The notes beneath the pieces are model-generated. The model searched no databases, was not told the DNA's origin, and was given only the letters and a program-made list of their open reading frames with translations. From Candidatus Heimdallarchaeota archaeon (GTDB taxonomy: Archaea > Asgardarchaeota > Heimdallarchaeia > Hodarchaeales > Hodarchaeaceae), in the NCBI GenBank assembly GCA_020353515.1, contig CP070695.1, positions 737,065-801,064 of the forward strand: 64,000 bases of DNA, read 5' to 3'. Within the stretch, counting starts at the first letter, position 1, and every line of letters begins with the position of its first letter. Positions 1-64,000 of this stretch are shown here, piece after piece. Both the position numbers and the translations under genes were made by a program.

Positions 1-188
1 ATTGAAAGCGACATTTGGAACTCTTTTTTTTTAATAGTCAAATACTATACCTCACGGAAAATAAAAAATTGAAAATTACCTTATCCAAGGATCTTATTCT
101 GAATGACAATCTTCTCTTTAATAAAAAAACTAGTCTTATCCAACAATTTGGTAATGTTTATATAGATGTTCCTCCATATATTATTTGA

Positions 189-596
189 GTGAACATCATG
201 TCATTAAAAGACCACAAGTTTATGATGTTAATGAGCCAAGAAGAAAAGGCTCATTATGAGAAAATTAGGGAGGCTCACGGTTTTACAAGCCTCGCTAAAT
301 TAATTCGAGCGTCTTTGGATATTGTACAAAGATTTCCTGAATTATTAGAGCCAACAGAGAGAGTCAATGGTAGTGGCACACAACAAGTTCTAGAGGCCAT
401 TCAAAGATTAGAACAGAAAGAATTAGCTGTTGAAAAAATGGGTGAAATCCTAAAAACCCAAGCTGAAAAAATAAACAAAATCGAGAGATTACTTGAATCA
501 TTTGCCTTAAAGAAGGGAATGACCAAAAAGGAGATTAAACGAGCCTACAAGAAAGACCTGTCAGGTGAGGCGGTATTTGAGGAGGATGAAGATTGA
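189..596 (+). CDS. Putative CopG/ribbon-helix-helix DNA-binding protein with C-terminal coiled coil
   Basis: N-terminal FMMLMSQEEKAHYEKIREAHGFTSLAKLIRASL fits a strand-helix-helix pattern; heptad-rich C-terminus; 4-nt overlap with the recombinase start (translational coupling). Confidence 0.55.
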   Translation: MNIMSLKDHKFMMLMSQEEKAHYEKIREAHGFTSLAKLIRASLDIVQRFPELLEPTERVNGSGTQQVLEAIQRLEQKELAVEKMGEILKTQAEKINKIERLLESFALKKGMTKKEIKRAYKKDLSGEAVFEEDED

Positions 597-1465
597 ATTA
601 CCCCAAACCTGAATATTTTGACGAATTCGCAATGTGGTTAAGGACTCAAGGAAAATCAGAGAATACAGTTAATACATATCTTTCAGGACTAAGACAAATC
701 CCTGAAGATGTTGAAACTTTTTTCGCCAACCCTCATTTAACAGGCCAAAGAAGCAAATTCGCGGCCTATCGGTCTTATCTTCGATTCTTAGCAAAGAAAA
801 AGAAGGTTTTTGATAGAGGCGACTTAATTGACGCTCTTGATTCTCTCAAACCGAGAAAAAAACGAGGAAATAGTAGTAGTGTCAAGAGATGGGCTATTCC
901 CAGAAAAGAATGGGAAGGTTTTATACGGAGAGCCCATTCCAAAGTCACCAAAATGGGACTTTGGCTTGGTTTTCACTTTGGGCTAAGACTCTCCGAGATA
1001 TTACATCTACGCGTCAAGGATATAGACTTTTCGAAACAAGAGATTAACATTCAAATTCATAAAAAAACCAAGAATCAAGAAGCTTGGTGGCCTAAAGCCA
1101 ACCGAGAGCGTCAAATTCCATTTACAAAATCTCAGGGTGAAACTCTCAAGCGTTGGATTGAGCAAAGACCAAAAGAACTAAAACATCCTTATTTACTTTG
1201 GACTAGAGGGAATCAACAACATAGAAAATTCAAACCTTTACATCCAAAGACCTTTCAGTATTGGATTAGGAAGATTCATCCTAAGCTAAAATGTCATGTC
1301 TTAAGATATTCATTCGCGACGCATTATTACAATCAATCCAAAGATATTAAGCTCATTAGTAATCTCTTAGGTCATGCGAATGTAGCGACGACTAGCGAAT
1401 ATCTAGCACTAGGTCATGAAGAAACAATGAGTAAAGGGCGCGCTCTTTTTGCTGAAGGGGAATAA
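593..1465 (+). CDS. Tyrosine recombinase/integrase (XerC/D-XerA family)
   Basis: N-terminal core-binding motif (FAMWLRTQGKSENTVNTY) and full catalytic set: R in GLRLSE, K in PKANRER, HxLR in HVLRYSF, H in LLGH, Y in SEYL. Confidence 0.95.
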   Translation: MNYPKPEYFDEFAMWLRTQGKSENTVNTYLSGLRQIPEDVETFFANPHLTGQRSKFAAYRSYLRFLAKKKKVFDRGDLIDALDSLKPRKKRGNSSSVKRWAIPRKEWEGFIRRAHSKVTKMGLWLGFHFGLRLSEILHLRVKDIDFSKQEINIQIHKKTKNQEAWWPKANRERQIPFTKSQGETLKRWIEQRPKELKHPYLLWTRGNQQHRKFKPLHPKTFQYWIRKIHPKLKCHVLRYSFATHYYNQSKDIKLISNLLGHANVATTSEYLALGHEETMSKGRALFAEGE

Positions 1466-1496
1466 TTTTTTTTCTTCACTTCCCTCCCCTTTTTTC
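1466..1496 (+). terminator. Pyrimidine/oligo-T archaeal terminator after the recombinase
   Basis: ttttttttcttcacttccctcccctttttttc directly follows the stop codon. Confidence 0.5.
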
Positions 1497-1579
1497 AAGT
1501 CATGAGATAAAAGGTTGACAAGAAAGTTTAAAAGAATAAAAAAAAGAGAAAACTCGTATCAATTCAGGGAGTATCCAAC

Positions 1580-1747
1580 ATGAGTGAAGAACAAGAGCAA
1601 GTCCAAGTACAGAAGAAAAGAAAATCCACTAAAACAGAAAAAGCATGGTATGTTATCATATTTGCTTCTTTTATCAGTGCAGTGATTTATTTGATTTATT
1701 TACCCATTAGAGCTGCAGGTTTTCTCTTATCATTGATTAAGGATTAA
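1580..1747 (+). CDS. 55-aa putative membrane micro-protein (not in ORF track)
   Basis: ATG at 1580 after GGGAG; MSEEQEQVQVQKKRKSTKTEKAWYVIIFASFISAVIYLIYLPIRAAGFLLSLIKD*; charged N-terminus then a hydrophobic helix. Confidence 0.55.
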   Translation: MSEEQEQVQVQKKRKSTKTEKAWYVIIFASFISAVIYLIYLPIRAAGFLLSLIKD

Positions 1748-1750
1748 TTT

Positions 1751-1778
1751 GATAGACATAACTCAAATTATGTTAAGT
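1751..1778. other. dif-like Xer recombination site (11-6-11)
   Basis: GATAGACATAA-CTCAAA-TTATGTTAAGT; right arm 10/11 to the E. coli XerD arm TTATGTTAAAT, left arm 7/11 to the XerC arm GGTGCGCATAA; ~290 bp downstream of a Xer-type recombinase. Confidence 0.7.
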
Positions 1779-1822
1779 TATACGTATCAATATACGTATT
1801 TTTGATAACCTATCCAACGCTA
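1778..1822 (+). repeat. 45-bp direct repeat, copy 1 (left of beta-helix gene)
   Basis: ttatacgtatcaatatacgtatttttgataacctatccaacgcta; 41/45 identical to 4330-4374; contains the inverted repeat tacgtat-caat-atacgta. Confidence 0.9.
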
Positions 1823-1935
1823 TCTATAATTTTTATATAAAAACAAGTTTAATCTAAAAGAGTCCATTAAAAGAGTTTATTGGAACTACTAGGATTGAGA
1901 AATTTGTTATTAACCGTTAAAAAGCGAAAACGCTT

Positions 1936-4128
1936 CTAGGCTAGTTTCGACCGTGATTTCTTCCATGATCGAATTATGACTAACGAGAGAAGAACCAACA
2001 GAGTCGTCCAACCAGATGCAGGTTTCTTTGACGTTGACTGGAGTATTGGATCTGGGGAGGTCAATGGTGATTCATCTTGATTATTGGCTGTTCCGTCTAG
2101 CGTGTAGGGTTCATCGACGATTCCATCCCCATTGGTATCTGGACTGGTCCACTCACTCCAATAGTTGTTGGCAAAGACGTTCTCTGAGCCATCATCTGTT
2201 GCTTGGACTCCTCCATCATTATTTCCTGTGAAGACATTGTATTCCACAGTATTCGCTTGCGATTTTGCAGACATGATTACTCCATAGCCTGCAGTGTTGC
2301 GGATCGTATTGTAGGAGATTGTATTGTTGGTTGAGAATCTTTCCCCCCCCTGCCATATATCGATTCCAACTCCGTACTCCCCTCCATTTTGGATGGTATT
2401 ATTGAAGATTTGATTATCTGAGGCCTCATTAAGTGTCATGCCATACGTATTGCCTTCGAGTGTATTGCCAGTAATATTTGTATTTTGTGCCCATCCAAGA
2501 TAAAATCCATAGAAATTATTATTGATGCTATTATGGGCAATGGTATTTTTTTCGCCTCCGAGGGAAATTGCTGCTCCATACGCAGTGTTGGAAATTATAT
2601 TATCTGTGATTCTATTCTTGTTGGAGTTATCGCTCACCCTTATCGCATCCCAATTATAGTTATCTAGCGTATTATTAACGATGCTGCTGCTAGAGGAATT
2701 ATAGATTAATATCCCTACAACTCCATCGGACAGGGTATTCTCTGAGATTAGAACGTTTGAGCTATAAGCGACTGTTATTCCGGTTGAGGCATATTCAATA
2801 TTTTGGTCTTTTATGATTATTGAATGGCAGTTGAGCAGAATTATTTGTCCAATATCAGAGGGAACTGTTTTATCATTAACATCCTGCCAGTAGAGTATTG
2901 GTTTTCCGTTTACATTATTATTTGTTATTTCAACTTGCAAAAAATCCTCATATTGATAGCCCCAAAGTCCGAGGCCGTCGTTGACAAAATTATTATCAAT
3001 AATTCTGTTATTCCCTGATTCCCAAAAGAGAAGTCCCCATCCACTGTTGTGTGAGATGGTATTGTTCACAAAGGTTCCATCAAAGCAGTTTGAATCTGCA
3101 CTGTTGATACCGTCCCTTTTATTTCCATGGACAAAATTATCGGAGATGGTATTTACCGGAGATTCCAGGAGCTGAACTCCTGTCCTTGAGTTCTGCTCGA
3201 CTTCATTATTGGTGATCGTGTTCTGGGCTGAGGTTTGCAGGTTTATTCCGTTCTGTGAGTTATGGGAGACAATATTGCTAGTAATAACATTTCTGGTAGA
3301 GTTCTCTAAATAAATACCATTAGCCCCATTGTTATCAATCTCATTGTTTTCTATTGTGTTAGTTTCCGACCCTGTCAGATAAATACCATTGTTCCCATTA
3401 TCTGTGATTGTATTATCGTGAATAGTATTGTTTTCCGACATTTTCACGTAGATTCCATAAGAAGGATTATGATGAACAGTGTTATTGGCAATTATATTAT
3501 TGTCCGACGAAAATGAAATTGCAATCCCCTCGAAGTTGTTGGTCACGATATTATGGGAAACAATGTTATTATCTGATGAGTCTAGCAGTAATCCATCTTG
3601 CGTGTGATTTTTCACAATATTTCTCGAAATGAGATTATTCTTAGATTCACGAATTGTTAATCCGTTATAACAGGTGTTATTCAATATCTCATTATCATTG
3701 GAAGAAACCAGAAGTATTCCATTAAAAGTGTTAATGACCGTGTTGTTTTCCACAATTCCGTTTTTCACGTTCCAGAGAGAAATTCCCCGATCTGCACTTG
3801 CTAGACCATTCAGGAGACAATTAGCAATACGAAAATAAAAGGTCGTGTCATGAATAGAGATCATATCTCCACTTGGAGCGGTAATATTATAGCCCTCAAT
3901 CCGAATCGGATTATCCATCGTGCCTTTTCCAGGGAACGAATTGTTCAGGTCATTGTCATTCGTGATATAAATGGGACTTCTGGGTATATAGGTCTGAACC
4001 CTAGAAACCCGTGACTCACTTGAAAACTCAGTTCTCTTTGTTGAATGTGCTTCTTGTTTGCCTCCCCAGATATTCACTCCGAATAACAGGATACAAATCA
4101 GTATTATGCAGATCCTTTTTTTCACCAT
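1936..4128 (-). CDS. Secreted right-handed parallel beta-helix (NosD/pectin-lyase-like) surface protein with C-terminal membrane anchor
   Basis: N-terminal signal peptide; many GIxL..S.NN.I..N repeats; NYWSEW..D.NGDGIVD.PY cap motif; Ser/Thr/Pro linker followed by SGW-TM helix-basic tail (PGF-CTERM-like). Confidence 0.9.
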   Translation of the reverse strand: MVKKRICIILICILLFGVNIWGGKQEAHSTKRTEFSSESRVSRVQTYIPRSPIYITNDNDLNNSFPGKGTMDNPIRIEGYNITAPSGDMISIHDTTFYFRIANCLLNGLASADRGISLWNVKNGIVENNTVINTFNGILLVSSNDNEILNNTCYNGLTIRESKNNLISRNIVKNHTQDGLLLDSSDNNIVSHNIVTNNFEGIAISFSSDNNIIANNTVHHNPSYGIYVKMSENNTIHDNTITDNGNNGIYLTGSETNTIENNEIDNNGANGIYLENSTRNVITSNIVSHNSQNGINLQTSAQNTITNNEVEQNSRTGVQLLESPVNTISDNFVHGNKRDGINSADSNCFDGTFVNNTISHNSGWGLLFWESGNNRIIDNNFVNDGLGLWGYQYEDFLQVEITNNNVNGKPILYWQDVNDKTVPSDIGQIILLNCHSIIIKDQNIEYASTGITVAYSSNVLISENTLSDGVVGILIYNSSSSSIVNNTLDNYNWDAIRVSDNSNKNRITDNIISNTAYGAAISLGGEKNTIAHNSINNNFYGFYLGWAQNTNITGNTLEGNTYGMTLNEASDNQIFNNTIQNGGEYGVGIDIWQGGERFSTNNTISYNTIRNTAGYGVIMSAKSQANTVEYNVFTGNNDGGVQATDDGSENVFANNYWSEWTSPDTNGDGIVDEPYTLDGTANNQDESPLTSPDPILQSTSKKPASGWTTLLVLLSLVIIRSWKKSRSKLA

Positions 4129-4329
4129 TTTCTTTTCCCCTGTGAAATTTTACTCTAGTAAGACGATATTCTTTATAAAGTTATCACCTCATTTGAAATT
4201 CAATTCAAAGTCCGCGTATATGCGATAAAAAATGTGTGATTTGAAGATTTTATTGATCTAATCAATGTTAAGTTAAGAATTATATAACGTTTTATAAAAA
4301 AACATTAACCTATCCAACGTTATAGTACA

Positions 4330-4374
4330 TTATACGTATCAATATACGTATTTTTGGTAACATTTCCAACGTTA
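4330..4374 (+). repeat. 45-bp direct repeat, copy 2 (right of beta-helix gene)
   Basis: ttatacgtatcaatatacgtatttttggtaacatttccaacgtta; an extra copy of the taacctatccaacgtta submotif lies at 4306-4322. Confidence 0.9.
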
Positions 4375-4630
4375 AACGACAAATTCAAGTACTTACAAAA
4401 CAAAGTTTCTCGAAAGCCAGCTTTAACAATTATAATATGTGTTTGAAGACATCCTAACAGAATTCTAATAGCTGATGGATAAAAATCTATAGATAATAAA
4501 AAGATCATAATCTGCGTTTTACGAATTTTAGGATAACAATAATGAAGAACCATGAGAATGTTTTGGTGGACTTTTAATTAGAGTAAAAGAGTAAAAACAA
4601 AGCGTGAAATTTGTTTTCAATCTTGATCTG

Positions 4631-4777
4631 ATGGTTGAAGAAAATAAACAATGGAACGACTTGTTTAACAAGCAATTAGCAGAATATAAAGATGGTAAAT
4701 TGGATTCTGAAGTTTTTGAGGTACGAATTAAGAGATATAAGACCTTCTTATTACGAAAGAAGAATTTATTATCTTAG
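4631..4777 (+). CDS. 48-aa SHOCT-like micro-protein (not in ORF track)
   Basis: MVEENKQWNDLFNKQLAEYKDGKLDSEVFEVRIKRYKTFLLRKKNLLS*; YKDGKLDSEVFE resembles the SHOCT core G.IS.EEF; alternative GTG start at 4604. Confidence 0.45.
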   Translation: MVEENKQWNDLFNKQLAEYKDGKLDSEVFEVRIKRYKTFLLRKKNLLS

Positions 4778-4796
4778 TTCCTTTTTCTTCATTTTG

Positions 4797-5489
4797 CTAA
4801 TCTTGTATCTGTTCGATCTTAATAGTTCTAGCATCTATTTCGGAATTTGTATAATCCACATTAATCCTTTCTGGAGGGTAATATGTACGGATGATTAAAT
4901 CTTCTGTTTCAATGTTTAAATTCTTGACATGAAAATCTCGCTTCAATTGTGTTTTTTTACCAAGTTTCTTGAGTATCATATCAGGGAGTAATAATAATTT
5001 AGAAAAGGAGCCCGTGAAGGATATAATCACATTCGGAGCATGAATTATCCCAGATATATTTGTTTCTGACCTTTTTGGATTTATAGCTATATCTATTGAT
5101 TCCGTTGCAGTTATATCTTTCTGAATTGAAACTTTTCCTCTAATCTTTATTAAATCACCTTTTAGTTGTGTGCCTTTTATTATTGACCCCCTAAGAAAGA
5201 TTTTCTTGCCTATTATATCCCCATTCACTTTACAATCTCCATTTACAACTATATCTTGAGCTGAAATAAGATTATGTCCAATAACCAAAGTAGAGTTTGC
5301 AATTATCGATCCTTGCTTTGATTCTAGATTTTTTGCTATGGTTAATTCCTCATCTGACTTGATTGAATATGCAGTTAGGTTTCCCATGGCATTAATTGTT
5401 CCAGTTATATGTACATCGTCTTTGAATTCAATATCATCATTAAATGTTTTGGAATGTATTTCAATCACTAAATCATCTTCTATTAGCAA
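4797..5489 (-). CDS. Bactofilin-like / polymer-forming beta-solenoid protein
   Basis: Repeated hydrophobic-x-hydrophobic-x-G strands (VHITGTI, IVVNGDCKVNGDI, IKIRGKV). Confidence 0.65.
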   Translation of the reverse strand: MLIEDDLVIEIHSKTFNDDIEFKDDVHITGTINAMGNLTAYSIKSDEELTIAKNLESKQGSIIANSTLVIGHNLISAQDIVVNGDCKVNGDIIGKKIFLRGSIIKGTQLKGDLIKIRGKVSIQKDITATESIDIAINPKRSETNISGIIHAPNVIISFTGSFSKLLLLPDMILKKLGKKTQLKRDFHVKNLNIETEDLIIRTYYPPERINVDYTNSEIDARTIKIEQIQD

Positions 5490-5502
5490 TTAAAGGGCTA
5501 GT

Positions 5503-5784
5503 TTATATTGAAAGATAATCTTTACGAAGTAATTCCATTATCTTGTGCTTCCTCTCTGGGTTTTTATTCCACCTTTTTGCAGCAGTAAGTGTGAATCCTG
5601 ATTTTTTATATACTCTAATAGCAGCTGGGTTACTTTCATTTGGAGGTACAACAAGTAATCGGTAGTCGGTATTAGAAAAGATATGTTGAATGACTTTTTT
5701 CATTCCATCGGTACCTAATCCTTGGTTCCAATAATCTGGTAAGATTTTTATATCTGTCATAAAAGTTTTCGTACCTTTCTCCAT
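5503..5784 (-). pseudogene. N-terminally truncated GNAT (RimJ/RimL-like) acetyltransferase
   Basis: Motif A (DYWNQGLGT) and motif B (N.AAIRVYKKSGF) present; the N-terminal half is missing, with in-frame TAG TAA directly before the ATG. Confidence 0.6.
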
Positions 5785-5828
5785 TTACTAAATTTGAGCT
5801 CTTGTACATCCAATAGAAGGTTACAAAT

Positions 5829-6731
5829 ATGCGAAAAATCCCTTTTATTCAAACAAGTGTGTTCACAGATGATCGTTATCAATTCTCAGGCAATCAACTA
5901 GCAACATTCTGGAAATTGTCAGAAGATGAGCTGTCTCCAGATGAGATGCAAGGAATTACTAGAGAAATGAATTTTTCGGAAACAACATTCGTTCTCTCCT
6001 CCAAGGATGATAAATGTGTCCGAAAGGTTCGGATTTTCACCCCAGGTCGGGAAATCCCTTTTGCTGGTCATCCAACGCTAGGTACAGCTTTTGTGTTAAG
6101 AAATCAAGGAATCATTGGTATGAAAGACACAAGAGCTTATTTGGAATTAGGACTCGGCCCAATAGCTGTTGAATTTCAAGATAATCTCGTCAGAATGTAT
6201 CAATCTAAGCCTGAATTTCTCACAAAATTCCAAGATAGAAAAGCCTTGGCAATGATTATGGGGATTTCACCTGACTCAATCATGCATAACTACCCAATAC
6301 AATTTGTTTCAACTGGATTTCCATTCCTAATTGTACCTCTTACTTCCTTAGAAGCTATTCAGGCCATAAATCTAGATATTAAGCTGTTATTCAAGACATT
6401 GGAAGGGTTTCCCTCTCAAGAATTATTAGTTTTTACACCTAACACAGCTTATTCTGATTCCCATGTGCATGTGAGAATGTTTGCCCCTTCTGCAGGAGTT
6501 CCAGAAGATCCTGCCACGGGAAGTGCCGCAGGGCCATTAGGAGGATATTTAGAAGAATATCAGGTTTTATCTAATCATTCTAGAGGGACACCGTATGTTT
6601 TAGAACAAGGATATGAAATGAACAGACCAAGTAAATTGATTGTCCAATGTTCTCATGATAAAAACGAAATTACTGAAGTGATTGTTGGTGGCGAAGTAAA
6701 GATAACAGCTGAAGGACAGTTCTTCCTTTAG
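5829..6731 (+). CDS. PhzF family isomerase
   Basis: GNQLA, EMNFSET, RIFTP.REIPFAGHPTLG, RMFAP..GVPEDPATGSA, EQGYEM.RPS. Confidence 0.95.
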   Translation: MRKIPFIQTSVFTDDRYQFSGNQLATFWKLSEDELSPDEMQGITREMNFSETTFVLSSKDDKCVRKVRIFTPGREIPFAGHPTLGTAFVLRNQGIIGMKDTRAYLELGLGPIAVEFQDNLVRMYQSKPEFLTKFQDRKALAMIMGISPDSIMHNYPIQFVSTGFPFLIVPLTSLEAIQAINLDIKLLFKTLEGFPSQELLVFTPNTAYSDSHVHVRMFAPSAGVPEDPATGSAAGPLGGYLEEYQVLSNHSRGTPYVLEQGYEMNRPSKLIVQCSHDKNEITEVIVGGEVKITAEGQFFL

Positions 6732-8077
6732 GATCGATCAATCACGGCTTGCAGGAGATTCAACAAGTCCTCCACATCTTCTTTGCTAACGAATCTGTCC
6801 TGTGAACGATGGAGCATAGCATTTCTCCGTAATCGTATTCTCTTTAGATCTTTGTTTTCTCTTGTCATGAGTAATTGTTCACGTAGTAATGCATTAACAA
6901 TGGACGGCCAGGATTGGTCATCTGTCGGATAGGCATTTCGTTTCCAAAGGACGTGTCGAAACAAAGTTTCTGTTGATCTCCATAAGAACAGAAAGGTTGA
7001 GATATGCTCATCCGTCGACAATTCCTCCCACTTTTCAAGCTTTTTTGTGGCATAGAACACATCCAGCTTTAAAGATTCAGCTTCTTCTTCAGAGGATCCA
7101 AGTTCTTCAATGGCATCTGTTACTGAATGGCCAAGGAAGAACTGCATTTCGAGTTCTCTTCGTTTCTCTTTTGAGAGATCAAGATTATTTAACATTGATG
7201 AGTATTGTTCGAGTACCAAAGTTCGGGCAACTTCTCTTCGCGTGTAATCCCGTAATTCGTCATTAATATGTGTCTCAATAAAATCAAAGTATATTTTTGA
7301 TACAAGATCCCAGTTGGCAGCTAATTTTGTCCCTATTTTGTCAGCAAGGGGGAACCTTCTAATGGAATCTAACTCGACTTGTCTAGTTTTGACCTTAAGA
7401 TCCTGATCCAGTGCAGGTAAGGATAAATTGTAACTGGTTTTGCAAATCAACGTTGCTAGATTTTTTCGTGAGTGAAGAAAAAGTATCAAGGATAGTATCA
7501 CAAGAGTGCTAAAGAGAGTTCCAAAAAAGACCACATTAATTGGATTAATAATCTGGTCAATATAGAGAAAATCCAAGTTTATTGATTTAAAATGCAGATA
7601 GATAATCGTTACGACATTTACTACATTAATTAATCCATAGCATATTGAAAAAAGGAACAGGGTTTCTCTAAAAGTCAACATTTTCTCATCGGAAATTGTA
7701 TCGTCCCTGGTAAAGTAGGAATCGATGTATCCTCTCCGAAAGAGGGTTCTTAGCTTTGGAAGTAACTCATTTTGAATATTTTTCTGCAGTTCATTTTTTG
7801 TTTTCGTATCTAAGTCAATTCTTTTCAATAAAAAGATTTGATTGATGTTCTGTCTTAAAGATTCGGAATATCTTTCAGCAGCTCTACTAATTCTCACTAT
7901 TAAATATGGACTATAGATGTAGAATATATACGCTGGAAAGATCAAGAGGATTGTGGGAAGGAGGAGAAAGAGCTCGAACTTATCTGTCATAAAGAAGAGA
8001 TAAGCTCCAATTAAACCGATTTCATATAGTAATGGAAAAAGAACTCCCAAAACAAATCTATTTTCTCGTAATGTCAT
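6728..8077 (-). CDS. Multi-pass membrane protein with C-terminal HEPN-like domain
   Basis: Four hydrophobic segments in the N-terminal half; C-terminal helical domain with ETLFRH... and RNAMLH (Rx4H) followed by a VSKEDVE helix. Confidence 0.65.
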   Translation of the reverse strand: MTLRENRFVLGVLFPLLYEIGLIGAYLFFMTDKFELFLLLPTILLIFPAYIFYIYSPYLIVRISRAAERYSESLRQNINQIFLLKRIDLDTKTKNELQKNIQNELLPKLRTLFRRGYIDSYFTRDDTISDEKMLTFRETLFLFSICYGLINVVNVVTIIYLHFKSINLDFLYIDQIINPINVVFFGTLFSTLVILSLILFLHSRKNLATLICKTSYNLSLPALDQDLKVKTRQVELDSIRRFPLADKIGTKLAANWDLVSKIYFDFIETHINDELRDYTRREVARTLVLEQYSSMLNNLDLSKEKRRELEMQFFLGHSVTDAIEELGSSEEEAESLKLDVFYATKKLEKWEELSTDEHISTFLFLWRSTETLFRHVLWKRNAYPTDDQSWPSIVNALLREQLLMTRENKDLKRIRLRRNAMLHRSQDRFVSKEDVEDLLNLLQAVIDRS

Positions 8078-8612
8078 TCTGAATTAGCGTCTTTCATTAT
8101 ACTCTTTACATTTTCTCTCTGTTATTGATTGTGTTTCTATTTCAGAAAAATTTTGTTTAAAATATTTAAAAGGATACAACACAGTGTAGAAACTCCTGAT
8201 TGGAAAACATTTGATTAAAACTTCTGTAATCCAGTTTCAATCATAATTTCTTACTAATCTCATCGGTAAGAAGAAAAAGAAGTAGACCAACTGGTATAAA
8301 GTAGATGAGTAATCTAATTATTTTGTACTATTTTGGGCGATAGATTTCCCCTTATTTCCCTCATTCTTTAAGTGATGTTTGGTTTAAATGGTCTTAAGAT
8401 TATTTAACAATATTGTACTATACTTTGGAAGATTTTTTTGTGATTCAGCGGGTTAAATCAGGAAAAAATCAATGAAATAGTTTTTGTCAAACTGAAAATG
8501 AGTGAAAGTCGACTGGACTCAGAAATTTTTATCCCAGCTACTTTTGGTCAACCTCAATATGATTGAGCTACCAAGCGTTATCGTGAAACGTAGATGGAGT
8601 GCGATGCCAAGA

Positions 8613-8631
8613 GTAGAGTAAAGTTTATAAA
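8613..8631 (+). promoter_or_regulatory. BRE/TATA promoter of histone gene 1
   Basis: gtagagtaaagtttataaa; 18/19 identical to 9291-9309. Confidence 0.8.
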
Positions 8632-8654
8632 CTAGGGGATTTTCCGTAATACCA

Positions 8655-8676
8655 GTGAGGTGAAATAAAACCTCAC
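8655..8676 (+). promoter_or_regulatory. Inverted repeat at predicted TSS of histone gene 1
   Basis: gtgaggt-gaaataaa-acctcac, starting 31 nt after the first T of the TATA box. Confidence 0.7.
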
Positions 8677-8709
8677 ATTCGTTAACATTGAGAAAAGGTG
8701 AAAATAAAA

Positions 8710-8910
8710 ATGGGGTTTGCAAGAGCACGCGTCGAGAAGCTCATTAGAACTGCAGGCGCACACCGTGTGTCCGCGGAAGCGATTGATCGCCTAAATGAAG
8801 TTCTCACGAATTATGGCACTAACATTGCCAAATATGCTGTCGAGATTGCTCGTCACTCTGGTCGTAAGACAGTAAAAGAGTCCGACATTAAATTGGCAGC
8901 AACAAAGTAA
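8710..8910 (+). CDS. Archaeal histone (HMf-type), 66 aa
   Basis: Histone-fold motifs AGAHRVS and HSGRKTVKESDI; the ORF-track GTG at 8698 lies within the SD (aggtga), so ATG 8710 is the likely start. Confidence 0.97.
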   Translation: MGFARARVEKLIRTAGAHRVSAEAIDRLNEVLTNYGTNIAKYAVEIARHSGRKTVKESDIKLAATK

Positions 8911-8961
8911 GGTACCATTAGTCATCATTTACGGTACCCTTTCTTTTTCCCCCTTTTTTTT
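8911..8961 (+). terminator. Histone 1 3' hairpin plus T5C5T8 tract
   Basis: ggtacc...ggtacc inverted repeat followed by ctttttccccctttttttt. Confidence 0.6.
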
Positions 8962-9290
8962 GAATATCAATGTTTCTAATCTTTTCATTATTGTTTGAGT
9001 TGGTTCCCTATATGTTGTTTAAGGTTCAATTAAAGGGAGTAAACCAACCTATTTTTTTCATTTCTTATACTAAAATTAAATTTCGAGCTTTTCATTTGCT
9101 TTTAATGAGAAATTTTGAGAATTAGAGGTATTAAATACTGAATTAAGACTTTTGGGAAGAAGAGGCTTTTTTCCTCTTATCTTTAATCTTATTTCTTCTT
9201 CGCTTTTTATTCGCGCTTCTAAGACATCTACCATGATATGCCTTACCATACGTGATTTAAAGTAAGAAATACGCGGAAAAAACGACCGTG

Positions 9291-9309
9291 GTAGAGTAAG
9301 GTTTATAAA
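9291..9309 (+). promoter_or_regulatory. BRE/TATA promoter of histone gene 2
   Basis: gtagagtaaggtttataaa. Confidence 0.8.
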
Positions 9310-9333
9310 GGGGCAAAATTTCTGCTAATGTGT

Positions 9334-9354
9334 GTGAGTTGGGATAAAACTCAC
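9334..9354 (+). promoter_or_regulatory. Inverted repeat at predicted TSS of histone gene 2
   Basis: gtgagtt-gggataa-aactcac, starting 32 nt after the first T of the TATA box. Confidence 0.7.
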
Positions 9355-9374
9355 GAGAAAAGGTGAAACAAAAA

Positions 9375-9575
9375 ATGGGGTTTGCGCGCGCAAGAATTGA
9401 AAAACTCATTAGAAACGCTGGTGCACATCGAGTAAGTGCTGGAGCAATCGAGCGCTTGAACGAAATATTAACTGACTATAGCACTACCGTAGCAAAATAT
9501 GCAGTTGAAATTGCTCAACATTCTGGTCGTAAGACGGTAAAAGAGTCCGACATTAAACTCGCAGCTACAAAATAA
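9375..9575 (+). CDS. Archaeal histone (HMf-type), 66 aa, paralog of 8710-8910
   Basis: 56/66 residues identical to histone 1; same SD context gagaaaaggtgaaa. Confidence 0.97.
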   Translation: MGFARARIEKLIRNAGAHRVSAGAIERLNEILTDYSTTVAKYAVEIAQHSGRKTVKESDIKLAATK

Positions 9576-9601
9576 GGCACTAAAACGTCTTACGTTAAAT
9601 T

Positions 9602-9632
9602 GAGGACTTTCTCCTCTTTTTCCCCCTTTTTT
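9602..9632 (+). terminator. Histone 2 3' hairpin plus T5C5T6 tract
   Basis: gagga-ctttc-tcctc hairpin followed by tttttccccctttttt. Confidence 0.6.
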
Positions 9633-9663
9633 CTATAGTTCTGGCAACAAGTAAATCATTCTT

Positions 9664-10416
9664 TTACTGTTTCATGGCTTTTCCTTGATCAGCAACTTTT
9701 TGGATTGCTTTATTCACTTCTTCTGGATTCCCAAGATAATAATGTTTGATTGGTTTCAAGTTGTTATCAAGTTCATAAACAAGAGGAATTCCTGTTGGGA
9801 TGTTAAGTTTCAAAATTTCATCATTTGGTATATCATCTAAGTATTTTATTAAAGCACGAAGGCTATTTCCATGCGCAGAAATTAACACTTTATTCCCAGA
9901 TTTGATTGTAGGGAGAATCTTATCATGCCAATAGGGGAGAACTCGTGTAACAGTATCTTTAAGACATTCAGTCACAGGTATTTCGTTTTCCGCCAAACTG
10001 TGGTATTTTGGATCATTACCTGGATAACGTTCATCAGATTTCGAAAGTGCTGGAGGAGGAATATCGTAACTTCTTCTCCAAATTAAAACTTGTTTTTCAC
10101 CGTGCTTTATCGCGGTTTCAGCTTTATTTAGTCCTTGAAGTGCACCATAATGTCTTTCATTTAATTTCCAGGAGCGATAAACTGGAATCCACATCAGATC
10201 CATCTTATCTAAGACTATCCATAAGGTTCGGATAGCTCTCTTTAGAACTGATGTATAGGCTATGTCAAAAGTATACCTTTCATCTTTAAGGGCTTGAGCT
10301 GCTTCATTAGCTTCTTCAATCCCCTTCTTTGATAAATCTACGTCAGTCCAACCAGAAAAAAGGCCATCTTTATTCCATTCGGACTCGCCGTGGCGAAGAA
10401 ATACTATTTTATACAT
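9664..10416 (-). CDS. gpmA: 2,3-bisphosphoglycerate-dependent phosphoglycerate mutase
   Basis: [39 protein letters not shown]; start moved to ATG 10416, downstream of an aggtga SD. Confidence 0.97.
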
Positions 10417-10561
10417 TCTATCACCTGATTTCAACAAGTTTAAACTTAAAGTGTTTGTGAAAAGGAGTATTTTGCTTGAATTTTATAATATCTATCCGAT
10501 TTTTAAGAGTGACACTTTAAAAATGTGTTAAAAGTGAAAAATCAGAATTTAAGGGGACTTC

Positions 10562-11002
10562 TTAGTTAATCCAATATCGAATTGCTTTCATTCCCTTTCG
10601 TTCTTTTTTCGCAAAACCAGCTTTCACTAACTGATTAAGATATATTTCTTCTGTTGTTTTTTTTCTATGAGTTATTCGGGCGATATGGCCTGCAGTTACA
10701 GGTTCTTCAAAGCGCTTTAGGACAGTATAAGTTCGTCTAAGTTGTCTTGGAACAGGAGCAAACTTTTCATGAGTTTTTATTTCCAAAGCAATTTCTCTTG
10801 AAATTCCTGCTTGTCTGGAGTCCAGTATTAAATTTATAGCCTCTTTTACGGTAATAATCTTCTCTTTACTCTTCCAAGAGGTTTCAATACCAGTAAGTAT
10901 ATCATTGATTTGCATGTGACTGTTTTTGATGACTTCTAGCGCGCTAGGAGTGATTTGGAAATCCATTGCTTTTAATTTGTCTAATAAATCAGTTTCAGAC
11001 AT
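10562..11002 (-). CDS. Winged-helix DNA-binding protein with N-terminal PolD-DP1-N-like domain
   Basis: C-terminal wHTH (VTAGHIARITHRKKTTEEIYLNQLVKAGFAKKER); N-terminal LKAMDFQITPSA...IITVKEAINLI resembles the DP1 N-terminal helical domain. Confidence 0.6.
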   Translation of the reverse strand: MSETDLLDKLKAMDFQITPSALEVIKNSHMQINDILTGIETSWKSKEKIITVKEAINLILDSRQAGISREIALEIKTHEKFAPVPRQLRRTYTVLKRFEEPVTAGHIARITHRKKTTEEIYLNQLVKAGFAKKERKGMKAIRYWIN

Positions 11003-11339
11003 CAGAGCGCCTCAAATCTAAAAGAAATATTAAAAAACAGGCAAATATATATTCTTCTCTCTCAAAAGCTTTTCGCTTTAATCACTATCTGAAGACTAGC
11101 TGAAAAAACAATAAGGCATTTGTCAAATCTTCAAATATAACTTTTACTGAGAGTTTTTCAATCAGTAAAAAAGGGAAAACAAATATTATTTTAAGATTGT
11201 CTAGTTAGTACTCCATGAACTTCTTTAAAAACATTCAATTGAATTTATTAATAACTAAACAAAAATAGAGAGGGGGAGAGGTCCCTTGAACGAATATATG
11301 ACAAGATTTTTAAGTTAAAGAACTAGAAATCCTTTAGAA

Positions 11340-11822
11340 ATGAAGAAGTTCAAAGATATTCAGAAAACATGCATTTTCCAAGACAACAAAATCTGTACAT
11401 ATTGGTCTAAAACAACACAGTGTCATTTTGTTGCGTGTCCTCTCTTCTCTTATAAACTCCCAAATCAAACCAAAAAGGGGATTCAAAAGAGGATGACGGA
11501 TTCCATTTCGTTTGATATCAATGATTTTGATATTACTAGTACTACAACAATTGATTTGATTAAAGAATCTCGGGAAAATGAATTAAGACATCCAAAACAA
11601 GACATAAAGAAAATAAGAGAATCTAGCGTTATGAGGAAACCAGTACAACGCATGAGGTGTATCGTTTGTGGAGAATTCATAACTGATGATAAATTTTCGA
11701 CTATTCGGGATCCCAACGGTATGATCATCTATATCCATTCTAAGGGGAAATGTCAAGCTAGAAAAGAGCAAGTTCTTACTGTTAGGGAAAAATGGCTGAA
11801 AACACATACTTCTGATACATAG
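11340..11822 (+). CDS. Hypothetical zinc-binding protein
   Basis: N-terminal C-x6-C-x8-C-x4-C and C-terminal CIVC...H-x4-C clusters. Confidence 0.6.
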   Translation: MKKFKDIQKTCIFQDNKICTYWSKTTQCHFVACPLFSYKLPNQTKKGIQKRMTDSISFDINDFDITSTTTIDLIKESRENELRHPKQDIKKIRESSVMRKPVQRMRCIVCGEFITDDKFSTIRDPNGMIIYIHSKGKCQARKEQVLTVREKWLKTHTSDT

Positions 11823-12054
11823 TAGTCTTAAGGACTTTAATTTCTGATTAAAATCCTAAAAAAAGGAGATCACTACTTCTAGTCGTTCCTCTCCGCCTTA
11901 ACAATTCATCTACAGCCCCATGCAATGAAAACTGTATTCAATGTGAAAAGTTCTCTCATCGGATTTGTGTTGGTTGCCCCCAAGTTAAAGAATATAGAGT
12001 TAGGTTACAAATCAAAGCTAGGAGGTAAAAAAAAGAAGGATTAGTATAAAAAAC

Positions 12055-13977
12055 CTAATCCTTGAATTCTTCTTTTATTTTGTATCTTTCAACGAGTTTT
12101 GCCATTTCTTCGCCAAGCTTTGTTAAGTCTTGAGCCGAAGTGGTCATCTGATTCATAGCGGCAGTTTGTTCTTCTGTTGCAGCAGCTACTTCTTCACTCG
12201 ACGCACTGAATTCTTCTGATTGAGCAGCAAATCCTTGTAACGTTTCTTGAAGGCCAGTTACACTTCCTCCAATATTAGAAACAATATCCTCTGTTAAATT
12301 ACTGATTTCAGACGAATTATTCTTAGTTTCCTCTGCTAAACGACGGACATTATCTGCAACGACTGCAAATCCTCTACCATATTCACCTGCACGAGCTGCC
12401 TCTATAGCTGCATTCAAAGCTAATATGTTTGTCTGCCCTGCTATGTCTTCAATGACCTGCAAAGTACTTTCAATGTCACGAAGAGACTTATCAATAACCT
12501 CAGACATTCTTGTTAAGTCTTCAATGGCTTTTGTAGATAATTCCGATTGATTTGCTGCTCCACGACTAATTTGTTGAATGGTTGCCGCGATTTCTTCACT
12601 GAGCGCATTTACTTCCTCCGAAGTAGAAGCTAATTCCTCGGCAGATGAAGCAACTTCTTCCGCAGATGTTTGTGAGCTGTAAATAAAACCATTCAGATTA
12701 TCTACCATTATTGAAAACGATTTACTAAGTTTTCCAAGCTCATCACTTCTGTCAAAGTCAAGACCTTCAGTTCCACGAGATAAATCACCATTGGCAATTG
12801 TTTCCGTAACTTTTGACATTTTATCAATCGGTCTAGCTAATGACATGGCTATGACAACAGAGCCTACAACTGCTAAACTCCCTAAGATAACTGCTAATAA
12901 AACAGATGTTATCACGTGATTATTAATTTCATTATCAATATGAGCAGCCTCTTCAACGAAAAATAAGGAATAATCCCAATTATTTGATTCTTCGAAGTAA
13001 GCAAAATAGGTAACTCCACCAATATTGATTCTCCGATAACCATTTGGTAATTCATTATTTGCGAGACTATCAAAAATCGGCTTGTTTGCGGAATTTGTGG
13101 ATGAAATAACCCCATTGAGTTCGGTTCCCACAAGAGAGGCATCAAGATGTGCAAAAATCATACCATCCGTAGTAACACTGAATACTGAACGGCCCTGTCT
13201 TTCCATCTCTAATAATATTTCTTCTTGAGTGTGTTCTTCATGTTCACCAGTAGCTTCTTCAAGTGAATGGAATAAAACAGTTTCAGCAAAAATGTCATTC
13301 ATCGATCCTACTTCAAATCCCGCTTTAATCATTCCTATGAAGGTTCCATTAGGGAGAACTACTTCTTGGCAAATATCCATTAAGTACTGTCCTGTACTGT
13401 CGTCATACCCGTACTCAACAAATTGACCAGTTGTCGTAGCTCGAGCTGCGATCCACCAATCTTCATCTTCCTGAAGAAAGTCACCTGGTACTGAATGTGT
13501 ACTAGCAAAGACATAACCACGAGCATCTGTGATGAAAATCTCAGCAAAATGGTGATACGTAGCAAAATCATCAAGATATAATGACAATTCTGAATCAATG
13601 TCATTCTCTGGATTCCATGGTACCGATGTTTTGTTATTTTTCATATTTTCATCGTTATCATAGTTTGCCCCTTCATAACTGTTCCAAAGTTCTAACATAT
13701 CTTTCTCTGTCGCAGTTTCCGCAACTCTAAATACTCCTGGACTTTCTGCTAGTGTAGTAGCAATTTCCGCTGCTTCTATCAAAATGTCATCACTAATGTG
13801 TAATAAATCGCCCGCTCTATCTTCGAGATCATGTTCCATTGTTGCATATAGTTCAGTTTGAAGGGTATTAGTACTTATAACTGTAACTATTGCTAAAGGA
13901 ACCATAGATACAACTAGTGCTAGTAATGCTATTTTATACGCAATCTTATCTAGTTTAATAATATTAGGTAGTTTCAT
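12055..13977 (-). CDS. Methyl-accepting chemotaxis protein (Cache-like sensor, HAMP, MCP signalling domain)
   Basis: Two TM helices; HAMP ([12 protein letters not shown]); [30 protein letters not shown] hairpin tip. Confidence 0.95.
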
Positions 13978-14167
13978 TCACCAAACCTCTTGAATTGTAT
14001 TCATTTAATTCGTTCTTTATTTAGTATATTTTCCTCATATTTTTATTCGATATATTATAGTATTATATTGCATTAATTATATATAAAAATAATCAAATGA
14101 ATTTAGTGATCAAAATCAAGAAAAAGCTTCAATGTGAATTTAAATCAATAAAAACATTATTCTATTC

Positions 14168-14528
14168 GGTGATGAAATTCTACTTGACCAATGATTTTAA
14201 AACTTAATTATCAATCCATAGATACTTTGAGCTCTTCATAAACCGATCCACGAATTAAAATCTCGCTAATAGAACACAAAGGAGTTGTAAAAATCAGTAT
14301 CATGGACAAGATATGGGAATAGAGAAAGAACATCTCGAATGAATCTTTGAATCCTTCTTCATAACCAAAAGGGTTGGAGAGGGCTCAGGCCTGGGATTGC
14401 TAATAACTAGAGGAATAATTGAACAACATAAAGATAACATTACAATTACTAGGACTTTTGGTAAAGAAACTGAAGCTCTAATAACCTTACCACGGAAAAT
14501 TGTCTATTTCTATTATCAATGGGATTAG
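14168..14528 (+). pseudogene. Decayed histidine kinase HATPase_c fragment
   Basis: Conceptual translation GDEILLDQ*F*NLIIN/IDTL...GIEKEHLE*IFESFFITKRVGEGSGLGLLITRGIIEQH...LITLP with several stops and frameshifts; N, F and G2 boxes recognisable. Confidence 0.85.
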
Positions 14529-14657
14529 TAATAATAGCTAGAATTAATTAGAATAGATTTTTTCGTTTTCTGTTTGACTCTGAGATGTAATCTGGAAAAG
14601 CATTTTAAGAAAGAAAAGAAAAAACTCCTTTTAATTGAAAAAAAGGAAAAAACAACA

Positions 14658-16697
14658 ATGTCAATCAAAAGCGAGGATTTTGTACAGTTAAAAATTCCAA
14701 ACTCTCCTACGCTTTCTCCAGATGGTAAGAAGTTGGCATTTTTGATCAAGGAAGTAGATCAAAAGAAAAATCAATATAGAAGTCCAATCTATTTAAAAAC
14801 TGAAGGAGAAAATGAATATAAGCGATTTACTGCAGGAACTCATGTGGACACTACTCCTCAATTTTCCCCGTCAGGGGAGTATTTAGGTTTTCTTTCATCT
14901 CGGGCTGAAAAAGGGATACAAGTCTTCATAATGCCTGTAACTGGGGGAGAAGCTTTTCAGGTGACAAATTTTCCACATGGGGTAATGGCTTTTAATTGGA
15001 GTCACGATAGTAAATCAATTCATGTTATTTCTCGTGTTAACGAACTCGAAATTGAACTAATTTTGAATCCAGAAAAAGAAATTCCTCCCTCTTTTGTCTT
15101 AGAACCAGCCAAATATGATGCATATTTTTCTAAAAAAGAGAAGTTAAAAACATTAAAAACTGATCCTCGAGTTATTACTGAAGGTTATTGTAGGGAAGGA
15201 ACGTCATACTTAGATGGACGTTTTACTCAACCTTTCGTTGTCGATATTTCAGATTTTAACAGTTATTCGGAAAAAGAAGAACCAATGAAAGCCATTCATT
15301 TAGGAGAGCATGGATTTCATTTTGGTTTAGGAACATTCAGCTTTGATGATTCAAAATTGTTCTTATCAAAGTATCAAGAAGATCCAACCATTTCCCTAAC
15401 TCAAGAGATCGTGCAAGTATCTATTTCTGATCCTGCAAACAAAATTACACTGGGTACAACTTTTAGGTGGGTAGAGAATCTTCAAATATCACCAAATGGG
15501 AAATATCTTTCCTTTCACTCAATTAGAGAAGAAATGATCTATGATGATACCCAAATTTTCCTCTTTGATTTGGAAAAAGCCGAACCGGATAGATTTATTT
15601 GCGTTACAGATAAATATGAACGTTCAGTAACACAATCTCTTTGGTTTGATGATGATTCTCTCGTTTTTTTAAGTCCAAATAATGGAAAAATAAACATCCA
15701 TAAATTAGATGTTAACACAAAGGAAGTCAAAATTTTAGTTCAGGGGGATAGAAACATAAATTCATTTTCTATTTCTAAAAACACCAATCATATTGCTTAC
15801 GAAGTATCTCATGTCTCATTTCCTAGTGATATTTTTTGGTGTAATGGTGACGGTTCTCAAGAAGAGCGGATAACTCAAGCAAATAAAGAATATTTAGAAA
15901 CACATACTCCTGCGAAAACAGAAGAGTTTTCTTATGAGCGAGAGGGAGTTATATTTCAAGGTTGGTTGTTAACCCCACCTGATTATGATCCCAATGAAAA
16001 ATTACCTGTTGTTCTTGAAATACATGGTGGGCCAGCTGTTATGTGGACTCCACATGAAAAAACCTTGTGGCATGAATGGAATTCAATTATATCGCAAGGA
16101 TATGCAGTTGTATTCTGCAATCCTAGAGGCTCTGATGGATATGGTATTGATTTCCGAGCTGCTGTGTTTAAAAATTGGGGGAAAACTGCTGCCAATGATA
16201 TATTGAAAGCATTAGACATAGCTTTAGCAAAATACCCCTTTCTTGACCCAAATAGACTAGCTGTTACTGGTGGGAGTTATGGAGGGTATATGACCTCATG
16301 GCTTGTTACTCAGACCAATCGTTTTAAAGCAGCAATCAGCCAACGAGGTGTTTATGAGTTTGTGGCTTTTAGTACAACAACAGACATTCCTATTTGGTTT
16401 GAGAAACAGTATGAAGGAGAAATAATTGATCGCTTAACAGATATTTGGAAAGACTCTCCTGTAGCTCATGTTAGAAACATACAAACACCTCTTCTGATTA
16501 TCCATTCTGAAAATGACTATCGTGCACCTATTATTAATGCTGAGCAATTATTTTGGCTAGCTAAGCGCTACAGAAAAATTATAGAATTTGTTCGATATCC
16601 CAGAGACGGTCATGAGCTTTCCCGAAGTGGTGAACCTCGTCACATCATTGATCGGATAAATCGGATAGTCAAATGGATTCAAAAATATAACAAGTAA
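14658..16697 (+). CDS. S9 family (acylaminoacyl/dipeptidyl) peptidase
   Basis: Beta-propeller SPDG repeats; IHGGP; catalytic GGSYGG, ENDYR, GHELSRSG; likely start ATG 14658. Confidence 0.95.
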   Translation: MSIKSEDFVQLKIPNSPTLSPDGKKLAFLIKEVDQKKNQYRSPIYLKTEGENEYKRFTAGTHVDTTPQFSPSGEYLGFLSSRAEKGIQVFIMPVTGGEAFQVTNFPHGVMAFNWSHDSKSIHVISRVNELEIELILNPEKEIPPSFVLEPAKYDAYFSKKEKLKTLKTDPRVITEGYCREGTSYLDGRFTQPFVVDISDFNSYSEKEEPMKAIHLGEHGFHFGLGTFSFDDSKLFLSKYQEDPTISLTQEIVQVSISDPANKITLGTTFRWVENLQISPNGKYLSFHSIREEMIYDDTQIFLFDLEKAEPDRFICVTDKYERSVTQSLWFDDDSLVFLSPNNGKINIHKLDVNTKEVKILVQGDRNINSFSISKNTNHIAYEVSHVSFPSDIFWCNGDGSQEERITQANKEYLETHTPAKTEEFSYEREGVIFQGWLLTPPDYDPNEKLPVVLEIHGGPAVMWTPHEKTLWHEWNSIISQGYAVVFCNPRGSDGYGIDFRAAVFKNWGKTAANDILKALDIALAKYPFLDPNRLAVTGGSYGGYMTSWLVTQTNRFKAAISQRGVYEFVAFSTTTDIPIWFEKQYEGEIIDRLTDIWKDSPVAHVRNIQTPLLIIHSENDYRAPIINAEQLFWLAKRYRKIIEFVRYPRDGHELSRSGEPRHIIDRINRIVKWIQKYNK

Positions 16698-16712
16698 AAG
16701 GATTATACTCTG

Positions 16713-18329
16713 ATGGCTGTGAAATTCTGGCGACGTCCTCATTCTGGCCGTTCTGCTGTGCATGCATGCAACGGAATGGTGGTGTCATCTCAACCGCTTG
16801 CATCCCAGACTGGAGTTCGGATTCTTGAAGCTGGTGGGAATGCTTGTGATGCTATTGTAGCAATGGCAGCGGTTTTGAATGTCGTTGAACCCTTTTCAAC
16901 AGGTATTGGAGGGGATGCCTTTGCTCTATTATACCTACCCAGTGAAAAGACCCTTAAATCAATCAATGGATCAGGTTTTGCCCCAAAGGGGTTGTCTTAC
17001 GATTATCTTGTAAATGAATTAAAATTAGATCAAATACCAAAAATGGGAGTATTACCAATTACGGTGCCTGGGGCAGTTGGTGCATGGGGGCTGATTCATG
17101 AAACATATGGAAGACTTCAATGGGAAGATATTCTACAGCCAGCTATACAATATGCTCAAGATGGATTCCCAGTTAGCCCTGTTATCGCTCAAGTTTGGAA
17201 AGAATTAGTTCCCAAACTCCTCAGTCATCAAGGGGCTAAAAAAACTTATTTAATTAATGATCAGAGAGCGCCATTAATAGGAGAAATTTTCAAACAAAAA
17301 AATCTCGGTTCGACATTAAGAATCATTTCCAAACAAGGAGCTGACGCATTTTACAGAGGAGATCTTTCAAACCAAATAGTTGAATTTCTACAACAAGAAG
17401 GTGGATTTATTCAAACATCAGACCTTAAAAATTATAAAGCTGAATGGACAACACCGGTCTCACGAGAGATTTACAATAATATAGTGTGGGAACATGGGCC
17501 GAATGGCCAAGGTTTAGTAACTCTTCTTATTCTTAGCATTGTCGAAGAATTAGATATAGCTAGGTATCCACATAATTCAGCAGATTACTTACACTATCTG
17601 GTCGAAGCCAAAAAATTAGCTTTTGCTGATGCTTTTGCCAACATAGCTGATCCTGATCATATGACAATTCCTCTTTCTAAATTTCTATCCGAAGAATATG
17701 CTCAAACTCATGCTTCCCAAATCAATCCTCGGCAAGCAATGATGTCAATTCCCACTCCTCTCCAATTAGGTGACGATACAGTCTATCTTACTGCAGCCGA
17801 TAAGGATGGTATGGCCGTTTCGTTTATTAATTCACTCTTTTATGGTTTTGGTTCTGGTGTAGTCGATCCAAATACAGGGATTGCTTTTCAAAATCGTGGT
17901 GCAGGCTTTTCACTAATTAAAGGCCACCCAAACCAATACATGCCAAATAAACGACCATTTCACACTATTATCCCGGGAATGATAACCTCCCCTGAAAATG
18001 AATTACTATATTCTTTCGGAGTGATGGGAGGTCATCACCAACCTCAAGGTCAAGCACAGGTATTCCTGAATCTTATTTTACAAGAGATGGATCCACAAGA
18101 TGCTATTAGTTGTCCACGATTTCATCACGATCAGTTTACAAACACAGTTGCGTTTGAAGAGCCTATTGGGATAGGAGTGCGAAGTGAACTTCGGAAACGG
18201 GGGCATTCGATTCTAGATTCTGTTGGAACAAACTTTGGTGGGGGACAAATCATCCAGCGTAACTTATCCACAGGTTGTTATATTGGTGGATCTGACCCAC
18301 GGAAAGATGGACAAGTACAGGGCTTTTAA
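16713..18329 (+). CDS. ggt: Gamma-glutamyltransferase
   Basis: GIGGDAF, TVPGAV, DTVYL (Thr nucleophile), FQNRG, KRPFHTIIP, GVMGG, SDPRKDG. Confidence 0.95.
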   Translation: MAVKFWRRPHSGRSAVHACNGMVVSSQPLASQTGVRILEAGGNACDAIVAMAAVLNVVEPFSTGIGGDAFALLYLPSEKTLKSINGSGFAPKGLSYDYLVNELKLDQIPKMGVLPITVPGAVGAWGLIHETYGRLQWEDILQPAIQYAQDGFPVSPVIAQVWKELVPKLLSHQGAKKTYLINDQRAPLIGEIFKQKNLGSTLRIISKQGADAFYRGDLSNQIVEFLQQEGGFIQTSDLKNYKAEWTTPVSREIYNNIVWEHGPNGQGLVTLLILSIVEELDIARYPHNSADYLHYLVEAKKLAFADAFANIADPDHMTIPLSKFLSEEYAQTHASQINPRQAMMSIPTPLQLGDDTVYLTAADKDGMAVSFINSLFYGFGSGVVDPNTGIAFQNRGAGFSLIKGHPNQYMPNKRPFHTIIPGMITSPENELLYSFGVMGGHHQPQGQAQVFLNLILQEMDPQDAISCPRFHHDQFTNTVAFEEPIGIGVRSELRKRGHSILDSVGTNFGGGQIIQRNLSTGCYIGGSDPRKDGQVQGF

Positions 18330-18455
18330 TATTCCAGTTATGCTTGATTAGACCTCCTCATTTCTAATATTTTAGTACGAATCCCATAAAAGAGCTTATA
18401 TTTGTAAGATTAACGAAAGGTTTTATATTATCGGTCAATTATGTGAGATCAATAA

Positions 18456-19700
18456 TTGTTTGAAGTTTTGAAAAAAGTGGTTTCTATGAGTACAGATTCT
18501 GTTCTAACTAAATTGTTAGAACAAGCTAGAAATGAGCTATATTCTTGGGCAACAAACGATCTGACATGTCAGTTGGCAAAAGAAGTCATGAGCATTGGAC
18601 TAGCAAAGATAAAATTATTTTATCAAGAGCTAGGCCTTGATCCGAGAGTAATCATCGTTTTTGGTCCAGATGGTAGTGTTACAAGAAATAAAGCTAGATT
18701 CAATGAAGGAGTCGGCTATGGATGTGTTGTAGCTACAAAGGATTATATTTTTCCTAGCTTACTTCATCCAAACGGTTGTGGATTTGGTTTATTTCAAATC
18801 ACAGACATGCCATCGTTACATGAGTTAATGAAAAGACTTAACAACCTGAAAAAGGATGGAGTCCCTATTGGGGAGCAACGAGGGAAGTGGGACGTTTGGA
18901 AATCAAATCATTTTATTGATATCCTCAGATTAGATAAAATAAGTCAAAATTATTTCCAGTATGAAGAATGGCTATCTCATGGTAGTTATGTGCTTATTCA
19001 TTCTTCTCAACAAATTGAAACTAACCGATTAAGTCATTGGGATTCTGAGAAGTTCACAACAGTAGATACACCTTTTGGAACTATCGAAGGTCTTTGTGAT
19101 GAGGCGTTAATAGAATATCTAAGTTTTTTCCAAAAAGTAGAAGAATATAGTAAAAGAAAACGTATAGCTATTGCAAATGAACTGTTTGGGGAAGATAATG
19201 TAAGGTGTATAACTAATCCTACTCATCAGGGTTATTATAAAGAGAATAAATATAATGTTATGAGACTTGGGCTCTATAACTCTTTGAATAAAACTGGAGA
19301 GAGGAATGTACCTCTTTTTCCCTTAGCTTTCAACGGTTATTCATTCATTTATCTTTATGAGGGCCAACCAAATCTCAAAAAAAAATACTGGACTAATAAT
19401 CAGCACCAACGAGCCAAGAATATGGCCCATGATGATTTCCTAAAACAAGCCAATATTCTTCCCCATGGTGGGGGCTATAAATTAATGTATCCCTTTTCTA
19501 GAGTGCGGCCCGTCGTTTTTGATAAGAATAATTATTTTGAATTACTTGATGCACCTATGGAAAGTCGGATGATCATCCAGAATATCGAAGCATTAGAGTA
19601 TGGTTATCGTGGACCGACTGAAATCTTACCCCTCGTTGACCGTCTTGAGTTAGGAAAAAGAGTTGCTCGATTCGTTCCAGTACAAGTAATCAAGTTTTGA
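18456..19700 (+). CDS. Divergent RtcB-like protein
   Basis: RtcB-type motifs in the canonical order: GPDG, NGCG, SNHFID, IHSS, THQ, PHGGG, and terminal PVQVIK; alternative start ATG 18486. Confidence 0.7.
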   Translation: MFEVLKKVVSMSTDSVLTKLLEQARNELYSWATNDLTCQLAKEVMSIGLAKIKLFYQELGLDPRVIIVFGPDGSVTRNKARFNEGVGYGCVVATKDYIFPSLLHPNGCGFGLFQITDMPSLHELMKRLNNLKKDGVPIGEQRGKWDVWKSNHFIDILRLDKISQNYFQYEEWLSHGSYVLIHSSQQIETNRLSHWDSEKFTTVDTPFGTIEGLCDEALIEYLSFFQKVEEYSKRKRIAIANELFGEDNVRCITNPTHQGYYKENKYNVMRLGLYNSLNKTGERNVPLFPLAFNGYSFIYLYEGQPNLKKKYWTNNQHQRAKNMAHDDFLKQANILPHGGGYKLMYPFSRVRPVVFDKNNYFELLDAPMESRMIIQNIEALEYGYRGPTEILPLVDRLELGKRVARFVPVQVIKF

Positions 19701-19797
19701 ATTATATGAAATATACTTCTTTCTCATCAATGTGTGAGAATTTTAAGGAAATTTTTAACCAAATCATGAGGTTCCTTTCAGCAGCCTTTTTAATAGT

Positions 19798-20733
19798 TTG
19801 AACCGAAAATCACTTGCAATGGAAGAGAAGGCTCCTGAATCAGAAATAAGGAAAAAACTTCTAGAAGATCGTGATGATCTGTCTTTTCCAGGTCGCCAAT
19901 CTCTTATAGAGAATATTCAACGTAGCTTTGCCATAAAGGGGGATGTCTGGATCCATCATGGGTATAATGTTCCTGAAGAAGATCCCCTTGTCATCGATGA
20001 TGAAATAAAAAACATTCAATACCAAGATAAAATTATAGTTCCTGCAATTTTACATACTCTCGTCGATAAGGTCGGAGGAATGAGAACAACGAGTATTGCA
20101 GCGATTTGCGGAATGAAAACACCAGAGCTATTATTGCTTCAAGACCCAGCCACTATGAATTTAGCAGTGATCTATAAAGAAAAGTTATGGATTACTGAAA
20201 TCCTCTTAAAAGAAATTGATTTTCTCTATCCCTTACCCACTGAACGAACACAGGCTCTCACAGATACAGATCGAACAATGGTTGAGGTAACTCAAGAAGA
20301 CATCTCATTAGAGATAAATGGGCACCGAGCAAAAGGTGGCATTATTCAAGAGAAAATCTTCATCCCACTAGATTCATATTATCATCCTATCCTAGGAGGA
20401 AGGGATCCCGCAGGACGGTTTAAATCCTCACTTCCAAGGCTCCCTGATTCTGGAGAACTCATCCTGATGATTTCTGACGCAATAACGAGCTCAGCAAAGA
20501 TGTATCTAGGTACAGTGAATGTACGGCTTGACGAGGGACGATTTGCACTAGAATATCCGCAAGAGGTTAACGTGGCAGGCTTAAAAATATATAGAAGATA
20601 TTTAGATGTTATTGAAATTCGATCACCATCAAATCCACCACACACAGAGCTTCAACGGGTTAGTTTTCGGGTTTACCGAACTGAAATATCTCGTCATTTA
20701 AAGAGTCTCATCAAAATACTCCATGTTGATTGA
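19798..20733 (+). CDS. Hypothetical protein
   Basis: 311-aa ORF with normal composition; no motif recognised. Confidence 0.7.
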   Translation: MNRKSLAMEEKAPESEIRKKLLEDRDDLSFPGRQSLIENIQRSFAIKGDVWIHHGYNVPEEDPLVIDDEIKNIQYQDKIIVPAILHTLVDKVGGMRTTSIAAICGMKTPELLLLQDPATMNLAVIYKEKLWITEILLKEIDFLYPLPTERTQALTDTDRTMVEVTQEDISLEINGHRAKGGIIQEKIFIPLDSYYHPILGGRDPAGRFKSSLPRLPDSGELILMISDAITSSAKMYLGTVNVRLDEGRFALEYPQEVNVAGLKIYRRYLDVIEIRSPSNPPHTELQRVSFRVYRTEISRHLKSLIKILHVD

Positions 20734-21228
20734 TTATTCTTTCCCTTCTTGATATTCGGTTACTAGTTTCTTTGCCTCTTCAATCCAGATACGTGTAAGC
20801 TGAAGCGTTTCTAAATCTCTTTGTTTTTTCGCTAAAGACTGTTTCCTTGTATCATATTCTGCCCGATTAATTCTTTCTAATAGGAAATCACGCTCAAGTT
20901 GTTCAATTTCAGCAGCAACTATTCCATCCATAGATTGAAAAAATTCTATCATTGCTATATTAATGGCATTAATCAACTCTAAACCAGGATCCGAGGCGAA
21001 ATAAACGTAATGAGGTGTTGGAAAGGGGTCAACACTTCGTTCACAAAAATAATTTGTCAACAATAGTTTCAAGTGTTTTTCTACTGCTGGTCGTGAAATA
21101 TTTAATTTGGAGGCTAGCTCTTGTGGGTTCAAAGGGGTTTCACTGATCAAATCAAGTATTTTCCGTCTCGTGGGATCAGCTAGAATCTTATGAAGAGATT
21201 CTATACGTTTTTCAAGCTCCTCACTCAC
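20734..21228 (-). CDS. ArsR-family HTH regulator with C-terminal SHOCT-like segment
   Basis: LADPTRRKILDLI...ELASKLNISRPAVEKHLKLL; C-terminal LERDFLLERINRAEYDTRKQSL. Confidence 0.85.
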   Translation of the reverse strand: MSEELEKRIESLHKILADPTRRKILDLISETPLNPQELASKLNISRPAVEKHLKLLLTNYFCERSVDPFPTPHYVYFASDPGLELINAINIAMIEFFQSMDGIVAAEIEQLERDFLLERINRAEYDTRKQSLAKKQRDLETLQLTRIWIEEAKKLVTEYQEGKE

Positions 21229-21480
21229 TTATTGGGCCTCACGAAGAATTCACACATGATCACTGTCTTTTACTGAGAAATCTGAGTATGATTTTTAAAA
21301 TACTCTGGATTAAAGTGAATTTACTAATGTTGGATTAGCTTTTAACTATGATTTAACTCATGGGTTTAATCAAATAACTTTATGGTTTTTTCTTTAAACC
21401 TGATTTTTTAGAACACTATTTAACTAGTTATTAATCTGTATTATCCAGAACTTTATTATTGTTATAAACCTTGTGAAAAG

Positions 21481-22326
21481 GTGAGTATGATGTCAAATAA
21501 AGAAATTGAAGACCTTAAAACCTTGATAAAAGCGTTAGATATACGTTTTAGAAATGAGGAGCTTTCACAAGAAGAATATGATGATTTAAAAGCAAAATAC
21601 GAAGCTAAATTGAATGAAGAGATTAGTCTTGTTAAGGAAAAGAGTTTTTTGAAGAATATGTCTTATATTAGTATTTCTGGATCTGGAAAGGTTACCGACT
21701 CATATATAAAAATTTCTGGGGCAGGTAGGGTCGATGGTTGGAAGGGTGGATCTATTGCAATTTCAGGGTCAGGAAAAATATCTGATGAAGAAATTAAAGT
21801 TAGTGGTTCTGCTTCCCTTCCTGGAAATTTACAGACCCATACTTTAAAGGCTTCTGGTTCAGTTAAGGCTGATGGTCCGATTGAAACTACAATTTTCAAA
21901 TGTTCAGGATCATGCAATATCAAAGGGGATTTAATTGCACACGAAACGTTTGTCATCTCTGGTTCAGGTAAAATTACTGCTGATGTTAAAGCAGGGGATA
22001 TTTCATCAAGTGGGGTCTTAGGAGTCTCTGGTGAAATTCAATGTGTTAATGCTGAGCTGAATGGAGGGTACAAAATTGGTGGAAACGTGAATTGTCAAGA
22101 ATCATTTATTTCTGAAATAAATGCGAAGTGTAGTATTAACGGAGATTTAATTTGTGGTGGAGATGTCCATATTGAGCAATCAACTCATCGTGGTCAGCTC
22201 CAAGTAGACCAAATTCTTGCGGAAGGAGATATCTACCTTGAAGGGGTTTCAGCTCGTTATGTTCGTGGTAAGACAGTCAAACTTGGTCCTGATTGCCAAG
22301 TTGAGAATGTCGAGGAAAAAGGCTAA
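21481..22326 (+). CDS. Bactofilin-like (YhbE/YhbF-type) polymer-forming protein with N-terminal SHOCT-like segment
   Basis: Many ISGSGKI-type repeats; terminal VRGKTVKLGPDCQVENVE; N-terminal FRNEELSQEEYDDLKAKY. Confidence 0.75.
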   Translation: MSMMSNKEIEDLKTLIKALDIRFRNEELSQEEYDDLKAKYEAKLNEEISLVKEKSFLKNMSYISISGSGKVTDSYIKISGAGRVDGWKGGSIAISGSGKISDEEIKVSGSASLPGNLQTHTLKASGSVKADGPIETTIFKCSGSCNIKGDLIAHETFVISGSGKITADVKAGDISSSGVLGVSGEIQCVNAELNGGYKIGGNVNCQESFISEINAKCSINGDLICGGDVHIEQSTHRGQLQVDQILAEGDIYLEGVSARYVRGKTVKLGPDCQVENVEEKG

Positions 22327-22341
22327 TCTACTATCAAATAT

Positions 22342-23172
22342 TTGGGGTGGTTGGGAAAAAAATTGAGCTTGATTCCCCCATTTTCTTCCTTTTTATCTGA
22401 TCAAACTACTCCTTCCGTCCTATGGTGTTATACGGGTGGTGGCCATTTTTATAAGGAAATCTTTGACCAGCTTAGAAAAGCAAATCGTGAATCTATACCT
22501 ATATGTATTATTTTCTCAAATGCTGGGGCTCTTGTAGCGAATAGGTATGGTTTTTTCTGGAAAATAATACAATCTGATTGTAGAAAGAAATACATCCACT
22601 TCATGTTTGAGGATCTTGTTGCTCAATATAATATCAAGGATATGCTTCAGGAAACCGATTTTTCCTATTCAATTCTTTCAAAAGATCCTACATTTTCTGT
22701 GGCAATGTCTCTTGCCAATAGTGAGATTAGATGCATTATAGCATGTCCTTTAACTGCTAATTCAGCTTCAAAGTTAGTCTTGGGTATTACTGATTCTATG
22801 ATCTCCAATCTATTATCCACTGGGTTGAAATCTGGAAAAAGAATAGGAATTTTACCAACTGATGCTACGCAACAGCGAATAAAGACAAAATTACCAATAA
22901 AACAGATTAATTTCGCTTCATCTAATCAAATTGACATTGCTGTCTGTAAATTCAATGCGCTGAAAGAAACCCCTGGAAATAAAGTCCAATTCATCCCTCA
23001 GTATTGCGTAGGCTGTCAGGCTTGCGTTAAAAAATACCCAAATATTTTTTCATATGGGGATGAGATTGATGTACAAATTAGGGACGTCGATTTCCAAAAT
23101 ATTCAGAAATTAAGTACAGAATTAACTGTATTTCAGTCACCTGATGAAATACTTCCCTTCATAAAGCACTAA
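22342..23172 (+). CDS. Archaeal flavoprotein (AfpA/DmrX-like) with ferredoxin-type insert
   Basis: WCYTGGGHF; P.TANSASKLVLGITDSMISN; ILPTD; CVGCQAC. Confidence 0.75.
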   Translation: MGWLGKKLSLIPPFSSFLSDQTTPSVLWCYTGGGHFYKEIFDQLRKANRESIPICIIFSNAGALVANRYGFFWKIIQSDCRKKYIHFMFEDLVAQYNIKDMLQETDFSYSILSKDPTFSVAMSLANSEIRCIIACPLTANSASKLVLGITDSMISNLLSTGLKSGKRIGILPTDATQQRIKTKLPIKQINFASSNQIDIAVCKFNALKETPGNKVQFIPQYCVGCQACVKKYPNIFSYGDEIDVQIRDVDFQNIQKLSTELTVFQSPDEILPFIKH

Positions 23173-23202
23173 CGTCAATATAACTGAATTACTTTCTTTT
23201 AG

Positions 23203-23760
23203 TTATCTTGCTGTTTGGGCTGCTTTATATGCTTCAATATATTGTTTAATTGACCGTCCTAATTCTGAGAAAGCTTCTGTGACGTTAAGTCCAGATTTAG
23301 CTGAAGTGTTAAGATAAGAAATTTTGAATGGAACCCCAGATACCTCTCTTTGAGAGGTTTCTACAAATTTTGTTAATTCTTCTTGGTCTATAGCATTGGG
23401 CAAATCAGACTTATTTCCTAGGATTATATACGGAATTTGCCGTCCTACATTCGTAAAAAGCTCCCGTTTCCAATTTCCAAGGGTATATAAGCTCTCTGGC
23501 CGAGTTCGATCAAAGACTAAGATGGCTCCGTGTGATCCTTTGTAATAAAGAGCTCTTACTGCTTCAAATCTTTGTTGCCCTGCTAGATCCCAGATTTGAA
23601 ACTTGTATTGCATTCCATCAATTTCAAGATTCTGAACTGCGAAATCTGCACCGATAGTCAGTATATATCCACTTTGAAACCCCTTTCCTAGAAATCTCTC
23701 TCGTAAAGAGGTTTTCCCCACTCCACCATCTCCTAACAAGCAAATTTTGTACAATGGCAC
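23203..23760 (-). CDS. Rab-like small GTPase
   Basis: GDGGVGKT, TIGADF, WDLAGQQRF, YYKG, GNKSD, TSAK. Confidence 0.95.
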   Translation of the reverse strand: MPLYKICLLGDGGVGKTSLRERFLGKGFQSGYILTIGADFAVQNLEIDGMQYKFQIWDLAGQQRFEAVRALYYKGSHGAILVFDRTRPESLYTLGNWKRELFTNVGRQIPYIILGNKSDLPNAIDQEELTKFVETSQREVSGVPFKISYLNTSAKSGLNVTEAFSELGRSIKQYIEAYKAAQTAR

Positions 23761-24087
23761 CGTGAAATCCTCAGATTCTGTTATACTTCGTGATCTCTTC
23801 TTTGATTACTCGTATTAAAGATCCTCTTTTAATCATATTGGGAAGTACTTTCATTTATCCTTTAAAATCTGATCAAACTAGAAGCCACAATTGTTTAATC
23901 ACTTTAAAACTTATTATGAAGTCTAAACTTTGTACGTAAAATAATCTGGTTCTACTATATATTTTATATTCAAAACAATATAGCCTCTTATTTATTTTTA
24001 TGATTGTCTAAGAAAATCTTCCGGAAGTAGTTAAGGAGAACAGTAATGAAAACGATCTTCGGTGTGGCACTTCAAAGAAAAAGTAAA

Positions 24088-25563
24088 CTATGGGGAGAAT
24101 TTTTTTATCATATGATTTTTCAACTGGAAGAGTTTTTCTGTTAAACTAACCTTATAAATATGGGGATTTAGTAATCGTTTGAATGTTGGATCTAAACCAA
24201 GTAATTGTTCCTTACAATATTTTTGAGCAGTTTTCCAATCACCAAAGTTTTCTTCTATCACGATTTTATTGGTTTTCATAAGTAAATGATGTGAATGTTT
24301 AACTTTTATATCATCTGGGAGACGAAATTTCTTTTGATGTTCAATAGGATGGTGGATCCAGTCACCTGTCGTAGGTATTTCTTCATCATGTAGTCCTATG
24401 ATATCTGCAAGAAATTTCCTATTACTATCATGGATTCTCCAGACCTTCTTGATACCTGGATTTATAGTTTTTGTTATATTTTCACTTACTTTGATTCTAG
24501 GCTCTCTATCTAAAGCAACTAGCTTGTACACTCCTCCCAAAGCACTTTGTTGGCCACCTGTTATTAATTTTGTACCAACACCATAAGTTAATCGAGAAAT
24601 AGTTTCTTTATGAAGATTTTCTTCTTTATTGTTACCTCCTCTTTCTAAAATTTGATAGACAATAGAATTAATCGTGAATTCGTCTAATTCATTGGAAAGT
24701 ACAATACTGATGTTGGGAAACCCTGCTTTCTTAAACTCGCGATAAACCTCAACTGATAAGTATGCTAGATCTCCAGAGTCAATTCTTACTCCTACTATTT
24801 CTTTTCCTTTCTCTCGTAGTAATTTTGCCACTTCGATAGCATGAGGGAGGCCTGATTTTAACACATCATATGTGTCAATTAAGAGTAAGCATTTATCAGG
24901 AAATACTTCAGCATATGCCTTGAAAGATTCTAATTCTGAATCAAACGTTTGAACCCATGAATGAGCTTGGGTACCGATTATTGGACAATTCCAAATTTTC
25001 CCCCCCTGAACAAATGATGTTCCTATACAACCCCCAACAAGAGCTGCACGTACTCCAATATAAGCGCTGTCTCCTTGTGCTCTTCTCAATCCAAATTCTA
25101 CAATCTTTCCTCCTTTTGCAACATTGACTATTCGTGCAGCTTTAGTCGCTATTAAGGTTGAATAATTGATAATATTAAGGAGACCTGTCTCAACTAATTG
25201 TGTTTCGATGATAGGACCTGTTACAGAGATTATTGGTGTGTAAGGGAATATTACTGAACCTTCTTTCACCCCCTCAACTTTGCCCGTAAATTTAAGGTTC
25301 AATAAGTACTCTAAAAAATCTTCTGAAAACAAGTCTTGCTCTCTTAGGTAACTAATGTCATTTTCAGTAAATTTGAAGTTCATAAGATATTCTAGCGCAA
25401 GTTGAATCCCACATGCAATCGTATAACCCCCATTAAAAGGATTCGATCTAAAAAAGAGATCAAAAGTTGCTACGTGGTTTTTCATATTCATATCGAAATA
25501 CCCTTGACTCATAGTCAGCTGGTACAAATCTGTAAAGAGAGCACGATCCTTTTTATAGAGCAT
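24088..25563 (-). CDS. pncB: Nicotinate phosphoribosyltransferase
   Basis: TDLYQLTM, EFGLRRAQG, GTQAHSW, LIDTYD, RIDSGDL, GGVYKL. Confidence 0.95.
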   Translation of the reverse strand: MLYKKDRALFTDLYQLTMSQGYFDMNMKNHVATFDLFFRSNPFNGGYTIACGIQLALEYLMNFKFTENDISYLREQDLFSEDFLEYLLNLKFTGKVEGVKEGSVIFPYTPIISVTGPIIETQLVETGLLNIINYSTLIATKAARIVNVAKGGKIVEFGLRRAQGDSAYIGVRAALVGGCIGTSFVQGGKIWNCPIIGTQAHSWVQTFDSELESFKAYAEVFPDKCLLLIDTYDVLKSGLPHAIEVAKLLREKGKEIVGVRIDSGDLAYLSVEVYREFKKAGFPNISIVLSNELDEFTINSIVYQILERGGNNKEENLHKETISRLTYGVGTKLITGGQQSALGGVYKLVALDREPRIKVSENITKTINPGIKKVWRIHDSNRKFLADIIGLHDEEIPTTGDWIHHPIEHQKKFRLPDDIKVKHSHHLLMKTNKIVIEENFGDWKTAQKYCKEQLLGLDPTFKRLLNPHIYKVSLTEKLFQLKNHMIKKFSP

Positions 25564-25741
25564 TTATCGTCAACGCCTTGGAAAATAGGAAATGAACTTT
25601 TTTGATATGTATTTTCTAATTTTCCTCAATCTTTAGATATTTGTCTAATTTTCCAAAACTCCTGTTGTTAATGAAAAATTTTTTTTCGGATAGAAATAAG
25701 TTCTTAAGACAACTAAATTAATAAGATTAGACTTACAACCC

Positions 25742-26434
25742 ATGAAGTGGCGAATTAGAATGCAAATTGAAGAAGTTCCCCTAGCAGGATTTGTGAAAAT
25801 TACCAATAAAGACGCTCTTCTCGTATTAGATATGCAAAACGACTTTTTACCAGGTGGAGCTTTACCTGTTATTGATGGTGATAAGATAATTGATGGAATT
25901 AACAATCTTGCGGATAAGTTTCATCAAAATGAGTATCCCATTATATTTACACAAGATTGGCATCCTAAAGATCATCAGTCTTTTGCTAGTGCTCATGGTA
26001 AGAATCCTTATGATCTATTCGAAGCTCCAGGAATAGGGCCAATTTTATGGCCAGATCATTGTGTCCAAGGGACTCATGGTGCAAATTTTGCTCCTAGGAT
26101 ACAAACTGTAAAAGCCACTTTGATTCTGAGAAAAGGGTTCCATAAAACTATTGATTCTTATTCCGCGTTTTTGGAGAATGACAAAAATACAGAAACGGGC
26201 CTTAGAACATATCTAGAAGCGATTGGCATTGAAAGAGTGTTCGTATGTGGATTAGCTATGGATTATTGTGTCTATTACTCCGCAATTGATGCCAAAAATT
26301 ATGGATTCGATGTTGTTTACGTATTAGATCTGACAAAACCTGTCAATTCTCCTGAAAATAGTGTGTCAAACGCTTTACAAAGAATGGTAGACCAAAAAAT
26401 AATATTTGTTACTTCAGATCAGGTTTTAGAGTAA
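25742..26434 (+). CDS. pncA: Nicotinamidase/pyrazinamidase
   Basis: DMQNDFLPGGAL, QDWHP..H.SF, WPDHCVQGT, DSYSAF, GLAMDYCV. Confidence 0.95.
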   Translation: MKWRIRMQIEEVPLAGFVKITNKDALLVLDMQNDFLPGGALPVIDGDKIIDGINNLADKFHQNEYPIIFTQDWHPKDHQSFASAHGKNPYDLFEAPGIGPILWPDHCVQGTHGANFAPRIQTVKATLILRKGFHKTIDSYSAFLENDKNTETGLRTYLEAIGIERVFVCGLAMDYCVYYSAIDAKNYGFDVVYVLDLTKPVNSPENSVSNALQRMVDQKIIFVTSDQVLE

Positions 26435-26453
26435 ATTTGAACTATTGTTGTTT

Positions 26454-27080
26454 TTATTCCATAGGATGGGTAGGTTGTGAACCGAAATGATCACGAACTA
26501 GTCTGATTAACAGTATAATTGCAATCGAGATTGAAATTCCCAATGTGCCAAACTCTCCAGTCCCCAGTTCAATGTAAAAGTAATTTGCTAATAGTAAAAT
26601 TCCCCATGAGATTGATAAGACAATCCATACTAAGAGTATAAAAGAATTAAACTGGATTTGAAATGTTTTCATAAGTTTTTGAATTTCAATACTGTTTGAT
26701 AGATATGTTGAGTATTCTTGATCCAATTGATTATATTTATAGGCGATATACCATATTTCATAGAATGACCACGTTAATATAACACCAAGAGCTAGTAGGT
26801 ACGGATTTTGGAGATAAAAGAGAAGTCCACATGAGAAAAGAGCAGTTATCAAGAGGCGTAATTCTATTTTAAATTTTACAATCCCATAAACTGCTATTAA
26901 TCCAAGAAGAATTATTAGAATAACAGAGAACATGTAAATTCCAAGGTAACGTGCAAAATAAGAAGATAGATAAGAGAAGAAAAGAAGAGAGATAGCTAGA
27001 AGAAGAGGGATTAATGAAAAAACAACAAAACAAAATATCATAAAAAGACGAATACTCCATAATATATATCGTATTTTCAT
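26454..27080 (-). CDS. Membrane protein of MoxR operon
   Basis: Multiple TM segments; overlaps the DUF58 gene stop. Confidence 0.75.
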   Translation of the reverse strand: MKIRYILWSIRLFMIFCFVVFSLIPLLLAISLLFFSYLSSYFARYLGIYMFSVILIILLGLIAVYGIVKFKIELRLLITALFSCGLLFYLQNPYLLALGVILTWSFYEIWYIAYKYNQLDQEYSTYLSNSIEIQKLMKTFQIQFNSFILLVWIVLSISWGILLLANYFYIELGTGEFGTLGISISIAIILLIRLVRDHFGSQPTHPME

Positions 27081-28348
27081 TTTGTAATTCTCATTTTAAT
27101 TGCTTCATATTTGGGCCCATGTGGAAACCAGTGGATCTGTTTCAATCCTAATTTGGCTATTTTATTTAACATATAACCTCGATCAAGAGATACGAGAGCG
27201 TCTGCTATTCGAGAAGCTTCTGAAGATTCAGATTCTACCTCAAAATCAGTTTCTAGGCGAGGAATAATTAACGTAATCTCGTGCCCCCTCTGGACTAATT
27301 CGTGGAGAAAATCCATGATGATACGATTATAAAGTGGACTGATAAAAAAAATCTGAGAGAAAGAATTCAAAGATGGTAAGAGTCTTTTAGTTAAGCGGGG
27401 GTATAATGTGTCTTTAAATAGAGGATTAGAACACTCAACATCGATAAGGAATTCATTTATCCTGAGAAGCTGCCGTTTTCCTGGTGCTGCAGGGATTTCT
27501 TTAATAAATTCACCAATACCGAAAAATGCTATTTTATTTCGTTGAGAGATAAGATACTCTGAAGTGGATAGTGCACTCATCACTCCTTCCTCAAGTACAC
27601 GTATTGTAGAGTCAGTGTGGTCAAAAAGTACAAACACCTGTGCTGATTGATCTAATGCGAACTCATTTGTTGCTAGCTTGTTAAACTTCGCTGTGACTCG
27701 CCAGTTGATTGTTCGAAATTCATCAGCTTCTTGATGGTCTCGAACTCCTTGAAAATCAAAGTCACGGCCTTTATAGATGAGGCTAGGGATATGTCCTGTT
27801 TCTGGTAATAGTCTTTGTCGTGACATTGGTAAGAATTTCAATTTGATCAACGGTGGAACAACATCAAATGAGCTGAAAACTGGATATTCAATTGTGTGAG
27901 AATGAAAATTAAAGAAATCGGCTCCACGGACAAGGACTGGTCCTATTTTATAACGTCCCCGTTTATGACCTTGAATTGCATATGAAAATGTGATACTTTC
28001 TTCTTCATTAAGCTCTGAAATCCAGTGATTAGATCCTTCATTCACTGTACATTCATTAGGTATTAAATCAACTATTTCTAGGACAGGAATCCGTTTTCCT
28101 TTATTTTCAATTCTTATATTAACATAGATAAGCTCTCCCTTTGTCTCTATCTTATTCCGAGAGATACTACGTTCTATTATGAGATGATGAACGTCAATTT
28201 CTTCTGAAGTGAGACAAAAGAAGAAAACAATAAGAATAGGAAGAATTGCTCCTACTAATGTCCAAACTTGTAAGATAATAGCTAAAACTAGGAGAGATAA
28301 AGCCAAATTGAGTAGATTTAACAGCTTATAACTTCTTTTCAGATACAA
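27077..28348 (-). CDS. DUF58 domain protein
   Basis: RGRYKIGPV; DFQGVRDHQEADEFRTINWRVTAK; typical MoxR partner. Confidence 0.9.
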   Translation of the reverse strand: MYLKRSYKLLNLLNLALSLLVLAIILQVWTLVGAILPILIVFFFCLTSEEIDVHHLIIERSISRNKIETKGELIYVNIRIENKGKRIPVLEIVDLIPNECTVNEGSNHWISELNEEESITFSYAIQGHKRGRYKIGPVLVRGADFFNFHSHTIEYPVFSSFDVVPPLIKLKFLPMSRQRLLPETGHIPSLIYKGRDFDFQGVRDHQEADEFRTINWRVTAKFNKLATNEFALDQSAQVFVLFDHTDSTIRVLEEGVMSALSTSEYLISQRNKIAFFGIGEFIKEIPAAPGKRQLLRINEFLIDVECSNPLFKDTLYPRLTKRLLPSLNSFSQIFFISPLYNRIIMDFLHELVQRGHEITLIIPRLETDFEVESESSEASRIADALVSLDRGYMLNKIAKLGLKQIHWFPHGPKYEAIKMRITK

Positions 28349-28383
28349 CCCACCATACTCTACATTTCATTGTTGGATCAATT

Positions 28384-29352
28384 TTATTCACGCCTGGGTG
28401 CTTTGACTTCTTCTAGAATCTTTTCAACAATCACTTCAGATGAAGTCCCTGATAACCAAGAACTGATCTCGAGTATTATTCTATGAGCTAATGTAATAGA
28501 TGCAAGCTCTTTAACATCTTGTGGGATGACATAATCCCGACCATTTAATGCCGCGTTGGCTCGTGATATAGCCATTAGGTCTAACGATCCTCGAGGCGAT
28601 GATCCAACCTTAACTGACTCTAATTCACGGGTTCGTGTGACAATCTCGACAATATATTCTTTAATTTCCTCGGAAACATGAACTTCCTCAATTGAACGCT
28701 GCATCTCATAAAAAGTAGGTCGGTCAGTTATCTTGGAAACATCAAAACTTTTTTTCTTCCGATTAATTCGATTTGATAATATTACTTTTTCCGCTTCTTT
28801 TGAAGGATAACCAATTCGGATCATTGCGAGAAATCGGTCAATTTGAGCTTCAGGTAATGCAAATGTTCCTTCGAGTTCCAACGGATTTTGTGTTGCAACA
28901 ACTAAAAATGGTTTATTTTTAGATAAAGGATATGTAATCCCTCCAACAGTTACTTGATACTCACCCATTGCCTCTAGTAAGGCACTTTGAGTTTTAGGTG
29001 TGGCTCGATTAATTTCATCAGTAAGAATGATGTCCGAAAAAATGGGTCCTGGTTTAAACTCAAAATCATTCGTTTTCTGATTGTAAATCTCTGAACCAGT
29101 TAGATCCTGAGGTAATAAATCAGGAGTAAATTGGATCCGATTAAAATCACAACCTAGTGCTGTTGCAAATGATCTGCAAATCATAGTTTTCGCTAAACCA
29201 GGGTAATCTTCAAAGAGAATATGTCCATCAGCTAGAAATGCTAGGATTACTTTCCGAAGAACATCATTTTTACCAATAATGTGTCGAGAAACTTCAGTTA
29301 AGATTTCATTACATATTTTTGAGGTTTCATCTATCTGCATAGCTGGAATCAC
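28384..29352 (-). CDS. MoxR-family AAA+ ATPase
   Basis: HILFEDYPGLAKT, RIQFTPDLLP.D, DEINRATPKTQSALLEAM, ATQNP.E.EGT, SPRG. Confidence 0.97.
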   Translation of the reverse strand: MIPAMQIDETSKICNEILTEVSRHIIGKNDVLRKVILAFLADGHILFEDYPGLAKTMICRSFATALGCDFNRIQFTPDLLPQDLTGSEIYNQKTNDFEFKPGPIFSDIILTDEINRATPKTQSALLEAMGEYQVTVGGITYPLSKNKPFLVVATQNPLELEGTFALPEAQIDRFLAMIRIGYPSKEAEKVILSNRINRKKKSFDVSKITDRPTFYEMQRSIEEVHVSEEIKEYIVEIVTRTRELESVKVGSSPRGSLDLMAISRANAALNGRDYVIPQDVKELASITLAHRIILEISSWLSGTSSEVIVEKILEEVKAPRRE

Positions 29353-29828
29353 TCCATTTCAGAAATCAATGTGATGCCTAGTAGTTGTTGGACTTCATCT
29401 ATGGTTTGGAAATAGCGTTTAGAAAGTCCTTTTCTTTGGGATCGTTCAGAAAGACCAATAAGATTCAATTGAAGATCGAACCATTCGTCAGGATCGGATA
29501 GGAGGAGTTCTAGGTTTTCACTAAGATTTTTACTATCACTACTTTCTGTCGTATTATCACTGAGTTCCATATAGTCTTTAATCAATTGAGATAATAAAAA
29601 AGCAATTTTTTTCTGTTGTCTTGGATAGAAACTTGACGTAAGTCGAAAAAAATCATTAAAAGATTCACTGTGAGGTCGTGGGGGATTTTTATATTCTATT
29701 CTCGATTTCTCGAAGTTATAAGTCTTTTGTTTCATTCGTTTTAGTCTGTACGAGTTTATCGCCCAAATTGTAAGAAAAATTACTAAAATAAGCAAAATAA
29801 TATACATAAAAAGATATAGTCCATCCAT
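29349..29828 (-). CDS. Membrane-anchored hypothetical protein (MoxR operon)
   Basis: N-terminal TM helix; operonic overlap. Confidence 0.7.
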   Translation of the reverse strand: MDGLYLFMYIILLILVIFLTIWAINSYRLKRMKQKTYNFEKSRIEYKNPPRPHSESFNDFFRLTSSFYPRQQKKIAFLLSQLIKDYMELSDNTTESSDSKNLSENLELLLSDPDEWFDLQLNLIGLSERSQRKGLSKRYFQTIDEVQQLLGITLISEME

Positions 29829-29829
29829 C

Positions 29830-30813
29830 TTAATCCTCTATTTCTTCATCTACTTTATTTTCATGAGTCGAATCGGAAGAAAAAATGATTTTCATAGTCA
29901 ACGACTTGGCTAAATCGACTTGTTGATCCGAAATAGCATGATCTGAGAATTTAACCTCTTCAAACACATTCGTTAAGTTTTCTATCAAAGGAGGAGAGGT
30001 CAAAGTCTTTTTGACCACATCTTGACTAAATTCTGTAGGAGTAAAATTAAGTGAACTATCTGCTCCACGTTCTTCAAGAGCTGTAGATGCTTGGTAATAG
30101 CACTCTAAGACAGTTCTCATCTTAAATTGGTTTTCTTGTTCATCTTCTAGAATGGTTTCAGTCTCCTCGAAGTCAATCCCCACATCTTTAGACCTTCGTT
30201 TAATTATTAACATGAACAATAGGGGTGCAAAAAACAAAAAAATAAGAAAAAAGATACTCAAAGATTGGAAAAAATCACTGAAATCTACTAGATTAACTGG
30301 TGGAGAAATTGGCTGGGTTGATTCTGTTTTTTGTTGAGTCTCAAGTGTTTCAGTATAAGGAGTGGTATCGGTGGGAATGGTGGTTGCATTATAACTTGGT
30401 ATAATAGGTTCTTCTTCTCCTTCTTCTTCCTGAATGGTTGCTCCAATTATAGCAGCAATAATCAAAAAACCTATTACAAGCACTCCGATTGACTGAATGA
30501 GGAAAAACCAAGGATGATTATGCTTTTTACGGTAATTTAAATAGATATAAATTCCAGAGAATACAGGAAGAATAACCCCTAAAACCTCAAATAAAATGAA
30601 ATTTAATGTCAAAAAGGGTGGATTCTTAATGATTCCTGACATTTGCCCCAATGACACTTGAGTGAAAGTCACAGTCAGTAAAAGAAGACAAAGAATAAGA
30701 AATTCTTTACGAAGTACGAAGTCGAAATCCTTAGTATTCACTTTGAATCCTACTGCTGTGTGTTTGATTGTGATAATTGATTTTTTACTTATTACCTTTT
30801 TCTCTTGATGCAA
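29830..30813 (-). CDS. DUF4129-type membrane protein
   Basis: TM segments; C-terminal YYQA...TPTEF...LTNVFEEVKFSDH. Confidence 0.8.
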   Translation of the reverse strand: MHQEKKVISKKSIITIKHTAVGFKVNTKDFDFVLRKEFLILCLLLLTVTFTQVSLGQMSGIIKNPPFLTLNFILFEVLGVILPVFSGIYIYLNYRKKHNHPWFFLIQSIGVLVIGFLIIAAIIGATIQEEEGEEEPIIPSYNATTIPTDTTPYTETLETQQKTESTQPISPPVNLVDFSDFFQSLSIFFLIFLFFAPLLFMLIIKRRSKDVGIDFEETETILEDEQENQFKMRTVLECYYQASTALEERGADSSLNFTPTEFSQDVVKKTLTSPPLIENLTNVFEEVKFSDHAISDQQVDLAKSLTMKIIFSSDSTHENKVDEEIED

Positions 30814-31065
30814 ATTCTCACGATTTTAATGGATTTCCTATTTGTAGTTTTATCCAAATTTTTTTAAATAGAGTATTCGTTATTATTAGAGGGAAGAAAT
30901 TCTAAAACACGATTTTGTGAACCTCTGTACAAATAGAACATAGATGAATATTAATTGCTGTTTTCGAATCGAACTTAGCTTTAATCTGTTCTCTCTTGAT
31001 GAGTAGAAGAATAGACTTATAAATTTGGAGAAAGGTGAATTAGGAAAGGAAAAGAGGCAGGATAA

Positions 31066-31494
31066 ATGTTCATTTACTGGATTGATAAACAACGTTTAGC
31101 TGGATCTAGTGAACCTAATTTAGAAGATTTTCCTTTTCTTAAAACCCTTGAATGGGGGGGGATGGTTAATCTTCAAGAAAAATCATCAACAGAGGAGTTA
31201 GCATCCCTTTTAGCGATACCATATTTGCATTTGCCGATCGAGGATTTCTCAACACCTACTGAAACTGATTTGGAAACAATACTTGAATTCTTCCTTGAAT
31301 GTCAGAATGAAAATCCCAATTTACCAGTATTAATTCACTGTACAGCAGGACATGGAAGAACTGGTACAGTAATTGCTGCACTCTTAGTTGTTATTGACCG
31401 TATTATGCCTGAAGAAGCCATCAAATTTGTGAGAGGAGTGAACCCTCTTGCAATTGAAACCAAGGATCAAGAAGAATTTATCAAAAGCCTCTAA
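31066..31494 (+). CDS. Dual-specificity protein/tyrosine phosphatase
   Basis: PIEDF (acid loop), HCTAGHGRTG (CX5R), IET..Q. Confidence 0.93.
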   Translation: MFIYWIDKQRLAGSSEPNLEDFPFLKTLEWGGMVNLQEKSSTEELASLLAIPYLHLPIEDFSTPTETDLETILEFFLECQNENPNLPVLIHCTAGHGRTGTVIAALLVVIDRIMPEEAIKFVRGVNPLAIETKDQEEFIKSL

Positions 31495-31650
31495 ATACCT
31501 TTTCTAGCTCTTTACGAAAGCTACTTTCTTCTAAAGGATGATTTCTTCGCTACATTATAAGAAAGATAAATATCCTATGTCGGATCCACAGTCTATAGAA
31601 AAATAGAAAATAAAACAGTAACGAAATAAGACCATAAGGAATAACGGATT

Positions 31651-32229
31651 ATGACTCGCTCCTCAAGTATCCTTGGTACAGTATTAGCAATTATAGGATT
31701 TCTATTACCATCATTTATTCTTATATGGACTGGTAATGAATCAGTTGTGATGATCTTAGCAGCAGGGTATTTTTTTCTATGGGGTTATTATGACATAGAT
31801 TTAGGGTGGTTTGGATCTGCTAGTGATTCTGGGCTCCATTTATTTAACTTGAATTGGTATCTCGATCCTTCGAACATTTCTCAAGGATCGGAGCTCATTG
31901 ATGCATATTTAAATAGTCTTAGTACGGCTATTTACCCTGGAAATTTTGGAGATAAAGGATTGGATATCTCTGGGATAACTTTTGGGTTATCACTCCTTAT
32001 TATTGTAATAGCTATTTTCTTAGGTTTAGTTAGGAAGGAACATCCTAAAATATCTGGATTATTATATGTCATTGGAGCAGCGGTTGGTCTTTCATCGTTA
32101 TTATTAATATGGAATAATGCTACTAATCTAACGTTTATTGGTGGTGGGGTTGAAGATAATTTTCTCCCAGTACCTCTAGGAAGTCTTCTTGTTTTAATAG
32201 CTGGGATATGGAATCTTGTGAAATCATAA
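31651..32229 (+). CDS. Hypothetical membrane protein
   Basis: Several hydrophobic helices. Confidence 0.75.
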   Translation: MTRSSSILGTVLAIIGFLLPSFILIWTGNESVVMILAAGYFFLWGYYDIDLGWFGSASDSGLHLFNLNWYLDPSNISQGSELIDAYLNSLSTAIYPGNFGDKGLDISGITFGLSLLIIVIAIFLGLVRKEHPKISGLLYVIGAAVGLSSLLLIWNNATNLTFIGGGVEDNFLPVPLGSLLVLIAGIWNLVKS

Positions 32230-32264
32230 ATTCATTGTCAAATTAAATCACCGAGAGTGAGAAA

Positions 32265-33344
32265 ATGAAAATACAAACGTCTGATGCAGATGAAGTATTT
32301 AATAAATGGTTGACGAAAGTTGATTCAAAAAAATTGAAAAAATCATTCGGAATTGAAAAAGAAGCAATTACAGCAGCTGAAAGCGTAAAAAATGTTGAGA
32401 AATCAGCTTTTCTTTTTTTCTATTCAGAGATTCAAAAGAAAAAGAGTCTTGGAGCAAAAGAACAAAAGCCTGAAAAAATTAATGCGTCAAAATTAGCAGA
32501 CATCACCTTCTATTCATTTTCATCTGAAGGTGTTAAAACAGACACTTGGAAGGAAAAAAAGGATTTTGTACCACTGATTAAAAATCTCAAAGAATTAAGA
32601 TGTAAGAGATGTGACGGAAAAGGAACAGAAAAATGTGGACATTGTAATAATTCTCGACTAATCACTTGTGATGAGTGCAAAGGAAAAGAAATTAAGTGTG
32701 ATAAATGTAAAGGGTCAGGGAATCACACAATTACTTTGGAAGTTAAAGAAATAAACAAAAAGGGGGAAGAAAAAACAAGCAAAATCGAGAAAGCAACCAG
32801 ATGTCCTTCCTGCTTTGGATCGGGAAAATTTAATTGTCATAAATGTGGAGGAACTGGAAAAATTGTGTGTTACGAATGTAAGGGTAATCCAAAAACTTGT
32901 CGTGAATGTAATGGACATGGACTATTCTATGAATTCTATAAAAGTCCAGTACCACTAATCATTACTCCTAGTAAGCAATTTTATTCATTTATGGTGAAAA
33001 AAGACGAATGGATGTTGAAAGACAAGTATTATAATCAGAAATTGGAATCTGCTGAGTCTTATCCCTTTCAAGACCCAAGAGACTTGAATGAGAAGGAATT
33101 AAAAGAGTTATTCGGGGTAATTTCTCTAGATAAGGAGCTGAGAAAATGTATCGAGGATACAAAAAAGGCCTTTGAGGAGATGGAAAAAGAATATAAGAAG
33201 GGAAAATCCTTTGAACGACCTTTAAGGCCAATTTTATTAGTATTTCTTCTTCGAATGTATATCGAGACTCCAAAAAGGAAAAAATTTGATATTTATGCTT
33301 TAGGGACAAAAAATAAGTATATAATTATGACAAATCAATTTTAA
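32265..33344 (+). CDS. DnaJ-type CxxCxGxG zinc-finger repeat protein, SSUH2-like
   Basis: Eight CxxC(xG) motifs, no J-domain HPD; C-terminal KKFDIYALGT. Confidence 0.7.
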   Translation: MKIQTSDADEVFNKWLTKVDSKKLKKSFGIEKEAITAAESVKNVEKSAFLFFYSEIQKKKSLGAKEQKPEKINASKLADITFYSFSSEGVKTDTWKEKKDFVPLIKNLKELRCKRCDGKGTEKCGHCNNSRLITCDECKGKEIKCDKCKGSGNHTITLEVKEINKKGEEKTSKIEKATRCPSCFGSGKFNCHKCGGTGKIVCYECKGNPKTCRECNGHGLFYEFYKSPVPLIITPSKQFYSFMVKKDEWMLKDKYYNQKLESAESYPFQDPRDLNEKELKELFGVISLDKELRKCIEDTKKAFEEMEKEYKKGKSFERPLRPILLVFLLRMYIETPKRKKFDIYALGTKNKYIIMTNQF

Positions 33345-33357
33345 GTAATTGGGGATA

Positions 33358-34506
33358 CTAATCTGAACCATTGGATGGAGTGACGACCCCTTTTAAAAAT
33401 TTCGTTATCACTGATTCAACCTCTAGTACCTCTGCAATCGGAACTCGTTCATTGGCACAATGAATAGCTTTTGGATCACCAGGTCCATATATAACAAAAG
33501 GGATAGGATGAGGAGCTTGAGTAACCAGGACTGCTGCGTCAGTTCCGTAATTTAATCCGATTGGATTTTTATTCTCACTCTCTTCCATAAATAGCCTAAC
33601 AAATTCATTTTCCGGAGAATTAGACACAGGTTGCATAATCTGACTTATTTCTGTAGTAAAACTCGCAAGACTTGTTTTACTATAATACTGGATAATTTCA
33701 GAGATCTTATTCGCATAAATTTCTGGATCTATAGGAGGAACAAGGCGGTAATCACAGTGAACTTTCGCATTCTCTGGTACTACATTTGCAGATTTTCCTC
33801 CTTTGAATTTTCCTATATTTAGTGTACTTTGGCCAAGTATAGGGTCGATGTCTTTTGGTAAATGCTTATGTAGAAGAGGAAATAATTGTGTGAGTTCCTC
33901 TATTGCGTTTATTCCTTTTTCAGGTGTTGAACCGTGTGCAGCTTTACCAAACGATTCTATTTTGAACCAGAGGACTCCTTTTTCTGCGATTCCTACATTC
34001 ATTGCTGTTGGTTCAGTCACAATGAGAAAATCAGCTTTATCCAGAATTCCTAATTTCATCACTGCTTTTGCTCCACCAAGTCCTACCTCTTCATCAGAAG
34101 TCCCGATAAATGTTATCTTGTAATCTAAATTATCCAAGTTATCTGTTGATTCATTTAGGGATTTCAAAGCCCCGAGGCAAGCTGACACGCCACCTTTCAT
34201 ATCAGCTGAACCCCGACCGTAAATATAACCCTGATATTCTTCCGCTCCGAGGGGATCATACTCCCAGTTTTTTAAATCGCCAACAGGCACGGTATCTAGG
34301 TGTCCACACATTACTATTGACTTAGGTGCATTTCCAAGTGTTAGGATAATATTGGCTTGATTTTTTTTATACCATTGAGTTTCAAATGGGATTCTATTGG
34401 TTTTTGCCCAATTTTGAATCCAATTAATAATAAGACGTGTATTCCCGGGAGGATTTTCAGAATTCAATCCAATTAATGATCTTAAAATTGCCAAACAGTT
34501 CGACAA
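33358..34506 (-). CDS. M20 family metallohydrolase (ArgE/DapE-like)
   Basis: GHLDTVP, YGRGSADMKGG, DEEVG, AHGS.P, GTDA, GPG...HCANE. Confidence 0.95.
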   Translation of the reverse strand: MSNCLAILRSLIGLNSENPPGNTRLIINWIQNWAKTNRIPFETQWYKKNQANIILTLGNAPKSIVMCGHLDTVPVGDLKNWEYDPLGAEEYQGYIYGRGSADMKGGVSACLGALKSLNESTDNLDNLDYKITFIGTSDEEVGLGGAKAVMKLGILDKADFLIVTEPTAMNVGIAEKGVLWFKIESFGKAAHGSTPEKGINAIEELTQLFPLLHKHLPKDIDPILGQSTLNIGKFKGGKSANVVPENAKVHCDYRLVPPIDPEIYANKISEIIQYYSKTSLASFTTEISQIMQPVSNSPENEFVRLFMEESENKNPIGLNYGTDAAVLVTQAPHPIPFVIYGPGDPKAIHCANERVPIAEVLEVESVITKFLKGVVTPSNGSD

Positions 34507-34509
34507 TAG

Positions 34510-34782
34510 TTATCTTCCCAAATAGGAGTTGCCTTCGGTTGTTGATTTGAGATTTTCATACTGGTTTCGTTCAATTTCAGCAAAAATTGCTCCTTTGTAA
34601 CCACAAATATGACAATTGTAATAAGGTGGAGACAAAAACCCGAGAAAACTGTTAAGGTGAACTTCAAGATTATCCCCTAAACAGATCGGACACACTTTGA
34701 TAACATCTTTAGCTGATCCTCGACGAATATATCTTCGGATATCTCTGAGATTTTTTAAGAATTGGCGCATTCTAATCATCAA
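34510..34782 (-). CDS. Small zinc-ribbon protein
   Basis: CPIC...CHICGYKG. Confidence 0.7.
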   Translation of the reverse strand: MMIRMRQFLKNLRDIRRYIRRGSAKDVIKVCPICLGDNLEVHLNSFLGFLSPPYYNCHICGYKGAIFAEIERNQYENLKSTTEGNSYLGR

Positions 34783-34944
34783 ATGTAAAGAGGAGTATTT
34801 TTATCTACTTTTTGTGTACGATTTTTAAAACATGTTTCTTAAAAACGTTAAAATTGGTAACTTTTTTATTTCCCTTTCTAAACATAGTATGTAACAAAAA
34901 AGTATTTAGATTAATGTTTCCTCTAAAAATTAGGTAATTACCTG

Positions 34945-35517
34945 TTGATCGGAATGTCAAGGCCTCTTACATACAACTTTTTAGCGAAGATTTTACTATT
35001 AGGTGAATTTCGTGTTGGCAAGTCGTCAATGGTTCTTCGTTATGTTGAGGATAGATTTCCAGGAGATTATATGGCAACAATAGGTGCCAATTTTCTAGTC
35101 AAAACAGTGAATCTTCCCTTCGAAGGCATGGAATTTAAAGTTGGGCTTCAAATTTGGGATATCGGAGGGCATGCTCGATCATCTCAAGTTGGACGAGTAT
35201 TTTTTCAAGGGGTTTCTGGAGCCCTTTTGGTTTATGATATGACCCGAAAAGAGACTCTAGGAAAATTACCCTTATGGATTGATCAATTGAAGAAATTTTC
35301 ACCTGACGTAAGTATGTATCTAGTAGGCAATAAAAATGACTTAGTCGACGAAAGACAAGTCACACCGGATGAGGGGAAAGAAGCTAAAAATAGCATGCAA
35401 ATGGTCAATTTTTTTGAGACAAGCGCAAAAACTGGAGATTATATACAAGAAACCTTTGAAGATTTAGCGAGACTTCTTGTAGAGACGAATCGTGATAAAA
35501 TCACTCCTCCCGAGTAG
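34945..35517 (+). CDS. Rab-like small GTPase with atypical switch II
   Basis: GEFRVGKS, TIGANF, WDIGGH, GNKND, ETSAK. Confidence 0.93.
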   Translation: MIGMSRPLTYNFLAKILLLGEFRVGKSSMVLRYVEDRFPGDYMATIGANFLVKTVNLPFEGMEFKVGLQIWDIGGHARSSQVGRVFFQGVSGALLVYDMTRKETLGKLPLWIDQLKKFSPDVSMYLVGNKNDLVDERQVTPDEGKEAKNSMQMVNFFETSAKTGDYIQETFEDLARLLVETNRDKITPPE

Positions 35518-35532
35518 ATTAGATAACATACT

Positions 35533-35889
35533 TCATGCTATCATCATCAGGTCTTCAAGAGACCCGACATTTTTCAGTTGAGCCCTATACATATTCACCT
35601 CTTCAGAAGAGATTTCTTTATTGCTCATTAAAAAGTCTAGAATATCAAAAAAAATGTCTTTAGCATAGGGGAAATTTGTAGTTACTTCTGGAAGGGAGGT
35701 GAATGCAAAAGTCAATTTATCGGATATTGTTGCATCATCGACCTTTAAGGCATTTCTAATTGTATGAACATAGATTTGATCGTCAGAAATGCTTTGAGCG
35801 ATTTTCCTTCTTTTCTTTGCTTCTTGTGAGGCGTCATGGGAAAGCACTGGAACGAAAAGTTTCTTAAAAAAACGAATAAAACGGTTCAT
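35533..35889 (-). CDS. Hypothetical protein
   Basis: 118-aa ORF filling the space between genes; no motif recognised. Confidence 0.6.
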   Translation of the reverse strand: MNRFIRFFKKLFVPVLSHDASQEAKKRRKIAQSISDDQIYVHTIRNALKVDDATISDKLTFAFTSLPEVTTNFPYAKDIFFDILDFLMSNKEISSEEVNMYRAQLKNVGSLEDLMMIA

Positions 35890-36103
35890 TGTACTTTGCT
35901 CTGTAAATTTCTATACTAGAACTTAAGCTCAAAATATGTAGTCTGGGTATTCTTAACCAGTGTAGATAGAGCTTTTTATCAAATCCTTTTTAAATTATTT
36001 TTGCTTGTCTAATTATACTAGTTTATATGAATTTAAATTTATTATTATACGGATAACTCATGCCAATAATACCTTTGGTAATTTCACGATAGAGGTCTAA
36101 AAC

Positions 36104-37153
36104 TTGACAGAATCACATCAGAGCCATTCTGAAGCGATCGCTGGCGTTCGAATTAAAAGATTTTTAACTATGGCCGTGATGAAACTATCCCAGGAACTAC
36201 TAGATCGCTCTCGATCTAATTCAGATGAGACAAAAAAATTAATAGAAAATATGATTGATGATTTAGTTAAATCAAATTTCACTCTATCATCTTCCGATAA
36301 TACACTAACTCAAGCAAAACTGTTTTTGGCCTCCTTAGGTTTTTCCCCTTGTGAAATTGAGTGGGCAGAAGACGTTCGATTAGGAAAAGTACTTTTAGGA
36401 AAGGGACGTATTTGGAGAGCTTCGACAGATGAAGATATGGAGTTAATTAAACTACTCTTATCAGCTGTTGTAAAAGGACTCGGCTTTTCATTTATTAATT
36501 CTAATGTACAGGTCTCTTTCATAGAAGATGAACTTCTCCCTCCCCGTTTTGCTTATGAAATTCAATTTCGAGCTGTTGAGGATGTTTTCGCTGAATCAAT
36601 TCAACCAACAAAGGAAAAAACGGAGGTTCTTCTGTCTGCTGGATCTCTACTAAGTCCTATTCTTGGTAGAGGGGTTTCTATTCAAGATGCAACACGATTT
36701 TTATTGGAAGGAACACAATCAGTAGTAGAAGAATATCAACCTGATCTATTAGAACGTAAAGATATAGAAGATTATCCCCTAAAGTTGGTCGAAGTTTTTT
36801 TCCTTAAACTTCAAGAAAATGACCAATTTGAAGATCAGGCTCATCAAATAGGAGTTTTGATGGTAAAAGGTATTAAACAAGCCTTTCCACATCTAAAAAG
36901 ACACGAAATAATCAAAGGAATTGGTTTACTGCCTCCAGATGAGATTGATGAGCTCCTCTTTTACGGAGACGTGGAAATTTGCGGTAAAGACCATCGTGGT
37001 AAGAATATTGGCTTCTGTAGCTTTTTAGGACATATTTGGGGTGGGTTTACCTCCGAGGTTCTCGGTAAGAAATTCCGAATGACAGAGGAGCCTCTTTGTG
37101 CTACTGGAACAGGAACTAAATGCATTTTTACTCTAGAAGAAGTTAGGTCATAA
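36104..37153 (+). CDS. V4R/Bet3(TRAPP)-like domain protein, possibly two such domains
   Basis: C-terminal C...FCSFLGHIWGGF.SEVLGK...E..CATG...CIF (V4R Cys pattern); N-terminal half shows a similar LG..G / strand pattern without the Cys residues. Confidence 0.7.
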   Translation: MTESHQSHSEAIAGVRIKRFLTMAVMKLSQELLDRSRSNSDETKKLIENMIDDLVKSNFTLSSSDNTLTQAKLFLASLGFSPCEIEWAEDVRLGKVLLGKGRIWRASTDEDMELIKLLLSAVVKGLGFSFINSNVQVSFIEDELLPPRFAYEIQFRAVEDVFAESIQPTKEKTEVLLSAGSLLSPILGRGVSIQDATRFLLEGTQSVVEEYQPDLLERKDIEDYPLKLVEVFFLKLQENDQFEDQAHQIGVLMVKGIKQAFPHLKRHEIIKGIGLLPPDEIDELLFYGDVEICGKDHRGKNIGFCSFLGHIWGGFTSEVLGKKFRMTEEPLCATGTGTKCIFTLEEVRS

Positions 37154-37343
37154 TCACAAATTTTTAATTCATAGACTTGAAAATTAAATGGCCATATTGA
37201 AAGCTTTTAAAGGAGGTAGAGATACACATTTTTAGCAAATGTGAAACTCGCTTTTCCATTATATTCTCATCCTAAAAACGACCAAACGTTTGTTAAAATG
37301 AGTAAAAAAAATTAATAAATTTCTAAGTAAAGGTGAGTCTTAT

Positions 37344-37682
37344 ATGGTCAGTTTTTGTGAGAAATGTGGGTCACTCCTAATTCCTAAACGTCATGAAGAC
37401 AACAGTGTTACTTTAGTTTGTCGTGTATGTAAAATAGAGGCTAAAAATAAGTTCAAGGATTCTTCTTATTCCATTTCAAGCAAAATTAGGCATGATGAAA
37501 AAGATCTGGTAACAATTGTTGAGGAAGATTTTGATATCCGACCAATAACAAAAATTAATTGTCCCAAATGCAATAATCACGAAGCTCGTTATTGGGAAGC
37601 AGAAAATAGGCGAAAAACAGAGGAATGGGAGACTACAATGTACTTCAAATGTACCAAATGTAGATGGGTCTGGTCAGAATAA
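37344..37682 (+). CDS. Transcription factor S (TFS/RpoM-like) paralog
   Basis: Two zinc ribbons: FCEKCGSLL...CRVC and CPKC...FKCTKCRWVWSE. Confidence 0.9.
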   Translation: MVSFCEKCGSLLIPKRHEDNSVTLVCRVCKIEAKNKFKDSSYSISSKIRHDEKDLVTIVEEDFDIRPITKINCPKCNNHEARYWEAENRRKTEEWETTMYFKCTKCRWVWSE

Positions 37683-37727
37683 CCAATTTTGTAAGGAAAT
37701 CTGTTTTAGATTAGAATACTTGATATA

Positions 37728-38252
37728 TTAATTTTGAACTGTAAATTCCCAGCCACAATGAAAGTCACGTTCCATTGGGTCAGGAGGACACGCAATAACA
37801 TTGGTTTTGATATTTGGATCTATTGTTTCAGCAAAACCGCTATATTCCACGATTCCTACCTCCTTGCATGGAAATAGGGGTAATTTTTTTCTTTCTCGGG
37901 CTGATTGAACACGGCAGGTTTTCATTTTAAGAATTAATTTGTTGGAAGATACTCGTTTTATCTCTTGTACGTTGATAGATGCATAGAGACGTAATCTCAG
38001 TGCCTTCTCAAGACCATCAAGTCCTGAATTTGGAGCAATATTAAATTCATTCATTATTCGCCTTGCTTCGACTACAGTGAAACGCTTCCATCCTTCTTTA
38101 TCTATTTGAATTGCTTCTTCAAGCCCATGACGTTCTTCAGCAGCCAAGAACCAGCATCCGTCATGAGCTAACCAGTTCTTAGCATACATTTTGATGATTT
38201 TGATTAAATCTTGCTTTTCTAGGTCTTCAAGGTTCAATTTGAGTCTCTCCAT
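37728..38252 (-). CDS. DUF6125-type protein
   Basis: KNWLAHDGCWFLA, CRVQSAR.RK....PCK, CPPD....CGWEF. Confidence 0.75.
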   Translation of the reverse strand: MERLKLNLEDLEKQDLIKIIKMYAKNWLAHDGCWFLAAEERHGLEEAIQIDKEGWKRFTVVEARRIMNEFNIAPNSGLDGLEKALRLRLYASINVQEIKRVSSNKLILKMKTCRVQSARERKKLPLFPCKEVGIVEYSGFAETIDPNIKTNVIACPPDPMERDFHCGWEFTVQN

Positions 38253-38925
38253 GTGTTTGGGTTGATTTTGTATTAAGAAATTCTGTAGTTATTTCTTTGA
38301 GTTCATCTAAGGTAAACCCTTCGTTCCGTAGTACTAGATCAAATTTCTTTTTATCTCGGAAAGAAATCCCATAAATTTGTTCTAAGCGTTCTCCATCCGT
38401 CCTGTCCCGTGATGTAATCCTTTGGATCAGTTCTTCTTCATTCATACCATATTCTGATCTATTTATATCATGAGAAATGCGATTAGCTATCACTCTTGCT
38501 GCAACTTCTAACCAAATGGTGATACCATGAGTTCCAATTGCATAAGGAGCCATCCGTCCAATGAAAATCCCTCCTTCCAATAATGCAGTTTTTAATGCGT
38601 GTTTTTCAATTTCTATGTCTACTTTTTTAGCAAAATCTTCGTTTTGTGTTTTTTGTATATGTTTCATAAATTCATCTAGGTTTTTTTCTTCCCATCCTGA
38701 TTCTACAGCAATTTTACGGACAAAATCACCAGAACCAATGATTTTCAAGGAAATATTGTGATATTTTTCAAAATAGAGCTGAACAAAAATTGCAACAGTG
38801 TCTTTTCCTGTTCCTGAGAATCCTCCAATAGCTATAATTGGTGTTGTTCGTTTTTTTATTTTAGTTGAGAATTTATTTAAAAGCATCTCCTCGTAATCAC
38901 GAAGGTGGGGAATTAATGTGCCCAT
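38227..38925 (-). CDS. Cytidylate kinase-like P-loop kinase
   Basis: IAIGGFSGTGKDT, GDFVRKIA, RD..D..R...IYGI. Confidence 0.8.
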   Translation of the reverse strand: MGTLIPHLRDYEEMLLNKFSTKIKKRTTPIIAIGGFSGTGKDTVAIFVQLYFEKYHNISLKIIGSGDFVRKIAVESGWEEKNLDEFMKHIQKTQNEDFAKKVDIEIEKHALKTALLEGGIFIGRMAPYAIGTHGITIWLEVAARVIANRISHDINRSEYGMNEEELIQRITSRDRTDGERLEQIYGISFRDKKKFDLVLRNEGFTLDELKEITTEFLNTKSTQTHGETQIEP

Positions 38926-39114
38926 TTTTTCAATCAGCTTTCACACAAATCGTTTGTTGTGACCCAGAGTCTTGATCTGGATATTTTCACATTTTATTTT
39001 CAAACCTTGTGAAATATAGATAGAGGGAAGATGTGTTTGAATTAATACGTTTAAATGGGAAGAAGGATAGTAAAGAATTGACATGTTATATTCCGCTGCT
39101 TAACAATTTTTAGG

Positions 39115-41319
39115 ATGCCTAAGGCTTTGAATGAGGTTTCTCGAAGCATAAAATCAAATGAAAAAAGGATAAACACCTATAGATCAATCAATACTAAGTT
39201 AGGTACAACTTTAATTGATATTTTGGCTTCTATTTCAGTGAGTACAAGTTTTGATTCTGTATTTGAGTTAATTGCGAGTCTAATTTTTGAAGAGATCTCT
39301 TTTATTTCAAAGGTAAACTTTTATCTAGTAGATCATGAAATTGAGATCATACAATGTCTAGGGGAGGTAGATACTAGTTTAAAATTCAAACCTGGTAATG
39401 AGGCTAGTTATGGTTCAGAAATCATTCAAGATTTTCACCGTGGTATACTAGGAATCGCTGTACAAACAGGAAAGCCCACTTGTTCATATTCAATTACCTC
39501 TAGCAAATCTCAAGTCGATATACTTGACAACCATGAAATCAGTATTCCTATAAAATTTGAAAATGAGATTATTGGAATATTACATGTAGAAAGGATGAAT
39601 GTACAAAGATTCACTAATGAAGATCAAGATAAATTAGTCTTCATTGCTAAAGCACTAGGAGGTTTTATCAAATCAAAGCTCCTTACGAGTCAGCTTCAGC
39701 GGTCTAAGACAAGTCTTTTGGAGGCAAATATTGCTTTAAAGGAATCAAATGAATTTCAGGAAGAGATTTTTAGATCAATAGATGAAGGATTGATCCTTGA
39801 GGATGAAAAATTTAAAATCCTTTATTTAAATCCAAAAGCTGAAGAAATATTAGGATATACCACTGAAGAACTGAGAAATAAGAGTTATGCAACAATAGTA
39901 AGTGATGATTCCATCTTTAAAGTTCATACAGAAACAAAGAAACAAAGAGATGGAATCCGAAGTTCGTATCGTGCAGAATTACTAAAAAAAGATGAGACAA
40001 AACTTCCTGTATTAATTCAAGCAGCACCGTTTTACCAGGAGGGAACATTTAAAGGAATCATGCTTGCATTTACGAATTTGAGTCCAATAATAAAAATCGA
40101 AGAGGAGATTCTAGAGCTAAAAGAGTATCATCAAACAATGTTGGATAATTTGCCCGTGGGTATAATCGGTATCAATACAGATAAACGAATTGATTATATT
40201 AACAAGTATCTTCACCAATTATTCGGTGATTTGATAATAGGAAAACATATGAATCACATATTTTCAAAATATTTCAAAGGCCCTGGTTCAACATCAATAC
40301 TACAACTCATGGAGGAGAGTTTCGATGAGAAAAGTGGTTTTCGATCAAATGAGATACCGTTAACACTGAAGAACAAAAAGATCATTGCTAATATTTCATT
40401 CACACCTTTATTTGGATATAATGAAGAATTCCTAGGAGCAGCTTTAGTAATTGAAGATGATACAACTATTTATACTCTCATTGATAGATTAAAAGAGACA
40501 TATAGAGCATTAGAGGACAGACAAGCAAATCTTTTGCGGGAAACTCAACAGAAGGTTGAATTTCAACATGAACTCATTAAGAGAACCAAGGCATTACGGC
40601 AAAAAAACACAGAAATGGAAAGCTTTGTTTATTCTATTAGTCATGATTTGAAAACTCCAATTGTATCCATCCAAGGCTATATTAATGCTATGCTAGAAGA
40701 TCTAGGAAATTCATTTAGTTCAGAAATTGATTTCTATATCAATAGGATTAAAAAGAATACAGAATATGCGAAAAGATTAATTTTGGATATATTAGAATAT
40801 AGTAAGCTAGGACAGGATAAAATTGCTATTCAAGAAGTATTTTCCTTAGAAATCCTACAAAGTGCAATTTATGCGATAGAATCACAAGCCAAGTTCAAGA
40901 ACTTTGAAATTTATATTCGTCCAGCCCCTTACCCCAAAATCAGGTGTCAACCAGAAAGGATTCATCAAGTTTTTGTTAATCTGGCTGATAATGCGTTGAA
41001 GTATAAAGATAAATCGAAAGATCGGGCCTTTCTTGATATCTTCCTTGAAGAAGAAGATAAATTTTGGGTTTTTGTGTTTCAAGACAACGGAGTAGGAATT
41101 TCTGACAATCAACGGGAAAAAATTTTCACAATGTTTGAAAGAGGTCATGAATATTCCTCTGATATTATCGAGGGCAGTGGTATTGGACTTGCTTTTTCGA
41201 AAAAAATTGTTGAAATCCATAATGGACGAATTACGGTGGATAGTCAGGTGGGAATAGGATCCACTTTTCGAGTCTGGCTTCCAAAAAGACCTAGTTTCCA
41301 AAATGACAGATTATTTTAA
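39115..41319 (+). CDS. GAF-PAS-PAS sensor histidine kinase
   Basis: SHDLKTP (H box), NLADNALKY, DNGVG, GSGIGLA; PAS motif NPKAEEILGY. Confidence 0.95.
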   Translation: MPKALNEVSRSIKSNEKRINTYRSINTKLGTTLIDILASISVSTSFDSVFELIASLIFEEISFISKVNFYLVDHEIEIIQCLGEVDTSLKFKPGNEASYGSEIIQDFHRGILGIAVQTGKPTCSYSITSSKSQVDILDNHEISIPIKFENEIIGILHVERMNVQRFTNEDQDKLVFIAKALGGFIKSKLLTSQLQRSKTSLLEANIALKESNEFQEEIFRSIDEGLILEDEKFKILYLNPKAEEILGYTTEELRNKSYATIVSDDSIFKVHTETKKQRDGIRSSYRAELLKKDETKLPVLIQAAPFYQEGTFKGIMLAFTNLSPIIKIEEEILELKEYHQTMLDNLPVGIIGINTDKRIDYINKYLHQLFGDLIIGKHMNHIFSKYFKGPGSTSILQLMEESFDEKSGFRSNEIPLTLKNKKIIANISFTPLFGYNEEFLGAALVIEDDTTIYTLIDRLKETYRALEDRQANLLRETQQKVEFQHELIKRTKALRQKNTEMESFVYSISHDLKTPIVSIQGYINAMLEDLGNSFSSEIDFYINRIKKNTEYAKRLILDILEYSKLGQDKIAIQEVFSLEILQSAIYAIESQAKFKNFEIYIRPAPYPKIRCQPERIHQVFVNLADNALKYKDKSKDRAFLDIFLEEEDKFWVFVFQDNGVGISDNQREKIFTMFERGHEYSSDIIEGSGIGLAFSKKIVEIHNGRITVDSQVGIGSTFRVWLPKRPSFQNDRLF

Positions 41320-41457
41320 AAAGTTAAATTGACCATTCGATTTACGAATTGAAAATAGTTTTTTTCAGTATTTTACTTTAAACAGCTCCGAAATGATAAA
41401 GTATATAAGAAAATTATAAGCAATTAGGAATGTTTTATTGGAATTGAGGGTAATATT

Positions 41458-42879
41458 TTGGAAAATAGTATAAATTTTTCAACTTTTGTTGAGGAGCACC
41501 TAAAAGATAAATCAACAACTGAACAGGAAGCTCTAGCATTAGCCATAGGGTTCAATCCTCAATTAGATATGAAATTCAGACTAAAACATTTAAAACAAGC
41601 AGCAAAAAACCAAGATCTAATAATAAAAAGAGCTGCATTAACTGGATTAGGATTTTCAAGTCTTTTAGAGCCCAAAAAAGGAGAGGAACAGAAAAAAGAA
41701 TTGAAAAATCACTTAAACGATCCTTTAACAACAACAAAGATAACTACAGCAATTGCTTTGGGAATAAGCAGTTATTTTTCTAATAATAAAAAATTCCAAA
41801 AGAAATCTTACGATGAATTCAGAAAAAAAATACAAAAAGCTGATTTTATAATAAAACAAGGATATGCAATTGGTTTAGGATTACTTGCTAAATATCCTGA
41901 AACACAAAAAGAGAGTCTAAAAGTTATTCTCGAAGCTTACAACCAAATAGAAATGGGGATGGGGAACCCAGACTATTATCTCATTGGACTTACATTAACA
42001 GCTATTAATACCAAAAGAGCTGAAGAAGGATTTGACTTTATTTTTGAAACAATCATTCCACATCTGTCAAACAAGGAAAGTCGAAGAATAGCAATGATGT
42101 GTACTGCATTTCTCCTACCATTAATTCCTGATCCAGGAACTAGAGTTAAAAAACTGGAAAAGATAATACAGAAAGGAATTGAATTCCATTCGAAATTTGG
42201 AACAGATTCAGCCTTGATTTTAACCTATATATCACTTCAGGATAAAAAACTACAGGAAAACTTTCTCATTCGATTATTAGGTTTTAAAGATCTAGATCCT
42301 GATTATGAGCAGATTTTTGCTATTCTCAAAGAGAATAAAAACACGATAGATATAATCCAAGCTCTTTTGAAGTGCAATACATTAGACATTAAAGCTGCGG
42401 GAATAACAGCCAGCTTCTTCCTTGAATCAGAAGATCAGTTTGATATGGAATCGTTCATTCAAGAAGGACTTCAACAACGGGGTTCAGGATATTTTGATCG
42501 GTTTCTTGTCCTGTTAAGGACGTTCTCTTTTATTCTCAGGAATAAGGAATATGATCGGGGAAAAGAATTTGAACCATTTTTCCACTCAAACGACCATCGA
42601 GTGAAAAAATTCTCTGCTCTTTCCTATGCCTGTCTTAAAGCGATGAACCCTGAAGAACGTAAGAAAGGACTGCATGAAATTTATTCTCGATTAAAAACTG
42701 AATTAAATGAGCATGTTCGCTGGGGATTTCTTGTAGGTATTTCCATGTATGAAAGTGTTGGGAGAAATATCCTTGATGATGAATTGATTCTTGGGCTCCT
42801 ATTATTAAGCCTTGGTTTTATTGATGTGGGCACTCTTTTATTACTTTCTCAAGCAATGATTTCACAGTTCTATCAATAA
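41458..42879 (+). CDS. Alpha-solenoid protein with PC/HEAT-like repeats
   Basis: About 11 helical repeats with small-residue cores (AALTGLGF, TAIALGI, GYAIGLGL, HVRWGFLVGI). Confidence 0.7.
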   Translation: MENSINFSTFVEEHLKDKSTTEQEALALAIGFNPQLDMKFRLKHLKQAAKNQDLIIKRAALTGLGFSSLLEPKKGEEQKKELKNHLNDPLTTTKITTAIALGISSYFSNNKKFQKKSYDEFRKKIQKADFIIKQGYAIGLGLLAKYPETQKESLKVILEAYNQIEMGMGNPDYYLIGLTLTAINTKRAEEGFDFIFETIIPHLSNKESRRIAMMCTAFLLPLIPDPGTRVKKLEKIIQKGIEFHSKFGTDSALILTYISLQDKKLQENFLIRLLGFKDLDPDYEQIFAILKENKNTIDIIQALLKCNTLDIKAAGITASFFLESEDQFDMESFIQEGLQQRGSGYFDRFLVLLRTFSFILRNKEYDRGKEFEPFFHSNDHRVKKFSALSYACLKAMNPEERKKGLHEIYSRLKTELNEHVRWGFLVGISMYESVGRNILDDELILGLLLLSLGFIDVGTLLLLSQAMISQFYQ

Positions 42880-42883
42880 GAAA

Positions 42884-44347
42884 CTAGATACGTTGGCGCC
42901 ATCTATAGAAATTCACCATATATCTGAAAGCATGAACCATTCTAGCTGGAGTAGGGAAAATAGGATAATCTTGAGATTCAAGGAACTTTATAGAGGGTGA
43001 ATTTTGTGCTGTTAATAGCGTAGTAATCAGAATTGGCTTATTGTAACTTTCCGATAATTCAAGTATATCTTCAAACAGTTTAACTTCAATATTACTAATA
43101 AAATCAAGTTGATCCATTTGTTCCTCTTGAATAAAGGGCGATTTTTTCGCAAGATTTGCTAAATAAGCAATTCCTCCGACACCCAAAAGAAATATTGCTT
43201 CAACCAAGGGCATTTCATCGAAAACTATCTTAATAATCTCTTTAACGTCGTTCAAGTTTAAGGAAGCGACTGTGTCAATAGGATTTCCTTTCGACCAGTA
43301 CTCTGGAAGAAGCTTATCAATACGTTCATAAGCATTATTACTTAATGGCTCTAAATTTATTCCCTGTCTTGAACATGCGTCAGCTGCCATTACCCCCCAC
43401 CCCCCACCTCTTGTTACAATAACAATCCTTCCTCGAGGGAATTTCATCTTAGCCCAACGGCTGAAAACAAGAACAAGATCGAACATTTCATCAAGAGAAT
43501 CTACTATAATTGCTCCCGCATGTTCTAAGATATCACGAAAGACGTGATCATCGCCAGTTATAGCTCCAGTATGAGAAAGTGCAGCTCGACTCCCAGCACT
43601 TGTACCCCCAGCTTTTAGAATAATAACTGGTTTTTCTTTTGATATCTCCTTTACTAATTTTACAAAGCGCCTTGGATCTTGAATTCCTTCTATATAAAGA
43701 CCAATAACCTTGGTCTTAGAATCTTGCTTTCCAAAATATTCTAAATAATCTGACATTGTTAAATCGGCCATATTACCAGCAGAGACGTATACGTTGAGTC
43801 CAATACCTCGTCTTGAAGCAACAGTTAATCCGATCGTGCCAATATTCCCTGATTGGGATACAAAGGCCATACCACCACTTTTCAAGCTTGTTACAGGCCA
43901 CATAACAGCTGTTAAATTCACTCGGGTTGAAACAACTCCCATTCCATTCGGTCCAATCAATCGAATTCCATTTTCTCGAGCAAAAGCGGTAATTTTCTCT
44001 TCTAATATGCGTCCTTCTTCTCCAGATTCTTTAAAACCAGCTGTGATAATAACCACATGATGGACACCTCTTTGCTTCGCTTGTTCAAGGATTGATAAGA
44101 CATATCTTGCAGGAATGATAATAATCACTAGATCAAGTTGTACATCTTTGGGGATTTCAAGAATGGAAGTATAAGCTTTATATCCTAGAATTTCCTCCTT
44201 CTTAGGATGGACAGGAAAAAATTCTCCTGTAAAATCATTTTGAACAATATTATGGGCAACAATGAATCCCCAACTAGAAAGCTTGTCACTCGCACCAACC
44301 AAAGCAACTGCTCTTGGATTAAAAAAACGGTCCAGATTAAGAGACAT
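42884..44347 (-). CDS. Acyl-CoA synthetase (ADP-forming), alpha subunit
   Basis: CoA-binding domain (VALVGAS, GPNGMG), SQSG, SHTGA (phospho-His), NPID. Confidence 0.92.
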   Translation of the reverse strand: MSLNLDRFFNPRAVALVGASDKLSSWGFIVAHNIVQNDFTGEFFPVHPKKEEILGYKAYTSILEIPKDVQLDLVIIIIPARYVLSILEQAKQRGVHHVVIITAGFKESGEEGRILEEKITAFARENGIRLIGPNGMGVVSTRVNLTAVMWPVTSLKSGGMAFVSQSGNIGTIGLTVASRRGIGLNVYVSAGNMADLTMSDYLEYFGKQDSKTKVIGLYIEGIQDPRRFVKLVKEISKEKPVIILKAGGTSAGSRAALSHTGAITGDDHVFRDILEHAGAIIVDSLDEMFDLVLVFSRWAKMKFPRGRIVIVTRGGGWGVMAADACSRQGINLEPLSNNAYERIDKLLPEYWSKGNPIDTVASLNLNDVKEIIKIVFDEMPLVEAIFLLGVGGIAYLANLAKKSPFIQEEQMDQLDFISNIEVKLFEDILELSESYNKPILITTLLTAQNSPSIKFLESQDYPIFPTPARMVHAFRYMVNFYRWRQRI

Positions 44348-44469
44348 TGAACATCATCCACGTAATTATTGAGCGATATATGCCCGAGTCTGTTACTGAT
44401 TCTTGCAGGAAACCATCCTGAAGGACAAGGTTACAGCATAATAAAGATTCTTTAAAGAAAAAGGTTTTT

Positions 44470-44964
44470 ATGGTTATGAAATACTTACTTTTCAATGAGT
44501 GGAAGGTAATGCGAATTTTAAAATCTAAAGAGTTAGAAGAAAGTTGGATAAACCTAATCTATCCTCCTAAGCAATTGGAAGGTGCTATTCTTGATCTTAC
44601 TGTAAAACGGATTTATTTATTCAAAAAGCAAGGTGCATTAGATTTTGGAGGAAGTGAATATCAATCTGTTGACCTAGAACCTTTATCACCAAAATTTGAA
44701 GATGATCCCAAGTATGGATGGTGGTCACTTTCAACAGGGACATATATTGTAGAGTATAATGAAAGTCTTCCTAGAAATGAATGCCTAGCTATTGTTTCTC
44801 CTCACAAGCGTCTTCTTTCCACAGGATGTTTCCATCCTTCTTTTGTTATTAATCCATCAGGGAAATCTCAGCCAATCCAAGGATTATTAAGCGTTAATAG
44901 TCAAGGTGTACGTATTAAAGAGAATGCTCGAATTTCTACAGTACTCACTCTTAAAATAGATTAG
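44470..44964 (+). CDS. dCTP deaminase/dUTPase-family protein
   Basis: DLTV...LDFGGSEY...L..GTY.VEYNE; ENARIS. Confidence 0.75.
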   Translation: MVMKYLLFNEWKVMRILKSKELEESWINLIYPPKQLEGAILDLTVKRIYLFKKQGALDFGGSEYQSVDLEPLSPKFEDDPKYGWWSLSTGTYIVEYNESLPRNECLAIVSPHKRLLSTGCFHPSFVINPSGKSQPIQGLLSVNSQGVRIKENARISTVLTLKID

Positions 44965-45021
44965 ATAGTCTCCATAGTATGATGGTGATTCCAAGAAAAG
45001 TACCCAATTGCATGATCATGT

Positions 45022-45630
45022 TTATAGGTCATCCAATTCATCAATTTCTGGAATTTTAGCCCGTGCAATTCTGTCAAAAAATTCTAACTCATTGAAATAA
45101 CGGGATACATTAATGGTACTACCTTCAAGCTTGAAATAGATTTTTTGATCTTGAAAGAATTCATCATTGAGAATGACTAGATTAGAATCACCCAAGCACA
45201 AATCTTTCTGATTTTTGGGCTCAATTTTCCCTTGAGACCAGGTTAAAGGTTCCGAATCAAGAATCTCGAATTGTTCGTTTGGAATAACTTCAAATCCTAA
45301 GAGAAGATCCTTTATAATCCACAATGGAATAGCATAATGTCTTTTTTCCCAATAGCCAAGAAGGGCTAATTCGATTTGGTCAAACTTGGAATCAACTAGA
45401 TTAGGTTTTCGAAGTATGAAGCTAATTTCGCACCTTTGCAAAAATGAATTCAAAAATGCCAAGAAAAAGGTTTTTTTTCGTGTTTCATATATTTCCTGTG
45501 GAAGTTCTAGAAGATTGGTGATTGATGCCCCAAAATCACCAACCTCGAACTCCAGAAACCATACTTTAGCTTGATACCCCAATCCTAGATAATCATGAAT
45601 TGAGAGTTGTTTCATCTTTTTCGGTTTCAT
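45022..45630 (-). CDS. Hypothetical protein
   Basis: 202-aa ORF; no motif recognised. Confidence 0.65.
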   Translation of the reverse strand: MKPKKMKQLSIHDYLGLGYQAKVWFLEFEVGDFGASITNLLELPQEIYETRKKTFFLAFLNSFLQRCEISFILRKPNLVDSKFDQIELALLGYWEKRHYAIPLWIIKDLLLGFEVIPNEQFEILDSEPLTWSQGKIEPKNQKDLCLGDSNLVILNDEFFQDQKIYFKLEGSTINVSRYFNELEFFDRIARAKIPEIDELDDL

Positions 45631-45688
45631 CTTGGTTCACTTTCATACTTCACTCTCAGAGTCCTCTTTTAAGAACCCTAAAATTTGA

Positions 45689-46519
45689 ATGGTGAGAAGT
45701 GGAATTAACAGACTAAACAGAGGAATAATAATGGATTTAAGGCTTAATGGTAAAGTTGCACTTGTAGGGGCTTCGAGTACAGGATTAGGAAAGGCAGTTG
45801 CCTTAGCATTAGCAGAAGAGGGTACTGATGTTATTATTTGTTCAAGAGACTCTGATAAACTAAGATTAGTATCAGAAGAGATTCAAAAGAAAGGAACAAA
45901 ATGTCTTGCCATTCCAACAGACCTCACCAAATATTCACAAGTACAGAACTTAGTAACAAGGAGTATCGAGTATTTCGGAAAGATAGATATTTTAGTCACT
46001 AATTGTGGTGGGCCTCCTTCTGGGGAATTCTTAGATTTTTCAGTAGATGATTGGAAACAAGCGATTAACCTGAATCTTATGAGTACGATTTATTTATGCA
46101 AAGAGATCCTTCCTTACATGGTAAAACAAAATGATGGCCGAGTCATCATGATTACAAGTGTATCAGTTAAGCAGCCTATTAAGGGGCTTATTTTATCAAA
46201 TGTTACTCGGGCAGGGGTTGCAGGTCTAGCAAAGAGTCTGAGTAACGAATATGGGAAAAATAACATACTAGTGAATATTGTTTGTCCAGGATATACACGC
46301 ACAGAGCGGGTTGAGCAGCTTGCAGTATCTCTGTCAGCTAAACAAGGATTAAAACCAGTAGAAATGATCCAAAATTGGGCACAATTAAATTCTCTTGGTC
46401 GGTTAGCAACGCCTGAAGAGTTCGCAAATGTGGTTGTATTCCTAGCATCTGAAAAAGCCAGTCATTTAACAGGAACAGCCATTCAGATCGATGGAGGTCT
46501 TGTTAAATCCCTTTTATAA
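45689..46519 (+). CDS. Short-chain dehydrogenase/reductase
   Basis: GASSTGLG, DILVTNCGGP, SNVTRAG, IDGG; likely start at MDLRL. Confidence 0.93.
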   Translation: MVRSGINRLNRGIIMDLRLNGKVALVGASSTGLGKAVALALAEEGTDVIICSRDSDKLRLVSEEIQKKGTKCLAIPTDLTKYSQVQNLVTRSIEYFGKIDILVTNCGGPPSGEFLDFSVDDWKQAINLNLMSTIYLCKEILPYMVKQNDGRVIMITSVSVKQPIKGLILSNVTRAGVAGLAKSLSNEYGKNNILVNIVCPGYTRTERVEQLAVSLSAKQGLKPVEMIQNWAQLNSLGRLATPEEFANVVVFLASEKASHLTGTAIQIDGGLVKSLL

Positions 46520-46539
46520 AAGAAAAGAGAAAAATGGGA

Positions 46540-47307
46540 TTATTTGAATTGGGCTTTTCTTTTTTCTAGAAAAGCAGATACTCCTTCATTCATATCTTCA
46601 TGAGAGAAACAGAGTGAAAAAATATTCGATTCCATTTGGATGGCATCTAGCCAGCTCATCTCTGAGCCTCGATCGATTGCTTCCTTTGCTTGGGCTAAGG
46701 CAAAACCTGGTCCTTTTGCTAGCCTCTTAGCTAGTTCACTTACAGCGGAATCAAGTTCTTCTGGCTTAACAACTTTGTTTACAAGGCCGATGGATAAAGC
46801 TCTCTCAGGGCTGATATTATCTCCTAGAAAAATTATTTCTTTTGCCACAGTTTTTCCCACTAAGCGGGGAAGACGTTGTGTTCCACCTGCACCTGGGATT
46901 ATACCCAACTTTATTTCAGGTTGCCCAAACAGGGCCTTAGTTGAAGCAATTCGTAAATCACACGCCATTGCTAATTCATTACCACCTCCGAGGCAAAACC
47001 CATTGATAGATGCAATTACAGGTATTGGGAGGAGTTCAATTTCGTTCAAGACACGTTGTAAAACTAATGAAAATGCTTTCGTTTCGGCGGTAGTTCTTCC
47101 TTTAAACTCGGTAATGTCAGCACCAGCAATAAAAGCTCTTCCTTTTCCTTTGAAAACTAGTACTCGGACTTTTTCTTCTTTTATCCTTGATATTGCCTTT
47201 TCTAATTCATTAACAGTCTCATTATTTAGTGCATTAAGGGCTTTTTCACGAATAAAAGTGATTGTAGCAATTCCTTCTGAAACTTCGTATGTCAGATTTT
47301 TGAACAT
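46540..47307 (-). CDS. Enoyl-CoA hydratase (crotonase family)
   Basis: AFIAGADI, GGGNELAMACD, GQPEIKLGIIPGAGGTQRL. Confidence 0.95.
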   Translation of the reverse strand: MFKNLTYEVSEGIATITFIREKALNALNNETVNELEKAISRIKEEKVRVLVFKGKGRAFIAGADITEFKGRTTAETKAFSLVLQRVLNEIELLPIPVIASINGFCLGGGNELAMACDLRIASTKALFGQPEIKLGIIPGAGGTQRLPRLVGKTVAKEIIFLGDNISPERALSIGLVNKVVKPEELDSAVSELAKRLAKGPGFALAQAKEAIDRGSEMSWLDAIQMESNIFSLCFSHEDMNEGVSAFLEKRKAQFK

Positions 47308-47450
47308 AATTTTTCCCTACAACTGGATTTAAGTAGTGAGAAGCGTTTTAGAACTAATATTCAAATATTTTTGCATTAAGAACTTGATTTCATCACAAAT
47401 TTAATTAATTTCAGAATTTTATCGAAAAACAAACAAAATTTAAGTGGGTC

Positions 47451-47996
47451 TTGGTAAGAAAGATGGCTATCTATGAATTCGAAGGAAAACAACCTGAAAT
47501 AGCAAAAACTGCATATATATTTCCATCTGCAGACATTATAGGAGATGTAAGTATTGGAGACAATTGTTTCATTGGTCCTAATGCTGTTTTGCGTGGAGAT
47601 TGGGGTTATATAAGGATTGGAAGTGGCTCTAATATTCAGGATACTTGTGTAATTCACTCGGTTCCTGATGGAGGGACGATAATCGGTGAAAACTGTCATA
47701 TAGGACATGGAGCAATCGTACACCAGGCAGAATTAGGAAAACACGTGCTTGTAGGAAAAAATGCAGTAATAATGAATTGGGCGAATATTGGAGATGAGTG
47801 TATAATCGGTAGTGGCTGTGTTGTTCCTCAAAATAGAGTGATTGAATCCAATAGTTTGGTTCTTGGTGTTCCAGGAAAAGTCGTTGGTAAAATTTCAGAG
47901 GATCAAAAAAACTATAGTTTAGGTGCAACCAAACTTTACCAAACCTTACCTAAACGCTATCATGCAAGTCTAAAGCTCCTTAATAATGGTTATTAA
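47451..47996 (+). CDS. Gamma-carbonic anhydrase-like (PaaY/CaiE) hexapeptide protein
   Basis: LRGD, SNIQD..VIH, HIGHGAIVH, GVPGK. Confidence 0.93.
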   Translation: MVRKMAIYEFEGKQPEIAKTAYIFPSADIIGDVSIGDNCFIGPNAVLRGDWGYIRIGSGSNIQDTCVIHSVPDGGTIIGENCHIGHGAIVHQAELGKHVLVGKNAVIMNWANIGDECIIGSGCVVPQNRVIESNSLVLGVPGKVVGKISEDQKNYSLGATKLYQTLPKRYHASLKLLNNGY

Positions 47997-48147
47997 TATA
48001 ATGTTTGATAGAGAATAGGAAAGACACTTATTCCTACAATTATCTTCGATAATCGATAATATATAAAAATGGAAAAAGAGATCAGATTTGCAGTCATTTT
48101 TATAAAGAGCAAAAGTTATTTTTAAAAGTCAATTTAAGTGGTTAAAG

Positions 48148-49599
48148 ATGGTGATTACAAAGACCAAAATAGTGTGCACGATTGGACCAGCATCAGAGGA
48201 TCCTTCTGTATTTAAAAAATTAGTTGAAGCAGGGATGGATGTATGTCGCCTCAATTTCAGTCATGGGTCTTATTCAGATCACAAAGAACGATATAAACTT
48301 ATCAGAGAGGCTAGTGACGATCTTGCTGTCTTAGTTGATTTATGCGGACCAAAAATACGTACTGGAGAGGTAAAAAAAGGAACTGTTATCAAAACAGGTC
48401 AAAAATTTGAGATTTCTGAAGATATCAGTCTGGAAGGGGATTCCAAGGCATGTACAACTAATTATCCACCTCTTATAAAAGATGCAAAAGTCGGAAATCA
48501 TCTAGCAATCGATGATGGGTTACTACTGCTAAAAATTACTAAAAAGACAAAATCTGAGCTAGTTTGCAAAGTATTAAATGGTGGTCCACTAAAATCTAGA
48601 AAAGGAATAAATGCACCAGATGTACCCTTATCATTATATTTTCCTCTTGAAAAAGACTTACAAGACGTACGTTACGTCTTAAGAAAATTAGACATTGATT
48701 TTTTAGCTGCATCTTTTGTTCGTAGAAAAGAAGACATTCTGAGAGTTAGAGAGATATTGGATGAAGTACATTCACCTATCGGAATTATCAGTAAAATAGA
48801 ACATCGCGATGCCCTTAAGAATTTTGATGAAATTCTAAAGGTGTCCGATGGTATTATGGTTGCAAGAGGAGATCTAGGGATAGAAATCCCAACAGAACAA
48901 GTACCCATTGTTCAAAAGGAACTGATATCAAAGTGTAATCATATTGGGAAACCAGTGATTGTAGCCACCCAGATGTTAGAATCAATGATCAATAATCCGC
49001 GACCGACCCGAGCAGAAGCATCAGATGTGAGTAATGCAATCATAGATGGATCTGATGCAGTTATGTTATCTGGGGAGACTGCAGTTGGAAAATTTCCTGT
49101 AGAAGCTGTCCAATATCTAGAAAAAATAGCTAAAGCAGCAGAAGATCATGGATTACTGCGCCCAGTTGGTTATGGTATCGAACAACCTTCTATAACTGAA
49201 GTGTTTGGGAGAGGAGTTTATATGATTAGTCAAGAAGATCATTTGAATGTTAAAGCAATCCTTACAAATACAAGAAGGGGATCTACAGCAAAGCTTGTCG
49301 CAAAATATAGGCCAAAAACACCTATTATAGCTGGTACTCCCTATCCATCAACCAAACGCCAATTAAATTTAGTTTGGGGTGTATGCCCAATACAAGTTGA
49401 AGTAACCAATTCCTCGAATGAATTAAAATACCTTCTAGCAAAGGAGGCTCATGAAAGAGGTCTACTTCAGCCTGAAGACCAGGTACTTATAATTGGTGGC
49501 AGTCTCTTAGGTTTTCCTGCTTCAACAAATCTCATTCAAACGATGAAAGTTGATGATATCCTTCTTTTCGGTCAACAACTCAGACAACCAATGATGTAG
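48148..49599 (+). CDS. pyk: Pyruvate kinase
   Basis: TKIVCTIGPAS, RLNFSHG, GPKIRTG, IMVARGDLG, ATQMLESM, PTRAE.SDV. Confidence 0.98.
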   Translation: MVITKTKIVCTIGPASEDPSVFKKLVEAGMDVCRLNFSHGSYSDHKERYKLIREASDDLAVLVDLCGPKIRTGEVKKGTVIKTGQKFEISEDISLEGDSKACTTNYPPLIKDAKVGNHLAIDDGLLLLKITKKTKSELVCKVLNGGPLKSRKGINAPDVPLSLYFPLEKDLQDVRYVLRKLDIDFLAASFVRRKEDILRVREILDEVHSPIGIISKIEHRDALKNFDEILKVSDGIMVARGDLGIEIPTEQVPIVQKELISKCNHIGKPVIVATQMLESMINNPRPTRAEASDVSNAIIDGSDAVMLSGETAVGKFPVEAVQYLEKIAKAAEDHGLLRPVGYGIEQPSITEVFGRGVYMISQEDHLNVKAILTNTRRGSTAKLVAKYRPKTPIIAGTPYPSTKRQLNLVWGVCPIQVEVTNSSNELKYLLAKEAHERGLLQPEDQVLIIGGSLLGFPASTNLIQTMKVDDILLFGQQLRQPMM

Positions 49600-49636
49600 T
49601 GAGATAGATTTTTCAAAATAACCACCTGAAGGTTAG

Positions 49637-50875
49637 ATGAGGATGACCAAGCGAATTCCACTCCGATCATCAAAAAAATTGAAAGAGATTGCTACACGCT
49701 ATTATCGAGACTTGGATAGCGCAGCCAAGGATCCTAATCAGAAAATGGCTTGGTGTTCCAGTGTTGGGCCTGCAGAAATACTACTAGCGATGGGATTCAA
49801 AGTCTACTACCCTGAAAATCATACAGCTATGATCGGCGCTAGTCGTCTGGCAAATGAATATATACCAGTTTCAATAGCGCAGGGGTATTCACCGGAAATT
49901 TGTAGTTATCTAACCTCAGATATTGGTGCTTTTCTAAAGAAAGAGACTCCTCTAACTAAAGCGTATGGAATAAGTGAAGTTCCTAATCCTGATGTTCTTG
50001 TTTTTAATACAAATCAATGTAGAGATGTTCAAGATTGGTTTAAATGGTATGCTTTGAAGCTCGATGTTCCAATCGTGGGTATACATTCTCCCTCATTTAT
50101 TGACGAACTTTCAAGAAGTCATATTGACTCTGTAGTAGAGCAGATGAAAGATATGATTATTAAATTAGAACAAATTACAAATCAAAGCATGGATAAAAGC
50201 GAACTGGCAAAACGGGTTAGAATTTCTTTTGAATGTAGTCAAACATGGCAACAAGTCTTAGAAACAGCTGCTACTATACCTTCCCCTCTAACTTTCTTTG
50301 ATGGTTGTATCCATATGCTCCCTGCAGTTGTTTTAAGGGGAGAACAGATTGCTGTAGATTACTATGAATTGTTGAGAGAAGAACTTGATGAAAGAATTGA
50401 TGAAGGTATTGCAGCGGTTCCAGATGAGAAATACAGGATTTACTGGGAGGGTATGCCAATTTGGGGCAAATTGCGAGATTTATCAGAACAATTTTCAGAA
50501 CTAAAAACTTGTGTTGTGGCTTCAACTTATTGTAGTTCATGGATATTTACTGACTTTGGGGCTTCCTCTAACGATCCACTAGTGGGAATGGCTAAGGCTT
50601 ATACAGAGTTATTTATAAACAGGTCAGAATCTAGCAAGGAGGAATATTTAAAGAAAAAATTAGAAGAATTCAAGATAGATGGAATTATTTTTCATAATGC
50701 ACGCACATGTCCAAATAATTCCAACACTAGTTACGGGATGCCCAAGCGTATTGAAGATCAAACCAATATACCAAATTTAGTAATTGATGCTGATCTCAAT
50801 GACCTGAATGTCTATAGCGAAGAACAAACCAAAACTAATATTGAAGCTTTTATAGAACAGTTATCTGGGATATAA
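49637..50875 (+). CDS. 2-hydroxyacyl-CoA dehydratase family subunit (HgdA/B/FldB-like)
   Basis: YPEN, GYSPEICSY, NQC, RTC, IDADL.D, IEAFIE. Confidence 0.88.
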   Translation: MRMTKRIPLRSSKKLKEIATRYYRDLDSAAKDPNQKMAWCSSVGPAEILLAMGFKVYYPENHTAMIGASRLANEYIPVSIAQGYSPEICSYLTSDIGAFLKKETPLTKAYGISEVPNPDVLVFNTNQCRDVQDWFKWYALKLDVPIVGIHSPSFIDELSRSHIDSVVEQMKDMIIKLEQITNQSMDKSELAKRVRISFECSQTWQQVLETAATIPSPLTFFDGCIHMLPAVVLRGEQIAVDYYELLREELDERIDEGIAAVPDEKYRIYWEGMPIWGKLRDLSEQFSELKTCVVASTYCSSWIFTDFGASSNDPLVGMAKAYTELFINRSESSKEEYLKKKLEEFKIDGIIFHNARTCPNNSNTSYGMPKRIEDQTNIPNLVIDADLNDLNVYSEEQTKTNIEAFIEQLSGI

Positions 50876-50938
50876 AAAGGTCCACTATCAAATTGTTGTC
50901 TGGATTTGTTTTAGATCATAAGCAATGGAGAAAAAATT

Positions 50939-51727
50939 TTGTCTATATTTGCTGGAATAGATGTTGGGTCATCATTCACCAAAGTAGTTCTGATAGATCA
51001 GACAAAGAAAATTTTGGGAACAGATATTCGTTTCTCTGGGACAAGTTTACGATTAGCCGCTGAAAAAGGACTTAAGGCAGCTCTAGAAAATAATACTTCA
51101 TTTTCTGAGATCAAAAGAACTGTCTCAACTGGTTATGGAAGAAAAAACGTTAGTTTAGATAATCTAAAAATTACTACAATTACAGAGATTAGTTGTAATG
51201 CCAAAGCGGCACAATTTTATTATCCTAATAGAGCTCTTTCAATTGTCGATATTGGTGGTCAAGATACTAAAATTATTAAAACACGAGAAGACGGGAGGCG
51301 TGCAAGTTTCAAAATGAATAGAAAATGTGCAGCTGGAACTGGGACATTTCTGGAAGAATTAGCTTTAAAATTAAGAGTCCAACCAGATGAATTGGATAAG
51401 TTAGCAAGGCAGTCAACGCATGCAAAATCAATTAGTAGTTATTGTACAGTATTTGCCGCAACTGAGATCCTCAGTCGCATCAGAGAGGGGGCTTCTATTG
51501 AAGATATGGTTCGAGGTGCGTTTAATTCTGTTGTAAAACGAATTCTTGAGATTGATGTGTTAGATAATGAAGTTATATTAACTGGAGGGGTAGTAGCTCA
51601 CAATCCTACAATTATTGAAATTTTTGAAGAGGAAGTAGGCAGATCTGTTTCTGTACCACCTTCTCCTCAGTTATTTGTAGCTTTAGGTGCAGCTTTATAC
51701 GCCCTAGAAGAGGATACATCTATCTAG
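50939..51727 (+). CDS. CoA-substrate-specific enzyme activase (HgdC-like ASKHA ATPase)
   Basis: GIDVGS, TGYGR, DIGGQDTK, MNRKCAAGTG, CTVFA, TGGV. Confidence 0.93.
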   Translation: MSIFAGIDVGSSFTKVVLIDQTKKILGTDIRFSGTSLRLAAEKGLKAALENNTSFSEIKRTVSTGYGRKNVSLDNLKITTITEISCNAKAAQFYYPNRALSIVDIGGQDTKIIKTREDGRRASFKMNRKCAAGTGTFLEELALKLRVQPDELDKLARQSTHAKSISSYCTVFAATEILSRIREGASIEDMVRGAFNSVVKRILEIDVLDNEVILTGGVVAHNPTIIEIFEEEVGRSVSVPPSPQLFVALGAALYALEEDTSI

Positions 51728-51867
51728 AGATTCTATTATTTACGATTGGAATAATTTCTATTGTGTACAATGTTCCGCGAAAGGTAGACATATAAAAACG
51801 AACATCATCCTGTGTTTTAGATACATTCTATAATGTTAAAAAGCTCAGAGATAGGTGAAAAATAAAA

Positions 51868-52245
51868 ATGACATATAAACCAGATAGTGGGCAACGAATT
51901 GATGACCCTATGCGAGTAATGGTATCTACTACTGATGAGATTCCTGGATTTGAAGTTGAACAGTATTTAGGAATTACTTTTGGTATTACCGTGAGGTCAC
52001 GAGGCCTTGGTGGCAGATGTGTCGGGGGCTGCGAGGCTTGTTTTGGAGGAGAAGTGACCGCATACACGCAGAGTGCTGTTGAAGCTAGGAATGACGCGAT
52101 ATATCGGCTATGTGCCGAAGTTGCAGAGCGAGGTGGTAATGGAGTAGTTGGTGTAAAATTTGATTCATCTCGTTCTGGACAAGATTCCTCGATGACCGAT
52201 ATAGTAGCCTATGGAACAGCTGTTCGTGTACGACCAAAGGTGTAA
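51868..52245 (+). CDS. YbjQ/UPF0145 family protein
   Basis: GGEVTAY...AR..A...GGNGVVGVKFD...AYGTAV. Confidence 0.9.
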   Translation: MTYKPDSGQRIDDPMRVMVSTTDEIPGFEVEQYLGITFGITVRSRGLGGRCVGGCEACFGGEVTAYTQSAVEARNDAIYRLCAEVAERGGNGVVGVKFDSSRSGQDSSMTDIVAYGTAVRVRPKV

Positions 52246-52326
52246 AGGATTATCTGGAAGTGAGAACCTATCCTTTCAAATAATGTATTTCTGAAATCAT
52301 TACCTAGAAATCATCGGATACATTTT

Positions 52327-52944
52327 TTGAAACGATTTCTTCAACTTATGCTACCATTTAACTTCTCTCACCATCCATTATGTAATAATTATCGACAAGA
52401 AGTATTTAAGATTGGCTCCTGGTTTCTCTGTAGAGGATGTTTTTGCGTTTACAGCTCAATGCTTATCTCACTTCTCATTACTGTATTTGTTAATCCTTTT
52501 AGTACTTTTTCAATTATTGAGGTCTTTCTCATTGTTCTGATTGTTAGTAGTCCCACTTGGATAGGATTTTTATTTAATTTTAGAAACCGTCTGATGAAAG
52601 ATCTTCTTAGAATTTCATTAGGTATCGGGTGGGGGATCGCTCTAGGTGAACTCTTGTTACAGACTTCTTGGAGTGACAAAATTGCGATATTTTTACTTAT
52701 GATTACTTTTTGGTTTATTTTTAGAAAAATACGTAGAATTAAAACAAGTAGAAAAACTCTAACATTGTGTAAGAATTGTGTTGAACTGAATAATAGTGCA
52801 TGTCCAGGTTATAAAATGCAATTTGAAGCAGAGCGGCAATATAGTCGTGAAGTGAGCGATTTCTTACAACAAAAGCTTAACTGGAACGATATTCGGAAAG
52901 GATTACAAAAATCTCACATTTCTGAAATTGAGGGGTCAGTATAA
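52327..52944 (+). CDS. DUF2085-like Cys/His membrane protein
   Basis: SHHPLC...FLCRGC followed by TM helices; C-terminal CxxC...C. Confidence 0.65.
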   Translation: MKRFLQLMLPFNFSHHPLCNNYRQEVFKIGSWFLCRGCFCVYSSMLISLLITVFVNPFSTFSIIEVFLIVLIVSSPTWIGFLFNFRNRLMKDLLRISLGIGWGIALGELLLQTSWSDKIAIFLLMITFWFIFRKIRRIKTSRKTLTLCKNCVELNNSACPGYKMQFEAERQYSREVSDFLQQKLNWNDIRKGLQKSHISEIEGSV

Positions 52945-53128
52945 AGAGAATTAATCGAATTTGATGATTCCTTTTTAAAGAACAAATCCTGTTTCAGTGT
53001 TCTATCAGAAAGTAGTACAAAAAAACATTAATAATTGATCCTCTTTTAGTGTAAAATCAATTGGATTTTAATTTTCATTCTTTGATATTGGATCCAATGG
53101 AATGGATAACTGAGTTGAGGATTGAAAT

Positions 53129-54070
53129 TTGACAAACAATGATTATAAAGTAGCTATAATAGGGGCAGGCCCATCAGGTGGTATTTTAGGTTCCTTTCTT
53201 GTTAAGAAGAATGTAGAAGTGATTTTAGTAGATATTTGGAAAGCTCACATGGAAGCAATCCAAAATTATGGCTTACAAGTAATTGGAGCCGCAACAATCA
53301 CTACTCAATTTGATCCAGAACACTTGAAATTGTCTATTTCCGATTTAAAAGACACCGATGTGAATCTAATAATTATTTCAGTTAAGACTCCATATTTAGA
53401 ACGAGTAGTCCAAGATCTTAAACCAGTCATTTCAGATGATACTTTAGTAATAAGCCATCAAAATGGATTTGGGACTGAAATCGTGCTTGCAAAGGCATTT
53501 GGAGAAGAGAGAGCTTTTCGCAACGTGATAAATTACGCTGGAAATGTCCTAAGACCTGGGATTATTGATATGACCTTTTTTAATCCTCCTAACTATGTTG
53601 GTTCTTATTCACCCAAGAGGCAAGACAAAGCGCGTGAAATCGCTGACTTAATCTCTTCACCAGATTTTGCTGCAAAATTTGTGGAGGATATTCAGCCTGA
53701 AGTATGGAAAAAAGTAATCTTAAATGCAGCTCTCGCACCAGTGTGTGCAATCACTGGTCAAACGATGAGAGAGGCCATGGATTTCGCAGATACAAATAAA
53801 ATAGCTAGTGAAATTATTAAAGAGGGGATTACTGTTACTAAAGCTCTAGGAATCTCTTTTGGAGATAATTTTCATGATATTTGTATGGGATATTTATCCA
53901 AGGGAGGCCATCATAAACCGAGTATGCTAATAGATATTGAGAATCGAAGTCCAACAGAAATCGCATTTATTAATGGGAAAATTGTGGAAGTTGGTAAACA
54001 ATACGATATCCCTACTCCATATAATGAAGCAACAGTCACTTATGTGCGGGGATTAGAATCAAAATATTGA
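53129..54070 (+). CDS. panE: Ketopantoate reductase family
   Basis: IIGAGPSG, SVK, QNG, WKKVILN, SMLID...TEI.FING. Confidence 0.88.
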   Translation: MTNNDYKVAIIGAGPSGGILGSFLVKKNVEVILVDIWKAHMEAIQNYGLQVIGAATITTQFDPEHLKLSISDLKDTDVNLIIISVKTPYLERVVQDLKPVISDDTLVISHQNGFGTEIVLAKAFGEERAFRNVINYAGNVLRPGIIDMTFFNPPNYVGSYSPKRQDKAREIADLISSPDFAAKFVEDIQPEVWKKVILNAALAPVCAITGQTMREAMDFADTNKIASEIIKEGITVTKALGISFGDNFHDICMGYLSKGGHHKPSMLIDIENRSPTEIAFINGKIVEVGKQYDIPTPYNEATVTYVRGLESKY

Positions 54071-54577
54071 TTGAAGTCAAACATAAAGAAACGGTTTTCA
54101 ATGATTGATCCAATATATTTGAAAGCCCTGAAATCCCTGATTTACCGTTTAGAATCTTCAAATATTATATGGGGGGTTACAGGAAGTTTAAGCATGGCAT
54201 TACAAGGGGTTCCTGTTGTACCTAATGATATTGATATTCAAACAGATGAAAAAGGAGCATATGAAATTCAGAAACTCTTCAAAGACCATATAATAAAACC
54301 AATAAATTTTTCTGGTAATTCAATGATAAAATCTCATTTTGGAAGCATTAGGGTCTGTGACATACTGATAGAGATCATGGGAGGAGTCCAAAAGTTACTT
54401 CCAAATGGGTCTTGGGAACCAGCAGTTGATATACAGCCTCACCGTCAATTTATCAAGTTGAAAGGTATGCACATACCAGTATTATCTTTGAAATATGAAG
54501 AATCCGCCTATAGGAAATTGGGGCGAATTGAAAGAGCAGATCTTCTGAAAAAATATTTAGAAAATAAGAAAGGTTAA
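54071..54577 (+). CDS. Nucleotidyltransferase-family protein
   Basis: WGVTGS.SMALQG....NDIDIQTD (GS...DxD). Confidence 0.8.
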   Translation: MKSNIKKRFSMIDPIYLKALKSLIYRLESSNIIWGVTGSLSMALQGVPVVPNDIDIQTDEKGAYEIQKLFKDHIIKPINFSGNSMIKSHFGSIRVCDILIEIMGGVQKLLPNGSWEPAVDIQPHRQFIKLKGMHIPVLSLKYEESAYRKLGRIERADLLKKYLENKKG

Positions 54578-54744
54578 TCAAATTACATATATTCGAATAT
54601 TGGGGTTTTATTCTTGATCCTACAGAGAAAAGTGGTGTGTCTATCCTTTTCTAAGGATCCTTATTGACTCTCTAGCATATCTCGTCCAATTGGAATTAGA
54701 GCTGATCTTTAATGATTTTACTTAAGTTGTAAAATTTAATTTCA

Positions 54745-54963
54745 TCAGGCAATTAATCTTCGAGGAATATAACCGCTAAGCTTCCTATTACGAGGAATAC
54801 GAGAAGCAAAAGCATCCATTCCACATTCAGAACACTTTAAGCGAAGCATAAGATGATTAACAATTGCAGAAAGGCTATGAATGTGACACCAGGGGCAAAC
54901 TAACTCCATTTCTGCTCGTGATTGAACCTCTGAATCCTCTACCATTTCAATAGTCATAGGCAT
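54745..54963 (-). CDS. Small zinc-ribbon protein
   Basis: CPWC-x17-CSEC; strong GGAGG SD upstream. Confidence 0.7.
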   Translation of the reverse strand: MPMTIEMVEDSEVQSRAEMELVCPWCHIHSLSAIVNHLMLRLKCSECGMDAFASRIPRNRKLSGYIPRRLIA

Positions 54964-55051
54964 AACCTCCTTTCTTTTTTTAATTGGTTAATATCAACGA
55001 AAAATTTTTCTAGTTCTGGAATATTCAAGATATTGAAATTCAACAGATTAA

Positions 55052-55507
55052 CTATGAGATATATTCGTAAATTCGTTCCTCTTTAAGTAATTTGGAGACT
55101 TCTGAAACACCTTGGAATTTTTTTAAATGTAAAATGAAATTATTTAAGTCTTGTAAGTTCTTAGAAAGAACCTCAAGCATAAACAAATTTTGGTCACTGG
55201 CTCGATAGAGAGAGAGAAGTCTACTGTTACTTGTCCCTGCTTTTGACGGTAAATCCTCTATTTGGATATAATTATCATAACTAGGTTCTAGTCGAAATGT
55301 AATAATCGCTTGAATTTCATATCCAAGATTTTCGGGGAATGTAACAACTCTGAAACCATTGATTATCCCTTTCTTCTGCAGTCGTTTAATACGATTCCTA
55401 ACTGTACCTTCAGTTTTTTGAATAGACTTAGCAATATCAGTAAATTTAGTTCTACCGTTTTGATCCAGAATTTCTAGAATTTTCCTATCAATTTCATCAT
55501 GATACAT
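55052..55507 (-). CDS. Lrp/AsnC-family regulator
   Basis: DEIDRKILEILDQNGR..FTDIAK...EGTVRNRIKRL...GII. Confidence 0.93.
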   Translation of the reverse strand: MYHDEIDRKILEILDQNGRTKFTDIAKSIQKTEGTVRNRIKRLQKKGIINGFRVVTFPENLGYEIQAIITFRLEPSYDNYIQIEDLPSKAGTSNSRLLSLYRASDQNLFMLEVLSKNLQDLNNFILHLKKFQGVSEVSKLLKEERIYEYIS

Positions 55508-55625
55508 AGAGTTTCCTCCACATTTCTTTCACGATTTTGTCTCTATGGTTAACAGTAAAATTAGATTGAACTTTCTTAAGTTATTATGTTAATTACGATT
55601 AACGAAATATTGTATTCAAGAAGAA

Positions 55626-55642
55626 CAACTCAAATTGAGTTG
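55626..55642. promoter_or_regulatory. Perfect 8-1-8 palindrome, putative operator
   Basis: caactcaa-a-ttgagttg between the divergent Lrp and response-regulator genes. Confidence 0.5.
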
Positions 55643-55800
55643 AGATAAAATAATTCAAATCACGTAAGAATATAATATTCAGATCAACACTTCAAATGAT
55701 ATTATATAGAAATTTGATATTAATAGTGTTGGTTCATTCTAACTATCAGATCGAATAAGATGATGAAGCTGAATTACTTTTACAATAGGAAAACATTACT

Positions 55801-56946
55801 ATGAGGATATTAATTGTTGACGATAATACAACTTTCTTGGAGACAATGAGTAGGATTTTACTTTTAGATCAACACGAAATTTCTACTGCAACTTCAGCGG
55901 AGGAAGCTTTAAAGTTGATTGTGAAAGAAAATTTCGATCTACTTTTAACGGATTTAAAGATGGGAGAATTATCAGGTATTGATTTAATTAAAGAGATCAG
56001 AGGAAAAGGTATCAATTTAATAAGTATAGTAATAACTGGATATGGAAGTATTGATTCAGCTGTAGAGGCTATGAAAACTGGTGCTTATGATTATATCTTG
56101 AAACCATTTGAATTTTCACCTTTAAGAGAAAAAATAGAAGAAGTACAGGAAGAAGTGAGACTAAGGAACAGATTTTCCTTTTCTCCATTTGTGAATCAGC
56201 AAAGCTTACCCGATTTTACAATAGAGAGTACCATCGATGAGTATGAACATCCTTTCTTAGTCATTTCTAATGAAGATCCCCAAAAGATTACTAATGAATA
56301 TAAAATTGAAAATGCGTTAAAAATATTTCTAGGTTTCATTAAAGGAGACAATATAATTCCTCCAACAAAGCTACACCTTTTGAAACATCAAATTGAAGAA
56401 TTTATCATAACAAGAGGGAAAGGAACCATTATTTTTAAGGGGATAGAAGAACTTTACCGAGTTCACAATTGGAGTCACTTTAAAGGATTCATAGATGAAT
56501 TAAATCAGCAAATAATGGCATCAAATTTCTCTCTTATTTTCTTGATTGATGAAAATGATCATGCAGTATATCATCCATTGATTCATGATACTCTCTCATT
56601 ACTTTCAAGTCACACATTTAATAGTATAATTAATCTAATTTCACATCCTTTAAGGAAAGATATCATAAATCTATTGAAACCTCATTCTAAGTTAAATTTT
56701 AATAAAATAATCGAAGAATTACAAATCAAAAGTTCCTCCTCCTTTGCCTTTCACATGAAGAAATTGGTTGAGGAGAATATTTTAGAAAAAGAAGATAATC
56801 TATATTGTCTAACACAACGAGGGAATTACTTGGCTGAAATCATATTCATCTTAGAAAAAATTGGATTTGTCGATCCAGGATCGAAAATAAGAATTTTTAA
56901 TCATATTAGAAAAACAACAAAGGTCGAAACCTCTAAAGAATCATAA
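55801..56946 (+). CDS. Response regulator REC - DUF835(iKaiC)-like - wHTH
   Basis: ILIVDD, LTD (phospho-Asp), TGYG, KPF; middle IPPTKL...IIFKGIEEL; C-terminal HPLRKDII...SSSSFAFHMKKL. Confidence 0.85.
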   Translation: MRILIVDDNTTFLETMSRILLLDQHEISTATSAEEALKLIVKENFDLLLTDLKMGELSGIDLIKEIRGKGINLISIVITGYGSIDSAVEAMKTGAYDYILKPFEFSPLREKIEEVQEEVRLRNRFSFSPFVNQQSLPDFTIESTIDEYEHPFLVISNEDPQKITNEYKIENALKIFLGFIKGDNIIPPTKLHLLKHQIEEFIITRGKGTIIFKGIEELYRVHNWSHFKGFIDELNQQIMASNFSLIFLIDENDHAVYHPLIHDTLSLLSSHTFNSIINLISHPLRKDIINLLKPHSKLNFNKIIEELQIKSSSSFAFHMKKLVEENILEKEDNLYCLTQRGNYLAEIIFILEKIGFVDPGSKIRIFNHIRKTTKVETSKES

Positions 56947-57085
56947 TTTAAACCTAGACCTCTTCTTTTAGATAAAATCATTATTGTTTGTCCATATTAT
57001 ATTATTGAGTTGGACAGATGTAATTTTTATTAGACTCATAAAATTGCAAATTTAATGAATCTGAGTTGACTGATTATAGAAAAAA

Positions 57086-58957
57086 TTGGAGGAGTATAAC
57101 CTGATAAGAGATTATCAGCATACAAAATTGATAGATTCTCTTGATTATCCTTTTTATATCATTGATGTTTCTGACTACACCCTTAAACTATGTAACTCGA
57201 CAGCTAAAACGATTTTTGGTGATTATAAATCCACAGACACATGTTATTCTCTCACCCATGGGAGAAAAACACCATGTACAGGCGAAGAACACCCTTGTCC
57301 TCTAAAATTAGTGAAAAAAAAGAAAAAACCAGTTACAATTGAACATGTACACCTGGATACTGAGGGAAAAATGAGAGTTTATGAAATTCATTGTCATCCA
57401 ATATTTGACGAAAATGGAACAATTAAACAAGCAATTGAATATACACTGGACATTACTGAACGAAAAAAAGTTGAAAGGTCTTTACAGAGATCAAAGGAAA
57501 ATTTAAATCAAACAAATCAGTTACTTGAACAAATTTTAAACACCACAGATATATTGATCGCCTTTATGGATCCACAGTTCAACTTTGTTAAGGTAAATCG
57601 TGCATATGCTCGAGCTGATGATCAAGAACCTGAATTTTTCCCTGGTCGAAATCATTTCGATTTGTACCCTAATAAAGAAAATGAAAAGATCTTCAATCGG
57701 GTAGTTAAGCAAAAGGAACCATATTTTACCATTGCAAAAGCTTTTAGCTATGAAGAACATCCTGAAAGAGGAGTTTCTTATTGGGACTGGAGTTTGATCC
57801 CAATCTTTGATCTTAATAATATAGTAATGGGATTAGTTTTGACCTTACAAGATGTTACTGATCGTGTAAGAATGGAAAAAGCATTAAAACAGTCAGAAAA
57901 GAAATTCAAGAGTATAACAGAACTAGCACACGAAATTATTATGAGGATTAAACCTGATGGAAAATGTACTTATATTAATAGATCAGGAGTAGAATTCTTT
58001 GGAAAACTCAAGAAAGAGATATTACAAGATAATATTTTAAATTTTGTACACGCTAATGACCTAAGGAAGATGAAATTATTTTTAAAACGAGTTACGAGGG
58101 ATATAGACCACATTGAGGAAACAATAATCAACTTTATAGTGCCTATAGGAGTAAGAGTAATTGAATGGAACGCTTCTCCGATTATTGATGATTCTAGGAA
58201 TGTGGTTGAAGTTCAGCTGAGTGGTAGAGACATTACAGAACTTCAAGAAGAATTAATTGAAATTAATAAGCTAGCAGCAGTAGGACAGCTCGCTGCAGGA
58301 GTTGCTCATGAAATAAATTCACCTTTAGCAAACATTACACTCAAAGCTGAATATTTATTGAATGTTATTAACCAAGAAGCTTCAACTCTCGAAAAAAGCT
58401 TATTAGACAGGGAACTTGTAAGTATAAAGAATGAAGTAAAAATGTGCTCTAAGATTGTAACAGAACTTCTACAATTTTCAAGGAAAATATACCTTACTCC
58501 AACTAATTTTAAAGTTAAACCTCTCATATCAAAGCTTCTTAGTTCTCCATCCATAAACTTTAGAATAATCGAAAAGAAAATAAGTGTTAATCTACAAATC
58601 AAAGAAGATCTTGAAGCTATTGGTGATAAAGCTTTACTATCTCAAGTATTTCAAAATATAATCAACAATTCAATAGATGCAATGGAGAATATCAAGGTCA
58701 AACCTCGAATTACTATCGCAGTTGTCAAGAAAGGGAATATACTTGAAATTAAAATGACAGATAATGGGATTGGTATTAAAAAAATAAATTTAACCAGAGT
58801 ATTTGAACCCTTCTTTTCAACCAAACCGTTAGGAAAAGGTACAGGCCTGGGATTATCCATCTGTAGGGGGATAATAGAAAAACATAAAGGAAAAATCAAA
58901 ATTAAGAGTACCTATGGACATGGAACCGAAATTCTAATAACAATACCAAATTGTTGA
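57086..58957 (+). CDS. Multi-PAS sensor histidine kinase
   Basis: AGVAHEINSPL, NIINNSIDA, DNGIG, FEPFFSTK, GTGLGL. Confidence 0.95.
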   Translation: MEEYNLIRDYQHTKLIDSLDYPFYIIDVSDYTLKLCNSTAKTIFGDYKSTDTCYSLTHGRKTPCTGEEHPCPLKLVKKKKKPVTIEHVHLDTEGKMRVYEIHCHPIFDENGTIKQAIEYTLDITERKKVERSLQRSKENLNQTNQLLEQILNTTDILIAFMDPQFNFVKVNRAYARADDQEPEFFPGRNHFDLYPNKENEKIFNRVVKQKEPYFTIAKAFSYEEHPERGVSYWDWSLIPIFDLNNIVMGLVLTLQDVTDRVRMEKALKQSEKKFKSITELAHEIIMRIKPDGKCTYINRSGVEFFGKLKKEILQDNILNFVHANDLRKMKLFLKRVTRDIDHIEETIINFIVPIGVRVIEWNASPIIDDSRNVVEVQLSGRDITELQEELIEINKLAAVGQLAAGVAHEINSPLANITLKAEYLLNVINQEASTLEKSLLDRELVSIKNEVKMCSKIVTELLQFSRKIYLTPTNFKVKPLISKLLSSPSINFRIIEKKISVNLQIKEDLEAIGDKALLSQVFQNIINNSIDAMENIKVKPRITIAVVKKGNILEIKMTDNGIGIKKINLTRVFEPFFSTKPLGKGTGLGLSICRGIIEKHKGKIKIKSTYGHGTEILITIPNC

Positions 58958-58980
58958 TCCTCGGCAGGCTACACCACTCA

Positions 58981-58997
58981 GACATTAGAATAATGTC
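58981..58997. terminator. Inverted repeat between convergent genes
   Basis: gacatta-gaa-taatgtc. Confidence 0.4.
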
Positions 58998-59041
58998 CGT
59001 ATAGTAGTATCTTATACATACGTCATTGATAAATAATCCAA

Positions 59042-59281
59042 TTATCCATTATTGACATATTTTGAGCGTGTATAAATTATTCGATAATTGTCACAGTCCG
59101 CTTTAAAACATTCAGCACATCCTTCCATTTCCCCTGGGACTACAGGTTCAACACGTACTTCTTGATCTAATGATTCATACAATTCAACATATTCGTTTAC
59201 ACGATTTTCTTCAATGGTAAACTTTTTCTCCCATCCTTCTTCCTCCAATCGCGATTTTTTCATTTTTTTCTGGTTTTTCAA
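59042..59281 (-). CDS. Small CxxC protein at the end of the bzd-like operon
   Basis: EEGWEKKF...EYVELYESL...CAEC...IYTR. Confidence 0.7.
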   Translation of the reverse strand: MKNQKKMKKSRLEEEGWEKKFTIEENRVNEYVELYESLDQEVRVEPVVPGEMEGCAECFKADCDNYRIIYTRSKYVNNG

Positions 59282-59313
59282 GATTACATTAATCTTCCTA
59301 CACAGTTGGTTGA

Positions 59314-61839
59314 TTAAAAGAGATCATCATCCAAATCTTCATTACTTTCTGGCATTTTCCCAAATTTCTGCATGAATTGTTGAAGTAACTCACTCTCTTT
59401 CTTTGTGTACATAGGATCTTCTTCAAAACCAAAGAATTGGGCTTTTTCATTAGTGTTCAGCTGCTCTGTCAATGCTTGACAAAGATGGGGAGTTCCTTGA
59501 ATGAAAATTATGTGCTTATCTTCATCAAGAAGCTGAAAAGCACCTTCAATATCTGGAACTTTCTGAATATTTTCAAGTGTAAATTCTTGCCATTTTTCTG
59601 GTGGTAGATGTATTGGTGAAAAGTGCAAACGACTATCACATCTGAGACATCGTTTCGCTTCCTCCATCGCTAAACTTTCATTCAGGCCTAGTTCTATTTC
59701 GTTAAAACTAGTAGTACGGTCATTGAGGGGTAAACATGGCATCTGAACCCTGGAATTGTCAAAGAAATCCTCATCTTGACCTAACCAAGGATTTGAAGTA
59801 TCTTGCTCAGTTAATTCTTCTTCAATATTACCGTTGCCTCCCAAATATTTATCGATGGATATTGCGGCGTTACGTCCCATTTCAATAGCTTCTACAACTG
59901 ATAAGGGCCCCTTTATCACTTCTCCCCCTGCAAAAATTCCTGCAACATTTGTAGAAAGATCTCCATCATTCACATTGATTAATCCTGATGGCGTTATTTG
60001 AACTGATATTTCTTCTCCTAAAATAAATAAATCAGGACTTTGACCTATTGCCATAATTACCATGTCAGTTTCAACAGTCTTTAGTTTTGAATCATCAAAA
60101 GTTGGATTGAATCTCCCTTTCTCATCAAAAACATTTGTACACTGAACTAGTTCCGCTTTTTCTACTTTATCCGTACCAATAATTTTATTGGGGCCCCATG
60201 AACAATGAATAGTAATATTTTCATCTAATACTTCTTGAATCTCCCATTCATGAGCAGGCATCTCTTCTCGTGATTCAAGACACGCTACTTGGACTTCACT
60301 AGCACCTAACCTGAGTGCAATTAATGCAACATCCATTGCAACCCCACCACCTCCAATAACTAGAACTTTTTCTTCAACTTGTACTTCCTTTCCTTTTGTT
60401 ACATCCTTTAAGAATTCTAATCCCCAAAGAACTCCTTTAAGTTCTACTCCTTCGATTTTAATTTTCTTAGCTTGTTGTGCTCCAATAGATATAAAAATTG
60501 CTTCATATTCTCTTTGTAGATCATTAATAGTTAATTCAAGTCCCACTGAAACATTAGTTTTGAATTTAACTCCCGCATCACTTATATGTTTAAGATCCTT
60601 GTCAAATATTTCTCGTGGTAATCGATATTCTGGAATCCCTTGCCTTAGCATTCCTCCTAATTCTGAGCTTTCATCAAAAACAACAGTAGAGTGGCCATTT
60701 CTAGCTAAATAATAGGCTGTTGTGAGTCCTGTAGGGCCTGAACCAATTATAGCTACTTTTTTTCCAGTAGCTGGGGCTATCGTAACCTTTGATTGCCATA
60801 TTCCTGTATCATGCTCTAAAGCAAAACGCTTTAGTGCACAAATTGCAATTGGGTCATTCAACTGACCCCGACGGCATTCTGTTTCACAAACATGAAAACA
60901 AACCCTTCCAAGGACAGAGGGAAGAGGAGTTTTCTCTCGAATCACTGCAGCAGCTTCTCCAAACTTACCTTCTGCAATCAATCTAATATAGCGGGGAACA
61001 TCAGTTCCTAATGGACAGGTGTTACGGCAAGGAACAAGTGCATTTTCACGTTCAGCCCATAAAATATCTTTGTCAGAAAGAGCTCCTGTAGGACATACTT
61101 CAACACATGCTCCACAAAATTTACATCCTGATTCTTTAAGTGTTTGTTTGATACTGCCTACGATCGTTTCACCATTTGAAAAAACAAATCCAAGGGCATT
61201 AACACCCCGAATATCCTGACAAACTCTGGCACAACGAGTACATCCTATACACAATTCAAAATTTCGTGTGAATAGGGGTTCGTTATCAAGAATTTGAATT
61301 CCTTGAGGTTTATAGCGTGGAGTATCGTCTCTTATCCCCACATATTCTGCTACTCTTTGTAATTCACACCTCCCAAACTCTGGACAACATCGTTCCTCCA
61401 CAGGAACATTTGTGGAGCATGGTTCACGACTGCACCCTTCCTTTTGAGCACAAGTTAAGCAAGCATGTGGGTGGTTGGCAAGTATTTTCATCATTCTTTC
61501 TTGTCTAAAATCGTGAATTTCTGGTAAATCAGTCTTAATAGTCATATTCTCTTGAATCATTGTGTTACATGATGTTACGAGTTCTTCAATACCTTCTATT
61601 TTGACTACACACAGTTGACATCCTTCATGTGTTTGCGATGCCAATGAATTATCATTATTATATTGAGTATCGCCCTGATATATTGATTCTACTGATTTTA
61701 AGTCTTGAGATGGTGGCAAATCAGGATGAGAACAAAGCCTAGGAATATAGATATCAGCTGCCTGTGCAGCCTCTAGGATTGTTATTCCTTTCTTCGTTTC
61801 AATTTTTGTATCATTGATAGTAATTGATGTTATTTCCAT
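59314..61839 (-). CDS. BzdV-like Fe-S flavoprotein (NAD(P)H:ferredoxin oxidoreductase; GltD-type)
   Basis: 2Fe-2S domain (IPRLC...CQLC...SC), 4Fe-4S motifs, GRVC...CE..C, IIGSGPTG, VIGGG, EAKRCLRC; downstream of bzdPQ and ferredoxin. Confidence 0.85.
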   Translation of the reverse strand: MEITSITINDTKIETKKGITILEAAQAADIYIPRLCSHPDLPPSQDLKSVESIYQGDTQYNNDNSLASQTHEGCQLCVVKIEGIEELVTSCNTMIQENMTIKTDLPEIHDFRQERMMKILANHPHACLTCAQKEGCSREPCSTNVPVEERCCPEFGRCELQRVAEYVGIRDDTPRYKPQGIQILDNEPLFTRNFELCIGCTRCARVCQDIRGVNALGFVFSNGETIVGSIKQTLKESGCKFCGACVEVCPTGALSDKDILWAERENALVPCRNTCPLGTDVPRYIRLIAEGKFGEAAAVIREKTPLPSVLGRVCFHVCETECRRGQLNDPIAICALKRFALEHDTGIWQSKVTIAPATGKKVAIIGSGPTGLTTAYYLARNGHSTVVFDESSELGGMLRQGIPEYRLPREIFDKDLKHISDAGVKFKTNVSVGLELTINDLQREYEAIFISIGAQQAKKIKIEGVELKGVLWGLEFLKDVTKGKEVQVEEKVLVIGGGGVAMDVALIALRLGASEVQVACLESREEMPAHEWEIQEVLDENITIHCSWGPNKIIGTDKVEKAELVQCTNVFDEKGRFNPTFDDSKLKTVETDMVIMAIGQSPDLFILGEEISVQITPSGLINVNDGDLSTNVAGIFAGGEVIKGPLSVVEAIEMGRNAAISIDKYLGGNGNIEEELTEQDTSNPWLGQDEDFFDNSRVQMPCLPLNDRTTSFNEIELGLNESLAMEEAKRCLRCDSRLHFSPIHLPPEKWQEFTLENIQKVPDIEGAFQLLDEDKHIIFIQGTPHLCQALTEQLNTNEKAQFFGFEEDPMYTKKESELLQQFMQKFGKMPESNEDLDDDLF

Positions 61840-61918
61840 CTTTAGATTCTCCCAAGAGATGATATATCCACGGGATTAAATTTAAATCAAATTTTCCTAA
61901 TTTACGAGGAATTTTGAC

Positions 61919-62206
61919 TTACCAAGAGTGGGTTAAGGCCCCTGGTTCACAGGTTTGAACACAAGGTAGTGCTATTGGTTCACCAGTTGGTTTACATGGA
62001 GCACAAGAATATTTGATCTTCTTACGATGTTCCTCAGTAACCTTGGCAACAAGTTCTTCTGCTAAAGGATCCAGTTCATTTTCTACAACTTCGAGAACAC
62101 CCTCGGGGCAAACCTCAACGCATTTACTACAACCATCACACAGATCTGTGTCTACAGTGATGTAGTATTCTCCTGAACCATCTTTATATCCGTAATTAGC
62201 TTTCAT
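61919..62206 (-). CDS. BzdM-like ferredoxin
   Basis: ANYGYKDGSGEYYIT, CDGCSKCVEVCP, CAPC...CVQTC. Confidence 0.88.
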   Translation of the reverse strand: MKANYGYKDGSGEYYITVDTDLCDGCSKCVEVCPEGVLEVVENELDPLAEELVAKVTEEHRKKIKYSCAPCKPTGEPIALPCVQTCEPGALTHSW

Positions 62207-62249
62207 TTCTCGATCTTTCCATAATTTAGCTTGAATAAAAACAAAAACA

Positions 62250-63134
62250 TTAACCAGCTTTCTTACGAGCTTTTTCTACTAATGCTTTCCCGAACAACGC
62301 ACCCCCAATCGCACCCGCGAGTTGTGGATCAACCTTTGGTTCAGGAGCAGTAATCTTTAATTCTTTTTCAATACGAGAAACAACACCAATATTTTTAGCA
62401 ATACCCCCAGTTATTGCAAAATCATTTTCTACTCCAAGGCGTTCTAAAAGAGTTACAACTCTATGAGCCATTGCGCCACAATAGGCAGCTAACACTCTCT
62501 CTTTGGTCCATCCTTTTCGAAGTAACGCTACTGCTTCAGATTTGGCAAAAACAACACATGTACTGCTTACTGGCTCTGGTTCATCATCTACTATAGACAT
62601 TTTTCCAACATCATTGATATGTACTTGCAATAAATCGGCAAAAACTTCCATTCCTCTTCCTGTTCCTGCTGCACATTTATCATTCATGAGGAATGCAGTA
62701 ACTTTACCACGATGATCACAGCGAATTGCTTTGCAATCTTGCCCACCCATATCGAGAACTGTTCTGATTGAGGGTCCATACATGAAATTAGCTCCTCTTG
62801 CATGACAAGCGATTTCAGTAATGGCTCGCTTTGCAAACGGAACATTTACACGTCCATAACCAGTTCCCACAGCGTACTCTATTTTATCTAAATCAAGTCC
62901 AGTTTCTTCAAGTGCCCAATTCATAGATCTATTGGCACTATCTGGACTATCACTTCCAGTTCTCATGTTTGCATAGCAATAGAGCTTTCCGTCAACCATG
63001 ACCACTGATTGCGTACTGACTGATCCAACATCAACCCCAGCTGATATAATATCACCATCTCTCCAATCTAAATCTGGGTTTGTCCAGCGTGATTCAGTCC
63101 ATCTCCAATATTCAGTACTTTCTGAGTTTGACAT
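62250..63134 (-). CDS. bzdQ: Benzoyl-CoA reductase, bzd-type, subunit Q
   Basis: N-terminal EYWRW.E extension, GVDVGSVS, TGYGRVNVPFA, MNDKCAAGTGRGMEV. Confidence 0.85.
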   Translation of the reverse strand: MSNSESTEYWRWTESRWTNPDLDWRDGDIISAGVDVGSVSTQSVVMVDGKLYCYANMRTGSDSPDSANRSMNWALEETGLDLDKIEYAVGTGYGRVNVPFAKRAITEIACHARGANFMYGPSIRTVLDMGGQDCKAIRCDHRGKVTAFLMNDKCAAGTGRGMEVFADLLQVHINDVGKMSIVDDEPEPVSSTCVVFAKSEAVALLRKGWTKERVLAAYCGAMAHRVVTLLERLGVENDFAITGGIAKNIGVVSRIEKELKITAPEPKVDPQLAGAIGGALFGKALVEKARKKAG

Positions 63135-63138
63135 TGTC

Positions 63139-63924
63139 TTATCCTCCTAATCTATCCTGTGCAGTAAGCGCTGCACCATAAGCACTCACGAATTCAGGTG
63201 CAATGGGATCTTTTGGTACAAAGATCTCACAATCAAGGTTTCGTTTCATTGAATCGACAAAACCAATATTATTCGCGACACCCCCAACAAGAGCCACATC
63301 CTGTTCAATACCAACTCTACGAGCCATACTTGTAATTCTATCTGCTATTGCATCATGTACAGCACGTACAATGTCTTCCTTCGGGGTTTTTTGATGTATC
63401 AATGATACTACCTCTGACTCAGCAAAAATAGTGCATTGTGCATTCATTGGGACTGGTTTTGTGGACTTTAATGAAAGATCTCCCATTTCTTCGATATCTA
63501 GTTCCAAAGCTCTTGCCATCGCTTCAGTAAATGCCCCAGCTCCAGCTGCACATTTCTCATTGATACCGAAATCAACAACTTTTCCTTCTTCATTAAGCCG
63601 GATAGCTCTACCCTCTTCTGCACCAACATCGATCACAGTTCGAACAGATGGGAAGATTGTTGATATCCCCTTTGCATTTGCACTAATTTCAGTTACGGTA
63701 TCATTTGCGTGGGTAGCTGCATCCATTCCTGCACCTGTAGCTGTTAAATGTTCAATATCATCTTTTGTGATTCCAGCTTCTGTTAATGCTTTATTTAATG
63801 CTTGCTCCTCGGACGCTTTCTGATCAAATCCACTCGGGGCTGAAGAAATTGCTAAAATTTCTCCATTTTTTAAAATAATCGCTTTTGTGTTTTTGGCTCC
63901 AAAATCCATACCTATTGCTACCAT
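63139..63924 (-). CDS. bzdP: Benzoyl-CoA reductase, bzd-type, subunit P
   Basis: DVGAEEGRAI, NEKCAAGAGAF.EAMARAL, MNAQCTIFAESEVVSL. Confidence 0.83.
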   Translation of the reverse strand: MVAIGMDFGAKNTKAIILKNGEILAISSAPSGFDQKASEEQALNKALTEAGITKDDIEHLTATGAGMDAATHANDTVTEISANAKGISTIFPSVRTVIDVGAEEGRAIRLNEEGKVVDFGINEKCAAGAGAFTEAMARALELDIEEMGDLSLKSTKPVPMNAQCTIFAESEVVSLIHQKTPKEDIVRAVHDAIADRITSMARRVGIEQDVALVGGVANNIGFVDSMKRNLDCEIFVPKDPIAPEFVSAYGAALTAQDRLGG

Positions 63925-63944
63925 ATGATTTCACCTTGGTTTTA

Positions 63945-64000
63945 TTACTCCGCTACTAACTCTATTCCAAGAGACTCCATAAAAGCGTCAATTCGTGTCA
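63945..64000 (-). CDS. bzdO: C-terminal fragment of benzoyl-CoA reductase subunit O (runs off window)
   Basis: ...TRIDAFMESLGIELVAE* directly upstream of bzdP; RIDAF.E is typical of HAD/BCR subunit C-termini. Confidence 0.65.
   Translation of the reverse strand, partial: TRIDAFMESLGIELVAE

What the first reader, a model, noticed from the sequence alone, without database searches (positions are those of the whole stretch)
1751..4377. Candidate recombinase-driven cassette system: one surface-protein gene between two composite sites with permuted modules
Seen: both flanks of the beta-helix gene use the same four short modules in different order. X = atgttaagtta; Y = tacgtatcaatatacgtatttttg (palindromic core); Z = taacctatccaacg(t/c)ta; W = a tataa..ttttata.aaaaaca AT palindrome. 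Left flank: X(1770-1780), Y(1781-1804), Z(1806-1822), W(1825-1845). Right flank: X(4265-4275), W'(4283-4304), Z(4306-4322), Y(4333-4356), Z'(4358-4374). The three Z-terminated units each start at gtta and end at taac...ccaac, so Z acts like a repeat separating exchangeable palindromic spacers, and Y and W swap places. The left X is the right arm of a dif-like site, and an intact tyrosine recombinase lies ~0.3 kb upstream. Inference: simple duplication does not give this permutation. It suggests recombination at the aac|gtta junctions, i.e. an integron-analogous platform run by a non-IntI Xer-type enzyme that captures or swaps surface-protein genes, or composite attL/attR sites with accessory binding sites.
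Basis: partly seen in the sequence, partly recalled or inferred. Interest (0 to 1): 0.82.

Follow-up and report, generated by a model that had tools for sequence, protein, structure and literature searches.

The report
Asgard gene cassettes with own recombinase
The short repeats on both sides of this surface-protein gene are the joints of a row of swappable gene packets found only in one genus of Asgard archaea. This stretch also carries an intact recombinase gene sitting at such a joint, which makes it a candidate for the enzyme that moves the packets.

Summary
No permutation is needed to explain them. Both flanks follow one grammar: a recombination-type site (left arm TAACMTAT, core CCAACG, weak right arm), preceded 14 nt upstream by two 8-bp palindromic boxes at 12-bp pitch. 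The boxes are either Y (ATACGTAT twice) or W' (TTATATAA-type).

The same sites occur in 13 of 22 genomes of this Hodarchaeales-type genus. They are low-copy, almost always point the same way within a locus, and bracket unrelated cargo. Apart from one weak match, I did not find them in other Asgard genera sampled.

- **Movement at the core:** a 1,744-nt block is 99.4% identical between two species and starts and ends exactly at ACCAACG. A second species pair shares a flank that begins right after CCAACG.
- **Window layout:** cassettes lie at 146-1819 (RHH-like gene plus Xer-like integrase), 1820-4319 (beta-helix gene) and 4320-4371 (empty unit), and a last one starts at 4372.
- **Link to the integrase:** all five in-genus copies of this integrase family lie beside a core. 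Catalysis is not shown, and host XerA remains a rival.

Earlier notes of this scan describe the same system on other DNA as integrase-less. I found no paper describing it.

The parts
83..145 (+). Two decayed site cores (CCAAGG 85-90, CCAACA 140-145) about 55 nt apart, with an A-rich W'-like filler between them. These are remnant cassette ends at the very start of the contig.
   Evidence: The filler plus core matches W'-type ends in G011 loci. The window starts at a contig start.
157..164 (+). TATA-like box (TTTATATA) 11 nt after the decayed core and about 25 nt before the RHH-like gene. Probable promoter of the RHH-integrase operon.
   Evidence: Sequence. The same core-then-TATA layout recurs at seven loci. 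Promoter function is inferred.
189..596 (+). orf135: small protein with a strand-helix-helix N-terminus and a long helix, RHH-like. Its stop overlaps the integrase start by 4 nt.
   Evidence: No Pfam or NCBIfam hit. It is conserved upstream of every integrase homologue. AlphaFold model: pLDDT 69, helices 17-30, 35-48 and 63-108. The top Foldseek rows are RHH proteins, but all have E>1.
593..1465 (+). Intact Xer-like tyrosine recombinase (290 aa).
   Evidence: PF00589, E=2e-24. XerA_Arch model 99.8 bits against a cut-off of 220; integron-integrase model 69.5 against 265. Nearest solved structure is P. abyssi XerA-like 4a8e. The R..HxxR..H..Y residues are conserved in the alignment.
1556..1580 (+). 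Possible further decayed Y-type end (half box CGTATCAAT plus ATCCAACA) that overlaps the start of orf55.
   Evidence: Sequence only. Weak.
1580..1747 (+). orf55, a small hydrophobic ORF of unknown standing.
   Evidence: no family hit.
1751..1780 (+). Decayed left site plus spacer of unit U1.
   Evidence: Ungapped alignment to canonical units, 17 of 30. Homologous to G015:C31 from position 1759 on.
1780..1799 (+). Y box pair: ATACGTAT twice at 12-bp pitch.
   Evidence: Nearly invariant in 15 units from 7 genomes.
1806..1822 (+). Z site, core CCAACG at 1814-1819. Joint between the integrase cassette and the beta-helix cassette.
1825..1845 (+). W: AT-rich TATA-like element that follows a core at a fixed distance. 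It starts the next cassette.
   Evidence: The same arrangement occurs in G015:C31, G018:C64 and G000 at 235929, 1994008 and 3089558.
1936..4128 (-). Cargo: 730-aa right-handed beta-helix (NosD-type) protein.
   Evidence: PF13229 at 2.5e-68 and PF05048 at 2.2e-67. Paralogues lie next to such sites in G015 and G020.
4255..4275 (+). X on the right flank: a variant site with core TCAATG (4262-4267), which is CCAATG in other species.
   Evidence: Alignment of six copies of the X-W'-Z module.
4280..4299 (+). W' box pair: TTATATAA, 4 nt, TTATAAAA, at 12-bp pitch.
4306..4322 (+). Z site, core 4314-4319. End of the beta-helix cassette.
4320..4371 (+). 52-nt 'empty' canonical unit: right arm and spacer, Y boxes 4332-4351, left arm, core 4366-4371.
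   Evidence: R1 score 75 bits. 97% identical to G017:C343 and 94% to G000 3074466.
4372..4452 (+). V module: a conserved cassette start found after cores elsewhere.
   Evidence: 79-87% identical copies in G000 (3077673), G015:C7, G018:C53, G007, G005 and G011.
4453..5807 (.). Rest of the last cassette: orf57, a bactofilin-like gene and a 5'-truncated GNAT gene. DNA synteny with relatives starts at 5808.

Best explanation
Window 1 to about 5800 is part of a same-direction row of gene cassettes joined at a Xer/dif-style recombination site.

**Site and cassette structure.** Each cassette ends with two 8-bp palindromic boxes (Y or W' type; other loci use a GACTTCA hairpin). Fourteen nt later come the left arm TAACMTAT and the 6-bp core CCAACG. 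The next cassette begins right after the core. The beta-helix gene is one such cassette (1820-4319). Its left neighbour (146-1819) carries an RHH-like gene and a Xer-like tyrosine recombinase.

**Shown.** The sites are conserved, low-copy, co-oriented and confined to this genus among those sampled. DNA blocks are exchanged between genomic contexts with break points inside the core.

**Inferred.**
- A tyrosine recombinase exchanges strands across CCAACG, so that cassettes are cut out as circles and re-inserted at any other core.
- The cassette-borne integrase is the catalyst.
- The RHH-like protein binds the box pairs as an accessory or directionality factor.
For: - **Conservation:** the Y core occurs in 7 genomes of the genus, the backwards control gives 0, and units align at 82% mean column identity. 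A model of the unit finds it in 13 of 22 genomes, 1-9 copies each. Among 151 Asgard genomes sampled, one weak match (E=1e-5) was the only one outside the genus.
- **Co-orientation:** 20 of 21 within-locus comparisons agree.
- **Movement, case 1:** L014 2526-4269 equals G015:C7 at 99.4% over 1,744 nt, whereas core genes of the two species are about 75% identical. The block starts at ACCAACG and ends at AACCAACG, and the flanks differ on both sides.
- **Movement, case 2:** G000 and G003 share the toxin-antitoxin flank from the base after CCAACG and differ upstream of it.
- **Cargo differs between like sites:** TrmB plus an ABC-2 transporter, MscS channels, PadR plus RDD, and others.
- **Sites lie near assembly breaks:**
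- **Integrase link:** all 4 intact copies and 1 remnant of this integrase family in the genus lie within about 100 nt of a core. Four housekeeping Xer-like genes checked do not.
- **Parallel case:** a metagenomic relative (L095) has the RHH-integrase pair followed by 43-nt direct repeats around 2.08 kb.
Against: - No reads could be laid, so no circle or empty-site junction was seen for the window's own cassettes.
- Five unit-bearing genomes show no accessory integrase, and presence of integrase and of units is not significantly correlated (8/3/5/6 table). The MAGs are incomplete.
- Seven metagenomic homologues of the integrase (40-54% identity) have no Z or Y sites.
- The right arm of the site is weakly conserved and arm symmetry is limited to positions 2-3.
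- One break point lies inside the Y boxes, not at a core.
- G000 and G015 are MAGs with 5-7% contamination, so the 99.4% block could reflect shuffling within one population rather than transfer between species. It would still be shuffling at the core.
Confidence: 0.6

Rival explanations
1. The cassettes are moved by the housekeeping XerA-like recombinase, as pdif modules and IMEX elements use host XerC/D. The window's RHH-integrase pair is then only cargo, or an unrelated small integrative element that landed in the array.
For: Every genome of the genus has one Xer-like gene at 26-29% identity. Units occur in five genomes with no accessory integrase found. The site has arm-6 bp-arm geometry. 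Earlier scan notes on other arrays report no integrase nearby.
Against: Five of five in-genus copies of this integrase family touch a core, which a passenger gene need not do. The chromosomal dif of this genus is unknown, so likeness of Z to dif is untested. MAG incompleteness weakens 'no integrase found'.
Confidence: 0.25
2. These are ordinary integrative elements stacked at one attachment site (attL/attR with tandem accretion, as with cis-mobilizable elements next to ICEs). The integrase element lies on the left and the beta-helix segment is an integrase-less hitchhiker.
For: Direct repeats of 55 nt flank the gene, with an integrase 0.3 kb away. In G018:C56 two units 19 kb apart enclose an RHH-integrase pair.
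Against: Rows of at least 7 small blocks (0.05-5.5 kb) lack element backbone genes. There is no tRNA or gene-end target. 52-nt 'empty' units occur. The shared identity at a joint is only 7-8 nt.
Confidence: 0.1
3. The motifs are regulatory or terminator-promoter modules (operator box, hairpin plus T-run, TATA box) with no role in recombination. The synteny breaks beside them are coincidental.
For: W and W' look like archaeal TATA boxes. The box pairs are followed by T-runs. The core-then-TATA layout precedes the integrase operon and some other genes.
Against: Two independent block boundaries fall exactly at the core. Site direction is constant whatever the direction of the genes. Sites are enriched at contig ends. 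A regulatory role may well coexist with recombination.
Confidence: 0.05

Closest known systems
Integrons and integrase-less attC clusters, including those reported in Asgard MAGs (Ghaly et al. 2022, PMC9668308)
   Same: Same-direction rows of gene cassettes, each ending in a partly palindromic site. The crossover falls at a short conserved core next to a GTT-type triplet. Cassettes are shared between species. A tyrosine recombinase gene lies beside the array.
   Different: The recombinase lacks the IntI signature. The sites are sequence-conserved, duplex-type sites and not structure-defined attC hairpins with R''/R' ends. Cassettes reach 5.5 kb, hold several genes in either direction, and seem to bring their own TATA-like elements. 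The integrase itself sits inside a cassette.
pdif (dif) modules of Acinetobacter plasmids moved by XerC/XerD (PMC6449649, PMC13141974)
   Same: Modules of accessory genes are bounded by about 28-bp sites with two arms and a 6-bp spacer. Exchange needs matching spacers. 'Empty' modules occur.
   Different: pdif sites alternate in direction (C and D modules), whereas these all point one way. pdif modules lie on bacterial plasmids and use host Xer. Here the context is an archaeal chromosome-type contig with a dedicated Xer-like gene and box-pair accessory sequences.
Tandem accretion of integrative elements and cis-mobilizable elements at one att site (my own knowledge: ICESt1/ICESt3 of Streptococcus thermophilus)
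   Same: Integrase-less segments flanked by the same att repeats sit next to an integrase-bearing one.
   Different: There are many very small segments, no element backbone genes and no gene-end target. The identity at the joints is only 7-8 nt.
Archaeal XerA/dif chromosome-dimer resolution
   Same: The recombinase is nearest to XerA models and to the P. abyssi XerA-like structure.
   Different: It scores far below the XerA cut-off. It is sporadic in the genus, and a separate housekeeping Xer-like gene exists in each genome. There are many sites per genome rather than one.

Membership tests
Integron | IntI-type integrase with the IntI-specific extra domain | tested here: not met
   TIGR02249 scores 69.5 bits against a cut-off of 265, in two short stretches. 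PRK15417 scores 37 against 435. The protein is only 290 aa.
Integron | attC sites: structure-conserved, sequence-variable imperfect palindromes with R''...R' ends | tested here: not met
   The sites are sequence-conserved (left arm plus CCAACG). The AAC and GTT halves are adjacent and do not flank the palindrome.
Integron | Same-direction array of cassettes separated by recombination sites | tested here: met
   Window, L014 (at least 7 cores on one strand) and G015:C7. 20 of 21 orientation comparisons agree.
Integron | Cassettes move as units with boundaries at the site core | tested here: met
   A 99.4% identical block is bounded by ACCAACG in two contexts. The G000/G003 flank break lies right after the core. 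This is comparative evidence only, with no junction reads.
pdif / dif modules | 28-bp site: two 11-bp recombinase-binding arms around a 6-bp spacer | tested here: inconclusive
   The left arm and 6-bp core are conserved. The right arm is conserved only at +2/+3 and partly as TTAwAnGACAT. Arm symmetry is limited to positions 2-3.
pdif / dif modules | Neighbouring sites alternate in orientation (C and D modules) | tested here: not met
   The sites are co-oriented. The pdif rule is taken from PMC13141974.
pdif / dif modules | Recombination by the host's housekeeping Xer enzymes | not testable with these tools
   A housekeeping Xer-like gene exists (G000 2222658-2223443).
Integrated element with attL/attR | Integrase inside a segment flanked by direct repeats of the att core | tested here: inconclusive
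   The integrase lies between a decayed core (140-145) and the core at 1814-1819, but the contig ends 145 nt to the left.
Integrated element with attL/attR | Target in a tRNA gene or at a gene end | tested here: not met
   No tRNA in the window. No Rfam family in 1-9000.
XerA (archaeal dimer resolution) | Equivalog-level match and one conserved copy per genome | tested here: not met
   NF040815 scores 99.8 bits against a cut-off of 220. Close homologues occur in only 3 genomes, plus fragments in 3 more.

The most novel reading that the evidence does not exclude
The RHH-integrase pair is itself a mobile cassette that supplies, in trans, the recombinase for all Z-site arrays of a cell. The 8-bp box pairs (Y, W') would be the RHH protein's binding sites and would set direction or timing. 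This would be a self-propagating, integron-like gene-capture system built from Xer-type parts, private to one genus of the archaea closest to eukaryotes.
Probability: 0.3. Interest if true: 0.9.

Novelty: new variant of a known kind. Interest (0 to 1): 0.78.

Why it matters
Integron-type gene capture is known from bacteria, and classical integrons have been reported in archaeal MAGs. I found no paper describing a second, independently built cassette system in Hodarchaeales-type Asgard archaea. Such a system would explain how these genomes shuffle accessory genes (surface proteins, transporters, regulators) within and between species.

Earlier notes of this scan found the arrays but no enzyme. 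This window offers a concrete pair of proteins and defined DNA sites. That makes the mechanism testable in vitro without having to grow the organism.

Tried and rejected
- **Exact-protein look-up:**
  - The integrase is not on record.
  - The beta-helix protein is on one 2,356-nt Logan contig covering about window 1897-4252, with no DNA given.
- **tRNA and Rfam:** nothing.
- **IMG/VR scan for the Y core:** no hit, so there is no sign of a viral attP.
- **BIME/REP-like high-copy mosaic repeat:** rejected. A Z-box matrix is barely enriched over the backwards control genome-wide (17 against 9 at the strict threshold), so the sites are low-copy.
- **Aloposons (PMC8813620):** these are tRNA-targeting elements with giant genes, not comparable.
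- **Assembly-graph overlaps:** the window's contig start overlaps no other contig of the bin.
- **Metagenomic integrase homologues:** 7 loci, none with Z or Y sites. Only L095 shows an analogous repeat pair.
- **Second integrase family (G018:C56 type):** only 1 of 7 copies lies next to a core.
- **Foldseek on the orf135 model:** no significant match.
- **Syntenic PhzF regions of relatives:** no sites there.
- **ABC-transporter block of L014:** it is shared at 85-92% with six genomes, but its boundaries are not clean at cores.
Full report
**Observation.**
- The 24-nt Y occurs exactly twice in 64 kb, against none in 100 shuffles.
- Z occurs three times, against 0.28 expected.
- X alone is at chance level.
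- The repeat finder describes the whole more simply as three copies of a 52-55-nt unit, at 1768-1822, 4268-4322 and 4320-4374.

**Source.**
- The genome is a MAG whose contigs are joined by 100 N. The window begins exactly at a contig start, so whatever lay left of the integrase operon is lost.
- Record titles of related contigs name Hodarchaeota, 'Hermodarchaeota' or Promethearchaeota MAGs, so this is an Asgard genus of the Hodarchaeales type.

**The motifs are a genus-wide family.**
- The Y core occurs at three other places in this genome.
- It also occurs in six other species of the genus. The backwards control gives none, and the two other genera of the order have none.
- In all GTDB species genomes, 8 of 17 exact hits are Asgard. 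The rest are at the level I estimate for chance, about 9.
- IMG/VR has none.
- Fifteen copies align without gaps into a roughly 70-nt unit: site, spacer, Y, site. Mean column identity is 82%.
- A sequence model of that unit finds 1-9 copies in 13 of 22 genomes of the genus.
- Among 151 Asgard genomes sampled across the phylum, one weak match was the only one outside the genus.
- A matrix for the Z box alone is hardly enriched genome-wide. The sites are therefore low-copy, which rules out a REP/BIME-like repeat.

**Grammar of the sites.** I collected 51 sites from the window and 23 loci.
- The left arm TAACMTAT and the core CCAACG are strongly conserved. Part of this comes from how the sites were found.
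- To the right, only +2/+3 (TA) are conserved, plus TTAwAnGACAT in about 40% of sites.
- The DNA just left of each site comes in a few types, each an inverted repeat followed by a T- or A-run:
  - Y: ATACGTAT twice.
  - W': TTATATAA then TTATAAAA.
  - A GACTTCA hairpin in L014.
  - A further type in G003 and G015.
- In the window, Y and W' have the same 12-bp pitch and the same 14-nt distance to the core.
- X on the right flank is itself a variant site, with core TCAATG here and CCAATG in other species.
- The left X together with the 'dif-like' 28-mer is a decayed site plus spacer.
- Both flanks therefore obey one rule, and no permutation has to be explained.

**Evidence that DNA is exchanged at the core.** The other G000 contig with units (L014, 18.7 kb) is a mosaic.
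- Positions 2526-4269, carrying a PadR and an RDD gene, are 99.4% identical to G015:C7. Core genes of the two species are about 75% identical.
- Read in site orientation, the shared block begins at ACCAACG and ends at AACCAACG. The DNA outside differs on both sides in both genomes.
- A 63-nt hairpin-plus-site module recurs in direct orientation at L014 993, 2526 and 4263, and at least seven cores lie on one strand.
- At the end of that array, G000 and G003 share the toxin-antitoxin flank at 87% from the base after CCAACG, but have different cassette ends upstream.
- G015:C31 and C52, which are paralogous beta-helix loci, diverge right after a core.
- G021:C89 holds a 2,991-nt block twice in tandem, joined at a core.
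- Within loci, 20 of 21 orientation comparisons agree.
- Six of seven unit hits in G000 lie within 4.4 kb of a contig end. One site forms a 99-nt assembly-graph joint.
- Cargo between like sites is unrelated from locus to locus:
  - beta-helix proteins;
  - TrmB plus an ABC-2 transporter;
  - MscS channels;
  - aldo-keto reductases;
  - LTD, CARDB and PKD surface proteins;
  - TPR proteins and a histidine kinase.

**Reading of the window.**
- Decayed cores at 85-90 and 140-145 are followed by a TATA-like box.
- The first cassette (146-1819) holds orf135, the integrase and orf55, and ends in a Y-type end.
- The second (1820-4319) starts with W, holds the beta-helix gene in reverse, and ends in a W'-type end.
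- A 52-nt empty unit follows (4320-4371).
- A last cassette starts with the widespread V module and runs to about 5800, holding a truncated GNAT gene.
- DNA synteny with relatives begins at 5808.

**The recombinase.**
- The 290-aa protein has the tyrosine-recombinase domain and catalytic residues.
- It is nearest to XerA models but far below their cut-off, and it is not an integron integrase.
- Every genome of the genus has a separate Xer-like gene at 26-29% identity, presumably the housekeeping one.
- Close homologues of the window's enzyme are sporadic: G017 and G015 (three copies), plus fragments in G002, G003, G011 and L014.
- Each intact copy follows a homologue of orf135 with overlapping stop and start.
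- All four intact copies and the L014 remnant lie within about 100 nt of a core, in either orientation.
- Four housekeeping Xer-like genes and six of seven genes of a second accessory family show no site within 3 kb.
- orf135 models as strand-helix-helix plus a long helix. The best fold matches are RHH DNA-binding proteins, but none is significant.
- A metagenomic relative (L095, 54% identity) shows the same layout with unrelated repeats: the RHH-integrase pair, then 43-nt direct repeats around 2.08 kb.

**What weakens the enzyme link.**
- Five unit-bearing genomes show no accessory integrase.
- Seven metagenomic homologues lack these sites.
- I could get no reads.
- I therefore rate the cassette-and-joint reading at about 0.8, and the claim that this integrase drives it at about 0.4.

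**Comparison with known systems.**
- The system works like an integron but fails two defining tests, the IntI signature and attC structure.
- It resembles pdif modules in site geometry but not in site orientation or setting.
- Aloposons are unrelated.
- I found no paper on such arrays in Hodarchaeales.

**Earlier scan notes.** Earlier AI notes of this scan describe the same system on other DNA, including L014, and call it integrase-less. I re-derived the L014 result independently before reading them. What this window adds is the candidate enzyme pair and the box-pair rule.

Noticed in passing
window 8613-9374: A roughly 220-nt stretch (8690-8910) matches dozens of places in every genome of the genus at 70-80% identity.
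   Followed up: no
L016 = G000:C1:266719-276510: This 9.8-kb contig is flanked by inverted copies of a site core followed by a roughly 240-nt conserved module. Both ends are 99-nt assembly-graph joints. It may be an invertible segment.
   Followed up: partly
L037 = G021:C89 194-6181: A 2,991-nt block with two MscS-like genes is present twice in tandem. The copies are 100% identical except for the first 65 nt or so (91%), and they are joined at a site core. This is either tandem insertion of a circle or the assembler looping through a circular form.
   Followed up: partly
window 6070-6080: The 11-mer ATCCAACGCTA, identical to the left-flank core plus 3 nt, lies inside the PhzF-like gene (family D5). 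It may be chance or a pseudo-site.
   Followed up: no
window 5503-5784 (-): The GNAT acetyltransferase ORF covers only the C-terminal half of the domain. It is a truncated gene at the edge of the variable region.
   Followed up: no
L053 = G011:C83 952-1062: A 111-nt remnant of the 3' end of the integrase gene, 95% identical to the window's copy, ends exactly at the stop codon.
   Followed up: partly
L095 = SDBT01002901.1, 6932-9057 in locus coordinates: A 54%-identical RHH-integrase pair is followed by 43-nt direct repeats (91% identical) enclosing 2.08 kb. A 13-nt box (TTGTAGTGCCTAA) is repeated four times nearby. This may be a sister system with other site sequences.
   Followed up: partly
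window 6728-8077 (-): A 449-aa ORF has no Pfam hit. Not examined here.
   Followed up: no
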